Shown here in pieces: positions 1 through 64,000 of a stretch of 64,000 nt of DNA. This stretch comes from Cladosporium halotolerans. Taxonomy: Eukaryota. Location: assembly GCF_011745625.1 (NCBI RefSeq), contig NW_027191464.1, positions 310,001-374,000 on the forward strand, read 5' to 3'. The stretch's first letter is position 1. Every line of letters starts with the position of its first letter. Position numbers and translations under genes: made by a program. Under the pieces are notes generated by a model, which saw nothing but the letters and a program-made list of their open reading frames with translations, did not search any database and was not told where the DNA came from.

Positions 1-1024
1 GCGGCGACATGGGCCCACACTCCATGACCGAAACCTCCGACTCGCGCGCGTCCTGTTTCGTCGCGCGGCCGCCGTCCGCCAGCACAGCCGGGTCGAGCGA
101 GCTGCCGGAGAGATCGACGCCGCTGTCGGGCTTGCTGACGTCGGACCTCAGGCTGGCGTTCGAGGGCGCGAGGCCGTCCGTGGAGCCGAGGATGCGGACG
201 AACTTGTCGACGTCCAGCAGGCCGGAGTGCAGCAGGGACGTCAGGGAGGGCCGGCGCTCGAACTGCGCGTGCAGGCGGGCGTGCGAGAGCAGGTGCTCGG
301 GCTGGAAGACGCGCGTGATGAAGTCGAGGTCGCCGGCGCGGGCTTTGGGGTTCGCGTAGGCTTCGTATTCTGCGACGATGGCTTCGATGGGCCAGCCTTG
401 GACTTTGCGCATGCAGGCGATGACGCAGCCGGTGCGGTGGCGGCCTTGGTTGCAGTGGATGTAGAGCGGGTAGTTTGCAGCGTCGAGGACGACGAGGAGC
501 GCGTCGCAGATGGAGGCGACGGTCGTTTTGACTTTGCCTTCTTTGTTGGGGGAGATGTCGATGCGGAGGCGGGCGACGTTTTTGGCGCGCACGAAGGCCG
601 CGTAGCCGTCGCTGGGCTCCGTGTCGACGAAGCAGAGCAGGGTCTTGACTTCGAGCGCGTCCAGGAAGTCCATGTTACGGTCTTGCGGGAACGCCGAGCG
701 GAAGACCTTGTGGTCTGTGACTGCGCCGAAGTTGGGCGGGGGGATGAAGGGTTGCAAGCGGATTGGGTAGTCGAGGGATGGCGAGTCGGGCCGCGTGGGC
801 GGCGAAGGCGGTCTTGACTTGATGTTTCCGAGGTCCTTGAAACCGTCCGGTGTCGATTCTTCTGTCATCGGCGCAAGCAGCCCGTCTTCTGCGGACCCTG
901 CAATCCCCGTCGTCGCGCCGTCCTCCGCGTCGGTCATGATCACATCGTCTTGCGATGGTGTATCAACGGCGATCTCGATATGTGAAGCATTCTGCATGCT
1001 CTTGAACTCTGCCGACGAAGCCAT
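1..1024 (-). CDS. Siw14/OCA-like atypical dual-specificity (inositol pyrophosphate) phosphatase, 3' end runs off the window
   Basis: Absent from the ORF track because there is no stop inside the window. Manual translation from ATG 1024 (MASSAEFKSMQ...) gives NFGAVTDHKVFRSAFP and the PTP P-loop LYIHCNQGRHRTGCVIACMRKVQGW (His codon 457-455, in frame with the ATG). Confidence 0.85.
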   Translation of the reverse strand, partial: MASSAEFKSMQNASHIEIAVDTPSQDDVIMTDAEDGATTGIAGSAEDGLLAPMTEESTPDGFKDLGNIKSRPPSPPTRPDSPSLDYPIRLQPFIPPPNFGAVTDHKVFRSAFPQDRNMDFLDALEVKTLLCFVDTEPSDGYAAFVRAKNVARLRIDISPNKEGKVKTTVASICDALLVVLDAANYPLYIHCNQGRHRTGCVIACMRKVQGWPIEAIVAEYEAYANPKARAGDLDFITRVFQPEHLLSHARLHAQFERRPSLTSLLHSGLLDVDKFVRILGSTDGLAPSNASLRSDVSKPDSGVDLSGSSLDPAVLADGGRATKQDARESEVSVMECGPMSP

Positions 1025-2473
1025 ATCCGCCGCCTTTCCAGTCCCTTACTTTCGGGACGTTCAACAAAAAGTAGGGGAAAAGTCGCTGTCGCGTGATATC
1101 GCTCCGTTCCAGGAAATCGCAAGCCTCGGCGCTCGCGAGTCGTCGTCGTCGTCCTCCGCCCGTCGTTCGGTTTAAGAAAACCCCCCGGCGCAAGAACCAC
1201 CGGTGAGTGCCCTCCTTACGTGGCCAGCAATTCCCACGTCGAGATCCACTCGAAGATTCGCGGTCCCAATCAGCGTCGCTACGCGAAGTCGCTGCGCACG
1301 TGAGCAGCTTCCTCACAGGCGGGGGAAAGTCGCGAGAAAGCCGTGCTCGCTCCGCGGTCGATCAGCCCTGCATTGCGACGCGGTGGGGTCCTTGTTGATG
1401 TGTTGGTATATATAAGAGCTTGCTAGCGGGATCGGTGCTCGTCTTCTTTTTTTTCGCGAGCGAAACAGTTGGATTCCGGGTGCGAGAGGCGGGAATCAAA
1501 CGGCGGGCAGGCGCGCACAAGACGGCTCTTGCGGATTGAGGAGGGTGATCAAGTCCATCGTGTGAAGGTGGTGGGAGGCGAGCGAGGGTGATGGGTCGGT
1601 CGCGGGGATGTGGCAGAGCGTGTTGGTGATGGAGGGGGAGAGAGAGCGAGAGACGGCGACGGTATTTAGTGGGCGGCGGGCGGGTGGGCGATGGTGGTTT
1701 GAGTAAAGTGAATTCGGCGTGGGCGGGAGGGCGCGTTCGCAAGCTAAAAGCCCACCGAAAGGCTGAAGCCGACGCAGGCAGTGGTGAAGCAGGCAGAGGT
1801 CAGGCAAGCAGGCAAGGCTGGGCACGCGCGTGGGCAAACTGCCGACGCCACCGTCGGTCGCTGGGCCGGCGAAGTGTAGTGCAGCACTCACTGGCGGGCG
1901 GGCGGTTACGGTGGGATTACTGTGCGCAAGGCGACAGTGTGTAATGCTGCGGCGCTTGTCGCGATTGCGTTGCGTCAGTCGGTCACTGAATAATCACCCT
2001 AAGCAAAGGGTCCGCGGAAGGCATTTTGCTCGCGCGCTCTTTGTCCGCCGCCGCCCTAGCCCATCCGACCGCAGCGCCTCCCGTCTCTGCCGCGCAGAGC
2101 GACCAAGCGACTCGAGTGGGATTGCATGCCGCACACATCCGCATGCGCCCTGCCTCGCGCCCGCGCGATGGCGCTACTGCACCGCGCGGGCCTGGCGCTG
2201 CTGCAAAGCACACCTGACGAACCCGCCCAGGGACCAAGGCGAGGGGGTGCGCGCGCGCACGAGCGAGCAGAGCCTCCTGCAATTCGAGCGCAGATCCGCG
2301 CGCCGGCTACTGTGCTGCGTCTCCGCTTCGCCTCGGGCAATAGGGCATTGCTAGGTATGTAGAGTAGTGGGTGGATGCCGTTACTGTATCGATCGGAACG
2401 CGCTCCTTCTCGCCCATGCTGCTGTCGTGTCGTGTCGTGTCACGTCTCTGCCCGAACGTGGCGGAATGGCCGA

Positions 2474-2502
2474 TCAGGTCAGGTCAGGTCAGGTCGGGTC
2501 AG
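2474..2502 (+). repeat. (TCAGG)n pentanucleotide tandem repeat, ~5-6 units
   Basis: tcaggtcaggtcaggtcaggtcgggtcag read directly. Confidence 0.7.
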
Positions 2503-3587
2503 CTTCGACGCAGCGTGATCCCTATTCCCAGGCAGGGAAGCGAGCCACGGCGTGGGGGTATGTCTCTCGCGTACCTCTCGTCTGAGCAAGGGCACTTCCG
2601 ACACGCATGCATGTGCGCGGTGGATCCAGGCCTTTGGGGGGGTTCTCCGTGATTACAGCACGCCTGGTCATGTGCCTTCGCGTGTCGATAGTGCGAAGGA
2701 TGTTATAATCTCGTTGGCGTGGTCAGCTGCTCGCTTGAGGTGTTGTGCATGTAGCAATTCATCAATGGAGGAGTGCCTGTGTGCGTGCCTTGCGGACGAT
2801 ACTTGTGTACCTTGTACAGGAGGGCAAGGGCGAGGGCGAAGTCACTCGCTAACGGAAAATGTTACATATTGCTGACTATAACCGCCTGCGATCCCACGTG
2901 CCGACGAACATGCATACATCAATTTATGAGTATTGTTGTTGTTGAGATCGGGACCAAGGAAAGGTACATTGCTGGCTACAACCACGTCACGTAAACCGAA
3001 CACCAATGTAATAATTTTTAACAATAGAGACGATGAGATCGCAAGGTTGATCAAGTACATTGCTGACTATACATTCTCGCCCTCCCACGTGTTCAGAGAC
3101 ACCCATTCATCGCTTGGTTCATTGTCGGTAATGTCGGGCACGAAATATAAACCTCGCCGCGCGATGCTTCCAGTACATTACATTACAGTACAGCGGAGGC
3201 AAACCGGGCCGGAATCGCACAGGACATGTAGCGCAAAGAGGCATGACATGGTGAACTCCTGCGAGACCCGACGGATGAATCCTCGCGTGAGATCACAGTA
3301 GCGACGGGAGGTGAGGTGGTTGGGACTCAGCAGAAGGGAACGTATCGAAGCACAGCACAGCACAGCGCAGGCACCAGCAACCTCAGGACCTAGCCAGGGT
3401 CGACCAAAATACGAGACGAGGCTCGGCTCGACACATCTCTCTCTCTCACAGCGCAGACTGGCCCGACAAATCTGATCGAGACCGACCCATCAAGAAAGGC
3501 GAAAGCGCGCACCTCTCCCAACTTCACTTCGAAGATGTAAAAAGTAAAGAACTTCAAAGACCCTTAAAAAAAAAGTATCTGGAGTTA

Positions 3588-3835
3588 TCTCTCCCTCCCT
3601 CCCTCCCTCCCTCTCACTCTCTCTCTCCCACGCACTCGCGCTCTCTAGTCAACTAGTAAAAAGCCAAAAAGAGAAAAGAAAAAAAAAGAAAAAGCAGTAG
3701 AAAAGTAGAAGGAAGAAACAACGCCTGGACTGGGGGGTGGAGAAGGGGGTGGGGAGAAGGGTGGCACTATGGCAAAATGCAGGAGGACCCAGAAAACAAG
3801 AAAGAAAGGAAGGAAGGAAGGAAGGGAAGGAAGCG
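3588..3835. repeat. Low-complexity (CCCT)n, (CT)n, A-rich and (GGAA)n tracts downstream of RHO1
   Basis: ccctccctccct at ~3593-3613, A/G-rich runs at 3658-3720, ggaaggaagg at ~3808-3832. Confidence 0.75.
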
Positions 3836-4322
3836 GGACGAGAAAGCTGGGGAGATCCCGCGAGGATGACAACCGTTGAGTGGATGCTCTCACCGAGCCA
3901 ACGTGGCTCATCGATTCTCCGCCAGATCCGCTCTTGTCTTGTCTCGTCTCTGCTTTCCATGCTTGAGCTCGCGCGATGGGCACGTATCGCGGTGACGCTT
4001 CCTTCTTGATCGGTTCGAACGTGCTTGTGGTTGCTGATTTTTTTGGGAGGTATTTTCTTTTCTTCTTCTAAAAGTCTCTCCTGCAATTTGGTTTTCATGA
4101 CCACCATCATCCCGCCTTCCGACTACAGTCCGGAGATCGTCAAGATTAGTTTGCGTGGAGGGTTTGTCTCGCTGATGCCGGGTGGTGTGTGTTTGTGTGT
4201 CAAGGGTGCTTGTGCATGTCGAGAGGAGCCGATGGGTGATTTCGAGAAGAGAGCGCGGCTGCTGAGACGTCGTGTCGCTGGAACGGAAACTTGGTAGATG
4301 TCGATTATGGAGGTGGGTAAGT

Positions 4323-5257
4323 TTACAGAATCATGCACTTGGACTTCTTCTTGCCCTTCCGGGTAAGCAGAGCGGCGCGCGTGGCATGCTCGAACACCTC
4401 CCTGACGCCCTCGTTGGTCTTGGCGGAGCACTCGAGGTACTTGCCGGCGCCGATCTTCTTGCGCACATCCTCGGCCTGTGGTGGTGCTGTCAGCATGTGG
4501 CTCTCGTTCGTGTTTCGAGGCCGTGACGAAGCCGCCTCGATGGTGTCCATACCTGTTCGGGAGTGACGGGCTTCTGGGAGGTCTTGTGCAGCTCTTCAAT
4601 CGTCTTCTGGTCGTATCTCAGATCCTTCTTGCAGCCGACGAGGATAATGGGCAGGCCCGAGCAGAAGTGCAGGACCTCGGAAATCCACTGTGATGAGGCG
4701 GGCGTATCAGTACATGTCCGCCAAGCAGGTGTGTTCCACAGCGTGCGGTGAGCACGTGAGAGGGCAGCATACCTTCTCCTGGACGTTGTCCAACGAATCC
4801 GGCGAGTCGACGGCGAAACAGATGAGGATGACATGTGAGTCGGGGTAGGAGAGGGGTCTGAGACGGTCGTAGTCTTCCTGACCGGCGGTATCCCAGAGCG
4901 CTAGTTCAACATGCTTGCCATCCACCTCGACATCGGCGACGTAGTTCTCGAAGACGGTGGGGACGTAGACCTGTGCGGGCGGAGGGTTAGTGCGGCTGCT
5001 CGGGTCGTGTAGAGATGCGTGCCGGCGGTGTTTGATGGTGTTGACGCGGGTGCGTCGGCGGTGGTTGATGCGCGATGGTGCGGATAGGGGATGGAGGGCG
5101 ACGACGAACCTCAGGGAAGGTACCCTTGGAGAAGACACTGATGCCTTGTCAGCGGTGACGAGTGGAGGAGCGGTGCGATCGAGACTTACATGAGCAGACA
5201 GGTCTTGCCGCAGGCACCGTCACCGACAATGACCAACTTGCGACGGATCTCGGCCAT
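4323..5257 (-). CDS. RHO1: Rho1 small GTPase, 5 coding exons (5257-5190, 5137-5110, 4970-4773, 4687-4553, 4475-4323)
   Basis: [80 protein letters not shown], polybasic tail plus CAAX (KKKSKCMIL*). Four GT-AG introns join the frame. Confidence 0.97.
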
Positions 5258-6732
5258 CTGCGCTAGAGGTCAATGGGTCGTCGTGGAAGCGAGAGGATAG
5301 CGCCCGGGCGCAGTTGTGTGTGTTGGAGAGAAGGTGGTGAGGCGGCGGTGGTGGTGCAGGTGGTGGTGATGAGAGTGGGTGGTGGTGGGCGTGGCGGTTG
5401 GGGGAGCGGGAGGTGTTGTTTGGGCTGGTGCAGGAGAGGTGGGCGCGGGAAAGCGTGGGTGCGAGAGGTTGGCTGGCCGGGGCGCGGGCGCGCTGGCGAC
5501 GACTTACGGCTGTGTGTTTGCTGCGCGGAGACGAGGCAACGCGGCGCTGGGCTGGCTGGGCGGGTAATGAGTGTCGCGGTGCTTGCGGTGTGGGCAGTGG
5601 GAGGGCGTTGCTGGTGGCGGGTGGGAGGGCGGCGACTTGGGGAGGAGAGAGGCAGGGCGGTGGTGGGAGGGCAGAGTGATGGCGGAGGTGGTGCAGGTGG
5701 TGCTTGGGTGGGCAGCAGCAGTTGCTCAGGGAGACTGGACTGGAGAGTGCGAGGCTGCGCGGCGGCGGCCTGGCACAGCGAGCGACCGGCACGGCGAGCG
5801 AACCAACGCGCTCGGACTGCACTGGCTTGCCCGTGAGCCTGAGAGCCTGAGCTTGCTCTGCCGCACTGCCACAACCGCTGCCACTGCTGCGCCCCGGCGA
5901 GAGTGCCTGTGTGCCTGTGAGCCTGGGTGCCCGGGTGCCTGTTCGCCTCATCACGCCCGTTCTGCCTGTGCAGCCTCAGGCCATTATCGACGAGACCTCA
6001 TTTCGCCGTCTCTGCTCGTCCCGCTCTTCGTGTGCGCAACCAGCATGCACCACGGCTCACGATCTAGACCAACATGCCAACAGCCCACAATCTCACTCAT
6101 CACCCACCCACGCGGCATCATCATGCCCCAGGTACACCACCATCCAGCACACCACCCTGCCCGCCAGCCCACCTGAAACGTTGCAGCAGCCTCCACGCGC
6201 AGGGCTGAAGATGAGCGCAGCCGGTCTACCCGCGCCAGTACCCACCTCCAAAGCCCTCCAAACCCACGCCCGTGTGGCTGTGGCCCAGTCAGCGTGGCTC
6301 TCGCGCCCAATATCGGCCTCGCTACCTCACACTACTGATTTCCGAGCTTGCACCGCGCGGCTTGAGAATCCACTCTGACAACCGCTGAGCCACGATCGCT
6401 GCCGTCCCGCCCCGGCTGTCGGACTCTTCCCCTGCCGCCGCTACGGCTGCTCTAAGTGGGACCGGCCGCTGTCAATGTGAGTGCGAGTGTTCGGAGCATC
6501 ATCTGGTGCCATGCCTCGGTCTATTCTGGTCCATCTGCGTCGCGACACACGAGTTCGCGCATACCACTGAGCAAAGCACATGTTTTCGCGAGCGCTGCAG
6601 CGCAGCCAACGCCTCCGCTACATCCACTCCCCAGCGTCTAGACCCCCGATTCGTCCCAGACACCCTCTCACCTCGCTCCCTAAACCAACACAGCCAACCC
6701 TCACAACCAGACCCTCCCACACCACAACCCCA

Positions 6733-7230
6733 ATGCCCACAGCAGCCGCCAAAGACCAAGTCCGCGTCGGCGTCGGCGCCTTCGTCCTCTCCCCTCCCTC
6801 CCCCTCCTCTCCGAACAACGCCAACCCAACCTTCCTCCTCGGCACCCGCCTCAACTCCCACGGCGCCGGCACCCTCGCGCTCCCCGGCGGCCACCTCGAG
6901 TTCGGCGAGACGCCCGAGTCCTGCGCCGCGCGCGAAGTGCTCGAAGAGACGGGGCTGGAAGTGAAGAACGTGCGCTTCCTGACGGCGACGAACAGCGTCT
7001 TGCAAAGCGAGGGGAAGCACTACGTCACGCTGTTTGTGGTGTGCGAGAGGGTGGATGGGGGGCAGCAGGCGAGGGTTATGGAGGTGGAGAAGTGTGCGGG
7101 GTGGGAGGAGTGGGGGTGGGAGGGGATGGTGAGGTTGGTTGGTGCGGAGGGCGGGGAGGGGAGGAGGCTGTTTCAGCCGTTGGTGGATTTACTTGTGCAG
7201 AGGCCGGGGGTGGTGCCTTCTTTGCGATAG
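6733..7230 (+). CDS. Nudix hydrolase (NUDT15/MutT-like)
   Basis: Nudix box GGHLEFGETPESCAAREVLEETGL, plus VRVGVGAFV, HYVTLFV and MEVEKCAGWEEW. ATG 6733 is in frame with ORF 6580-7230. Confidence 0.9.
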   Translation: MPTAAAKDQVRVGVGAFVLSPPSPSSPNNANPTFLLGTRLNSHGAGTLALPGGHLEFGETPESCAAREVLEETGLEVKNVRFLTATNSVLQSEGKHYVTLFVVCERVDGGQQARVMEVEKCAGWEEWGWEGMVRLVGAEGGEGRRLFQPLVDLLVQRPGVVPSLR

Positions 7231-7615
7231 TAGGAGGGAGAATCATCGGTGAGGATCGCGGGCTGAGGGGAGGGTGGAAGGTGTGATAATCAGTTGCTCT
7301 GCGTGTTCCAACGCAGCGGGCTATGAGTTGGCTATTCCAAAGCCAAAGCCGCACTCGTCTCGCGGAGGACAGGAGGACCCCTGGGCCTACTTGTCCAATT
7401 GCATTCTGAGCATGTTGCGCTGCTGCAGTTCGCAACCGTCGAGAAGGGCACCCTTGCTCGCTTCCTTGCGGCGCCGGGCAGTCGCCAGGCACGAATCGGG
7501 CTTCGATCAGACCTGTAAAGGGACACGCTCTCGAGAGCCAAACCCTACCACTACGGTCAAGAACACAGCACCCTCACCCTCACCCATATCCACTCCACCC
7601 AGCTTTCCTCCCTCC

Positions 7616-9746
7616 CTAAAACTTCCCCTGCACCCCCACGCCCTCCTCAACAACCCTCCCCTCCCCTCCTCCCACCTCCCCCGGCTCCCTCCCCCTGATC
7701 TCAACCGGCACAAACGGGTCCCAAAACCGCGGCAGCACGAACCCGACCGCCACGAACAGCATGACCAGGTGCGCGACGGCGAACCCCACGATCTGCAGCG
7801 GGTCGTGGCGCGCGGCGCTGAAGCTCGGGTACGCGAAGCTGAGGATGATGGCGAGGATGGGCACGGAGATGTAGCGGAGCAGCGGGCCCCAGATGGAGGG
7901 GATGCGCCAGTTGCTGCCGGTCGCGACGGTGGCGTTGAGGTCGGTGGAGAGCGCGTGGCCCTGTTTGGGAGGGAGGGAGTTAGCTTGAGGGGGTTTTCTT
8001 CTTCTTCTTCTTCTTCTTCTTCTTCTTCTTCGTTGGATCGTTTTTGTTTTGAAGGGAGGGAGGGAGGGAGGGAGGGAGGCTTACTTGGTAGAAGAGGAGG
8101 TAGTAGAGTTTTTGCAGCAGGGCGTTGCGGGCGAAGAAGTGGGGCGTGTAGGTGTGAGTGTAGCGCGGGGATTTCGCGAGGAGGGCGGCGGCCGCGAGGC
8201 CGACGAAGAAGATGCCGAAGGCTACGCCGGCGCCGGCGCCAGGGTGGACGGAGTGGCCGATTGCGACGCCGAGGATGAGCGAGAGCAGGTAGCAGGCGGT
8301 CCAGAGGGCGAAGGATGGCAGGCCGACGGCGGCGATCACGTCTTTGTACCGGTAGACCATCGTCGCGCCGAGGAACTCGCACATGACGGTCCAGACGAGG
8401 GAGAAGTTGTTGAGCCAGGTGTCGAAGCCGTCGAGGAGGTAGTAGCCGAACTCGGTGCAGAAGACGAGCGAGATGAGGAAGGAGACGACGACAGCGGCTG
8501 TCACGACTATGGAGCGGTTCCAGTGGCGGCCGAAGTTGCTGTCGCAGATCAGGGAGATGAAGGTGTCGAGGAGGGCGAAGGCGGAGCTGACGCCGAGGAT
8601 CATGAGGGTGAGGAAGAAGATGGCGCTCCAGAATTGAGCTGCTGGCATCTGCGCGGTGCCTTCGGGGAGAGTCAGGAAGGCGATGTCGAAGCTGCCCAGG
8701 CGGTTGCCTGCTGCGGCGTCTGCGACGGGGTCGAAGACGTCGGTGCCCAGGTAGCCGATGACGCCAAAGACGGCGAGGCCGCAGAGGATCTCGATCAGCG
8801 AGTTGGAGCAGCAGATGATAAGGGCGTCTTGCACGGCGTTCTGGAACTTGTTGTTGTATGAGGCGTAGTTGGTGAAGTAGCCCATGCCCAGCCCAATGCT
8901 GAAGAAGATCTGTCCGCAAGCATCCTGCCAGATCTGGCCATCGGCGAGAACGTCGGAACGCCATGTTGCCCAGGCATAGCGGATGCCTCTCGTGGCGTTG
9001 GGGAGCGACACTCCGCGGCCAACGAGCACGAGGACCATGATGATGGGAAAGCCCATGGTGAAGTACACCACCCTGCCGGTCTGGCCGATGCCTCTCCAGA
9101 TGCACAGCCATACGAGGAACCATGTGAAGGCACACCAACCGACGGTCTCGCCAACCATACCGGTGCTGGCGTAGCTCGTGTAGCTCTGGACGCTGCCTCC
9201 CGAAATCTCGCCCGCGGTGCGTTCTCCATTCCGGATAACGCTGTCCATGTAGAAGTCTTGACTGTTGCCTTCCCAAGGAAGTGGACTTTTGAAAGAGTGG
9301 CGGAAGTAAGCCATGACCCATGCGAGGATCGGAACATAATAGACGACGACCATGTAGCCGTTGTAGACCAAGCTGAACCCGACGCCTTTCAGCCTCTTGT
9401 GCATGTGGTCGTAAGCAATGGCCGGCCCGCCGCGAAAGGCCTGGCCAATGGATATCTCAAGAGTCAATCCGGGGATGCCGAGCATGAAGAACGCTATGAA
9501 ATATGGAATGAACCATTGGAGGCCGAAGTTGTTGTAGACTTGCGAAGGCTATGTTGGGTCAGTCGACATCTAGACGGGCTGCACGACAATGGATCCGCAT
9601 ACGTATCGTAGAATGTTTCCCAGACCAACGCAGCCGCCCATGGCAGCCAGAATGAACGACGCGCGGGAAGGCCACTGATCGCGTCCATCGTCAGCCTTCT
9701 TCGCCTTCGAGCTGAAGAGCATTCGAAAGAAATTCTTGATCGCCAT
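7616..9746 (-). CDS. Sodium:neurotransmitter symporter (SNF/SLC6) family transporter, 3 exons
   Basis: N-terminal RDQWPSRASFILAAMGGCVGLGNILRY|PSQVYNNFG, plus WQDACGQIFFSIGLGMGYFTNYASYN and IAFLTLPE, and many hydrophobic segments. Introns at ~9602-9549 and ~8084-7961; the last exon ends in ORF 7616-7864. Confidence 0.9.
7996..8078. repeat. (TTC)12 and (AGGG)6 microsatellites inside intron 2 of the SNF transporter
   Basis: Read directly at 7996-8031 and 8053-8078. They explain the spurious poly-K/E/S runs in the ORF track. Confidence 0.9.
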
Positions 9747-10769
9747 CTTGCATCGCGCCTCGGAGCAGTGGCAGCTGAACAGACGTCGCAGCAGCTCAAG
9801 CGATAGATGTAGACCGCAGGTCCAGAAGGATCGCGCCCGCCATGATCTTGGGCTCCTCGCTAACCCGACGCCGCGGTATACCCAGGACGGTCAGTGGCCT
9901 GTCTCGCGTGAGTGCCCAGAGAACTGGCATCTTGACCTGCCAGTATCGACCCTAGCCCAAGCGATAAGGATGTAACACCAAGCCGCATCACGTGGCTGTC
10001 GCTGTTGGAGAGCCAGTCAGACGTCGGCTGGGCGTGCTGGGCAAACTCCTGGGCAGTGAAGCAAGATGATAAAGTTGGATAATGGTGCTGCAGATGATAA
10101 GGTTAGCGCGGATCCACCCCCAGAAACTCTGTCCCCACAAGGCTGCTGGTGGCCGACTTCCGTTGATACGTATCGTTCACTGTCTCTTTGTGATGCACGA
10201 AGTGCTCAAGCGTTGATCGACCATACTAGTGAGCTCAGTATTCGAGGCTACCATAGAACAGTGATCGGTCTCCAACGAGCATAGCAATCCCTGAACACCT
10301 CCTGCCCACCCGACCCCTCTCTCATCCTGTGACCACCTGCCGTAACCACTCCTTAGCCTCGCCTCTCAATCACACCCATCAGCTCTTGGCCCTCGGCGGC
10401 CTGCTCAAAAGCGGCTGCACCGTATCCTGCTCGGCCTAAGCGGCCTTGCGTTCGGTTTATCTCACCTGGTACTCGTCGAAGGGCTTGCACGTGATACCAC
10501 AGACAGCCCGAGTGACATCGCAGTCTCAACGCAAGCAACCTCTATCTGTAGCAGTGAGTTCAGAGACAAACGGAACGGTGGATTTTCCTGCTTCACGGTC
10601 ATCATACAGACAATACAAGATGAAACAAAACGCGCCGCAAACAATGTGCATTCATTGCAAGGCCTGCCTTCCCCATCCATCCCACCCTTCCCAGCCCGAA
10701 CAAGAGCAAATCTCACATCCCAAATGCGCCTATGTACTCCTATCCCCATCCCCATCCCAACCCTCCTCC

Positions 10770-13700
10770 TCAAGCCGCCGGCCCCGACTCCCCACTAGGC
10801 GTCGTGCTCGCCTCCTCCTTAGCATCTACAAACCCGCTCTCAGGACTACTCGCTCCGCCCTCCCTCGCCGCATCCGCCGGAACCTCCAGGGCCCCGTTGG
10901 CCTCCTCCGTCGCCGGCGCAGCCTCCTCGCCCTCCGCCGGCGCCGCCGCAGCAGCCGCAGCAGCAGCCTGCTCCCTCTCCATCCTCTCGCGCTCCCTCTG
11001 CGCCGCGCGCTCGTAATTCTCCTTCCGCGCCCTCTCCTCCTTCACCAGCCGCACGCGCTCGACCTCCTCGACGCCGCCGCTCTTCTTAAGCTTGCCCTCC
11101 TCGACGAACGTCCCGAGCTCCTTCTGGAACTCGCCGCCGCGCCGGCTCTCGAGCTCGCGCTGGCGCGCGCGCTCCGCGCGCTCGATGGCCTCCAGCCGCG
11201 ACTCGTGGTTCGGCTGCAGCGCGCGCACCTCGCCGAGCACGCCGTCCTTGGCCTTCTGGGGGTCGGCGCCCTGGTCTTCGGCGAAGGGGCGGAGCGCGCG
11301 CGCGGGGCCCGGCGCGGGGGCGCCGTGCGGGTCGTCGGAGCGCGGGTTCGCGAGGTTCTGCTGCTTCGTGGCTTCCTCGACGAGGGCGAAGGTGGCGGCG
11401 GCTTTGTCGAGGTCGTCCTCGAGGTCGGCGGCGAGCTCCTCCTGCATCGTGAGGAGGTCGCGGTCGTCGCAGACGACCTGCAGCTCGCGCTCCCAGATCT
11501 TGGTCCAGACGGGCTTCTCGCGCTTGAGGAACTCCTTGAGCTTTTTGAGGTCGGCCGTCGCGGTGCTGATGTCTTTGCTGACGGTCTCGAGCTGGCGGGG
11601 GAGGGGCCGCACGCCGCGGGCGACGACGTCCTTGCGCAGGTCCTCGACCGTGTCCTGCAGGTCGTCGACACGGTTGACGATTTTCTCGCTGTCGTCGGAG
11701 AGGGTCTTCTTGCCGCCGTTGACGTAGGCGCGGCCGGAGTCCGGGTCCATGTCTGGCAATGCGGCTTTGGCGGCTGCGGGACCGATGGAGGCGGCCTTGG
11801 AGCGGATGGTGGCCATGTTGGCTTTGATGTCGTCGACGAAGGAGGTGTAGGTTTGGCGGACGACGGCGAGGTCGCGACGGAGAGATTGCACTTCGGAGAG
11901 TTGGCCGGTCTTGTCTTTGATGGACACGGCGCGGGAGGGGGCCGACGAAGGGGCGCTGGAGGAGGGTGCGCTGGGTACGACTGGAGCTGGAGGGGGAGCT
12001 GCTGCTATGCTGGCTATCTCCTTCGCGGAGGCTTCTTGTCGGTCCGAAACCCGTTGGATAGCAGCTTGCTGATCTTCCACGCTCGTTCGCATACCCTCAA
12101 TGATCCGGCGCAAGTCTCCAATTCCGTCGTCGATGTGTCTCTTGACTTCGTCAAGCTGCTCCACATTGAGGACGAGGACGCTTCGTTCTTTGATATCAGA
12201 GAGATCCTCGACCTCGTGTCGGACGCCAGAAACCGGGTCCTGGACGTAGATCTCAGGTAAGTCCACACCGTTGTTGTGAGTGTTCCACGCGAATTTTTCG
12301 ATAAATGCCAACTGTAGCCTGGGAATAGTGAGGTCCCCACCGTCCGGCAGAACGAACTTCTTGATCTTGCTCTTGTATTGCAGGAAAAGCGTGAGTTCTT
12401 TGCCTGGCTGAGGCGAGCTCTCCGGTATGTATTGAGACTGAGGAGGCGTCCGTTGGGGAGCATGGCTCAGTCGAGAAGATGTGCGTCTTGACAGAGTGTT
12501 TTTTCGTGATTCTGCAACGGGCGTAGCAGGCGCCGCCGGAAGCTCCTGCGGGGTGTCGTCCGGAGGAGCGTATTGGTCGTCCACCGGGCCATTGACGGTC
12601 GCTCCAATACCTTCGCGAGACTCTTGTGCTTGTTCCGGGAACGGGAAAGACTGCGCGAGCTTGTCTTGTGGCGTCTTGACAATCGGGCTGGCAGGGTCGT
12701 CTTTCGCGGCAAATGGTGGTTGCGGCGGGTCATTCTCGGAAGCCTCAGATATCCGCCGGACTTCATGCTGTAGGCGTGACGGCGAGGGTTCGTGGCCTTC
12801 GCGCTCCGTTCGTGATTTCGTCCGGTTGTGTTGCAGCACGCTGCGTCGAGACCTGACCGCGTTCATCGATTCCCGCACATCGCGTCCTCTATTCGGTATC
12901 GGTGAATGTTGCGCTGGAGGAATCGTCCCAATCCCGTTCACTGATGTACCCAGATGCTTCTGAATCTGGTAAGCCGAAAAACGCCTCGAGGCTCTCCTCT
13001 CTAGCTCGCCGCCTCTTTGTAGTGCTTGCAAAGCATCATTCTGTTTTGGTGGGGGCGGAGGCGGCTCTGGAGATGATTGCTCACGTTGCTCATAGCCTTG
13101 GTTTGTAGGCATTGTGTCGTTCTCGGGGTACGGCGCAATGACAGGGATGTTTTGCATTGTGTTGCTCGAGAGCGTGGAATCCGAGTTGTCTCTGCTGGCA
13201 GGTTGTTGCTGCGGCGGCTGCTGTTGCTGTTGATGCATACTGTTCTGAGGGCTGAGGTTTTGTCGTCGCGGAGATGTACGTCCAGGAACGCTTGTAGTCC
13301 TCGGTGGCAGATCCGGCCCTCCAAGCTCGCCGCTACCTTGCCTCTGCGCAAATGATCTGTGGCTCGATGCTCGTGAGGGAACATCTTCCAGTTGCTGCGT
13401 CAAATTCGACTCCAAACTCGCATTACTGGCGGTCGACGATTGTCGCGGCGGGCGAGCCTCAGCACCTTCCTTCCCATTCCGCTGCCTCAGCCGCTGCTGT
13501 TTCTTCTTAAGACCATGCAGCAGATTGATGATGATATCCCTAATACGCGGAAGGTACTTGTCCAGGCTCGCCTGATTCGCCTCTTGACTCAAAGTGTCCT
13601 CCAGAATGGCCCTGAGGAGGTCCGGGACGGGGCCAAGGTCCGAAGTGTCCACGCCGATGGCGTTGAAAGCTCGACACGCTATGTTGAACTCGTAGCCTAG

Positions 13701-13974
13701 GCGCACGTACACGTCCGAGACCTCGCTCTCGGCCGCGCTGCCGCGCGACCACATGGTCAGGGTTTCGAGTAGCTGCTTGGTCGCGACCAGGAGGTGTGTG
13801 ACGGACTTCTCGATCGTCGAGAGCTGCTGTTGGGGCTGCGGCGCATTAGCTGGGCCTATCTTGTGTCGTGACTTGGGCCGTCCCGTGTATACATACATTT
13901 TGTCTCCGGCTACTCCCTGAGGAGCGGCCGGCAGAGCTCCCGCTCGCCCTCTGCGAGTCCTCCGCCGAAGCCAT
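10770..13974 (-). CDS. BUD6: Actin-interacting protein 3 / Bud6 polarisome component, 2 exons
   Basis: LSTIEKSVTHLLVATKQLLETLTMW...VSDVYVRLGYEFN N-terminus; AIP3 core (LFLQYKSKIKK, VDDLQDTVEDLRKDVVARGVRP, EKPVWTKIWERELQVVCDD, GGVEEVER). Short exon 1 MASAEDSQR... from ATG 13974, intron donor GTATGT at 13896. Confidence 0.92.
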
Positions 13975-14774
13975 GCTGTGTAATGTGGTCGTCTCGTGTA
14001 TTAGGTATCGCGAGGGATGAGTTCAAGTCGAGAAGGAGAGCGGCGTGTCGTGCGATGATCGGGCGAACCGACGTGTATGCGGAAAAGCGAAGGCGGTGGG
14101 GAATACAGGAGACGACGGTCGCGGCGGTGGTGGTGTGGTGCCGGGACTACTGCACCCAGGTGGTGCGCGTGAGCTGGGCGAGCAAGCAAGCCAGCCAGCC
14201 AGCTCGGGAGGGTGTGCGTCTTCAGACGAGATGCCCCACGGGCAGGAACAGGCGGACCAGCGCGCGAGACGGCGGTGAGATTAGGGGCGCGTAGGTGTTA
14301 GGGCGGCGGGCGATGGAGTCGGAGGCGCGCAGAGCGCATGCAATTTGACTGACACGTCTGCAGATTGGCAGGCGGCGTGGGATGTGGTGTGATGGTGCCT
14401 TTTGGCTGCTGCAGCCCTGCGAGGCAAGTTGACGTGTGGAGAGACGTGAGCCGCGTACGGTTTGGGCGAGCTTCCAGCCCCAGAGACGTTGGCAGCACGG
14501 CCTTTACACCGCTCCGCTCTCGCGACAGATCATCGCGGGTGAGATCAGCCTACTTGGTTTTTATACGAGGGTACGGTGTAAGATCCTCACGTGCTCAAAA
14601 TGGCTGCGTGTCTGGGACTTTGGCGTTCGATCTTCGATCTGTGAAAGTCTATACATGAATACGTGCGTGACAATGCTGACCGCTTTGGGGTGACAGGTGG
14701 GTGGCACTGCTCTGAACCTAATACTTCTAAATACTCGTCGTTCACATTATGGCTTTCTCAATAGAAAACCTTGT

Positions 14775-15689
14775 CTAGATCCTCCCTATTTCGTTTCCAC
14801 AACGCTCCCATACATCAAGACCAGTCATAACACTAGTGACGAGCGTAACCCATCCCACAGTCCCCATAGACACTGGAATCCAACCCACAACGCTGCCAGG
14901 TAAAGCAAGGTCAAGCAAAGAAGCCACCAGTTTCCTCTTCAGCCGCCACCTTTGCCCTGCAATCTTAGAATCTTGAGCTTCCTTTTCGGCAGCTCTCCTC
15001 TTCTCGCCTTCCTTTCCCTCCTTCTCAAACTTCGTTTTGCTAGGCGCTGCTAAGGCCTGCATTTGATGAAGCCGCACCAAGCACGCCAGTGCCCCAGCCG
15101 CCAGCGCAAAGAACCAACAGCGCTGCGACTCGATCTTGAGCGCTCGCTCCAGCTCGGGACCCAAGATGGCCAATTCGGGGATCCCAAGCGCGTCCACGAG
15201 TCCCAAGGTTTCTAAGAAAAGGTAAAGCCCATTGAAAGTCCCCGCGAGCCCGTCCAATGTTTTCAGCAGAAACTGTGACGAGTCTGCCTGCTTGCTGCCC
15301 GCTGGTGCGGACATTGATAAGAAGACATTATATGAGTCTGTGAAGGCGTCGAAGAAGCGGAAGGTGCGCAGGAAGCGGCGCACGAGGCCTAGGAGGCTGT
15401 TTAGTTCGGCGAGAGGGCGTTTGAGCTCGCGGCCGGTGAGTAAGTTGGTCAATTGAGGGGTCGAGTCGGGTGGACTGATAGCTATCGCCAGCACGATTTG
15501 GACTGCGGCTTGGACGAGGCGGAATAGGCGCTCGAGGCCATCTTCGGAGGGGCGTGGTTAGCGTGTGGCGGAGAGAGCAGGGAAGATCCAATGAGATGGT
15601 AGATGATGTTATTCTGATTGAAGATTGACTGGCTACTTACAGGCATCCGTACTGAAGAGACGAAATTGATCGAAAGTCGATCCGGGCAT
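14775..15689 (-). CDS. PEX11-family peroxisomal membrane protein, 2 exons
   Basis: Exon 1 MPGSTFDQFRLFSTDA, intron ~15640-15543, then YGLERLFRLVQ...LGLVRRFLRTFRFFDAF...ESQRCWFFAL...LLDLALPGSVVGW...W. Confidence 0.75.
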
Positions 15690-16904
15690 GATTGTCTAGA
15701 GGCGTTATTCTTGATGGGCCCACGTGATTGTTCGGTCGAATTCTGAAATCCCAGCGACCAGTCAAGATAGAGTGTCAACGATGTTGGGGAAGGTAGCAGT
15801 GACTTGTAATATTGACATTGAGTGGTGAGCACAGTGCGAAAGACCGCCAAGGCTTCAATCAATCCAGCGGTGTCAGAACGGACAAACCTGTCAACAATGT
15901 ACACATCTGGTAGCACGAAGATATCACACGACAGGTGTTGCGAGTCGGCGAATTGGCTTTACCTACGCATGCGAACGCTCGAAAAGGCGGAGACAGACCC
16001 ACTTGGCGAGTCAGGCCTTGGATGATAGCGTGCGGATGCAGCATCACTTTTAGGCAGTGGTGGCAGTGGTATGTATGTCTCGAGCTAATCGCTGCACATC
16101 TGCCCGAAGATCCGACGTGGTTGGGGAGAAGCGTGGTCGCGGGTCGCGTGTGCACGTGTGCTCCTGCTTCTAGCGACATGAGAGTTTCACAGGGCTCTTG
16201 GTTCGCGGACGGAGCCAGCCGCTGCGCTTTGCTGGTCGTGCTACGCCCGAATCGTCCAGCATTTAGGGTCGAGTCGAGATGTTGATGCTGCGCGAGTGAG
16301 AGGCCGCCGCACCGAGTGTCTGCCTTTTGCGACATATCAGTCAATCCTGCTGTTTGCCTGCACCTCGTTGCTGACCGCACACCTCGCCCCGCCGCCCACC
16401 GCACGTGACAAACCCGCGCCCATCGGCGCAGCGCAGGCAATCGTCGGGCGAGGCGCGCTACCCAAGTAGGGCCAGCTCCCGGCCGCCCTGCACCCTGAGC
16501 CACGGCCCTGATCACTACATCTGCCCCAGCGACATCCTGCACCGCACCGCACTGCACGCACCGCACGCGCACCACCTGCTCTGCTCCCCCCTCACGCGAG
16601 AGGCCGCCGCCGCAGCCTGCCCGCCTACAACTCCTCCCCCTCGCCGCCGCCCGCCCGCGCGCGTTGTCGTCGCCCACCTCGCCTCCACCTCCGGCGCCGG
16701 CGTCGTTTCAAGCTTGATCCCCCCCCGGTGCCCTCCCCGACCCGCAGCGCACCGTCTCTCCGCGAACGCCTGAGCGAGCTTGTTGCTCCACCTGGGCACA
16801 GCCGCCGCTTGCACTCCGCCGAGACCACCGTCTCTCTTTCAACCTCCTCCCCTCGCCGCTCCGACGACCCCTCCCCCATCTCTCCCCCCGCCACGCGTGC
16901 AGCC

Positions 16905-19900
16905 ATGTCGACGGCCACTGCGAACGGTGACGGCGGCGCCAAGGGCTCCTCGGCTGCGCCCAAGCAGCAGTTCCGCGCCAGCACCGCCGGAAAGGCGCTG
17001 GACGGCGCGCGTAAGCAGGCCGGAAGCCCTGTTGACCCTCCCAGCAGGTGAGTCGCACCAATGGCCCTCGTTGCCTCCCGAGATCTGCCCAGTTCGCTCT
17101 TCTCCTCGTCGTCTCGCTCTCACGCCCCGCTCGGCCTCCAATGATGCGCTGGCCTGTCTCGGAATTATTTCTACGCCTTGGTCACGTCACGCATTGGCCT
17201 TGCACAGCAACCTCCACCATCCGCGTGCCCATCAGCCGCTGACCATGCTCTCTGACAGGAAGCAAACTCCCACACCACAAAGAGCCTGGACAGGCACGAA
17301 CCCCATAACCCAACGCCCGACCAACTCGCCCAGCCTCGCCAATGGCACCGACAGATCTCAGCCCAAATTTCCCTCACCATCGCAGAACAAGGGGAGCGCA
17401 GACGCCACTTCTGATAAGCATGCAAGTGACCGCCTGCTGTACCTCCTCGCGCACTGCACGGTAAATCACTCATGTGTCCCCTATTGTCCTCAGGCTGCAG
17501 ATGCTGACATCAATATTCGTACCAGGGCACCGATGCAACCCTAACACTAAAGAACGGCGAGCAGTTCACTGGAGTCTTCAGCGGAACTTCCACGGAGTCT
17601 CCGGATAAGAGCACATACCTCCTCAAGATGGTGAAGAGGACAAGGCTCGCGAGCCAGCAACAGACAAATGGAAACACCGAGCTACCAGACGAGTACATCG
17701 GGGAGGGAGAGGACCATGCTATGGCTTTTGATGTGCAGGATACTGCGGATCTGGCGGTGGCCAACGTCGTCACTGCAAATGCACACGCGACACAAAACGG
17801 TAAGCATAATTCGAGACAAGCAGCCTCGCCGTTCTCAAGTACTGACTGGCATTCAATAGGCTCAGCGGCTTCCAGTTTCCGGACAGATACTGAAATCTCG
17901 CGCGATGCGAGGATGCCTCGGGAGCGTGAGCTGCAGAGGTGGGATGGTGGCATGGACATGAGCTTGGATGAGATGGCACTCGAAAGCACAAGCAAGAATG
18001 GTGGAACTTCTTGGGATCAGTTTGCTGTCAACGAGCAAGCCTTTGGCACCCGCACAACGTACAACGAGGACGACTACACCACAGCGATCGACCGCAACAA
18101 CCCAGAATATAAGCGCCGCGAGCGTGAAGCGGAGAGGATCGCACGTGAGATTGAGGGGTCTGCCCCCGCTAACGCTCACGTCGCTGAAGAACGCCGCCAA
18201 AACACCGAGAATGACGACGGCCTAGACGAAGAGGAGAAATATTCTGGGGTTCGCCGTGACAACACCATGGCTCCTCTCAGCAAGGGTGGCGCTGGATCGT
18301 ACGTCCCGCCTTCCCGCAGACCGATCACCAGCCAGCCAACCGTCTCCGGAGCGCCGTTTGATCCTGCTATCATCTCTCTTTCCAAGCCCGTTCCTGCTCC
18401 TGCAGCCCAGCCTGCTCAGGCTCCTGAGAAGGTGGCGGAAGCTGGCAAGTCTGCGGAGACGCCTGCGAAATCAGAAGACGCCCAGGCTACTACCTCGACT
18501 GAGGCCGCAAAGGATCCCGATGCTGCTTCAGCCTCTCAGGCTCCCAAGAAGACGGAGAACACCACCGAAGATCATGTTCGCGGGACTGCCGATGCCTTCA
18601 AGCAGTTCGCTAACAACGAGAAGCTGAGATTGCGTGCGGCGCAGGAGCAGAAGCGATCCAACGCTCGCCATGAGAAGAATGTGAAACTCAACGATCTGAA
18701 GAAGTTTGCGGAAAACTTCAGACTCAAGAGTCGCGTTCCGGATGATCTGGTCCCCATTCTTGCCAAAGACCATGAGAAGCAGATGGAGATCAAGCGCAAG
18801 GCTGAAGAATCGGCTCGCGTCGACGAACAGAAGCGGAAGGAACAGGAGAAGGAAGGCACTGCACCAACGCCACCCAAGAATGCAGCTTCCCACGGCGCGA
18901 GCCCGGTGGATTCACGTGCGCAGGGACAACAGTCGCAGCCGCTGTCGCAATCGCAGTCACAGTCGCGCAACCGCATGTCTCAGAACCTGCGCGGCGGCCT
19001 GCCTCAAATGTCCTCACCTCGCGGCAACCCGCTTGCACAACGCCACAACCTGCCTTTTATGAACCAGCGCGGCGGCATTCCTCCACCTCAACCACTACCT
19101 GCGGACCTTCGCATTCCCAGTGGACCTATCACAGCGCGCGAAGGAGATATTTCGAGCCCGACCTCTTCCACCAACGCACGCTTGAATGTAAACGCAAAAG
19201 AGTTCAAATTCACACCAGGCGCCAGCAGCTTCACTCCGACCGGCGTCTCTCCCAGCCCGCAAAGAATGCCTGCCGGACCGCCTGCGGGACCGCCTGCCGA
19301 GGAGACCAGCGCGTCATTCTTCGATGGTATGGACAAGAAGAGCAGCGATACCAAGAAAGATGTCAACACGGACTGCGATACCATCAAGCGCATGAGAGAG
19401 GCCGAATATCCTGTCGAGTGGCAGAAATCAATCGCCGACAACGGCGGGATCCCTCAGCCTTTCCGCACTCCGCCCACTTGGAGCGTTCCCGCAGAGCGCC
19501 AGAACACCAAGTATTTGAGCGCCTTCCCTGAGCCTAGGTCTCTCAGCCAAGGCCCTTCTCCGATGCACACGCCGAACCCGGCCAACGGCCCCATGCCACA
19601 TGCCCACCAACTCCCGCCTCACCTCCAAGCGCCTCACATGCCGAACCCCGTCCAGCACCAGCGATTCCCTAACATGCCGCAGTATGGTGGGCAGCATGGT
19701 CACGCGCAGAACTTCGACCCGAGGATGCAATTTCCTGGCGGCCCTGGCAACAGTGTCCAGAACAGCCCTCGGTATGCACAAGCGCAGATGGCAAGCTTCA
19801 ATGGGCAGATGCCCATGCCTGGAATGCCTCAGTTTGCCGGCCAGGCTATGCCGGGTTATGGCATGAGCCCGAGCATGGGATACAGGCAGATGCAAGGTCC

Positions 19901-20495
19901 TGGAGCACCTATGATGATGATGCAGCCAGGTCAACCTCATACCCAGAGTAAGTTTCTTTCGACATGTTATCAAAAACCTTAGTCGCTAACACCACACGCA
20001 GTGAACCAAATGCGCCCTGGTTTCCCTCCCGGCCCTGCTTTCGGTCCTAACGTGCCGCAGATGGGCGGAGGTGCGCCAATGATGGCTCAGAACCCTTCTT
20101 CCAGTGGCTTCATGCCTCCTCAGAACCAAGGCTACTCGCCGATGCCTCCGCACGCACAGCCGCACATGCCTCACATGCCTCAGCAGGGTGCGGGACCGAA
20201 CGGCTACACTGGATCTCCTCGCCCTGGCCCGCACATGATGGCGCACTCTGGCTCGCACCAGGGCTTCTCGCCATACATGCAGCACCAGCACAGCCAACAG
20301 CCGCAAGCGCCCCAATTTGCGCCGCCTTTCCACGGACAGCAGCAGCAAGGCCAGAGGCACCCTAGCACTGGTGGTTACCCTCAGATGACGCCACGCACGC
20401 AACAGGCCATGCCTGCCGGACAACAGCCCGGCAGCCACGTGCCGAGCCCGGGTATGGGCGCGCAGCCTCTCGGACAGGGCGAGGAGCGGAAATGA
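16905..20495 (+). CDS. PBP1: Poly(A)-binding-protein-binding protein, Pbp1/ataxin-2 homolog, ~5 exons
   Basis: Sm-like segment (LTLKNGEQFTGVFSG), LsmAD motif WDQFAVNEQAFGTRTTYNEDDYTTAIDR...AERIAREIE, PAM2-like LNVNAKEF, P/Q/M-rich C-terminus. Introns at ~17048-17258, 17461-17525, 17800-17859, 19948-20001. Confidence 0.9.
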
Positions 20496-22330
20496 AAGGC
20501 TCGTTTCCGTCTCGATGACACTTAGCGGAATTTGGTCAAACCCTGATCAGTGGTTGACAACTTCACCCGGCCTTATCTGAGAACCTCTAGAGCCCACATG
20601 GAGAGATGTGGAAAGCGACGGCGATCTGTCGCGTCCATCGATCTCGTTTTGGCGTCGACCTGCAAAAGCAGGATACGCTGCAGCGCAGCATTGCAGTCCC
20701 AGCAGCATCACCCAGCATCACGTCTCTACCCGCGCACGACGCACCTTGGACCTCTCGTCGCTCACCGTCTAGAACGCCTTCCTGCATTCTCCTAAACCCT
20801 ACTTGAAGGCCGTGCCACCGAGACGTCGTCAAAAAAGTGCGCCGAGCATACCCTCACCTTACCCAGACTGGATCTATCGTGTGCTGCTCGGAGCTCTGGA
20901 TCGAAGTCAGCGGGACGCGTGCACGCAGAACAGGTCTGTGGTCATCAGCACAACCCCGCGAGTTCTGCGTCTGGCAAAGTATTTATTATCAAATCGTTGC
21001 GTTCAGTGTCTAGGCGCAAGAGCATCGCCGTTTGCATATGCAGCGAGCGCTCTTTGTAGTCTTTGCCTCCGGATGCACGAATGCCAGGGCGTGTTCTCGT
21101 AAACGGTATGGGAAGACGCAGGACGGAAGCTAATGGAACGGTTTGGGAGGGTTGGGTAAGGCAGAATGAATGGACGAGTGGACGCGGTGGACGGCTGGGT
21201 GTAGTAGTGTAGCGTAGGACAGGGCGGCGGTACGTGATTGATATGTGCCTGGTCTCCTCCCCTTTTTATTTCCGTGTGCCTGTCCTAAAATTGTCATGGT
21301 GAGATTAAACAATCGTCGAGCCACAAAGCCACTCCGCCCAACGTCGCGATCTCGCCGCTCGCTCGCGTGGCAGGCCGAAGACTAAATATCACCTTAAGAA
21401 AACGGCGCACGCACATCCTTCGCGCGAAAGGCTAACAAACCCACCGCCCGGTCTCAGGTCCAGGCCGAGCAGATCGCGCAGCCCAGCGCAGCCCTAGCTC
21501 TCTTCGGCGCGCGCCTCGCCTCGCCTCGTCGCGCCCGCTGGAGCTCAGCCTTGGGTGATTCGAGCCCATCCTCCCACCGGACCAGAGATCTGCTGGCGAA
21601 GGCTGCTGCGACTGTCATCGGATCGGACTCAGTCGCAGTCAAACTACCTATACATGGCATGTCACGCAGACTACCATTCGCAGCCCAGCCCTTGGCGCAC
21701 CGCACACCTCAAGCCTCCGCGTAGTATTATTACTGCAACTGCGTCGCGTGACGTCGCGGGAAGCGCAGCGCAGAAGGCCCGAGAGGGGCTCGACTCGACT
21801 GTCTGCGTTGCGTGGTGGGTTTCTGGTGAACGGGTGGCGCTGGCTGCAGGTCTTTGCGGGCCCCTCATCTCGACCCTGCGCTGCTGCTGCTGCTAGTCAT
21901 CCACTGCTGAGCTGCCCCAATGCTGCACCTGGCCAGGGCAAAAAGCATCGTGAGGCGTGTGGCCATAGCTGCCTCAGTTTCCCCTCACTACCACTGCTGC
22001 TGCTGCTGTTGTTTCTCGACTACTGTGTGCGACTGACTACTACTTGTTACTGAATGCATAAACCGACTGCGCGCATACAGCGATACAGGACAGGACAGGA
22101 CAGCACTGACGCCCGTCATCAAACGTTCGCGTGCGTGCCGTGACGTAGCCCGCCGGCCACCTCGACGCGCAAGACAATACCGGTCCGATTGTTCGCAGCA
22201 CAAACGGGCTGGCTGGGAGTTGACGTGACGGCAGAGCGAAATTCCTGCGCTTGCGCTTTTGTCGCGAGAGAGAAACGAACGAGCGACACCTGGATGGGAG
22301 AAAAGCGGCAGTAAAATACAGCAAGCAAAC

Positions 22331-23809
22331 ATGCCCTCCAAAGCCACCGCCGAGCACAACGAGGGCTCGCCGCCGCCCAAGCCAGAGCACGAAGCTCTGC
22401 TGCCGGGCGTCATGGCCCTGGCCAATCTGTTCAGCAACACCGTCGAGGCTTTCGGCCTGATTCGCGCCTCGCAGCGCTGGGAGAGGGAGGAGCAGCTGCT
22501 GCTCGTGCGCCTGGGCATCCAGCAGGCCCGTCTGCTGATCTGGGGCGACATCCTCGGAGTCTCGTCGCCGCCACCCTCGGTCACCAACCGCGCCGTGCCA
22601 AAACACCCCAGCGCCGCCTACCCAGATCTCAAGGAACCGACCTTCTTCGCCGCCCGCGATGCCCGCCTCGATGCCCCGGACACGCGCACCGCGGTCGAGG
22701 ACGCCCTCAGCACCATCGTCGACCGCTCCGCGCACACCTCGCGCGAGGAGATGATGGAGAAGTTCGGCCTCAAGCCGCCCAAGCGCTTCACGCCGGACTT
22801 CCAGCCCGCGCTCGACACCACCCGCCTCGAAGCCTTCCGCGAGAAATACGAGCTGCTCAAAGAAGTCGCCGAGAGCTACGCGCGCATCAACAGCCGCCGC
22901 ACCAACAGCATCGTCATGCAGTCCTGGGTCATCTCCGACCGCGCCAAGTTCGCCTCCTTCATCCGGCTCACGCAGGACCGCATCGACTTCCTCGTCAACT
23001 CCATGGGCGTCGGCGACCGCGTCGACCGCGCCATGCGCATGGACATCCGCAACTTCGGCTGGCACCTGACCGCCGACCGCGCCCGCGTCGCCCAGGACGT
23101 CAGCAAGCTCAAGCTCATCCAGGACGCCTGCCGCGACGACTACCCGCAGTACATCGTCGCCACGCAGCAGGCGCTCGACAACATCTCGCGCGAGAGCCGC
23201 GAGAGCAGCGGGCTCGGCGGCTCGTTCAGCTACAACCCCTACGCGGCGCCGACGTCCACGCCCCCGAAGTCTTCGTCCGCGGAACATAAGAAGCCCGCCA
23301 CCACCACCACCACCGCGCCCAACGGCTCTTCGCCAACCCCCAAACAAAACGGCACCACTTCCCCGGCAAAACGCCCCTTCCTCGGCTCCATCTTCAAATC
23401 CTTCCGCTCCAAATCCTCCCACGCCATCCCCAAATCCTCCCACTCCAAAACCACCCCGTCCACAACCACAACCCCGCAGTCCTCCCCTCCCCCCTCCCAA
23501 CCCGCCTCCCCGCCCACAATCGACCCCACCCCGGACCCCGACCGCAGCCTCTCCGACGCCGGCCCGCACACCGGCGCCAGCGGCAGCGGCAGCGGGCTGT
23601 CGCCGCCGAGCTCCTCGGACGGACTGGAGCGCGTGCGCAGCAGGAGTCTGGACGCGGGGCCGGCGCCGGCGCCGCTGGTGCCGTCGACGAGTTTGGACGA
23701 GAGGCTGGCGAGGTTGGAGACGAGGGATGCGGGGGATGAGGCTGCGGGGCTGGAGAAGATGGAGACGGTCAGGAGTATGATTAGTCGGCATGATATGTAT
23801 AGGGCTTGA
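22331..23809 (+). CDS. HeLo (prion-inhibition and propagation) domain protein with an S/P/T-rich C-terminal tail
   Basis: ALLPGVMALANLFSNTVEAFGLI...LLLVRLGIQQARLLIWGDILG and WVISDRAKFASFIRLTQDRIDFL match the HeLo pattern. Strong coding bias, intronless, ATG 22331. Confidence 0.75.
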   Translation: MPSKATAEHNEGSPPPKPEHEALLPGVMALANLFSNTVEAFGLIRASQRWEREEQLLLVRLGIQQARLLIWGDILGVSSPPPSVTNRAVPKHPSAAYPDLKEPTFFAARDARLDAPDTRTAVEDALSTIVDRSAHTSREEMMEKFGLKPPKRFTPDFQPALDTTRLEAFREKYELLKEVAESYARINSRRTNSIVMQSWVISDRAKFASFIRLTQDRIDFLVNSMGVGDRVDRAMRMDIRNFGWHLTADRARVAQDVSKLKLIQDACRDDYPQYIVATQQALDNISRESRESSGLGGSFSYNPYAAPTSTPPKSSSAEHKKPATTTTTAPNGSSPTPKQNGTTSPAKRPFLGSIFKSFRSKSSHAIPKSSHSKTTPSTTTTPQSSPPPSQPASPPTIDPTPDPDRSLSDAGPHTGASGSGSGLSPPSSSDGLERVRSRSLDAGPAPAPLVPSTSLDERLARLETRDAGDEAAGLEKMETVRSMISRHDMYRA

Positions 23810-24049
23810 GAGGGCTTCTTGGGTTAGGAGGGGGGGGAAAGGGGGGAGGTGCGCTTTTTTTTTCTTGTAGGTTTTTTAATTATACCCCGAGAGAGACGAG
23901 AATGGAACGCTCTGAAATTGGTCAATGGGACGGGACGCGTGAGGCTTCCGGTGAGAATCGGCTGGATGTTGTTGATGTGCGTCAAATTCAATGAATCATT
24001 CCATGAATGAGATCGGCGTTTTATCTTTCTACCCGTCTTCTAACCCTGC

Positions 24050-25615
24050 CTACTTCGCCTCATGCATCTGCTCAATCCACGGCTGCCACCACTGCTCCAC
24101 GCCCTCCGGATACCTCCAATCGCTAAACTCGTGGTTCAGCAACCCCCACGTATCATCCACATCCTGCGCCCCAGAGCGAATGCGGTAGGATCCCGCCAGC
24201 GCCCACACCGCCCAGCTGATATCGTGCTCGAGGGTGAAATCCTGAATACAATTGAGCAGCGTGTCGTTCAGCAGCGTCGCGTCCTGCGCCCACCCGAACT
24301 CCGTCATCACGACCGGCACCTCGCGCACCGCCTCCGGGCAGTCGTCGATGGTACTGCAGGCTGCGGGCTTCGAGATGCCCAGCGCGTTGAACCCGTTGCG
24401 GTACAGCTGCGCTTTGATGATGTCGCAGTCGCCCGTGTCCTGGTCCTCGGACATGGAGTACATGTGCAGCTCGTAGAAGACTTTGTCGGCCCAGGGGTGC
24501 GCGGCGAGGTCGAAGACGAGGGGGTCGCGGCGGTGGCCGTCGCGGATCGCGTCGCACTTGTAGCAGGGGGCGACGTTGAGGTTGAGCCCGGACGTGACGG
24601 CGGACAGGTCTTGGTCGAACTGCATGCCGCTCCAGGAGACGAGGATGTCCGGGTTGACGGCGTGGATGGCGTCCGTGGCGGCCGTGTTGTTGGAGACGAG
24701 GTTGGGCCAGTTGTAGCCCAGGGTGGTGTCGTTGAGGGAGCGGCGGAGCTCGTTGCGGAGCGACATGGAGACGACGTTGGGGTGGCCGTGGGCCCAGTCG
24801 GCGACGTAGCGGAGGGCGCGGTGCCACTTTTCGATGTCGAAGTCGAGGTCGCCGAACCAGGAGTTGCCGTCTGGTGGGCGTTTGTTAGCTGGTTTGGGGG
24901 GTTTGGAGGGAAGTGGAGGGATGGTTTACCTTGCGAGCTGCAGCACCACTGGGCCTTGTGGATGTGCACGTCGGGGTGGATGAGGATGTGCTTCTCCGCG
25001 GCGGCTTTGGTGATGTCGTTCCAGATCTCGAAGCGAGTCGTGTCTTTGGTCCAGCCGGGGTTCTTGTCGAGGATCTCCTTGGTGACGCGCGTGCCGTTGG
25101 CGTAGCCCAGAGAGTTGATCATCGCCACTTCGAGCGGGACGTCGAGGCCCTCGCGTTCGTAGATTTGGTCGACCATCTCGGTTGCGTAGGTCCTGTGTCG
25201 ATGTGTCAGCGTCTGGATCTGCCATTGGACTTCTGAACACTTACAATCGGATGAAGTTGAAGCCGACGCTGGCCATGCGGTCGACAATGTCTTCCACAGA
25301 CAACCACTCGAGTCCTTCCGGCACCATTGTCTCGCCTGTTCATCGTTAGCTCGGGTATCATCGTCTCTTGCGAAGCTACCCACCGGAACCCGGCCAATTG
25401 ACGCCAGTCCAAGTGACAGCATCGCCATTGGAGTCGACAATGTCGCGACCATCAGTGCTGAACGGTCCATACGGCCATCCAGAGGTAGACGTGTTGTCCG
25501 CTCTCTTCGGCAAGAAAGTCATATCCCTCGGGTGAGGCGCCAACGCCGCCGCATCCACCGACGCAACTGCAAACGCAGTCGCGCACGCGATCGACTTCAC
25601 AATCCAAGAACTCAT
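24050..25615 (-). CDS. Secreted glycoside hydrolase family 5 (probably GH5_16 endo-beta-1,6-galactanase-like), 4 exons
   Basis: Signal peptide MSSWIVKSIACATAFAVASVDA; GVNWPGSGETMVPEGLEW, HIHKAQWCCS..DGNSWF, acid/base SLRNELR, YELHMY, nucleophile VVMTEFGW. Introns at ~25383-25336, 25244-25193, 24929-24871. Confidence 0.88.
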
Positions 25616-26487
25616 GACTGCCGCAGAATCAGAGAATACCAATCTTTCCCTTTGCTCCAAAGCATTGCAGGCCATGGTTCAATTTATCTACCAAACGCCG
25701 TCGGCTCCACATCGTGCGGGGGACCTGGCTCGCCAAGCTGTCGACGATGCCGACGCCTGGTGTCGCCCGGGTCGATGCACGCCGAATTTAAGCTGAGTTG
25801 CCTCGCTTGAAGTCTATGCTCGGATGTTGGCGTGGGGATTGCTTGGGGAAGTGGTTCGCGAGTCAAGAGTTCGAGTGGGTTCTTGCGCGCGTGGCCAACT
25901 CGATGGCCCTTCGTATCCTCGGCTTGACGTCGAAGTCGTCGCCCTCCACCGCGGGAGCTTGGGCGCTGCCACATGATCGTCGTGCCAAGGTGGTGTTGGA
26001 TGACGGTGGTGGCAGATTGCGGCGATTGAGAATTGAATTCTTCCGGCGACTGTTCGCACAGATGTGCACAGATGTTGCGGACATGGAGCCGTGGAGAAAT
26101 GTGGAGGGTGGATGAGTGTTGTTCAAGTCTTCAAGAGCTCCCGCAGCTGTTCTGGTTTGGTAGGGTTAGGGTTGGGGTACGGTGCTCTTGACCCATCATC
26201 TGTTTTCTTTGGTCGTGCGTCTCCAGTGCCAGTGAAACTCGTATGCATAGTGCATTTACTGAATTCTCTTTTATGTATGACAACAATTTCTCTTAAGGCC
26301 ACGGGTGTGACAGATCAATGCTTTAAAAGCATCGATGGAACGACGAGTTAACCTCCACATCCCATCGCTTCAAACAATCGATGCAATTTCGCCAACCTCC
26401 CCGATCGCCTCGAAGTCGATTCACATTCAACATTCGACATTACGGCACTTTTATTAAGAGGATTAGCTCCACTCTTTCCGCCAATGT

Positions 26488-28388
26488 CTAGTTCTGCCAA
26501 TTACCAGAAACCGTCACCGCCGTCGCACATGAGCGCGGGACGGTGTACGAACGGTCCGGATCCGCTTCCCAAGTCGCCTGCCCGCTGTTGCTGACGACGA
26601 GATACTTGTACTTGAACGAGGTGCCCGCCGGAAGAGTGACCGTACCTTCCCAAGCTGGGTTCTGCGCAGTGTAGCCCGTCGCCGAGAGCTCCACAGAATT
26701 CGCGGCGCTCCAGGAGCCAAGCTGAGAGATGGATCCGGACAGCTTCAGGGTGTCGCCGAAGTTGGTCGCCTTCCTACCGATGAACGTCACTGCTACAGAT
26801 GTCGCGGTCGCACACGGCGCGTTGGATGTGGTTGTCCGGGTAGAGGTGACGAGGGTGGAGGTGGAGGCGCCGGCGCAGATGCCGCTGCCGGAGAGGGCCG
26901 ATGTTGGATAGAAGACCTGCGGCAGTCCGTCCGTGATGCTGATGGCAAGGTTTCCGTTGGAGTCGGCGGCGTATGCCTTGCAAGTCAGGATCTCCATCAC
27001 GGACTGCCCGGACGTGAAGCCAGTTGCGGATGAGGAGAGTGTGAGCGATGCAGCGCCATTGGCGCCTCTGTTGTTGTGCACTGAAACGACAGACCCCTTG
27101 CGCATGACGATCGTCCTCGAGTCGGGAGAGGAGACCTGGGCCTTGTAGGACAGGTACGACGTATCCTTTTGCTTTGCCCAGTTCCGGAGGCCGTTTACCT
27201 GCTTGATGAAAGTGTAGAACGTCGATGTAGTCGAGTAACCAGAAGTCCACAGAGCTTCACGATCTGCTGGTACTTCGCCTCCTCTGAAGAATTGTTCTTG
27301 TCCTTGATAGATGATTGGGATGCCGTCCTGCAGTATGGTAAAAGCAATTGCGTTCTTGGTCAATGAGACGTCCGAAGTGTAGCTTGGGAATCTCGGTTGA
27401 TCATGATTTTCAAGAAAGGAACCAAGCAAAGTCGTATCGGCGCATGTAGTTCTCATCTGGTTGACCCCGTTGACCAAGTTCGAAATGCTCCCGCCCGTCG
27501 ACTGGAAAGCCTGAGTCATGGTATAGTACGTCGGATAGTTCAGAACGCCTGGCATGTAGTTCTGGTAAGGACAAACATACTTGGGATCACCGTTGAGAAC
27601 CTCGCCGACTGCATAGATACCGCCAGCAGCTTGCAGGAAGGGTTCCCAGAAGCCTGTGTTGACGTGCTTCGCGGTGTCGATGCGCAGGCCATCGATGGTG
27701 TAGTTCTTCACAAGCTGCGAGACCCAGGAGTTGAAGATGTCTTGAACTGCCGTATCCTCAGTCCTCAAATCCGGGAGTGGAACGTTGTTGCTACCAAGCC
27801 AACACTGTTTGACGCTCGTATCATCTGCATCATTGATGGTGCAGTAAGGGTGGAAGTACGACTGCTTGTTGAAGGGAGTGAAGATACTGTAGTCAACGCA
27901 CGTGGGGCAGCCGGGGTAGCCCATATGGTTGGGTGCGATGTCTACCATCAGGTACATGCCTCTGGCATGCAGAGCTGATGATAGCTTGATCAGATCTGCA
28001 GCAGCTCCGAAGTTGGTATTGACCTCGTAGATGTTCGTCGCCCAGTAACCGTGGTATGAATCGCCGTCATCTGTCGACTGCGCGAAATTCTGCACCACCG
28101 GTGATATCCAGACCTGGTATCATCAGCTAGAGTCTGTTAATATAAGTTTAGAGTACGCACTGCAGAGAAACCCATGTTCTGGATGTAGTCGAGCTTGTTG
28201 ATCAGACCCTGCCATGTGCCGCCACAGTATCGATTCACATCGCAGAAGGCACTCGTAGAGCCATCGGTTCGGGCGAAACGATCAGTGATAACCTGGTAGA
28301 TTGACTGAGATCGCCATTGCGCTGGGCTAAGGGCCGAAACGCAAACGCAAATCGCGAGGAGGAAAGTCTGGTAGATGAGAAACATCAT
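26488..28388 (-). CDS. Secreted alpha-amylase GH13_1 with linker and C-terminal CBM20 starch-binding domain, 2 exons
   Basis: [21 protein letters not shown]; conserved regions [29 protein letters not shown]20 ([19 protein letters not shown]...[12 protein letters not shown]). Intron at ~28159-28114. Confidence 0.95.
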
Positions 28389-30134
28389 GGAGTAGAATGA
28401 GTGTCTTTGCTTGTCTGTGAGAAGCAAACGGCAGTACGTTGACTACTCGGAGCTCCTATTTGTATACGATGGACCAGCGCCTCAAGAGTCTCTCTGACCG
28501 TGATGGATCCTAGACTTCTTTGCAAATGGAGCTGGTGTGTCCAGACCACACAAGACCGAAGATGCGGCTCGGCCAAGTGTCTCGAAGTGTGAATACTGTC
28601 GACTAGTCGTCCTTGGACCCATATGGACTGGGAGAAAGCTCGCGTCCACATTGTGAGGTTGATCACGACCTTCCGAAACTGTTCACTTCTGTGGGGCCAT
28701 AGTGGTCTGTTGGCGACGTACTCAGATTGCACTGGCGATGGTTCAACCCAGTCGTCGATCATCTTCAGCCTGGACCCACGCGGGCATCCATCGAGGAATA
28801 TGATCGGTTTGTTGAGCCGGCAAGACTTCAAGTTGGAGCAGGAGAAGAAAAGCCACCAGTAACAGGCCTACTTCCATGGCACCAAGTCGTCGAGCTATAG
28901 AGTGTTAGCGCACGATGAACTGTGACCGGCATGAACACTCCTACGCGAACACGCGATATGCCCAACGAATGATCAGCGACAGGGTACCTTGCCAGATACC
29001 TCACACAAGCGTCGGGCCACGCCTTGTCTCCGCCTGTCAGAACACTCATCTCCGCATGTAAGTGCGCCACCTGGGGGATGTACATGAAGTGGCTTCAGAC
29101 GGCGGCGGATGCTGACGAAGATGTCGTTGCAACCGTTAAGCTCCACGCGGACGGCGCACTATACGTTTGGCGCTTGACGACCAGTATTGATACTTTGCAT
29201 GCGAGCCATGCGCCGGCGTGGATTTCGGAGCAACACAATGCAGCCCTGAAGCACATGGGCGTAAAGTTTACAAGCGAGCTGCGGCAAAACAAACGGCCGG
29301 GTAGAGTTGTTTCCGAACGTGCTACAGCTGGATTTCATTCCTTTGGAAAGCTGCGTTTATTTCCAGCCTAGAAAAAGTAGGCCATCTTCGTGCCCCAATG
29401 CAGAGGGAAAGCCAGAACAAGAAAAGCTTGTAGTCAGTTGTCAATCATCCTTTCTGCGCGAAGTCGCCGCCACCTTTTGAGAGCGTGCTTTCAGTAGCAT
29501 CCCATGGGTTCAAAGCAAAATATTCGCATTGTTACCGTCCGTTCTGCGGCATATAGTGATAGCGCGCTCATCACTCGATAGACGAGGGCGTAAGGCTAGG
29601 CTTCTGTACCTTCCTGATGGGTGATTGCCTTTTCCTCAACGGTCATAGCGCCGGGGGTATTCTCGAACCAGATGGCCATGTGAAAGTAGACCATGTGATC
29701 ATCGTCTATGTATGCATGGGGAGTAAGCGTGATATGTCGGGTCGATGCAGTGTTGATGCGTAGTAGCTTTGTACCTGCAGCGCCTAAAGGAATTGGCTGA
29801 GAATGCGGCCGACGAGCCTCGTTTTGCTACATGTCCGAGAAACAGGATTGCAAGACAATCCATCCTCCCGCTCATTGCAGGACGGTCGCCAACAGTCCGT
29901 TCTGAAGGCGTCTTTGCATCGAGGTAGCAGCAGTGGTAACACGCAATTTGCGCTGCTTCGGCAAACCACGCTTTGGAAGGGTCAAGTCGACCGCCCTGCC
30001 ATCCCCACAGGCAAGCAGGTACTGTGGAAGAATGAAAATTCTGTACACTTGGACACCCCTCTCGCCTGGATCGGTACAGAATGAAAACACCAAGCTACCT
30101 AGGTATTGCAAAAATGAACGCATATCCCAAGAGC

Positions 30135-30139
30135 AAAAA
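30135..30139 (-). terminator. RNA polymerase III oligo-T terminator of the 5S gene
   Basis: TTTTT on the minus strand at the 5S 3' end. Confidence 0.75.
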
Positions 30140-30257
30140 CATACAACAGGCGGGATTCCCAGATGGTCACCCACTCTAGTACTAGTCGCCCGGTTCAGTG
30201 CTTATGTATGGCAGAGCGGACGGGATGCCCAGTTTTCACTGACCTGTGGTCGTATGT
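30139..30257 (-). rRNA. Dispersed 5S rRNA gene
   Basis: Reverse complement ACATACGACCACAGGTCAGTGAAAACTGGGCATCCCGTCCGCTCTGCC...TAGTACTAGAGTGGGTGACCATCTGGGAATCCCGCCTGTTGTATGT, 119 nt, 5' and 3' ends complementary, typical filamentous-ascomycete 5S. Confidence 0.95.
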
Positions 30258-31225
30258 ACTAGATCACTGGTTGCATGCAATATTATCACTTCAAAATGGC
30301 TCTGCACCACTTGCATAGTGGCGAAGCATCGTAAAGTGTCATGTCGCTTCGCTGGCTACATAACAACCGCCTTCTACGCTCCGGCGACTTAAGGCATGTA
30401 CCGCTTGCTAGGTGGAAAAAGGCGCGGACAGGCTTTCGTTTGTAGCGTAGTTCGCATCACTTTCTCCAGCCCGTCAGTCCTGGATTGCGTGACGGTTGTC
30501 ATTAGGCGACGCACATGATGATGGTCGCTATCTCGTTTTGCAAACTGGTCTTCGCCCCGCAGGAAACTCTTCAACTCGAGCGAGCGAGGAGTGGCGTTGT
30601 GTAAAGAGGGATGCATCGCTGCAACGGCCGAAGGTGGTCAGGCCATAGCAGAATCGCAGGGCGGCTGCGAACGGCGCGAAAGACGACACGAAGGACGAGC
30701 ACGAAGAACCTTGACGTCCCCTCAAGGCCCAGCACACGTTGGTGGATCGGGTGCGCTAGCGTAGATCAGCAAACAACCCACTTCTAGAGGTCTCCACCAA
30801 TAAGCGTATCGACAGAGCAAGGTAACGAGGGGCAGAACGAGAGTGATCACGAAGCCGGAAGCTGTAACATTGCGACTTTTGAGCTTGAGTGCACCTGGTA
30901 GTACAAGAAGTCTGAAGTTTCCAGCGCGAAGAGCGAAACCGGAATGGCTAGGCTGGGAGGCTCAGACTCCGGAAAGGCGCCACGAAGGATGTGCACGCTA
31001 AGAGCACTTCGTTGGAGTCAGTGGTGAGATTGATCGTGACCCACGCATCATCCCCCACTAATTACGTCTCGCAAATGTGGTGAAATGGTTGATGGACTGA
31101 TAGATAGGCAGGTATTCCTGGACAAGGACGTACGCACTGTACACTCCCTAGAACAAAGGTACCCTCCGCCAACCCTACAGTTGCACTCTCGCACTCAGCC
31201 ACCTTGACATCGCCCGAACACAAAC

Positions 31226-32163
31226 ATGCCTGTCCACGACAGCTTCGAATCACCCAGAGAAGACCAGCACGATGTCAGCCCTGCATGGTTTGAGCGACAG
31301 AAGCAGCGTCCTGTCCACCGCAATGACCCAAGCCTTCGCAACTGGCTTAATACGGAAGTTGATGCATTGAGAGCAATCCACGATGCTCATATGAATGCAG
31401 ATGAGGCGGCATTATCCATGACTTACCCACTGTCCACCTCCCCTGTACCAGCACTAGGAGGCTATTCTGATGATATCCTGGCTGTTGACAACTTGTGGCG
31501 ACTCATCATAGCAGCTCTCATGGAATGGCCACCTGCACGTGCCCCCGAGATCTTTACGCTGCTGAATGCGATCGCGAAGGCGCCGGGTAACATCCACAAA
31601 GGCGAAGCTGTTGATGATGGGGTGAAGCTCACATGGGCGCAATTCCCGTACTTCGGCTTGACCTGGAACGAGTGCACTGGCGCAGACATGCAGCCAGGCC
31701 AAATTTGCCGGCAGTATTCCGACCCAACCTTGGGTGAAATGGCGCGGAAACTTATTTGAAGATAAAGGACTTCGAAGCTCAGTTGAGTGCGAAGCACGTC
31801 CTGACGATGAACAAGGCGATGATTCAATTCATCATCCAAGCGCTCGAAAAAGAAATCGACCAAAGCGACGAGCGGCTTGCTCCAGATGAAGCTACTGGTT
31901 ACGATCAAGTCAAGCTTGACTTTCACATTCCCGCTATCTCATTCATGTTCAAGTATAACAAGCGCGAAGTCTACGACCGAGTTGTGACGAAGGGATTGGG
32001 AGATTGGAAAAAGCGTCAACTGCCTGATGGAGCAAAGGATTTCCAGAATGGAGCTGAGCGATGGTCGTTTTGGAGGAGACGTCTGGAGGATTTGTCTCAA
32101 AGGAATGCCAATGACGAGGTGAAAGCCGCCGCAAGGGCAAGCTTGGAGTATATGGACGCATGA
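31226..32163 (+). pseudogene. DUF3632-like fungal protein interrupted by a 1-nt frameshift near 31752
   Basis: ORFs 31226-31759 and 31756-32163 are consecutive halves (LWRLIIAALMEWP...LTWAQFPYFG / AERWSFWRRRLEDLS). No plausible intron restores the frame. Confidence 0.6.
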
Positions 32164-32294
32164 CCATGCATGCCAGTTTCCTATGATCGCACAATGGCAA
32201 CATGAACAGACACTGCTAATCAACTTGTCTTTCACGGCTACGTTTGCTGGCGAAGCCTCGCCTTAGTGTCTCAATTGCACTAAATTCAAGCCTC

Positions 32295-32585
32295 GAAGAC
32301 AATTTGTTGAACCGTATTTACACCGAGTACCAAATCTACGATGTGTCTGAGTTCTTCTACGTTGGAGAGAATGTTCTCGGAGCTACTGTCGCGGACGGTC
32401 ACTTCTGTGGCAAGAACACCGCCCTCTGTTGGGAGGATGGTTATGGAGACCGTCTCGGTGACTACTCTTTACTGGAGCTGGACTCAGAAGGAGGTGCCAC
32501 ATTGCGATTCACCACCAACGACTCATGGCAAGTTGGATCCGGTCGCATAGTTCGTTCGGACCCCAAGTCGGGCGAGAGAGTAGGC
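32295..32585 (+). pseudogene. Relic of an alpha-L-rhamnosidase (GH78) N-terminal domain
   Basis: YQIYDVSEFFYVGENVLGATVADGHFCGK...YGDR...LELDSEGG...FTTNDSWQVGSGRIVRSD resembles the GH78 pattern YQTYDVT.LL..GEN.IGA.V.DGW...YGDR...TD.SW....GPI..SD. No start or catalytic domain nearby. Confidence 0.55.
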
Positions 32586-32856
32586 CTATTGTATTTCCCA
32601 TTTCCAAAACTTGTAGCGACGTCTATTCGCTCTCTGACTAGGCTTCACACTGGAGCTGACTAAAACATGCGGGGTCAGTATTGAGGTAGCTCCTTTCTCC
32701 GAACTCTCAGAGCAATTAAGATTTGAATCGTAGTTTACTCGAAGAAAGATTGAACTTGTTCCGACTCTTGAAGGTTGATCAACGTTTTGAAATCTGGCGA
32801 GACCTGTTTCCCCACTTCTACTCCTTTGCATACAGCGCTACTTCACGTGAGTCAAA

Positions 32857-33976
32857 ATGCCACTTGATGTACCGACGGGCTCGGCGACCGTGGAAGTATC
32901 GATCATAAGTCCCAACCGGGTCTTGGACGTGCCGCCGAACGCATTCCTCACTCCTGAGATCCAGGGCACTGCATATAAAGACACACCATGTCTATTCTTC
33001 CTAGTAAAGCACTACAACGCGGACGGCGGTCAATCGTATGCTCTTTTCGATCTCGGTATTAGGTCAGACTGGGAGAAATTACCTCCAGGGAGTTCGTTTC
33101 CAACCATTGCACGTTGATAATTCCCTCGACTGATGATAGATAGTTGTATCAACGATCCAGTCAATGGAAATCAAGATCAGCACCGGAGCCGATGTCACAG
33201 CGCAGTTGGAAGCTGGAGGTGTAGATCTGACAGCAATTTGCACCCTTTTCCTTTCGCATGCACACTTCGATCATATCGGAGACCCTACCCGGCTGCCGGC
33301 AACGTGTAGCATCGTTGTGGGCCCGGGCTTCTCGGAGCACTGCCTGCCTGGATACCCAGAGGACGCGGAGTCGCCCATTTGCGGGGGTACGTTCCATGAT
33401 CGAAAGCTGCAAGAGCTCTATTTCGATAATGCTTCATTGAGGATCGCAGGTCTCCCTGCTATCGACTGGTTTGGTGATGGGAGTTTTTACCTGTTCCATA
33501 CTCCCGGTCATGCCGTTGGACATATCAGTGCCCTGGCACGGACTCAGCTAGGCGATCCGACCTGCGGTGTGGTGGATACCTTTCTGCTCTTAGCTGGCGA
33601 TGTCTGTCACCACATGGGAGAGCTTCGGCCCAACCACCTGCAACACCTGCCAGAGGCTCATTCAAGCTCCCATGGAATGCAGGATGAGCGCGTCCCGATC
33701 TCAGATTTCCGGAGTGTTCACCCGGAGCATTGCACGGATCGTCCGTTCTACAAACCCGCTTGCGGTGGGTTTAATCTGGACAGCCTGATGATGCAGGCGA
33801 CAGTCGAAAAGATCAAACTCCTTGATAGCGATCCCCGGGTGTTCACAGTTCTTGCGCATGATCACTGGCTACTGGATGTGGTCGACCTTTTCCCCGCTAG
33901 TGCGAATGAATGGAAAGCCAAAGGGTGGGCAGAGAAGTCGAGATGGAGATTTCTCCAAGATTTTCGCTTGACGTGA
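32857..33976 (+). CDS. Metallo-beta-lactamase-fold hydrolase (AHL-lactonase/lactamase-like), 2 exons
   Basis: ALFDLGIRSDW, zinc motif SHAHFDHIGD, DWFGDGSFYLFHTPGHAVGHISALAR, GDVCHHMGELRP, AHD. Intron 33092-33143 joins ORFs 32857 and 33164 in frame. Confidence 0.88.
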
Positions 33977-34198
33977 AGTAGCAGGCAGAGATGAAACGTC
34001 AGGCTCCACGGACTCCCGCAACTTCCCCAGATCTGTCTCGCGCCACTGGTGCTGTGGTGTGCGTTCTGTTTGCCGCTACGCCTGTTTCCAAGCCGATGGA
34101 GTGATAATTGCGTGGTCTCTTTGCATCTCTAGACAGAGCATGGAGACCGCAAAAGCTCGTACTCCCTAGACGGAATCATTGCACGTAGCCCGCCGGCC

Positions 34199-36570
34199 TC
34201 ACAACAACCCCGCCTTCGCCAACCTCTTCTCCAACGCCGTCTCCCACGCCGCCACACCCCCAGCAAGCACCTTGACCTTCCCCGCCTTAACCTCATAAAC
34301 AACCCTGCGCCTCTGCTCCTCCTCCTCCTCATCCCCCTCTCCCTCATCCTCGCTATCCTCCACATCAACCGCCTCGCCCTCCACAATCGTCCTAACCATA
34401 AACCGATCGTGCGAAACCAGCACCACAGCCCCGTCGTACGCCTGCAGCGCCCGCGCCAAGCCACTGACAGTCGCGAGGTCGAGGTGCGTGCTCGGCTCGT
34501 CGAGCACGAAGACGTGCGGCGGGTCGAGGAACAGCAGCGACAGCGCGAGGCGCACGAGCTGCCCGCCGGAGAGCTTGGCGACGGGCGTGTCGGAGACGGT
34601 GCGGCCGGCGAGGCCGGTGCCCGCGAGGAGCTTGCGGGCGTCTTGGTCTTCGAGGGGGAGGGATTTTTCCGAAGCTGAGTGCTGGAGGAGGGAGAGGGCG
34701 GTGAGGCTTGGGTCTGCGGCGCCTTTGCGGGCGAGGTCGTCGACGGTGTGTTGGGAGTAGAAGCCGACTTTGAGCCGGGGGTACGTCTGGAGGGTGCCGG
34801 AGGTGGGGGCGTTGGTGCTTGTGAGGAGTTGGACGAGGGTGGTTTTGCCGGCGCCGTTGAGGCCTAGGAGGCCTATGCGGTCGCCGGGGTGGACGATGAG
34901 GTTGACGTCTTGGAGGGCGGGCTTGGGAGCTCGGGGGTAGCGGTAGGAGATGTTTTCGAGCGAGATCAGGGAGCTCTGGAAGCGCATTTCGGGCGCAGGA
35001 GGGAAGCGCAGTGATACTGCTTCTTCTTCCTTTGGGACCTCGATAGCGTCGCGTTTGCTCAAGTGGTAGCCTGCTAAATCTCTGTTGAGCTTGAAGCGGC
35101 CGCCTTTGGCGCTCACTTCCATTCCCATCCGGTCGTCGAGCTTCTTCTGCCGGCTCTTCGCTTGGCGGAGTTTGTTGTCGTCGCCGGTCTTCTTGCCCTG
35201 CTGGATACTGTTGGCTACCGTCTTGTTCATGTGTGCGATCTGACGATCCTGTGCTTCCTTCATCCGGCTCATGCGCAGGATCTCGTGGCGAATTGACTTT
35301 TCGTACGATTCCAGATTGCCTTGAAAGTAGGTAAGCTGCTTGTCTCGGAGGATCATCAGCTCGTCGCAAGTTGCGTTGACGAATTCTCTGTCGTGAGAGA
35401 CGAGTACGACGGCTGTCTGAGGCGAGGCGTCGCGTAGATCTTCCAGGTACTTTTGCAACCACAGCATGCCCATCATGTCGAGAAAGTTGGTAGGTTCGTC
35501 CAAGATCAGCACGTCTGCCGTCTGTAAGAGCGCAGCAGCCAGCTGGCAGCGCATCCGCCACCCACCGGAAAGCGTAGAAATCTTGCTGCTCAGACGTGCA
35601 TCCGTGAACCCCAGCCCGGCAAGGACGCCTTTCGCTTTCGCTTCCACATCTCGGACCGGCAAGAGATCGACTTCCGCTTGCAAGGCCGCCTGAAGAGCCA
35701 GGGCCTTCTGCGTGTCCTCCGCAAGACTGTCTCCCTTCGAATCAAGTTCCAGTGCTTCTAGCTGAAGTCTCGCTTCCTCGGTCGCTTTCTCCTGAGTCCG
35801 GAGAAACTTCCTCGCATCGAAGCCACGGGCTCCGCTACGTAATCGGGCAATCTTGTCCGCTGTGAACAATTCATCTTGTGCGCGGTCATACTCAATGGAT
35901 CTCAGAGTTTTGGTCACAGAGAGGCCGTCCGGGTCGCCGAGAGCGGTATTGAGTGCTTTTTCAGTCAGCAGGCAGTTGCCGTTGTAACACTCATATCTTA
36001 CGTACCTGCCAATTCCCTGTTCAACCTGTTGCGATACACATCGCTCTGTGAGACGTACTCCAGTACGGTCACGTCTTCCGCGGTGTCATTTGAATGAGGC
36101 TTGTCATTCCCGTCCTCCTTATCGTGCACCTGGCGCATCGCGGCGACGCGGAAGTCGAACGGCAGTGCAGGGATGAGTTTTTCTGAAATAGAGACGAGCA
36201 GTGCTTGCGGTAATTAGTGACAGATCGTACTCCACATAGAGACCAGCGTGACCTACTCGACTTGCCAGTCCCGTTGCGCCCCACGAAGCCGTAGCGTCCA
36301 CCGCTCTTGATCCGCAAGTGTGCGCCAGTCAAGATCTCCAGGCCTGACGTTCGCTGTTTGCTACTTCTTGCTTTGCTTGCGGATGTGTTTTGCCCTGTGG
36401 GAGCATCTCGGCTGACCAGCGATATGCTGAGGTCGTGGACGTCGATCTGATCTTGTCAGTAGCAGTCTGGCGGTTATCTTGGCGCTAGTACTGACTTCTC
36501 TGTTCTCAGCACCTTCGGCGATGTGGAACCGTGTCTGCTGGCAGGACACCTGGATCGCATTGGAGGTCAT
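34199..36570 (-). CDS. ABC-F family soluble ATPase (two nucleotide-binding domains, no TM), multi-exon 5' part
   Basis: Walker A GRNGTGKS and GLNGAGKTT, signatures LSGGWRMR and LSGGQLVR, LILDEPTNFLD and VLDEPSTHLD, VSHDR. The start MTSNAIQVSCQQTRFH at 36570 and the 5' exon boundaries are approximate. Confidence 0.88.
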
Positions 36571-39422
36571 TTTTGATGGAACGCTTTGCGACGAAGAGGT
36601 TGAGAATCTGGTGGCGCACGTGAGTGTCTTTTCAAATGGATGGTTTTCGTTCGCTAGTGTGGAGTTGACCATGGGAAGCATAAGCCAAGAGGACTGCAGC
36701 CATCTAAAGTTGCTTGCTGGTCTTTTAATGCGTTGCGATGCTTCACTTCACTTCCGGCATGGTTCACGATGAGTAACGCGCCGAGGCGGCGGGGAACGTC
36801 GTCCCGTCTCGTAAGGTTTACAGGTACGAGCCGAGAAGTCTTGTCACTCTTGCCTTGGGAGACTGCACGTGGTCACGCATGTGCTTCTGGATTCACTGTG
36901 AGACGGCAAAAGGTGCTGTTCACCTATTTTGGACGAACACAGTGGTGCTGTCAAGCAGGAGAAGTGGTGTGGTGCGGTACGGGCATGTCGAAGCGGAGCG
37001 GTCGATCAGCGGGGAAGGTTCGACAGGACTTGCACCTTGCGCAGCTGGGATTGCGCAACCTTGCTGATGGCCGATGCAGAGCTCTGCTGTTGAGACGCTG
37101 ACGACGATGAGAAGTAATCATGAGCGATACGATACAGTTGCGGAGTTCTTGCGACTTCGCGAGGCCGATGGCAAGCCTCTATGGATGTGGTGATATGTGA
37201 CTTGGGCAGCATCATGTGTAGGCTGAGAGAGAATTATTTGCTGCAGGTTGGCGGCCATTCCATGTGATTTCGACCAGCATAAGGCCTGCTCGCCAGGAGA
37301 AAGTCTCGGGCAGAAGTCCATGGTGAGCACTTTCTTCTTCAATTAAGCAGGGAGTTTCTGTATAGCGGAGATATATCCGTACAGAAGCTGACACTATTGA
37401 AAAGCGTTGTCGAGTGTGAAGAACATGACTGGCCCGAGCTACAAAGCGCGAAGATGTCGCGAGTCGTGCCCATCCAGCGCCGCGGCGCGTTCAAGAGATC
37501 ACTGCAGGGTTAAGAGCTGTGGGTCTGGAGTCTCTCGGGCCGCAGAAAGCGAGATGACAATCGCCAAATCTACGTTGTGGAAGTGTCAACAGCCGCTTCC
37601 TATGCGCTTGGTGGTGTGTGAACACGGTGGGTTTAGTGAGGAAGATGATATTTGGCCGACGGTTGCCACATTTATTTTCAGATGCGTGAATTCGCCGGCC
37701 AATAATTCGACACTACTTTGGCAAAATCTTGGCCTTTCGTCCTGTGCGCCGTCTTGTTGATATTGCCAGGCACGTGCGCTCGCTCTTCATCTAGCCTAGT
37801 TGGCTACTTTCTGCTGTAGTCTCAAGGGGCATGGAATTCTGGTGGAGCGTCCAAGGAATTTTAGGGCGGCCTCGACGCCACGCCCTCAGTGCGTCGCGAC
37901 TCGACTTGCCGTGAACAACAAGCCCAGACGGCTTGGAGCGAAGAGAAGGCCCAAGTCAATGCGAATGATGAGCCGCAGAGGCTTGAATTGCGGGCTCGCA
38001 TTCATATGCTCGCATCGGCTCATAGAACCTACTGTAAGCGCAAGACCGCCAGGAACTCCAACGTGTCTTCAACATTTTGCGTGGCCAGGACAACTGGTGA
38101 ACACAGATTTCATCACCCCGCACACCGGTATGCTGGCTGCAGATGTTTGAGTGCACAACAGACGCCGTGACGCACCTCGATCTGCGCTCTGTTGCAGAGC
38201 GTTGAGAAGCCGTCCGTGCTACAGCCATCATTTCTACTATGCCCAAGGCTTCGAGATGATTGCGGATTCTCTATAGAAGCACACGAATGGCAAGTAATAA
38301 TCGAAGTGCCCAGCGGCGCGGCTCTCCGGTAGGGGCCAGCAGCCAACCGCAAAGCTACAAACACAGTGGCGATGGTGGTTGGTGCAGCGCGACGGACGCG
38401 CGCGCGGTCTCTCGGCGCGTGGCGGTGACCGCCCGCCAATGCTCTCGGCAGGAGAAAGGCGAGAAACGGGAGCTGCGCTCCCCAGACGACTCCCTGCTGG
38501 AATTGCACTGCGGAAAACACGAGGGGCCAAGCCGCCGCAGGACAGGGTTGGACAGGCTCGACAGGACACCTGCAGCAGCCAGTGCGGGAGTGGTGGAGTC
38601 GTGCAGATGACTCGCAGCTCGAGGATCGTCCACCGCGCGCGCGCCTGCACAAGACGAGCGGCACATCGCGCACGACGAGAGCCGCGGGGGATGCTCGGTG
38701 CGCGCGCGCAACAGCGTGCAGCGGGCGGCGTGTGCCTGGCCACAGGCGCGAGAATGGGCAGGCTGGCTCGTGAGCACCGCCTCGAAATGGAACACGAGCG
38801 TTGGCATTTGCGCCTGGTCGATCTTGCATTGGCAGTCGGCCGGCTCGGCGCGAGCGCGACCGTCGTCCGGAGCGCGTCTGGGCAGTCTCCATCTCACCTT
38901 GCCCCTGACATGGTCCCCTGATCCCTGCGCACTCGTGCGGACATGTCAAACGCCTGGCACAAAGCGGACAGGACGCTCAGAAACAACAGCCAACCCTGCG
39001 ACGCCTGGCTCGAGCGCGACTGAAGCAGATCATGGGGCACCGCGTCATCCTAAGCGAGCACGCCAAACTCACGGCCGCCATGGCTGGCTGGCCCCGGAGA
39101 CTGGCAAGACTTGGCCATCCAGGCGAGGCGTGACCGTTGCGAGACTCTGGGCCGCATCGCCGCTAAGTGGGCCGGAGATTAACCCATCCAGCCCATCACA
39201 GCGCCCCAAGCCCTTCAGCGTACCGGCTCCTGCTAGCTGTCCGCGTCCCGGGATAATCATAGCCCACCTGCGGCTATCTCCTAGGCTTCCCCTCGCCGCG
39301 AAGGGACGTCCGAACAAAACGCCAACGGGTCCCGTTGTCTCCGGGGGTACCGTCACTTGATACCACACTCTCTCTTCCCGTCCTGCAGCTGTCGCTGCTA
39401 TCCGTCTGTCGTTCCAGCAAAC

Positions 39423-41284
39423 ATGTTTTCCTTATTGTTGTCGGTTTCTTTTGCGCTCCTTTCATTATTCTCTTCCGCCGTCCATGCAGTCGATGCGGAC
39501 GGCTGGCGCCATCGCTCTATTTACCAGATCTTGACCGACCGATTCGCGATCAGAGAGGGACAGGAAGTGAAGCCATGCGATCCGGGAATGGGTATCCACT
39601 GCGGTGGATCGTGGAAAGGCATTACAGAGAAGCTCGATTATATCCAAGGCATGGACTTCGACGCGATCTGGATCTCGCCGATTGTGTCGCAAATGCCCAA
39701 CTGGACCGGTGACGGCGAGGCCTACCCCGGCTACTGGCAGAACAACCTCTACGAGATCAACCCGGCCTACGGATCCGAGGAGGAGCTCGTGGAGCTGATT
39801 GACGAGGTGCACAAGCGAGGAATGCTTCTGATGCTTGACATTGTCGTCAATCACATGGTTGGACCTAAGCAACAGGACGGCGAGTTCGACTATTCGCTCA
39901 TGCGACCATTCAACGAAAAGAAATACTTCCACGATTATTGCCCCTCTGGATACAGCGATAACGACCTGGACAACCTGCAGAATTGTTGGCTGGGTAGTTT
40001 GCAGGCGCCTTTGGCGGATTTGAACACGGAGAGCCAGGAAGTTCGGGATATGCTTGGACTCTGGATCAAGAACCAAGTGTGGAAATATGGCATCGACGGC
40101 CTGCGTATCGACGCAGCGATCAACGTACCAGCCGAGTTCTTCACCTCATTTATGGAGTCGGCTGGCATCTTCGCAACTTCGGAGGTCTACACGCAGCAGG
40201 AGAAGATTTCCTGCTCGTACCAGGAGACCATTGGAAGTGTCCTCAACTACCCTCTTTACTGGCCTTTGACAAGGGCATTCCAAAGCACCGAGGGCAACTT
40301 CGGCGAGCTTGCTGGGATGGTTGAGCAAATCGCCAGCGAGTGCACCGACCCTACTGTCCTGGGCAACTTCGCAGAGGTGCGCATTTCGAACGAACACAAG
40401 TAGAGATTGATGACTGACGTTTTCCCTAGAACCACGATGTTGCCCGCTTCAGGAACCACACCGCGGACATGTCTCGCGCAGAGAACATCCTCGCCTACCT
40501 TCTCACACATGACGGCATTCCTGTTGTCCTTTATGGCCAGGAGCAGCACCTTGGTGGTGATGTCGAGCCGTACTACAACCGTCAGGCGCTCTGGGAGTCG
40601 GAATACGATGAGAACGCCAACCTTTACACGCTTGCGAGCAAGCTGAACCGATTCCGCCGCCACCTCGGCCGTTCCTACGAAGGTCACCTCAAGACGCTCA
40701 GCACCGCGATCAAGACTGAAACCAACGCTATTGCCTGGGCTAAGGGCGCTGACGGCGATCCCAAGCAAATTACGGTCTTCTCCAACAAAGGATCCGACGC
40801 GGATGACTTCCAGGTCGAACTCTGCGACAACCACGGCTACTCCGCCGGTGACGAGATTTACGACGTCGTCGCGTGCAAGTCCGTCTCGGTCGAGTCGAAC
40901 GGCTGCATCAACGCGTGGGTGACCGACGGCCACCCAGTCGTGCTGTTCAAGAAGTCCGAACTCACTGGATCCACCCTTTGCGATATCCCAGGCGAGGACA
41001 AGGTTGCCCTGACCTCCATGGCGGTCATCTCCACAACCTGGACCTCCGATGTGAGCGGCAAGCCTAGTGTATTCCACTCCGCCACAACGATGCCGTGGGC
41101 CGACGCCCCGTCATCGATTACCGCTACTTCCACCCCGGGTGCCACTGGCACATCCGAGCCTGCATCGACAGGCGGAGTAAGTTCCACCCGCCCCGAATCA
41201 ATCAGCTTATTATCACTGGCTACAATCCCGGCCTTGATCCTCTCCGTCAGTCTAGCCATCAGCTTAGAGCGGTTTCTTCGATGA
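39423..41284 (+). CDS. GH13_1 alpha-amylase-like protein with probable GPI anchor (AgtA/Aah-type), 2 exons
   Basis: Signal peptide, WRHRSIYQILTDRFA, DIVVNH, GLRIDAAINV, TSEVY, FAE|NHD (intron ~40377-40429), S/T-rich region and hydrophobic C-terminal tail. Confidence 0.88.
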
Positions 41285-43140
41285 GGACCTGGCCGCGGGC
41301 ACTTGTCTTTCGAGCGCGCATTGTTTATTGCTCTGTACAAGAAAAAAAGCATAATAGAGCCTGTGATGATATACGAGAACACGATACCCAAACTACTAAA
41401 CACCTGCATCTGCACCCTGTCCTCACCTCGCCCGCGTGCCAAGTTAGCGGAAGCTAACGTTTAATTCTTAATCTGTAGAAGAAGCTGCGCAAGCGCCACG
41501 CCCACCATCACCACCACAACCACGGTTCGCACGGGTTGTAGTACGGCCGCACCCGCAACCGCATCCCGCGAGCCTATACATGGCAACCCACCACTCCGCG
41601 AACGTGGAGTCGAGAGGCCCGCCCACGGCAGGGACCCAACCGCCACCACACCAAGCATTCGAGCGAATTCCGGCCAACCAGGGCCGGCGCACGATTCTTT
41701 ACAGCATTTCACAGCACAGCATCTGCGTGACTCGACACACATACCCGTTTTTCCTTTCTGATCAAGCATTTGCATGGCATCCGTCCGGGGGTCTTTTTGT
41801 TTGCCGCGCGGCGCTCAATTCGGGCGCCCGCGCGCGCCGTTTTCGTTGTTTCTTACCTTATTGCCGGATGTGGCGTCAAGCCACTGTACGACTATTGGCA
41901 GCTTTCGTTCCGGTTCCTTTCGATTCTCACGCGACCTTGCGTTCTAGCAACAGCGTTCTTTTCATTTCTTTCCCTACTTCGTTCACGCGAACCGCCACGG
42001 CGTGCTCGTATTTTTCTTGGTTTCGGGGAGAGGGCAGAGACATTGGCATCATCTCGCTTGGGCGAGTCTCGGGGCTGGGCAAACAGAGCGAGGCTGTGTA
42101 CATACCAAGCCTCCGAATCAAACGGGTCCGTCTTGGCTTCGGGCTCGGGATCTCCAACGCATGGCAACGCATGCGCGCACTTTCGCTTGCGGGCGGGGCT
42201 CCGGGGCGTGCATACTCTCATCAACAAACACCGTGACTTTGTCTGTCTAGACGATCGTGCCTTTCAGTCGAGCTCTCCATGACATCAACTCCCATCCCTC
42301 GCGCGCTCAACGTAGAACCTGAACCGCGACTCGCCCCGCCAAGCCCGGCCTCGGCCGCCGGTGTACCGCGGTTGGATGTCTTTGCGGGCGAGAGAGAAAG
42401 AGAGGGAAGGTTTGGGCTTAATTTAGCTTTATTACTCTTTTTTCACGACTCCGGAGTGCCCGTGTTCCCCATGGTTCGCCGGCTGTCAAGCACCCCGCGG
42501 GAAGCGTTTGGGCCGCTAACTCGGGCTGGTGGTGGCGACGGGAATTCGATGGGGTGTTCGTGGCTCCGACTCCCCGTTGGCGGCCTGTTGATGGGGAGGA
42601 AGGTGGATTCGGAATTTCGGTGAGAGGAAGGCGTCTTTTTGATCTTCGATGCTTGCTACGGGTGAGTGAGACTAGTGCGCATGATGGACGGCTTGGGTTA
42701 TGCATGTCTCAGTGGGAGCGGCTTGAGGCTCGACGCGTGCTGGAGGCTTCATTGATGACTTGGCGGAGTGGAAGGTTCGAAGCTCCCCAAGAGGGGAGGT
42801 TGAGCTGTGGTGCCTGAGGACCGCGTTGCGTCGACTTCACCTTATCGGTCTTCAGGTCTCTAAGATTGCTTTGGCGGTCTTTTCGAACCCTTTTGGCAAT
42901 CGGCTGGCGTCGCTACTAAGGCGAAGCTGAGGATAATCCATTGCCTCATTAATGCCTTGCGAGACCATCTCTATTGGGGTGAAACACGCTGGAGTCCCGT
43001 CTCTGAGGATGCGATCATGGACGAAGACCGACCATGCTTCTTCTCGTTCGGTCAGCCTGGGCTCGTGCAGAATCAATGAAGAACTATGGAAGGACTAACA
43101 CTATCGTGGGTCAAAGTCGTTACATACTTGCAGCATGCCG

Positions 43141-44521
43141 TCAAGTCGCGATCTCGACAGTCTGGGGAGTGAAATTGCTGATGAACACAACCAGCACAGC
43201 GCAGTACGCTGCCGAGGCTGCGAACAGCTCTTGCCTTGTTGCCCTGGTCAAGCTCGACATAGCCATGCCGAATATAAGCGTGAAGACGACGAGGATACCT
43301 ATGGCCTCGAAGGGAGTCGCCTTACTTGCATCTGACATCTCGTACAAGGCCACCACCGGAAGCACCAACAGGACAAAAATTATAGCTGTGATGATGATGT
43401 TCACAAGCTTGTCCACTCGCACCGGGTCATAATAACGCACGAAATCTTCGGATGTCTTGTCCTCGAGCTCTTTGGTCACGAAGACGTACTGGGTTTCAAA
43501 TTAGTTCCATGGTGTTCAGAAACATAAGAGAGAAACCCACCTGAATGATGTTTTTCTCCCAACCACACCGATGAAAGAACCTATTGGTTCGGCCGAGCAT
43601 GCGCTCGACGAGATTGTCGAAAGCAGCGCCCTCTCGACCTTTTCGCAGAGTTACGATGTCTTCTTTTCGCTTGGCAAACTCTTGTTCCTGCGCGACTAAC
43701 GGAGCTTTGCTGTACATCCAATTCGAAAGGCTTCGCCAATCGCTGTCGGCAGGTCGCTGAAGGGCGCTCATTTCGCGTGCTTTCAACAGCATCTCATCTG
43801 TGCCTAGTAAGAGAAGCTCATTCCAAGGCAACACGAACCTGGTACGGCTTACCATACTCGAGTAGCTTCCGCTTCAGATCCGCCAGCACCTGCAGCCTGT
43901 TTCTTTGCCCATCACAATCTGCCGGAAGTTCTTCATTGCGGATCTCGGAATCGTCAAGAGCCTTGGACTTCAGTCTCTCCCCGTTCCCGTCTTCTAGATC
44001 CCATTTATCTAGGGTCTCGAGTTCTCGCTCAAGAACCTCCAGGTCGTACTGGAGCGCGAGTATCACACGGGCGTGCAAATACCCGAAGCCACGATACTGC
44101 ATAAAGTTTCGATCGGAGGATAAAAAGGTGGCTAGCCTCGGATATCCTTGAGGAGCATCCTCCACTTCGAACCAACACTGAATCAGCATATGCTCCGATT
44201 ACTCAATTAGTCGTTAGAGCGTCGCTCTGCTACAAACTCACACTTTCGGGTGATTGTCTGGTATCGCTTTTCGGACTCTTGAGGAGCGCATTTCTCATTC
44301 AAAGAGTGGGCCTGGGATCCCGCCTTGCCGTTTTTCAAAAGCTGTCGATACCATGGCAATCGCACTTTTCGATCTATGGTCAGAAATTGGTCTTTCAGCT
44401 TTGGTCAAATGGTTACCGTGCCCGGGGTACCTTCATTGGATTGTGATTCGAGCTTGCCCAGCGTACTATCGTCGCTTCTTAAGGTTGTTGGCGATTGCGC
44501 ATTATCTTGGAATTGGTCCAT
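43141..44521 (-). CDS. DUF6594-like protein with C-terminal transmembrane helices, ~379 aa, 5 exons (44521-44431, 44373-44242, 44164-43853, 43797-43541, 43488-43141)
   Basis: EDAPQGYPRLATFLSSDRNFMQYRGFGYLHARVILALQYDLEVLERELETLD; coiled segment; C-terminal TRATRQELFAASAAYCAVLVVFI. Four GT-AG introns give one uninterrupted 1140-nt frame. Confidence 0.8.
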
Positions 44522-45710
44522 CTCGCCGAAGATGACAACATACACAAGGATATCTGGGAAGGTCAATCCTCACTATCGTCGAATGCAAAGAGTCGACAGA
44601 GGCATGGGAAACGGCCCCCAATTGTACTTTACCTTCCTTCAGCCTTGCAAACCATCCGAAACGAGGTGACTGCGCCCGAGGCTGAGGCTTTCACCGGGAA
44701 TCGTGCTGCATCTCTCATAGGCTGACGCTATCATGCAACTATCTGCTGAGCTCGCTTGCTAAGAACCACTTACGGTCTCCATCCGCATACACGGCGCCAT
44801 CGTCTCGTTCCAACTGATACTCCCATTTTGCAAGCCCAAAATTGAACTCCATCTGAACTATCTTGAAGTTTTTCCTGACCCTTCGAGAGCCCGACTTCAC
44901 ACTAATCCCCACGGTATTTCCCAGCTTGAACTCGCTATCAGGCTACACAAGAAGCTCAGTCTCGCCCGGCAATGTCGCGTCACCCGTGTGGCTCACCCTT
45001 GTGTAGTTGCCCCTCCCCGCTTGGGCCTTGAAACCACTACCCTCCTCGGCTTCCTCACGAGAAGGCTGTGACCGTCAACGATTCGTCTCTGCGGCGCCCT
45101 GGTAAGACTTACTGGCGTCAAAGACATGCCGCAGATACGAGGGAGCCAGTTTGCTGGAACACTAGTGTACACAGACCAATTGTTTGTGTTGCTTCGATCG
45201 CGCAGTCGTTGGAAGTGCGCGGCTAGCGGTGCTCCTGAGGCAGAGCGGACGGGGCTGTGTTGGTTTTAAGGCCAGAAAGGCGTACTCAAAAGCCCACGGC
45301 TGAGCATCGCCTGACCAGGCTTATGCATATCTTAATATATGGCGCTGGCACCATCGACCCGGCTTGCGCCATAAGGACTCCCGTCCCGTGAAGCTGAAGC
45401 TGCAGTGAGATTGATTGGCGCTGCAAGCGACGTTTTCGGCTTCGCAGCCTCGTGTGCCGCATATGCAGGCAACCTGCTGGTGTTAGTGCGACTGATCAAG
45501 ATAAAGCATGTGACGGGGCGTAAACATGTTGTGGGGGCGAAGCAGCTTGCATTAGGCGAAGCAATGCGTTCCCTGGTCTGATCATGCCTTATCTTAAACA
45601 AGGCCGCCCATTGTCTGTGTGCTGGCAATGGAAAACTACGTTCTGGCAACCCGAAACCAGCTATTCCGACCATCAGTATTGGCACTCGTGATAAGAGAAC
45701 CGTCTACATC

Positions 45711-47072
45711 ATGGAGGCCTCGCACGTAAAACAACTCATCACCAAGGCGGGCCGCAGTGTGCAAACCCAAGATCAGAACCTGCATGAACGGAATGATGCC
45801 ATGCGCCATCATTGGGAGAAAGCAGTCTGTCAAGAGCTGGGCGTTCCCGACCGCTACTCAAAAGTAGCTGCATTGATGATCCGTTGGGACAATGAATTTG
45901 ACAAAGATCTGAGATGCGAGACAGAGGTGAGCGATCGAAGCCATTAGTTGAATGCCTATATCGGCTGACCGCCGCAATCCCAGACAAATAAACTCGAGAG
46001 CGTGTTCCGTGAGAATTACGGCTTCGAGACGGAGACTGTTCTGCTCAAGTGTCACCAGAAGAAGCCTGAGACGCAGCTGCTCCGAGATGTCACAGCATTT
46101 GCCTATGAGCACGATGGCCACCACCGTACGACCTTGCTCATAGTATATTACAGTGGACACGGTTATCTTGATTCAGTCAACGGGCAACAAGAACTTCACA
46201 TATCGGGGTACGCATCGGAAAGTCCTCGTGGAGCTATCATGTCTGACGCGTTTGCTAGCAATGAAGATCCGGCCACCGAAGATGGCGAAACCACACATGT
46301 TCCAATCGCATGTTGGAAAAGCATAGACGATCACCTCCACAGTCTCGACGCGGACGTCCTCGTGATCATGGACTGCTGCTTTGCGAGCAAGTTGCACAAA
46401 AGTGACGGCCAGCACTCGCGAACCTTCGAAGTCCTTGCGGCCACCGACAACATCACGCCCAGCCCAGGTCCTTTGTCATATACAAATGCATTGATCGATA
46501 TACTAAATAGCGAGTTCAAGCTCTACCAATCCAGAAGAGAGCATTCGTTCGATACCATTCACCTCCAAGATCGGCTCTGCAAACGACTCAAAACCTATTC
46601 ACCTTCCTTGATCAACCGCCTTCAAAGTAGAATTGCTCGACACATCCGATTGGCGCCGCTGGAGCCTCCATCAACCTCGGAAAAGCCCCACAAGCGAGTC
46701 GATCGATCGATTGCCACCCTTCGGATTGAAATCGACTTCGGAAGAAACAAGAGCCTGAGCCAGAAGGAAGCCACTGATCTAGGCAAAGCCCTTGCCGCCG
46801 GTGCCAAAAATGCAAAGCTCAATATCACAGGGCTCAACTGGATTGAGTTTGTGCCGAGGATCCCCACGGTGCACAAGTCGTGCAGTGTGACGATCGGCGC
46901 CGCAGTGCTTGTGCAAATGCAAAGGGCGATGCGCAGGAGAGCACAGCGGTTATCGCGGAGGAAGCGATCGCACAACGAGGCAAGCAACCGAGACTCTCGC
47001 AAGCGTCAGCGCACGACATCATCGGATCAGGTGGACACGCCTCCACCCTCGAGTCCCGACAACAATCCCTGA
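45711..47072 (+). CDS. Caspase-like (clan CD, peptidase C14-related) His-Cys protein, ~434 aa, 2 exons
   Basis: KVAALMIRW, LESVFRENYGFET, LLIVYYSGHG (His 46158), DVLVIMDCCFAS (Cys 46374), FEVLAAT, SYTNALI. Intron 45927-45983 (GTGAGC..GCTGAC..CAG) keeps the frame. Confidence 0.78.
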
Positions 47073-47196
47073 AAACCACGTTGGTCAATCACCCCGTCCG
47101 AGGGTGTAAGAGAAATTTCGTGCGATTTTATACAAGGCGGATAGACGTACATAGAGGAATAGGTGACCAAGATTCGCTGCTTTGCCTCAAAGGCAT

Positions 47197-49051
47197 TTAC
47201 CACAGGAACCTCTGCACTCTCCCTGGTTCTTGCTCCCACTCAAACCCTCTGTTCAAGAAACCCCACATGGTGACGGCGTTCACGCCGAGGAACCACGCTG
47301 TCTCAAGCCAGAGTCTCTTGTCGTGCTGATCCCACAGCTTCATCTTCCAGCTCGTGGCGAGACGAGTGTTCCCTTGCAGCTGGGTGGGATGCGAGAGTGG
47401 CAGGTGCAGACGGAAGAATATCCAGGGCAAGATGAAATACCTTGGCTCAACGAGCGGCGCTGTGACGAGCGTGAGAGTGGTCGTCATGAGCCAGATGAAG
47501 AGGAAGGAAGTGTTGGCGGACTGCGTCGTGTCTGGGAGAGGAAGCAGGCGACGCGGGGCGCCTCTGGACGCGGTTTTGGCATCCATTTCGCGCGGCGGCG
47601 TGGGATTAGTGGGACCGGAAGGCTTTGTCCGAGACTGAGGCGCCGAGCCAAGTGCTTGAATCGAAAGCCAGGCACAAGCGATGTAAGCTGGCGCCGCAGC
47701 GTAGCGAATCCACCAGTTTGCCCGCATTATGCGGAATACGTAAAAGACATAGTGGCGGTTGTCTGCAAGCGTGAATGGGTGGACGATGGTGTTAAAGCGG
47801 ACGGCAATGAGCGCGAAGAGGACGAAGAAGCACAGAACCAGGACGCGTGGAAGCAAATTCCGTCGCCTGAAGAGGAGAAAGTGCTCCAGGTGAGATATAA
47901 TGGGAAGCCGAGCAATGAGTGTCAAGGGAACACGGATGAGGTGCTGATAGGCGAAGGGCCAGCTGAAGAAGACCAGGAAAGGCCAGAGATACAAGATTTG
48001 TGGAGTGTGGATGGCGGGAACATGATTTGACTTGTCGCCCAATACCACACTTCCATTGATGACCACGAAGGCGATGAAAGCAATCAGGAGTCCGATGAAT
48101 GGTTTCAGAATGCCCATGATGCTCAAAAGTCGTTTTGGCTGTGTGATCACTTTGACAGTGCAAGCAGCAATAGAAATGGCAGCCTTGAAGTAATCTGGAT
48201 ACTGTCGTTAGTGGATAGTTGCATTTCAAACCCTCGGACTTAACCCACCTTCCATTGATGCATCCCGGACAGGCGGATCATATAGGATATCCATCTTCCA
48301 AGAAGTCTTTGCGACATTGGTGAGAGTGTCACCAAACCCTTTGCTTCGATTATACATCGAGTCTTTGATCAATTCGTGACCTTGGTCAAGCTCTCTGAGA
48401 AATACCGCAGCAGCCGGGAATATGGCGACCCAGAAAATGTTTGTTTGACGGAATAGCAGGCTCACTAGACCTAGCGTGAATAAGCGTAGGTGCCACCAAA
48501 TCTGCTTCACTGCACTTTCGTCCGAGCAGATTAAAGAGTAGAAGCACAGCATGACCGACAATGTTGATGCCACGTCCGTATAGTAGAGCCCAGAAAAGAA
48601 GAACAACGGAGGTAGCAAGGCAACATTGAGAGCGCAATGTGAGGACAGCCAGCTGCCGTTCTGTTCGTCTTGACGATTGCCCATGCGATGGGTGAAGATT
48701 CTCTCCAGCAACCATGTTAAAGCAATGATGCAGACCAGATTCGTTGCCCGGATGCCCGCGACATCGCAACCGAAGATAGGTTTGAGGAAATAAGTCACCA
48801 TGTACAAGCCGGGAGGCGTCGTAATCTTTGGGTCCCAAGCTGCGAAATCATTGTTGCAATATTTCTGCGCTTGTGGAATATGGAAGACTTCGTCCTGCGG
48901 AAAGGAGAAGATGAGAATAGGCTCCTACCTGAAAGGTGTATGGGTAGGGACATACAAGATATGGCTCTGGCACCGTTTCCTGAACTGAGCGTGTCCACCA
49001 AGACAGCGGGAGGCCGAGCAGGATGTAGCTTCTTGAGATGAAGCTGGCCAT
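47197..49051 (-). CDS. ALG10: Dol-P-Glc alpha-1,2-glucosyltransferase Alg10/Die2, 3 exons
   Basis: VPEPYL|DEVFHIPQAQKYC, WDPKITTPPGLY, FFFSGLYYTDVAST, FRQTNIFW, NGSVVLGDKSNH, HPFTLADNRHYVFY, LVEPRYFILPW, QRFLW*. Confidence 0.95.
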
Positions 49052-49411
49052 GACGAGGCTACGTTGCCTCAAGGCAAAAACGTTATGCGTAAGCGAGTGA
49101 TGTCCAAGACAGACTGCGAGCAAAAATCGCGGACATGTGCAGTGAGCAAAAAGGGTCAGAACGCCTGTTCAGCGGCGTAATGAATGAAGTCTGATGTCAC
49201 TTGTACGGCGAGAGAAGTGGATGGCGCGAAACGTCCATTGCTGCAATTTGATTGGTTTCCGCCAAATCTTCCACGCGCAGCGGGGCAGACGCGTCGTGGG
49301 AGGTGGATTCCCGTGTCCATTCACTTACATTTACCAGTACACACACGGCGGTTCTGCTCTAAATACGATCACCTGCGCCGGCTCGCAGGTGATGCTCGAT
49401 ACACATTAATC

Positions 49412-50353
49412 ATGGCACTCCCCCTCCCACCGGGCTTAACGCCATCCGAGGTCGGCTTCCTCTGCGAAATGGAGCTCGTTACCGTCATCCCGCGCCAACG
49501 CCTTGAATCCCTCGAGCTCTTGGGTGTGAGTAGTAGCCGTCCAGCCTGATCACCCTCGCGAGCAAAGCAAAGGGAGTAAGAAGGCAGATCCTCGATTGCG
49601 CCCCTCAACACCCAGACTAACGATGTCTGCCCTCCTACAGGGTCCGACCCAACCATTAAATCCACCTTTTCCCGTCCCACTTCCTCTCTGGCTCGCCTTA
49701 CTCCTCAAGCGCCAACGCCGCGCTAATATTCAGCCTCCCGCCTGGCTCAATGTTCCTTCGCTCACACAAATCCTTGAATTCGAGACAGCCGAGACGACAG
49801 CCGCGGTCTTCTCGCCTCCGCCAGGCCTGCCTCCACCTACCTCCACCGCCGAAGAAGAAGCATCTTACCTCGCGTCTGAAACACTCGAGCTCTCGACACC
49901 GTTCCTGAAAGATACACATACCTCACGCGCGCAAGCGGACGCTCTGCCCTACCACTGGCTCGAATTGAGCCACCTGGTGCTCACGCACGCGGGAGACGAC
50001 GTGGAAGATGCGGACGCTGTACGACGACTACTGAGAGATTTGCGCGAGGTGAGAATGAGTAAGCTACGGAAGGGCTTTCGAGTGTTGGAAAGCGGAGCTG
50101 GACTGCAGATCAACGGCGTCGGCGGTATGGAAGTCGCGGAAGTGAGAGGGTTCGTTGGTGGAGTTGTCGATGGGCTGAGGTCAGTTGATCATGGTCTACT
50201 TTAACTCCCTGTTATACTTTGCTGACTTGTCCATGTAGGAAGATCGGCCGTTCACGAGAGGAAGCTCGAAGAGAACGTGAAGCCGAAGAACAGGAGAACG
50301 GCTTTGGTAGTAGTTCCTACCGTGACGAGGACGACGATGACATGCAACTATAA
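49412..50353 (+). CDS. PSF2: GINS complex subunit Psf2, 3 exons
   Basis: [74 protein letters not shown]. The last exon ends DEDDDDMQL* at 50353. Confidence 0.93.
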
Positions 50354-50630
50354 TGTACATTTCCATTTCTGTCTCAGCATTTTGCCCTCTATGGTTACAA
50401 TGTGATGTGATGTATGATGCCGGCAAGTCAAAGTGAAACGTTCCACGATGCTTTCAGATTTGAATCGTTCCTTGCCAGCGATCCACGGCGCCCCTGATTC
50501 TTGTAAGTACCACATATCAAGCCTCATCTCTCAGACGCTTCCGCCACGCATATTCTCCCCCAGTGCCTCCCCACAACAGCTCATCTCTGATACGAGGCGA
50601 ACTGTACCGCAACGCGAGCCATTTTCCCCT

Positions 50631-51563
50631 TTACGCAGCAGCAGGCGCCTTCTCCGTGGCCTCCCTCAAGGGCTCCGTGACAGTCTCAATCGCAGGCGGC
50701 CACGTCGCATCAGGCCAGGGCTTCTTGATCGCATCCTGCAGCTTGACCACGCAGTTCTTCGGCCCGGGAACCGCGCCAGCGACGACCACGATGCCGTTCT
50801 CCTTGTCGACCTGCATGACCTTCAAGTTGGCCACCGTCATCTGCTCACCACCCATACGACCAGGCATTTTCTTGCCGGGCAGCACTCTGCTGCCGCTGCC
50901 CTGTCCACCACCAGACGAACCCATCAATCTGTGCGCGAGCGAGTTACCGTGCGATGCCGGTTGACCGCTGAAGTTGTGGCGCTTCATGCCACCCTCGAAA
51001 CCCATACCCCTGCGGTTCGCGCGCGCGTCGATGAACTGGCCCGGGATGAAAAGGTCCGCTGTGATTTTTGAGCCGATGGGCGGCAGGCCGGCCTCGTTCT
51101 TGACTCTGAACTCCGCCAGCTCCCTGCTAAGCGGCACTCCTTGCGCAGCGAAATGGCCTCTCTCAGGCCGTGTGACGTTCCTTGCCTCTTTCGCGCCCGC
51201 GCCAACTTGCACAGCCCAGTAGCCGTGGACGTCGCGCCGCTTGTGGCTCACGACCTGGCATCTGTCAAGCTGCAGGACTGTGCAGGGCGTGCGCTTCGCG
51301 GTCTCCGGGTCGAAGATCGCGGTCATTCCCTTCTTGATGGCCAGCGCGCCAGTGCGGAGCGGCATAACATGCTCTTTGCGCTCGAAGGCCGCGGTGTGTG
51401 ACGATCCAAGGACGGGCAGCGACTGCGATGCATTGAATCGGCTGGGTTTGGGGATCGGTTTGAGGATCGATCGGATTGTGCGTGTCTGTGTGACGGGGAG
51501 CGAGGGGCAGAGGAATCGGGGCGGGAGGGCGAAAAGCCGTGTCGTCGCCTGTCGGGGAGGCAT
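50631..51563 (-). CDS. Mitochondrial ribosomal protein uL3m (yeast Mrpl9-like)
   Basis: RTGALAIKKGMT, GMGFEGGMKRHNFSGQPASHGNSLAHR, KKMPGRMG, GAVPGP; Arg-rich presequence from ATG 51563. Confidence 0.93.
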   Translation of the reverse strand: MPPRQATTRLFALPPRFLCPSLPVTQTRTIRSILKPIPKPSRFNASQSLPVLGSSHTAAFERKEHVMPLRTGALAIKKGMTAIFDPETAKRTPCTVLQLDRCQVVSHKRRDVHGYWAVQVGAGAKEARNVTRPERGHFAAQGVPLSRELAEFRVKNEAGLPPIGSKITADLFIPGQFIDARANRRGMGFEGGMKRHNFSGQPASHGNSLAHRLMGSSGGGQGSGSRVLPGKKMPGRMGGEQMTVANLKVMQVDKENGIVVVAGAVPGPKNCVVKLQDAIKKPWPDATWPPAIETVTEPLREATEKAPAAA

Positions 51564-52069
51564 TATGGCGGTTTGTGAGTGAGCCGTTCGTCTTGCAGAG
51601 CGGCTTGCCCTCAATCTTGAAGTCGTCTTGTTCTGGCTTCATGTGGTATGGGCTTGCGGGCGCTGCTTCTCCGCAAGCCAGAAATCCTGGCCCGAAAGTC
51701 ACGACTTTTGCAGCCTACTCTTGCAGACTTGATCTTTTGAAAGGAAGTAGTCATTCTAGTCGACGCGAAATTAGATGCTCACTCACGAGCAACTGGCTTT
51801 TTGAAGGACTAGAGTTCAAGAGAGTCATTTCGACGATTCATCGACGAGGAAGAGGAGAGTCCTTCACAGAACTTGAGGTTGTGACCTTGTTCAACGACGC
51901 CACATCAACCAATAAACCGATATTGCATTGACTTTAATCGAAAGCTCGGAATCTGGACGAGCGAACCAAGAGCCGGCTGGGTTCCAGCAGATACTCAGAA
52001 AGATTTTGAATTTTCACGCACAACAAACAAATACATATCCCTTCGACTCTGGAAAACACAAAGACAACC

Positions 52070-52630
52070 ATGTCATCTGAGCAACAGCCCTCCGCCTCCG
52101 CGGACCCTTTCGAATCCCTCCTCTCGCTGGAAGAGCAATACCACACCGAAGGCCGCAACCTAGGCATCGCCGAAGGCGAGAAATCCGGACGAATCGAAGG
52201 CCGCGTGTTCGGCCTCGAGAAAAGTTTCGAGAAGTTCATCGAGTTCGGCAAACTTAGCGGTCGCGCTGCAGTTTGGGACGCAAGGTTACCGGAGGCTTCG
52301 ACCGGTCTTGAAGTTGGCAAGGAGGAGCCGCCTGGCTTGGGGCCTTTGCCGGGTGCCGGCAGCGAGAGGTTGGGGAGGCATGTGAAGCGGTTGGTGGAGC
52401 TGACGAATGCGGACGATGTCAGTCGGGAGAACAGTGAGGATGGCGTGCAGGATTTTGACGATCGATTGCGGGAGGCGAAATCTAAGGCGGTGTTGGTCGA
52501 GAGGCTTGTGGGGGAGGGAAAGGAGGGGTCTGGTGGCAATGCGGTGAAAAGGGCGGGTGTCAAGCCTACCCAAACGAAGTCGGACGAGATGGAAGATTTC
52601 GGGGGACTGCCGCGTGCCCTGCAGAAGTGA
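52070..52630 (+). CDS. Lto1/ORAOV1-like protein (Yae1_N deca-GX3 motif)
   Basis: DPFESLLSLEEQYHTEGRNLGIAEGEKSGRIEGRVFGLEKSFEKFIEFGKLSG, showing repeated GxxxG. Confidence 0.8.
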   Translation: MSSEQQPSASADPFESLLSLEEQYHTEGRNLGIAEGEKSGRIEGRVFGLEKSFEKFIEFGKLSGRAAVWDARLPEASTGLEVGKEEPPGLGPLPGAGSERLGRHVKRLVELTNADDVSRENSEDGVQDFDDRLREAKSKAVLVERLVGEGKEGSGGNAVKRAGVKPTQTKSDEMEDFGGLPRALQK

Positions 52631-52768
52631 ATGGGATTTTCATTTGGCTTCTCGGCAAATCTGGGAAGCTATTGCTACACCTCTGTCCTACCAACGCCAC
52701 GCTTGAGAAAAAAGAAGGAAAGGAATCAGCAAACCATCCGACGAGCTATCACAGCTCTAAACAAGTCA

Positions 52769-54522
52769 TCACAACGCAGCCGCGCCATCAAGGGCGTTCT
52801 CTGTCGCCGGTGCCGGAGATTCGACGCGCTGCTTCTTTGCATCCGTGGCACCATCCACTTGTGGGAGGTTGCTCACGTCTGTCAAAGCCGGTCTTTTCAC
52901 CGCGGTTGGTGGTTTGTACGAGCCACGGTTTTGCGGTCCTCCCCCGCCAGGCATGCCAATCCTACGTGTAGGATCCACGGAAGGATTAACGAAGTTTCCT
53001 CTATTGGGTCCAGGCGCGCTATTGGTTCCCTGCGCAGGAGCTTGTGGATTGTTTGGCTGCGCCTGTCCATTCGCTGCACCAGCCAGTGCACCATTCAGTG
53101 ATTGGCGCATGACTGGCGCAGACTTTCCAGGGTTGATGCCTTGTGTCCTACGAATCGAGGGGCTTTCGGCATGTGGGTTGAAGGCAGCTGGCGCATTCCC
53201 AGGTTTGCCTTCGGTTGCCTGGTTCAAGTAGGACGCGCTCCGACCAGTTACGAAGCCTTCGGGCGCACCTGGCGGTGGTTGAGTCGGGACTGGTGGCTGG
53301 TGTTCATCTGCCGCTTGGTCGTTCGACCCTGCGCTTTTCTGTTGCTGTGGCTGGCCTTCTTCTGCCGAAGAGGAGTTGGATCGATTGCCTGCGCCATCCA
53401 GGCCGTGTGCACTGTTCATAGGTGCGGCATGACGCTGGTTTCCAGGAGTTTGTGGTGGAAGCATGCGACCAGGCTGTGCCTGCCCTGCGTTGGGCGGCGG
53501 TCGCTGGACGCCTGGTGGTCTTTGTGGACCTTGGGGCCCTTGAGGTGGTTGCGGTTGCTGCAGGTTCGGAGGCCGAAGGTGCGGCATAGAGTGTATCCGT
53601 TGTACGCCATTTCGTTGTGCGTTTGCCTGCCTCTGTGCAGGAGATTCCATTGCTCGCGAGTCGTCTAGGCGAACTTCGTCTGGATGGCTGAAATCAGTGT
53701 CGTCAAGATCGTTGCCTCCAAAGTCGTCTTCAAATTCGACTGAGCCAAAAGAGGTAGTAGATCGATTGCTCGGCATCCGCGTCACCTCATTGCCTCTGCC
53801 AGTCCCGTTTGCTCCATTGACATTGTTCTGTTGTTGCTCCCTCACGGCTTGTTCTGCGATCGACTCCCGTTTGATAGGTGCATAGTCCGGATGGCGATAA
53901 AGGTTATCCGCATCCCATTTGCTCGGCGCCACTTTCACCTTCGTCACCTTTTGTAGATAGTCCTTGTCGTAAAGGCAGTTTCCAAGCACGTTTCCGAAGT
54001 TGCGCAAAGCACGCTTGAGTGCGTCTGTCGCAGCCTCCTTTTTCGCTTTCTCAAAAGCGGCTGCCTTTCCTTTGCAATTCTCAATGTGCCCGTAGCCAAT
54101 ATCTTCATGGAATGTTCCGTCACGCAACGTCACCCGCACGATCGTGCTCAGGCCTAGTGTGATCTTTGCGTTTGTCGTGTTCTCGTCGACAAAATCGATC
54201 TGCACATTCTGTATGGACGAGCTCCAGCCGTTGAAACCGAACACCTCGTTCGCAAGATTAATGACCTTCTCCGCTGCGAGGTAATGAACCTTGCCCCCGC
54301 CGGCTCCAGGCCGCGTAGAGATGTATTCTGGCCCTAATTGCTTTTCCAGCCTCGAAGAGAGTGTAGCTATCTCCTGGGCCGTCCATTCCGATATGCGAGG
54401 TGTTGGTGGCGCGAACGGGTTCACGGTCGCAGCATTGTCGCGATGCTGATCACCTGGCCTACGTTCTTGTTAGCGCTGCGGTACAGTAAGATTGTTTTCA
54501 GGGAAGGTTCTTGCATAGGCAT
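52769..54522 (-). CDS. RAD52: DNA repair and recombination protein Rad52/Rad22, 2 exons
   Basis: LEKQLGPEYISTRPGAGG, INLANEVFGFNGWSSSI, DGTFHEDIGYG, AFEKAKKEAATDALKRALRNFGNVLGNCLYDK. An 8-nt first exon (ATG 54522) joins via intron 54514-54459. Confidence 0.95.
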
Positions 54523-55077
54523 TATGGCACATCACTCTGTCGTCTGATCTGCTGCTAGACGGTGTGTGGTTGGAAAAGAAACAGAAGTGAGTGAGTGAAA
54601 GTCGCCTCGAGCAGGCGACAGCAGTGGAGTGAAGCAACACGCGACTGGTCGACGCGACTTGTGCGGGCGCGATGACGAGCAGCGGCCTTGAACTGCCTTA
54701 CAGCCTCAGGCACCAGCCCATTGTCTCGACGCCAGATCACGTGTTGGACCCTGCTTGGGCCGATTGCGTACGCCGATCTCATTGCTCCTGGCGCCGGCTG
54801 ACGCTTGTCCATCGGCGCTGCCAGCGTCTCCCTATGAATTGTATGTACTTTCGTTCATCCGGTCACTGTTTCCTTTGATACTCCCTATTGTCGGCGCCCC
54901 CTCGACCGGTCCGCCCGTCTCTATTCACGCGATCGAGGTCGTCGTCGGCAAACTATCTTCACCCTGAGACGCCGGATGCTAATCGCGACACCTGTTTCTT
55001 GGGCCAGCTGAGGGGACCATTGAAGCGACAAGGGCGCTGCTTCGCGACTCGGCGTAGGCCCAAAGGGTCTTCTCAAA

Positions 55078-57052
55078 ATGTTTGACCAGATGAATCTCAT
55101 ATCTTCGCGACGACAGCTATCATGGCCTGCGGTGTTTCTGTCAACACTCCTCTCGTTGATATGCTTCTCGACACCTGCGACGGCTGCCGACAAGACAGCA
55201 GCTGACTACTATATTCACTCATTACCTGGAGCGCCCTCGCCATTACTCAACATGTATGCTGGTCACGTTGAAATTACTCCTGAGCATCATGGCAACATGT
55301 TCTTTTGGTTCTACAAGAACAGACACATCGCCAATCGTCAGCGGACCGTTATCTGGCTGAACGGAGGTCCTGGGTGCAGTAGCATGGACGGCGCAATGAT
55401 GGAGGTTGGGCCATACAGGGTTAAGAAAGACGGAACTTTGACGATGAACGACGGGAGCTGGGACGAGTTTGCGAACTTGCTGTTCATCGACAATCCTGTT
55501 GGAACAGGGTTCAGCTATGTGGACACAGATTCGTATCTCTCTGATTTAGATGAGATGGCAGTTCAGATGACGTCGTTTCTGGAAAAATGGTTTGCCATCT
55601 TTCCAGAGCATGCGCACGATGATGTGAGTTGCAGGACCTCTTGTTGCAAGAAAAGCAGACGCTAACCGCTTTCAGATCTACATTGCTGGTGAATCTTATG
55701 CAGGCCAGCATATTCCATATATCGCGAAAGCAATGCTGGATCGTAATGCAAAGAAGGATCACGACAAGTGGAACGTTAGTGGGCTTTTGATTGGCAATGG
55801 TTGGATTTCTGGAAAGGACCAGTACCCGGCCTACATCAGCTATGCGAAACAAGCTGGTCTGGTGAAGGCGGACAGTGAATCTGCAGGCCAGCTGGACCAA
55901 ATGCTGGCTGCTTGTAATGTCGAACTGAAATCTGGCGGCAAAGACCACGTCGACGTTCAGCGGTGTGAGGCAATTTTGCAGGAGGTGTTGCGCATCTCGA
56001 CCAAAGAACTCGGCGGACAGTGCATCAACATGTATGACACTCGCCTCAAGGATTCTTACCCAAGTTGTGGCATGAATTGGCCGCCAGACCTCGAGCAGCT
56101 CAACCCCTATCTCCGCCGTGACGATGTCACCCAGGCCCTTCACCTCAACCCGGACCACAAGTCTGGTTGGAGTGAGTGCAGTGGTGCTGTTAGCAGCCAC
56201 TTCAGAGCCGCCAAGTCGAAGCCGAGCATACAACTCCTGCCTGACCTTCTCAAACACATGCCTATTCTGCTCTTTTCGGGCGACAAGGATCTGATTTGCA
56301 ACCACCTTGGCACTGAAGAGCTCATCAACAATCTTGAATGGAACGGCGGTAAAGGAATGGAGTTGTCTGCTGGCACCTGGGCCCCTCGCAGTGACTGGAC
56401 GTTCGAAGGCGAACCTGCTGGTATCTACCAGTCTGCGCGCAACCTCACTTACGTCAAGTTCTACAACGCCTCGCACATGGTACCCTTCGACTTCCCGCGC
56501 CGTTCTCGCGACATGCTCGATCGTTTCATGGGCGTTGACATTGCGAACATTGGCGGAGCGCCTGCTGACTCTTTACTTGATGGCGAGAAGGAGCCTTCCA
56601 CGTCAGTCGGCGGTCACCCCAACTCTACCGCTGCGCAGGAAGCCGAACAGGACAAGCTGCAGGAGGCCGCTTGGCGCGCTTACCGTCGCTCTGGCGAGGT
56701 GGCGCTTTTCTTCGTACTCATTGCTGCCATCGCCTGGGGCTACTTTGTCTACCGCGACAGACGCAGACGCGCGGGCTATGCTGGGCTTTTCGGCACGGAC
56801 CCGGATGATGGCACCGGCAGGGCGCCCGAGATGGCTTCAGGCCTTGGCCTTAACGGGTACTCTGATCGCAGGCCCCAGCAGAGCAAAGAACAGAGGGACG
56901 TAGAAGCTGCGAGAGATTACGACGAGACTGAATTAGACGACCTGAGTGGAGGTAGAAAGGACAGCAAAGAGCAGGAGAGATTCGGCCTGGCCGACAGCGA
57001 GGATGAGGAAGATGAAGGAAGACCTGGCAGGGCGAACGGGCGGGTTGCTTAA
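55078..57052 (+). CDS. KEX1: Pheromone-processing carboxypeptidase Kex1 (S10), 2 exons
   Basis: Signal peptide, [48 protein letters not shown], single TM and acidic cytosolic tail. Intron ~55624-55677; the start could be 55090. Confidence 0.93.
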
Positions 57053-57837
57053 TCTACTATATGGAGTTCACATAGTATGGAGGATGCATAGCGGGCGTCT
57101 TTTCGGGCTGGTTTGCAGTGTATCACTACCATCATCTTTGTTCCATCCGAGATCTCAAAGCCAACAGGTTTCATCACTTTGTGCTTCGAAGAGGTCTTCA
57201 ATATCTTGGGCGGACTTGGGATGCCGAGTTTGCGCACTGTCGCGCCAGTGCTCAGCATGCAGAAGTTTGCAGATGGATGCTCTCCGGTTAGGAAATCATG
57301 TCTGAAGGTCTAAAGCGAAGGGTAGCACGCTAATGTATGTTGCAAGTACAGAGAAGGTGAGAGCTATCGCCCATTTACGGCTCTTTATTTGGACCTTGCA
57401 GGTCTATAGCAGCTTTCAAGACTACGAAACGACATCCCCTTTTGCCCAGAGTGTGTGCAAACTCTCAGATCGGCCATGGCAGCACGGCCAACAAAGAAAA
57501 CCCAGTCTCCATTCTGGCGGAACACTATGTTGCCAGAAACGGCCATTGAGTATTAATCCTTTTTTCGACCAAAAATTCTCATAGTGTCACCGCAGGTCGC
57601 TCCCCCGTGAATCATGTCAAGCACAAGATCTCAATCGAAATCGAGGGAAACGAAGCAACTCCCTTTCCGCACCTACCAGGGTCCCAAGCCAACACGATTT
57701 GAAACAACATGCCGCGCAGTCGACCCACATCTCGTAATTGAGATCCAGCCCCATGCCGGGCTGACGGCAGAATCGCGTGGTTCACTCCCCTGCACAACGC
57801 CTGGCTCGAGCGAATCGCAGGCTGGGCTCCGGGCGCC

Positions 57838-58281
57838 GTGCTCGAGGTTTACCAAAGACACCTGGTTCCCGTGGCGCAAGGACTTCTGGCAGAACATGGT
57901 GACTTCGAGCCGCCTTTTGACGATGACAGGAGACAAGACATGCCTAACGCCAACGGGAACCGCCGCAATGACAGGCGAGCGTGGCGTAACGGGATGGCTG
58001 ATATGGAGCACCTGGACCGGAAAATTGCTGCGAGAGGTCTGCCTATACCGCCAGAGTCGCCTTTGAGGAGAACGGCGTCTGTGCCTGCACGAAGGAGAAA
58101 TCAGAGAGGGTTCCTGCCTACCGCTGCTTCTGCGGTGACTGCAGCTTTTGCCTCGCGTGCAAGGGTGTGGCGTGGGAGGGTCGGTGACACCGGGAGCAGC
58201 GGGAATGTTTCTTCAAAGACAAGGTCGAGGTCAAGAAGCGGGCCTGCGGCCGGACGAAGAGATGGGCGGCGAGGATCGTGA
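57838..58281 (+). CDS. Possible small hypothetical protein (5' end unresolved)
   Basis: Open frame from ~57742 to 58281 with protein-like composition. No family recognised and no convincing ATG or intron solution. Confidence 0.25.
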   Translation: MLEVYQRHLVPVAQGLLAEHGDFEPPFDDDRRQDMPNANGNRRNDRRAWRNGMADMEHLDRKIAARGLPIPPESPLRRTASVPARRRNQRGFLPTAASAVTAAFASRARVWRGRVGDTGSSGNVSSKTRSRSRSGPAAGRRDGRRGS

Positions 58282-58729
58282 AAATCTATTCCCATCGCAT
58301 ATATGTATCGTATTACTCATCACTTTGGTGGTGGTGTAGTTCGGCTCTGGAGCAGGTACATTTTTCGATCAGTACTTGCCTGGCATTTTCATACTGATTT
58401 CATCGAGAGATTGTCTCTTGTTGTGAAACCTGTAGGCTCCGCGGGCCGGCTATACAACTAGATGACAGCTGCCATGTGAGGCTCTTCGAGTAGCAATTCG
58501 GTCGGTAGTCTAGAAGAGATGGTAGCACATCGCCCTCTCTTTTCCTGTTAGATAACGACGACATCGTGGGATAATAATGTGCCTCAATGAAAGAATCTTG
58601 TGACCTCAAGTTTTCCAACATGTAAGCGACCGGAAGGTGACGAGAAAGGTCGTCCGCAAATACCCTCAGACCATCTCTTCGCAATGATAACTAAAGAAAG
58701 CATTCTACAGTTCTGAAAAGCGTTGGATT

Positions 58730-60718
58730 TTACATCGAAGACCACATTTGCGCATCGAAAGACTGGTCCGAGGCTCGTGAGGGCAACAGGTATTCGTGGG
58801 CGTCGTTCGGTGAAGGGCTGCTCGACGGGCGGATCGCAGCTTCAACCGGCGCCAGTGATGGGGGTTGCATATTGGCGTTGCCGGTGTTCCTTGGTTGGGA
58901 TGGCAACACTTGATAGGGGCGGACAAGGCGGTAGAGGGAGCCTTTCTCGATGCCGTCTTATTAATAGTTTGTTAACGTACTTCCATTCCTTGGATTGCGG
59001 GGGACCGGCGGACTTACGAGCCAAGAGATAGATCAACTCCACGATCACAGGAACCCATACTGCCACTGCGATGATCTGCCCCAGTGGCCAGGTGCCGTTT
59101 GTTCTTGTCGTGGAACCCACTGGAAGCCAAAGTATGTACTTCATAATCATGCGGCTTATGTTGACCACGAACCAGAGTTCAATAAGGGGCACGATGATCA
59201 TGAGCATGTGCTCCTTAACATCCTGAAGTCGCTGCGCAATTTTGGGAGAGCGTACAGCTTGCCATTTGAGCTTGAGCACCGCGATTGGGTGACACCTCGA
59301 CAGACGTTCCATGATTGGCCGGTCATTAGCGATTTTCTCCAGTATCATGAACCCCAGTATGAATGGGGAGACGACCCAATGTTGAGCGCTCACGTTGAGC
59401 CCCTGGCTGGATCTATCTTCAAGGCAATGTTGAATTGGAGCTTGGCCCTGGCATGCATCCAGGCTGATCTCATTGTTGATCTGTCTCGGCTGGATGGTTG
59501 CTTCACCGCTTTTGACAATTGTGAACGTCGATACGAAGACACAGCATGTCGATGCGACAGTGGCATACCAAGACAGCTTGTCTGCTTTCCGGAGAAGGAA
59601 CATGCCGAAGACGACAGGTTCCAAGCCGCTGTATCCGATGTCCTGCATGAAGGAGACATTGTTCCACCACTGCTGCCAGGACGAGGCGTTCACGTAGTTC
59701 CCATTGTAAAGAGCGATCAGCACAGCGACCTCAACAGTGATGATAAAAAAGACTTGGGTCTTCTGGAACTCGACAAGCGACGCCACGAGTGATGCCACCT
59801 GACGTGGAAATCGAAGTCGCGCCTGGAGATCATCGGATCCTTCATACGCTGTCTCCAAGGCGAGTGAATACATGCGGCGGCACATCTGGCGGATCACGAA
59901 GAAAGGCAATGTCAAGCCTTTCACCCATGATCGGCTGAGTGACTGTGCTACATACGCACCAAGTAAGAGCGACAGTTGCATGATGTAAGAGATGATCACC
60001 TTTCGTCAAATGTCAGTAGAAGGAATCAGAGGACCGTCAAAGAACCAGAGCAAAACATATACTCACACCGACACCTCCGATGTCAGGATTTATAGAATCA
60101 TCAACGTGTTCGCAGATAGATGTAGTGAACGTCTGCCGAAAAGGAATGTTAGCTGGGTGTCTACATATGATCAGGCCGATCAGGGCTTACTGCTGAAGTG
60201 GCACCTAAGCCGTCTGTTCCAGTGGCACAAAATGCTCCGCCCTTCACATGATCGCACATAGTAGTTTCCTGTGGTCTCAACCGTAGGGCGCAAAGACTTT
60301 CGGAATATTGAGATAGATGTCGAGAGCGGCAGAATGCTTGTATGCAACCATTGACAACTGGATAGCTGTCGAGCGAAGTGACATTCGTGCCATTGTTTGC
60401 TTTGATGCCATACTTCTGCATCAGATTCTGAGGGTCCGTCATAGTCCCGTTTGCCAAAGCACTCTCAATGAAGGGAAGGTTGAGGCAGTTCGTCATGGTG
60501 GATGTGGCGTAGTCATGATTCCACAGATACTGAGGGCCTGATTCGAGGTCAAAGCAAGCCGCTGTGCAGTTCCATTCATTTTCACGCAACTGGCAGCCCG
60601 TCTCAAAGAGAACATTGGGCCATGCATTACTGAAACTTCGTGCCCTCTGCAAAGAGAGCCATGGGTCGTATCGAGTGAGGATACCGGCTGTAGTGAACTC
60701 CAGCAGTTCAAATGGCAT
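58730..60718 (-). CDS. Fungal multi-pass membrane protein with Cys-rich N-terminal region, ~4 exons
   Basis: Cys-rich exon 60718-~60260, short exon INPDIGGVG then VIISYIMQ, VEFQKTQVFF, WPLGQIIAVAVWVP, intron at ~59017, final exon HGIEKGSLYRL...* ending 58730. Confidence 0.7.
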
Positions 60719-61322
60719 GGTTGATTTTTTAAAGTTGGAAGGAGACAGAAAGTCTGGTGGAGAAGAATGGAGCTTTCTAAGAGATATCGCAAGGCTGAGA
60801 TATCTGAAGAGCTGAACTGAAGTTGCATATATGCCTGCATGTACCGACTATTCGTTCCGTCAGCGTGCGCTGATCCAGCTTTGCGCTTGTGATACTGATA
60901 CCTCATCTGGTTGGTTGATTGGGTAGAAGCTTACTGCAGCAAGGCTGCCCTTTGCATGGTACCGAAGCAGTTGGTAGGTCTGTGCATGCTTCTATAATGA
61001 ACACCGGATGCCTTCTCGTAGCTTTCTGCGTGCAACCAAAGATGGTCTACCAGTGGAAACGGGGCACTAATGGTAGGCTCGCCATCTTTTCAAAAGTTTG
61101 TGGCTTCGCAACTTTCCCCACCCTCGCCGGTAGCAGCTTTACTGTTATGAGAATGGCAGCGAGCGTTCTCGGACACCGGAATTAGCATCTCCAGTGTCAT
61201 TACGTAGAAGACCGTGCTACCATCACCTCAACACGTTCCAGAGATGCGTCTTTGTGAGGAAGGGAGAGAGAGGAGGTATCGGCTGGCGCGCCAGACTTTT
61301 TCAGACATGTGAGAACAACAGC

Positions 61323-63909
61323 TCAATCTACCACACCTTCCGGCAAGAAAGAAATGTAGTCAATGGGCGCGGGTTCCAGCCCATCGGGCGTACCAACAAT
61401 ACGCACGTGCGCGTTCTCTGCGACCTCGACGCCCTTGAAGTAAACCCTCGCAGCCGTCTGCCCGTCAATGTAAGGGCTCGGGGCTCGGCCAATGATGTAC
61501 TCAAGATCGCCCTTCCATTCACCAATCATCTCATCATCCAAGTATAGCTCCCACGTCGAGTTGCCAATCGCTTGGTCGTAGTAGTTGACAGCGATGTCGT
61601 AGGTGCCGGCGGCAAAAGGCACTAGGCCCGAAGCCGTGGCCTGTGTGCTGTTGTCGGAGGTTACGATGCACTTGGTTCCAGACGCGGCGTGGAATGGCGA
61701 GACATCGTAGATCTCATATCCATCAAGCTCCATGTCCTCGGCTTCGATTCGGTAGGGATGATTCTCGACGCGGTCGGCAGTGTCGGCGATACTGCTCTTG
61801 TTAAAGTAGAAGTTGTTGATCGAGTCGCGCCAGACAAGAGAATGCCCGGCAGCGTAGACCAAGCGAAACATAACGTGCTCGTATCTTTCCTCATCTATGC
61901 AGTCTTTGAGGGTTTCCCATTGAGCTGGGAAGGTCTGAGAAGTCGCGCTACCGTTGTAGTGTGCGTCGTAGAAGTGTTGAATGACTGTCTCCCCAGATTT
62001 CAGGACGTGCGTGTAGGGAAGGTGGTGGAACCAAAGTATTAGGTCGTCCGGAGTGGTCGAGACGTCCTCAAACATCATAGCAATCTCTTTCGGGTACTGA
62101 CCCGCGTTTGCGGTGCCGTTTTTCACGGTGCGGTCCATACCAATTGTGTCAGCATCAGCGCGTGTCCATTGGCCCCAAGGGTTGTCGTCTTGAGAGGCGG
62201 GATTCGGTCCGTAGTGACCCAAGAGAATGTCAGTCAGGGTTTGTACGCCGAGATTGCCAGAGTATCCTTCGTATGCCGGCCAAGAAGCCATGGACATGTT
62301 GGCAATGGTATTAACGACGAGCTCTTCGTGGCTGAATGTGAGTTTGGTCCAAGCGTTCAAGATATCGACCGAATCAGAAGACGGGTTCCAAGCCAGCCTA
62401 CCGTAAGCGTAGAGGTTGCTCATTGCAAGGTGACTACCAAGCCAAGTATCGTTCATACCTGCACCTGCAACACCGGCATAACCACCTAGTGTCTTGTTGA
62501 AGCGCTGGCCATTGACTATGGATTTCACAGGGGAAGCCTGCTCGTCAACACGAAGATCGAAATCCAATATCTCTTTCCATAGAGGCGACAAGTACACCAG
62601 GTGCACGTTCTGGCCAAGGTACTCGGGGCTGATCTGAAGTTCCATGGCTGTAGCAGTGTTTGGTAGGTGCGCAAACAGTGGGGAGACTGGTTCTCTCACT
62701 TGGAAGTCGATTGGCTATGCGGGAGTTAGCAAATAGGTCTCAAAAGGTTTCCCAACGAGCCACTTGACTTACGCCATACTTGATCTGCACCACCACGTTT
62801 TCCATGAACTGTGTATCGAGGCCATCGAAAAAGTCGACTGCTGCATTCGCTCTGTCGTCCTTCCACCTCGTCTCGTTCAAGTTCTGATGGTCGTAGACGA
62901 AAGCTCTGAACATACAGATACCACCATGCGGGTCCAACGCCTTGGCGAACATGTTCGCGCCATCCGCAAGTGTCCTGTTATACGTTAAGGGTCCGGGCTG
63001 GCCCTCGGAGTTAGCCTTGACAAGATAACCGGCAAAGTCAGGAATCCTCTCGTAAAGAGAATCGGTAACATTATGCCAGAACTCGATGACTTGCTCATCA
63101 AACGGATCGCTAGTGTTGGTGAATCCCAGTGCCTGAGGCGAAGCGAAGTACAGTGAAATACCCAGCTGTACACCGTAGGGTCTGAAGACATCAGCAATTC
63201 GGGCTAATCCGTCCATGTTGGTCGAGTTCAAGATCGTTTCATTCGCGTTGACGTTGTTGACGATGACTGCGTTGACACCGATAGATGCGAGCAGGCGAGC
63301 ATACTGTGCAGCGCGTGTCAAATCCTCTCTAACCACACCATCCCAGAAAAAGATCGAGTCGCCGCCGTAACCACGCTCGACACTACCGTGTGTGCCACCA
63401 TCTCGAAGGTTGTCCCACTGGTTGATCCAACGAATGGGTACATCGGGGCTCGACGCGTAGGAGATTGAAGAAACATTCCCTTGGGCGAGTAAAGAGAGAT
63501 ATTCGAATGCTCCGTACAAAGCTCCGCGCTCGTTTTTTCCAATGATCAAGGTCTGCTTGCCGGTAGTGTCCAAGTAGAAGCCGTCCTCGATGAGCTCTGG
63601 GATCTCAATGGACTCCTCAGCGTGGCTCATATAGGCTTCGAGGCTTCCAATGACGATGCTGGATGCATCGTCGGACCTTTCATGGCTCACATCGCAGCCT
63701 ACGCCGAAAATGCTGGCAATACCATGCTCCAGCTCCTTGGCTCCAGTGAGCACCGGACTAACTTCAGAAGTGTTAAGAGCTACAATTGTTCTCGGAATCT
63801 GGTCGGTATAGTCCTCAGCTCCAGGGAATGAGGCATAGCGAAGCCAGCCGTCCAGGCCGGTCTCCGCAGCCGCGAGGCCGATGGGAAGTAATGACAATAG
63901 AGCCCGCAT
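61323..63909 (-). CDS. aguA: Alpha-glucuronidase, glycoside hydrolase family 67, 2 exons
   Basis: Signal peptide then ETGLDGWLRY, RWINQWDN, SVERGYGG, VKANSEGQPGP, QIKYG|PIDFQVREP, ELQISPEYLGQ. Intron ~62770-62716. Confidence 0.95.
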
Positions 63910-64000
63910 TGTGAAGATGCCGACCGCTGGCGATAATCACCGTATGGCACCCAGGTATTGTCATTCTGCCCGGTCTTATACGAAAACATGTAGACGATGC

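Follow-up and report, generated by a model that had tools for sequence, protein, structure and literature searches.

The window analyzed here is a stretch of 64,000 nucleotides from Cladosporium halotolerans (contig NW_027191464.1, positions 310,001 to 374,000). Between its positions 43,141 and 47,072 lie three spliced genes, hereafter C, S, and D. Gene C (45711..47072, plus strand, ATG at 45711 and stop at 47072; exons 45711-45926, 45984-46207, and 46259-47072) encodes a clan CD, Peptidase_C14-like cysteine protease of 417 aa. Gene D (43141..44521, minus strand, ATG at 44521 and stop at 43141; exons 44521-44431, 44373-44242, 44164-43853, 43797-43541, and 43488-43141) encodes a membrane protein of the DUF6594 family; its spliced coding sequence of 1140 nt gives 379 aa with a single terminal stop. 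Directly upstream of D, on the same strand, is gene S (44739..45127, minus strand; exons 45127-45113, 45065-44997, and 44942-44739), which encodes a small protein of 95 aa. The downstream neighbor of gene C is ALG10 (47197-48924), as a previous sequence-only reading of this DNA had noted. That reading described a divergent pair of genes around a gap of 1.19 kb. There are indeed 1189 bp between the ATG of C and the ATG of D, but the gap holds the spliced gene S, and the unit comprises three genes instead of two. The divergent region between the ATGs of S and C is 583 bp long (45128..45710).

The gene models were checked against transcripts, and spliced joints indicate expression of all three genes in run X3. 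Joints at the locus came solely from this run, since X13 (recorded as RNA), X1, and X2 gave unspliced contigs only. Both introns of gene C correspond to X3 splice joints. The one at 46208-46258 measures 51 nt, is in frame, is removed by a GT..AG joint, and matches an alignment gap in the annotated homologues. This second in-frame intron brings the protease to 417 aa, in place of the ~434 aa first proposed. Contig 16 of X3 covers 45536 to 44431 of the minus strand and joins across two GT..AG introns, 45112-45066 and 44996-44943; the 95-aa reading frame of gene S (45127-44739) sits on it and is kept open by both introns. The divergent region is largely covered by the 5' ends of transcripts, the minus-strand one reaching up to 45536 and the plus-strand one starting at 45576 (X3 contigs 16 and 17). 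For gene D, introns 1 and 2 are GT..AG joints in the same run, while introns 3 (43852-43798) and 4 (43540-43489) are placed solely by the order of the Pfam matches and the alignment of orthologues; X3 contig 13 spans these two unspliced. The exons of D are 100% identical to an NCBI protein (P0164) labelled Cladosporium halotolerans.

The protease belongs to a family with 636 cluster representatives. Peptidase_C14 is the only domain in the window's C and in most of its homologues, and the large exon of C reaches 27.5 bits on this profile (Pfam PF00656, cut-off 21.4, E 3.1e-6). The motifs that had been flagged as a clan-CD-style dyad are present, with a His within YYSGHG and a Cys within MDCC. 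Counted as sequences having the residue in the corresponding column, and numbered on the translation of the large exon, His59 is kept in 97/101 sequences, Cys132 in 137/140, and Asp130 in 140/140. Past the catalytic part, the protein has a C-terminal domain followed by a basic, Pro-containing tail. We modeled the structure of the large exon, i.e., leaving out the first strand, which comes from exon 1, with a pLDDT of 82.9. Foldseek returned 16 PDB matches at E <= 1e-3 for this model, and metacaspases, MALT1, caspase-9, and CED-3 were among the matches listed. VIA-align superposed it on 6w8r_A with a Z of 14.8 and an rmsd of 3.5 Å over 186 residues. In total, 25 chains reached Z >= 8; all are clan CD folds, and the protease-like domains of Raptor and c-FLIP are among them. 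The predicted structure thus favors the caspase fold that had been read from the motifs (VIA Z of 14.8 to metacaspase-4).

How close is C to the known proteases of family C14? It resembles them in fold (VIA Z from 14.8 to 13.2 for metacaspase-4, metacaspase-9, caspase-3, caspase-8, caspase-9, MALT1, Yca1, and CED-3) and in the placement of the dyad, with the His in a GHG motif behind the third strand and the Cys in a D-x-C motif. It differs from them in its marginal sequence similarity, since the best PDB sequence-profile match, metacaspase-4, has an E of 0.93 and the Pfam score is low, and in its family-specific C-terminal domain and basic tail. Moreover, the model does not set metacaspases (Z of 14.8 and 14.7) apart from caspases and MALT1 (14.2) or legumain (14.0), as values up to 1 Z apart count as tied. 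We read C as a clan CD cysteine protease of the cytosol whose His/Cys dyad is intact.

Gene D matches Pfam PF20237 in three exon pieces that follow the order of the profile: positions 1-86 (65.5 bits, E 8.8e-18), 86-155 (41.8 bits, E 1.5e-10), and 162-238 (80.7 bits, E 2e-22), all above the cut-off of 30. The DUF6594 protein of ~379 aa proposed from the sequence therefore stands. DUF6594 is a large family in Pezizomycotina; in our full-text search of the literature, DUF6594, PF20237, and SNOG_12600 occurred in no paper, and a search on caspase-like genes, Pezizomycotina, transmembrane proteins, and gene clusters returned nothing related. The protein has a variable, disordered N-terminus of ~75 aa, poorly conserved among orthologues, followed by a helical domain and, toward the C-terminus, three TM helices. 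The structure model, made on the orthologue P0168 (pLDDT 78.9), is all helical but for two short strands. By this prediction, D resides permanently in the membrane, which it crosses three times, and has its helical domain in the cytosol. Orthologues with 45-63% identity occur in many Dothideomycetes, and in the window the gene lies among core genes. Across 116 sequences, 21 columns are invariant, and the most conserved part is the hairpin formed by TM2 and TM3.

Several relationships of D to known membrane-active proteins were considered. The Pfam search of its exons gave no gasdermin, only DUF6594 and weak matches to membrane proteins, and gasdermins were missing from the fold-search lists of the model, where all matches were weak. 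Foldseek found nothing at E <= 1e-3 (best 0.43). VIA-align superposed helical hairpins only (Z <= 8.5); we read nothing into the ESCRT-III and alpha-pore-toxin chains among them, as scores of this level are commonplace for helical models. The comparison with the four-helix bundle of HeLo and MLKL gave no Pfam match, and the helical hairpins that the fold searches returned were generic, their Z of at most 8.5 being too low to carry meaning for a helical model. The PDB sequence-profile matches of D were to fusion-protein constructs and were discarded as chance.

The small protein S has a conserved domain of ~55 aa with an invariant Tyr within an EYQL-like motif. No Pfam family matched it, its best PDB sequence-profile match was a neuraminidase at E 1.8, and its best score in the ESM Atlas (0.85, DUF3104) was under the level of a lead. 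The protein is small and soluble and falls in no named family; our impression from the sequence is of an SH3- or Tudor-like barrel. An iterated HMM of the domain retrieved 43 ORF pieces, one from the window and the others from 42 loci, every one of them adjoining D.

To study how far the three genes travel together, we analyzed 80 metagenomic loci retrieved by the pattern of protease C alone. D was found in 45 of them. This share rises to 38/41 when the locus has an adequate flank, i.e., at least 2300 bp upstream, and to 30 of the 33 groups obtained by dereplicating these at 95% nucleotide identity; the three groups where D is missing are L039, L069, and L071. The 254,905 bp within 3.5 kb of C contain 34 D genes, against 2 in the 232,573 bp beyond, so DUF6594 genes are strongly enriched beside this protease in other genomes, a test that the sequence-only reading had proposed. 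In 30 of the 35 D-bearing groups, S immediately precedes D in the same orientation. For comparison, ALG10 was present in 0/80 loci, and among 32 representative loci with a length of 6 kb or more no other family recurs.

The linkage was also found in named genomes. In Hortaea werneckii, the locus tags of C and D are neighbors or nearly so (KC332_g7252 and g7254; KC358_g16081 and g16083; D0859_07535 and 07534), and the same holds in Vermiconidia (LTR37_000728 and 000726) and Oleoguttula (LTR36_009082 and 009081). Among the metagenomic loci, the D proteins of L025, L041, and L070 are 95-99% identical to Alternaria proteins, and the one of L052 matches a Cenococcum protein at 94% identity. Four named genomes have a C homologue, possibly a paralogue, away from the D orthologue: Elasticomyces (LTR17_013196 and 020291), Rachicladosporium (B0A51_01346 and 03882), Plenodomus biglobosus (J1614_001791 and 008115), and Corynespora, where the two are on contigs of different length. 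The distances among C proteins and among D proteins are correlated (Mantel r of 0.87 on 30 pairs, a value reached in 0/2000 permutations) and the major clades of the two trees match, a congruence that the sequence-only reading had proposed to look for. As the linkage is inherited, the loci are not independent events. C, S, and D have been kept together and have co-diversified over deep divergence, changes of gene order, and turnover of the flanks.

Could the three genes be mere co-regulated neighbors that a common regulatory region or chromatin domain holds in place, with no direct biochemical relation? In the window and in 25/35 D-bearing groups, C and S/D are transcribed away from a short region that they share, as this explanation would have it. 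The other groups have D before C (6), C before D (2), or convergent genes (2), so that the linkage persists in four gene orders, and the tandem and convergent ones among these have no shared divergent promoter; the flanking genes are not kept. Besides, S is fused to either partner. Fusions of C with S occur in gene models of Geoglossum umbratile and Glutinoglossum americanum, which also places C and S in Geoglossomycetes, and fusions of S with D in Zasmidium cellare and one Hortaea model, although these are gene models and possibly merged neighbors; the Hortaea one omits a conserved motif of D. We regard simple co-regulation as very unlikely. A candidate fusion of C with D in Melanomma (P0014) was rejected: the gene model seems to be degenerate or the product of a merger, and its end is unrelated sequence. 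DUF6594 was found in 0/99 of the C-family proteins scanned for domains. We conclude that C, S, and D very probably form a real co-selected module. Our main reading, to which we give as a whole a probability of roughly 0.55, sees in the window's locus a copy of a three-gene module that filamentous ascomycetes have conserved and whose products would act on each other, as set out below.

Apart from secondary metabolism and from allorecognition or immune loci, fungi seldom keep functionally coupled genes in conserved clusters. The conservation of the trio across Dothideomycetes thus points to a tightly coupled molecular machine. The closest known arrangement is that of fungal gasdermins, since Clave et al. 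2022 (PMC8851545) and a review (PMC12881547) describe HET-Q1-like gasdermin genes that cluster with HET-Q2-like protease genes. The sequence-only reading cited het-Q1 and het-Q2 of Podospora as such a cluster. According to PMC8851545, these are alternate alleles of one locus, not neighbors, and it is their homologues that cluster. The likeness to the present module lies in a protease gene, sometimes caspase-related, kept beside the gene of a membrane-acting protein, in clusters of two or three genes whose association is long-lived in evolution. The adjacency of C and D is likewise conserved, in the 30/33 groups and the three named genera. The differences are that D is a predicted all-helical three-pass DUF6594 protein and not a soluble gasdermin, that C is short and C14-like, without the S8 or CHAT domain of the gasdermin-linked proteases and without the repeats or NLR architecture usual in them (no NOD module), and that there is a third small partner, S.

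These clusters inspired the proposal that C and D are a two-component analogue of gasdermin and its protease, where C would clip the disordered N-terminal ~90 aa of D and release a membrane-active fragment that kills the cell, in regulated death or defence. The linkage and co-diversification of C and D and the intact dyad of C are consistent with it, as is the frequency of the arrangement, with 80% of 1,884 fungal gasdermin genes clustering with protease genes according to PMC8851545. The C family also has members fused to the death-associated HET domain, namely P0067 and an ORF of 1481 aa in L071, a locus that itself lacks D. We scanned the 99 representatives of at least 300 aa among the 148 new ones of the family, and found no repeats or NOD module among these 99. 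By their sequence, the HET fusions place the C family near known fungal death machinery, and resemble in this the HET-domain heterokaryon incompatibility proteins, whereas the window's C carries no HET domain and there is no HET gene among the large ORFs of the window. A difficulty for a gasdermin-like release lies in D, which is predicted to be all helical and always inserted in the membrane by its three TM helices, so that no release would be needed to reach it. D also has no gasdermin match in Pfam, and the N-terminus that would be clipped is its poorly conserved part. The occurrence of the subfamily in many Dothideomycetes and the core-gene setting of D also argue against it, and the proposal leaves S out. 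Hence, we consider this analogue unlikely.

Alternatively, D might tether S, C, or its own cytosolic domain, and proteolysis might free a soluble signal, e.g., to the nucleus, with no death involved. Most of D is a predicted cytosolic helical domain ahead of a TM anchor, and protein C ends in a basic stretch, rich in Lys/Arg and conserved, with a Pro-containing motif behind it that could be read as NLS-like. The core-genome setting and strong conservation of D would suit such a role, and they are as compatible with a conserved function in the cell as with an immune one. Yet, no DNA-binding or other signaling domain was found in C, S, or D, and the conservation of D peaks in the TM2-TM3 hairpin and not in the cytosolic domain, which argues that the membrane part does more than anchor. 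Regulated release of this kind seems quite unlikely to us.

Under our main reading of a conserved three-gene module, the products of C, S, and D would act on each other. S would be an adaptor docking C onto D, a role suggested by its being fused to D in some lineages and to C in others. Cleavage by C, either of S itself or of D in its cytosolic part, would then switch what the highly conserved TM2-TM3 hairpin does. Its result might be either membrane permeabilization and death, or a non-lethal signal. A direct action between protease, adaptor, and membrane protein has slightly less than even odds, and cell death or defence as its output is doubtful. C-S-D is very probably an undescribed three-gene module, and perhaps a protease-controlled membrane switch. 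If C gates D, the logic of caspases and gasdermins would extend to an unrelated effector. A more specific and speculative version, which we think improbable, is that the proteins of the D subfamily are membrane executioners or channels of a new, protease-gated class in filamentous fungi, with S recruiting C and the cut opening or remodeling the hairpin. If true, fungi would have a third route to regulated cell death or immunity, next to gasdermin with protease and HeLo with NLR, and one branch of DUF6594 would gain a first function. The linkage of the three genes already provides the first testable functional context for DUF6594 and for this divergent family of caspase-fold proteases, and the locus reveals the unnamed small protein family of S. 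The module lends itself directly to experiments, as it consists of three clonable genes with clear catalytic-site mutants.

We show that the caspase-like protease gene of this region (C, plus strand, 45711-47072) and the divergent gene of a DUF6594 membrane protein (D, minus strand, 43141-44521) belong, together with a small gene between them (S), to a three-gene unit that is held together under selection and in which the catalytic dyad of C is intact. Stop-to-stop ORFs and a Pfam scan of the window recovered both genes of the pair described by the sequence-only reading. Three exon pieces of D match DUF6594 (PF20237) in profile order (positions 1-86, 86-155 and 162-238; E 8.8e-18, 1.5e-10 and 2e-22). 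The large exon of C (45984-47069), which includes the motifs YYSGHG and MDCC, matches Peptidase_C14 with 27.5 bits (cut-off 21.4). We then compared four public sequencing runs with positions 43000-47200. Splice joints were seen in X3 only, six in number, all GT..AG and on the expected strand; X1, X2 and X13 (RNA on record) gave only unspliced contigs there. The recorded kind of X3 is a guess at RNA, and since it is 95-99% identical to the window, it comes from a related strain.

The joints place two introns in D (44430-44374 and 44241-44165, minus), two in C (45927-45983 and 46208-46258, plus) and two more (45112-45066 and 44996-44943, minus) inside the 1.19 kb that had been taken for a gap between C and D. 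This gap is not empty: X3 contig 16 crosses it (minus, 45536 to 44431), and removing the two introns opens an ORF of 95 aa, S, with minus-strand exons at 45127-45113, 45065-44997 and 44942-44739. Contig 16 also contains exon 1 of D, although a single transcript is not proven. With these joints the length of D is 379 aa (CDS 1140 nt), as previously given, while C has 417 aa (CDS 1254 nt) instead of 434. The additional intron of C has 51 nt and is in frame; the stretch it would encode is a gap in annotated homologues and falls in a low-confidence loop of the structure model. X3 contig 13 is unspliced across introns 3 and 4 of D, so these stay unconfirmed and are putatively placed from the Pfam order and the clean alignment with orthologues. 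NCBI has a protein named Cladosporium halotolerans (P0164, 286 aa) to which the exons of D are 100% identical; its model begins at an internal Met within the family's conserved N-terminal motif and uses an intron 3 acceptor 6 nt upstream, adding two residues absent from orthologues. For C, no identical named protein was returned and the sole 100% match came from Logan assemblies, so public records may lack an annotation of this gene. An out-of-frame ATG lies 20 nt upstream of the D start. Its 20-codon ORF (44541-44479, minus) extends across the start codon and could reduce translation of D in a transcript that starts upstream of that ATG.

In named genomes, the locus tags of C and D are one or two apart: Hortaea werneckii (KC332_g7252 and g7254; KC358_g16081 and g16083; D0859_07535 and 07534), Vermiconidia calcicola (LTR37_000728 and 000726) and Oleoguttula mirabilis (LTR36_009082 and 009081). 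The single intervening tag, where present, fits S. The two genes share a contig of 77,021 bp in Pseudocercospora eumusae, and their longest contigs are equal in size in Lojkania and Zopfia (190,384 and 1,123,553 bp). The C homologues looked up in Elasticomyces (LTR17), Rachicladosporium, Plenodomus biglobosus and Corynespora are not linked to D, and each may be the true partner or a paralogue. We also scanned JGI metagenome contigs with a pattern derived from C alone (305 stretches matched, 217 confirmed, 80 kept) and searched six-frame ORFs of these loci with an HMM built from 116 D orthologues. D was found in 45 of the 80 loci, i.e., in 38/41 whose flank upstream of the C match is 2300 bp or longer and in 7/39 whose flank is shorter. 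Linked loci are not independent origins; dereplication at 95% nucleotide identity or more left 63 groups, with D in 30 of the 33 having enough flank (all except L039, L069 and L071). The sequence-only reading had asked whether DUF6594 genes are enriched beside this protease family elsewhere, and they are: counting each group once by a representative, the 254,905 bp surveyed within 3.5 kb of the C match contain 34 D genes, and the 232,573 bp surveyed beyond that distance contain two, of which one is a tandem second copy. As a control, ALG10, the other neighbour in the window, was found in 0/80 loci, with at least 3 kb of downstream flank in 23 groups. An all-against-all ORF comparison of 32 representative loci, each 6 kb or longer, returned C, D, S and antisense frames as the only recurrent families. 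By D identity, some loci originate from Alternaria (L025, 99%; L041 and L070, 95%) and Cenococcum (L052, 94%).

S, too, is recurrent in position. An HMM seeded with the S of the window, and iterated on ORFs translated in six frames from the window and from every retrieved locus, matched 43 pieces (42 loci and the window), each adjoining D or, on short contigs, lying at the expected distance from C. Among the 35 dereplicated groups with D, S is just upstream of it on the same strand in 30 (median 542 bp); D is cut by the contig end in four of the others, and L059 is without S. At L058 / L060, two tandem DUF6594 genes (3390-4658 and 7541-8882, plus) precede one C gene, and S matches only ahead of the copy nearer C. 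S has no match to a Pfam family, no sequence relative in the PDB and only a sub-threshold neighbour in the Atlas search.

Four matches were obtained with the S HMM among the collected proteins. Two place S at the C-terminal end of a C homologue, in Geoglossum umbratile (P0134, residues 423-479, E 9.6e-11) and Glutinoglossum americanum (P0061, residues 384-437, E 1e-6), and two in the N-terminal region of a D orthologue, in Zasmidium cellare (P0178) and Hortaea (D0865_05550, P0192, with part of D skipped), both with E about 5e-5. These annotated gene models may be merged neighbours; if the fusions are real, S would hop between C and D, as expected of an adaptor. The C domain itself is found joined to HET in two cases, P0067 and a 1481-aa ORF at L071 (8164-12606, plus). 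The latter has the caspase-like domain near its N-terminus, HET at 536-678 (E 6.5e-28) and about 800 more residues without a Pfam match, in a locus without a DUF6594 gene. The gene orders are of four kinds. The divergent layout of the window is seen in 25 groups; D precedes C in 6, one of which has a second, weak D match downstream, C precedes D in 2, and the genes converge in 2. Mere co-regulation of C, S and D is possible, but it fits poorly with four gene orders and with fusions.

The p-distances of C and D are correlated over 30 pairs, 6 of the 36 group representatives having been removed for low coverage (Mantel r 0.87, matched by 0 of 2000 permutations). FastTree trees of the two proteins have their major clades in common, a congruence that the sequence-only reading had proposed to check, and the non-divergent gene orders lie within the deep second group in both. 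C and D have thus been co-inherited for long; the correlation alone does not establish adaptive co-evolution.

The caspase fold proposed for C is borne out by structure prediction. An AlphaFold2 model of the large exon, lacking the first strand (encoded by exon 1), was computed from a 140-row alignment (pLDDT 82.9, pTM 0.74). Foldseek gave 16 PDB matches at E <= 1e-3, and those listed are C14 proteases: Candida glabrata metacaspase (4.5e-5), Yca1, MALT1, caspase-9 and CED-3. With VIA-align, the best match was Arabidopsis metacaspase-4 (Z 14.8, rmsd 3.5 A, 186 residues aligned), followed at Z 14.7 to 13.2 by metacaspase-9, caspases-3, -8 and -9, MALT1, legumain and Yca1; the 25 chains at Z >= 8 have clan CD folds, and among them are the protease-like domains of Raptor and c-FLIP. 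Hence, the predicted structure assigns the family to clan CD, no closer to metacaspases than to caspases. Among sequences with a residue in the column, the catalytic His is kept in 97/101, the Cys in 137/140 and the preceding Asp in 140/140. The family comprises 636 cluster representatives at E <= 1e-3. Its C-terminal 60 residues hold a conserved Lys/Arg-rich stretch and then a motif with a nearly invariant Pro (alignment A1), a tail resembling a nuclear localisation signal or a site at which an SH3-like partner, S for example, could dock.

The P0164 query returned 225 proteins at E <= 1e-5. Those listed, 120 in number, share 45-63% identity and have for the most part 270-420 aa; many Dothideomycetes and some lichen-forming fungi are represented. 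The first ~75 aa are poorly conserved. From a point immediately ahead of a GYP motif the sequence is conserved, most of all in the TM2-TM3 hairpin, which holds most of the 21 columns invariant among 116 sequences. P0168, the nearest full-length orthologue (63% identical), was modelled with pLDDT 78.9: residues 1-60 are disordered and are followed by a helical domain and three long helices (278-309, 316-337 and 342-364). Fold searches with the D model returned nothing specific. D is predicted to be a constitutive membrane protein. We infer that S docks C onto D and that C would cut the cytosolic part of D, or S, with cleavage altering the function of the conserved hairpin. The earlier proposal, that C clips the N-terminal ~90 aa of D and releases a killing fragment, is one version of this mechanism, weakened because D would be membrane-inserted from the start and its N-terminus is poorly conserved. 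A non-lethal signalling role of the module is also possible.

The proposed logic resembles that of fungal gasdermin-protease clusters, in which a protease gene lies beside that of a membrane-acting partner. For 1,884 fungal gasdermin genes, PMC8851545 gives a protease neighbour in 80% and a CHAT-type neighbour in 19%; such clusters are reviewed in PMC12881547. The module differs from them in effector family, protease subtype and third partner. In searches of the main full text of the literature, we found no paper containing "DUF6594", "PF20237" or "SNOG_12600".

The surrounding 64 kb hold ordinary core genes (Bud6/Aip3, PEX11, an ataxin-2 homologue, two alpha-amylases, an ABC-F protein, ALG10, PSF2, mitochondrial L3, RAD52, a carboxypeptidase and GH67), and none of the large ORFs is a HET or NLR gene. 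The alpha-amylases lie within 15 kb of each other (26488-28119, minus; 39285-41284, plus), one with a CBM20 starch-binding domain. Contigs of X2 and X3 diverge from the window at 43003-43008 and leftwards, just left of the D 3' end, and their loose ends of 255 letters carry different sequence. Related strains therefore differ in the structure of the long intergenic region that flanks the module.
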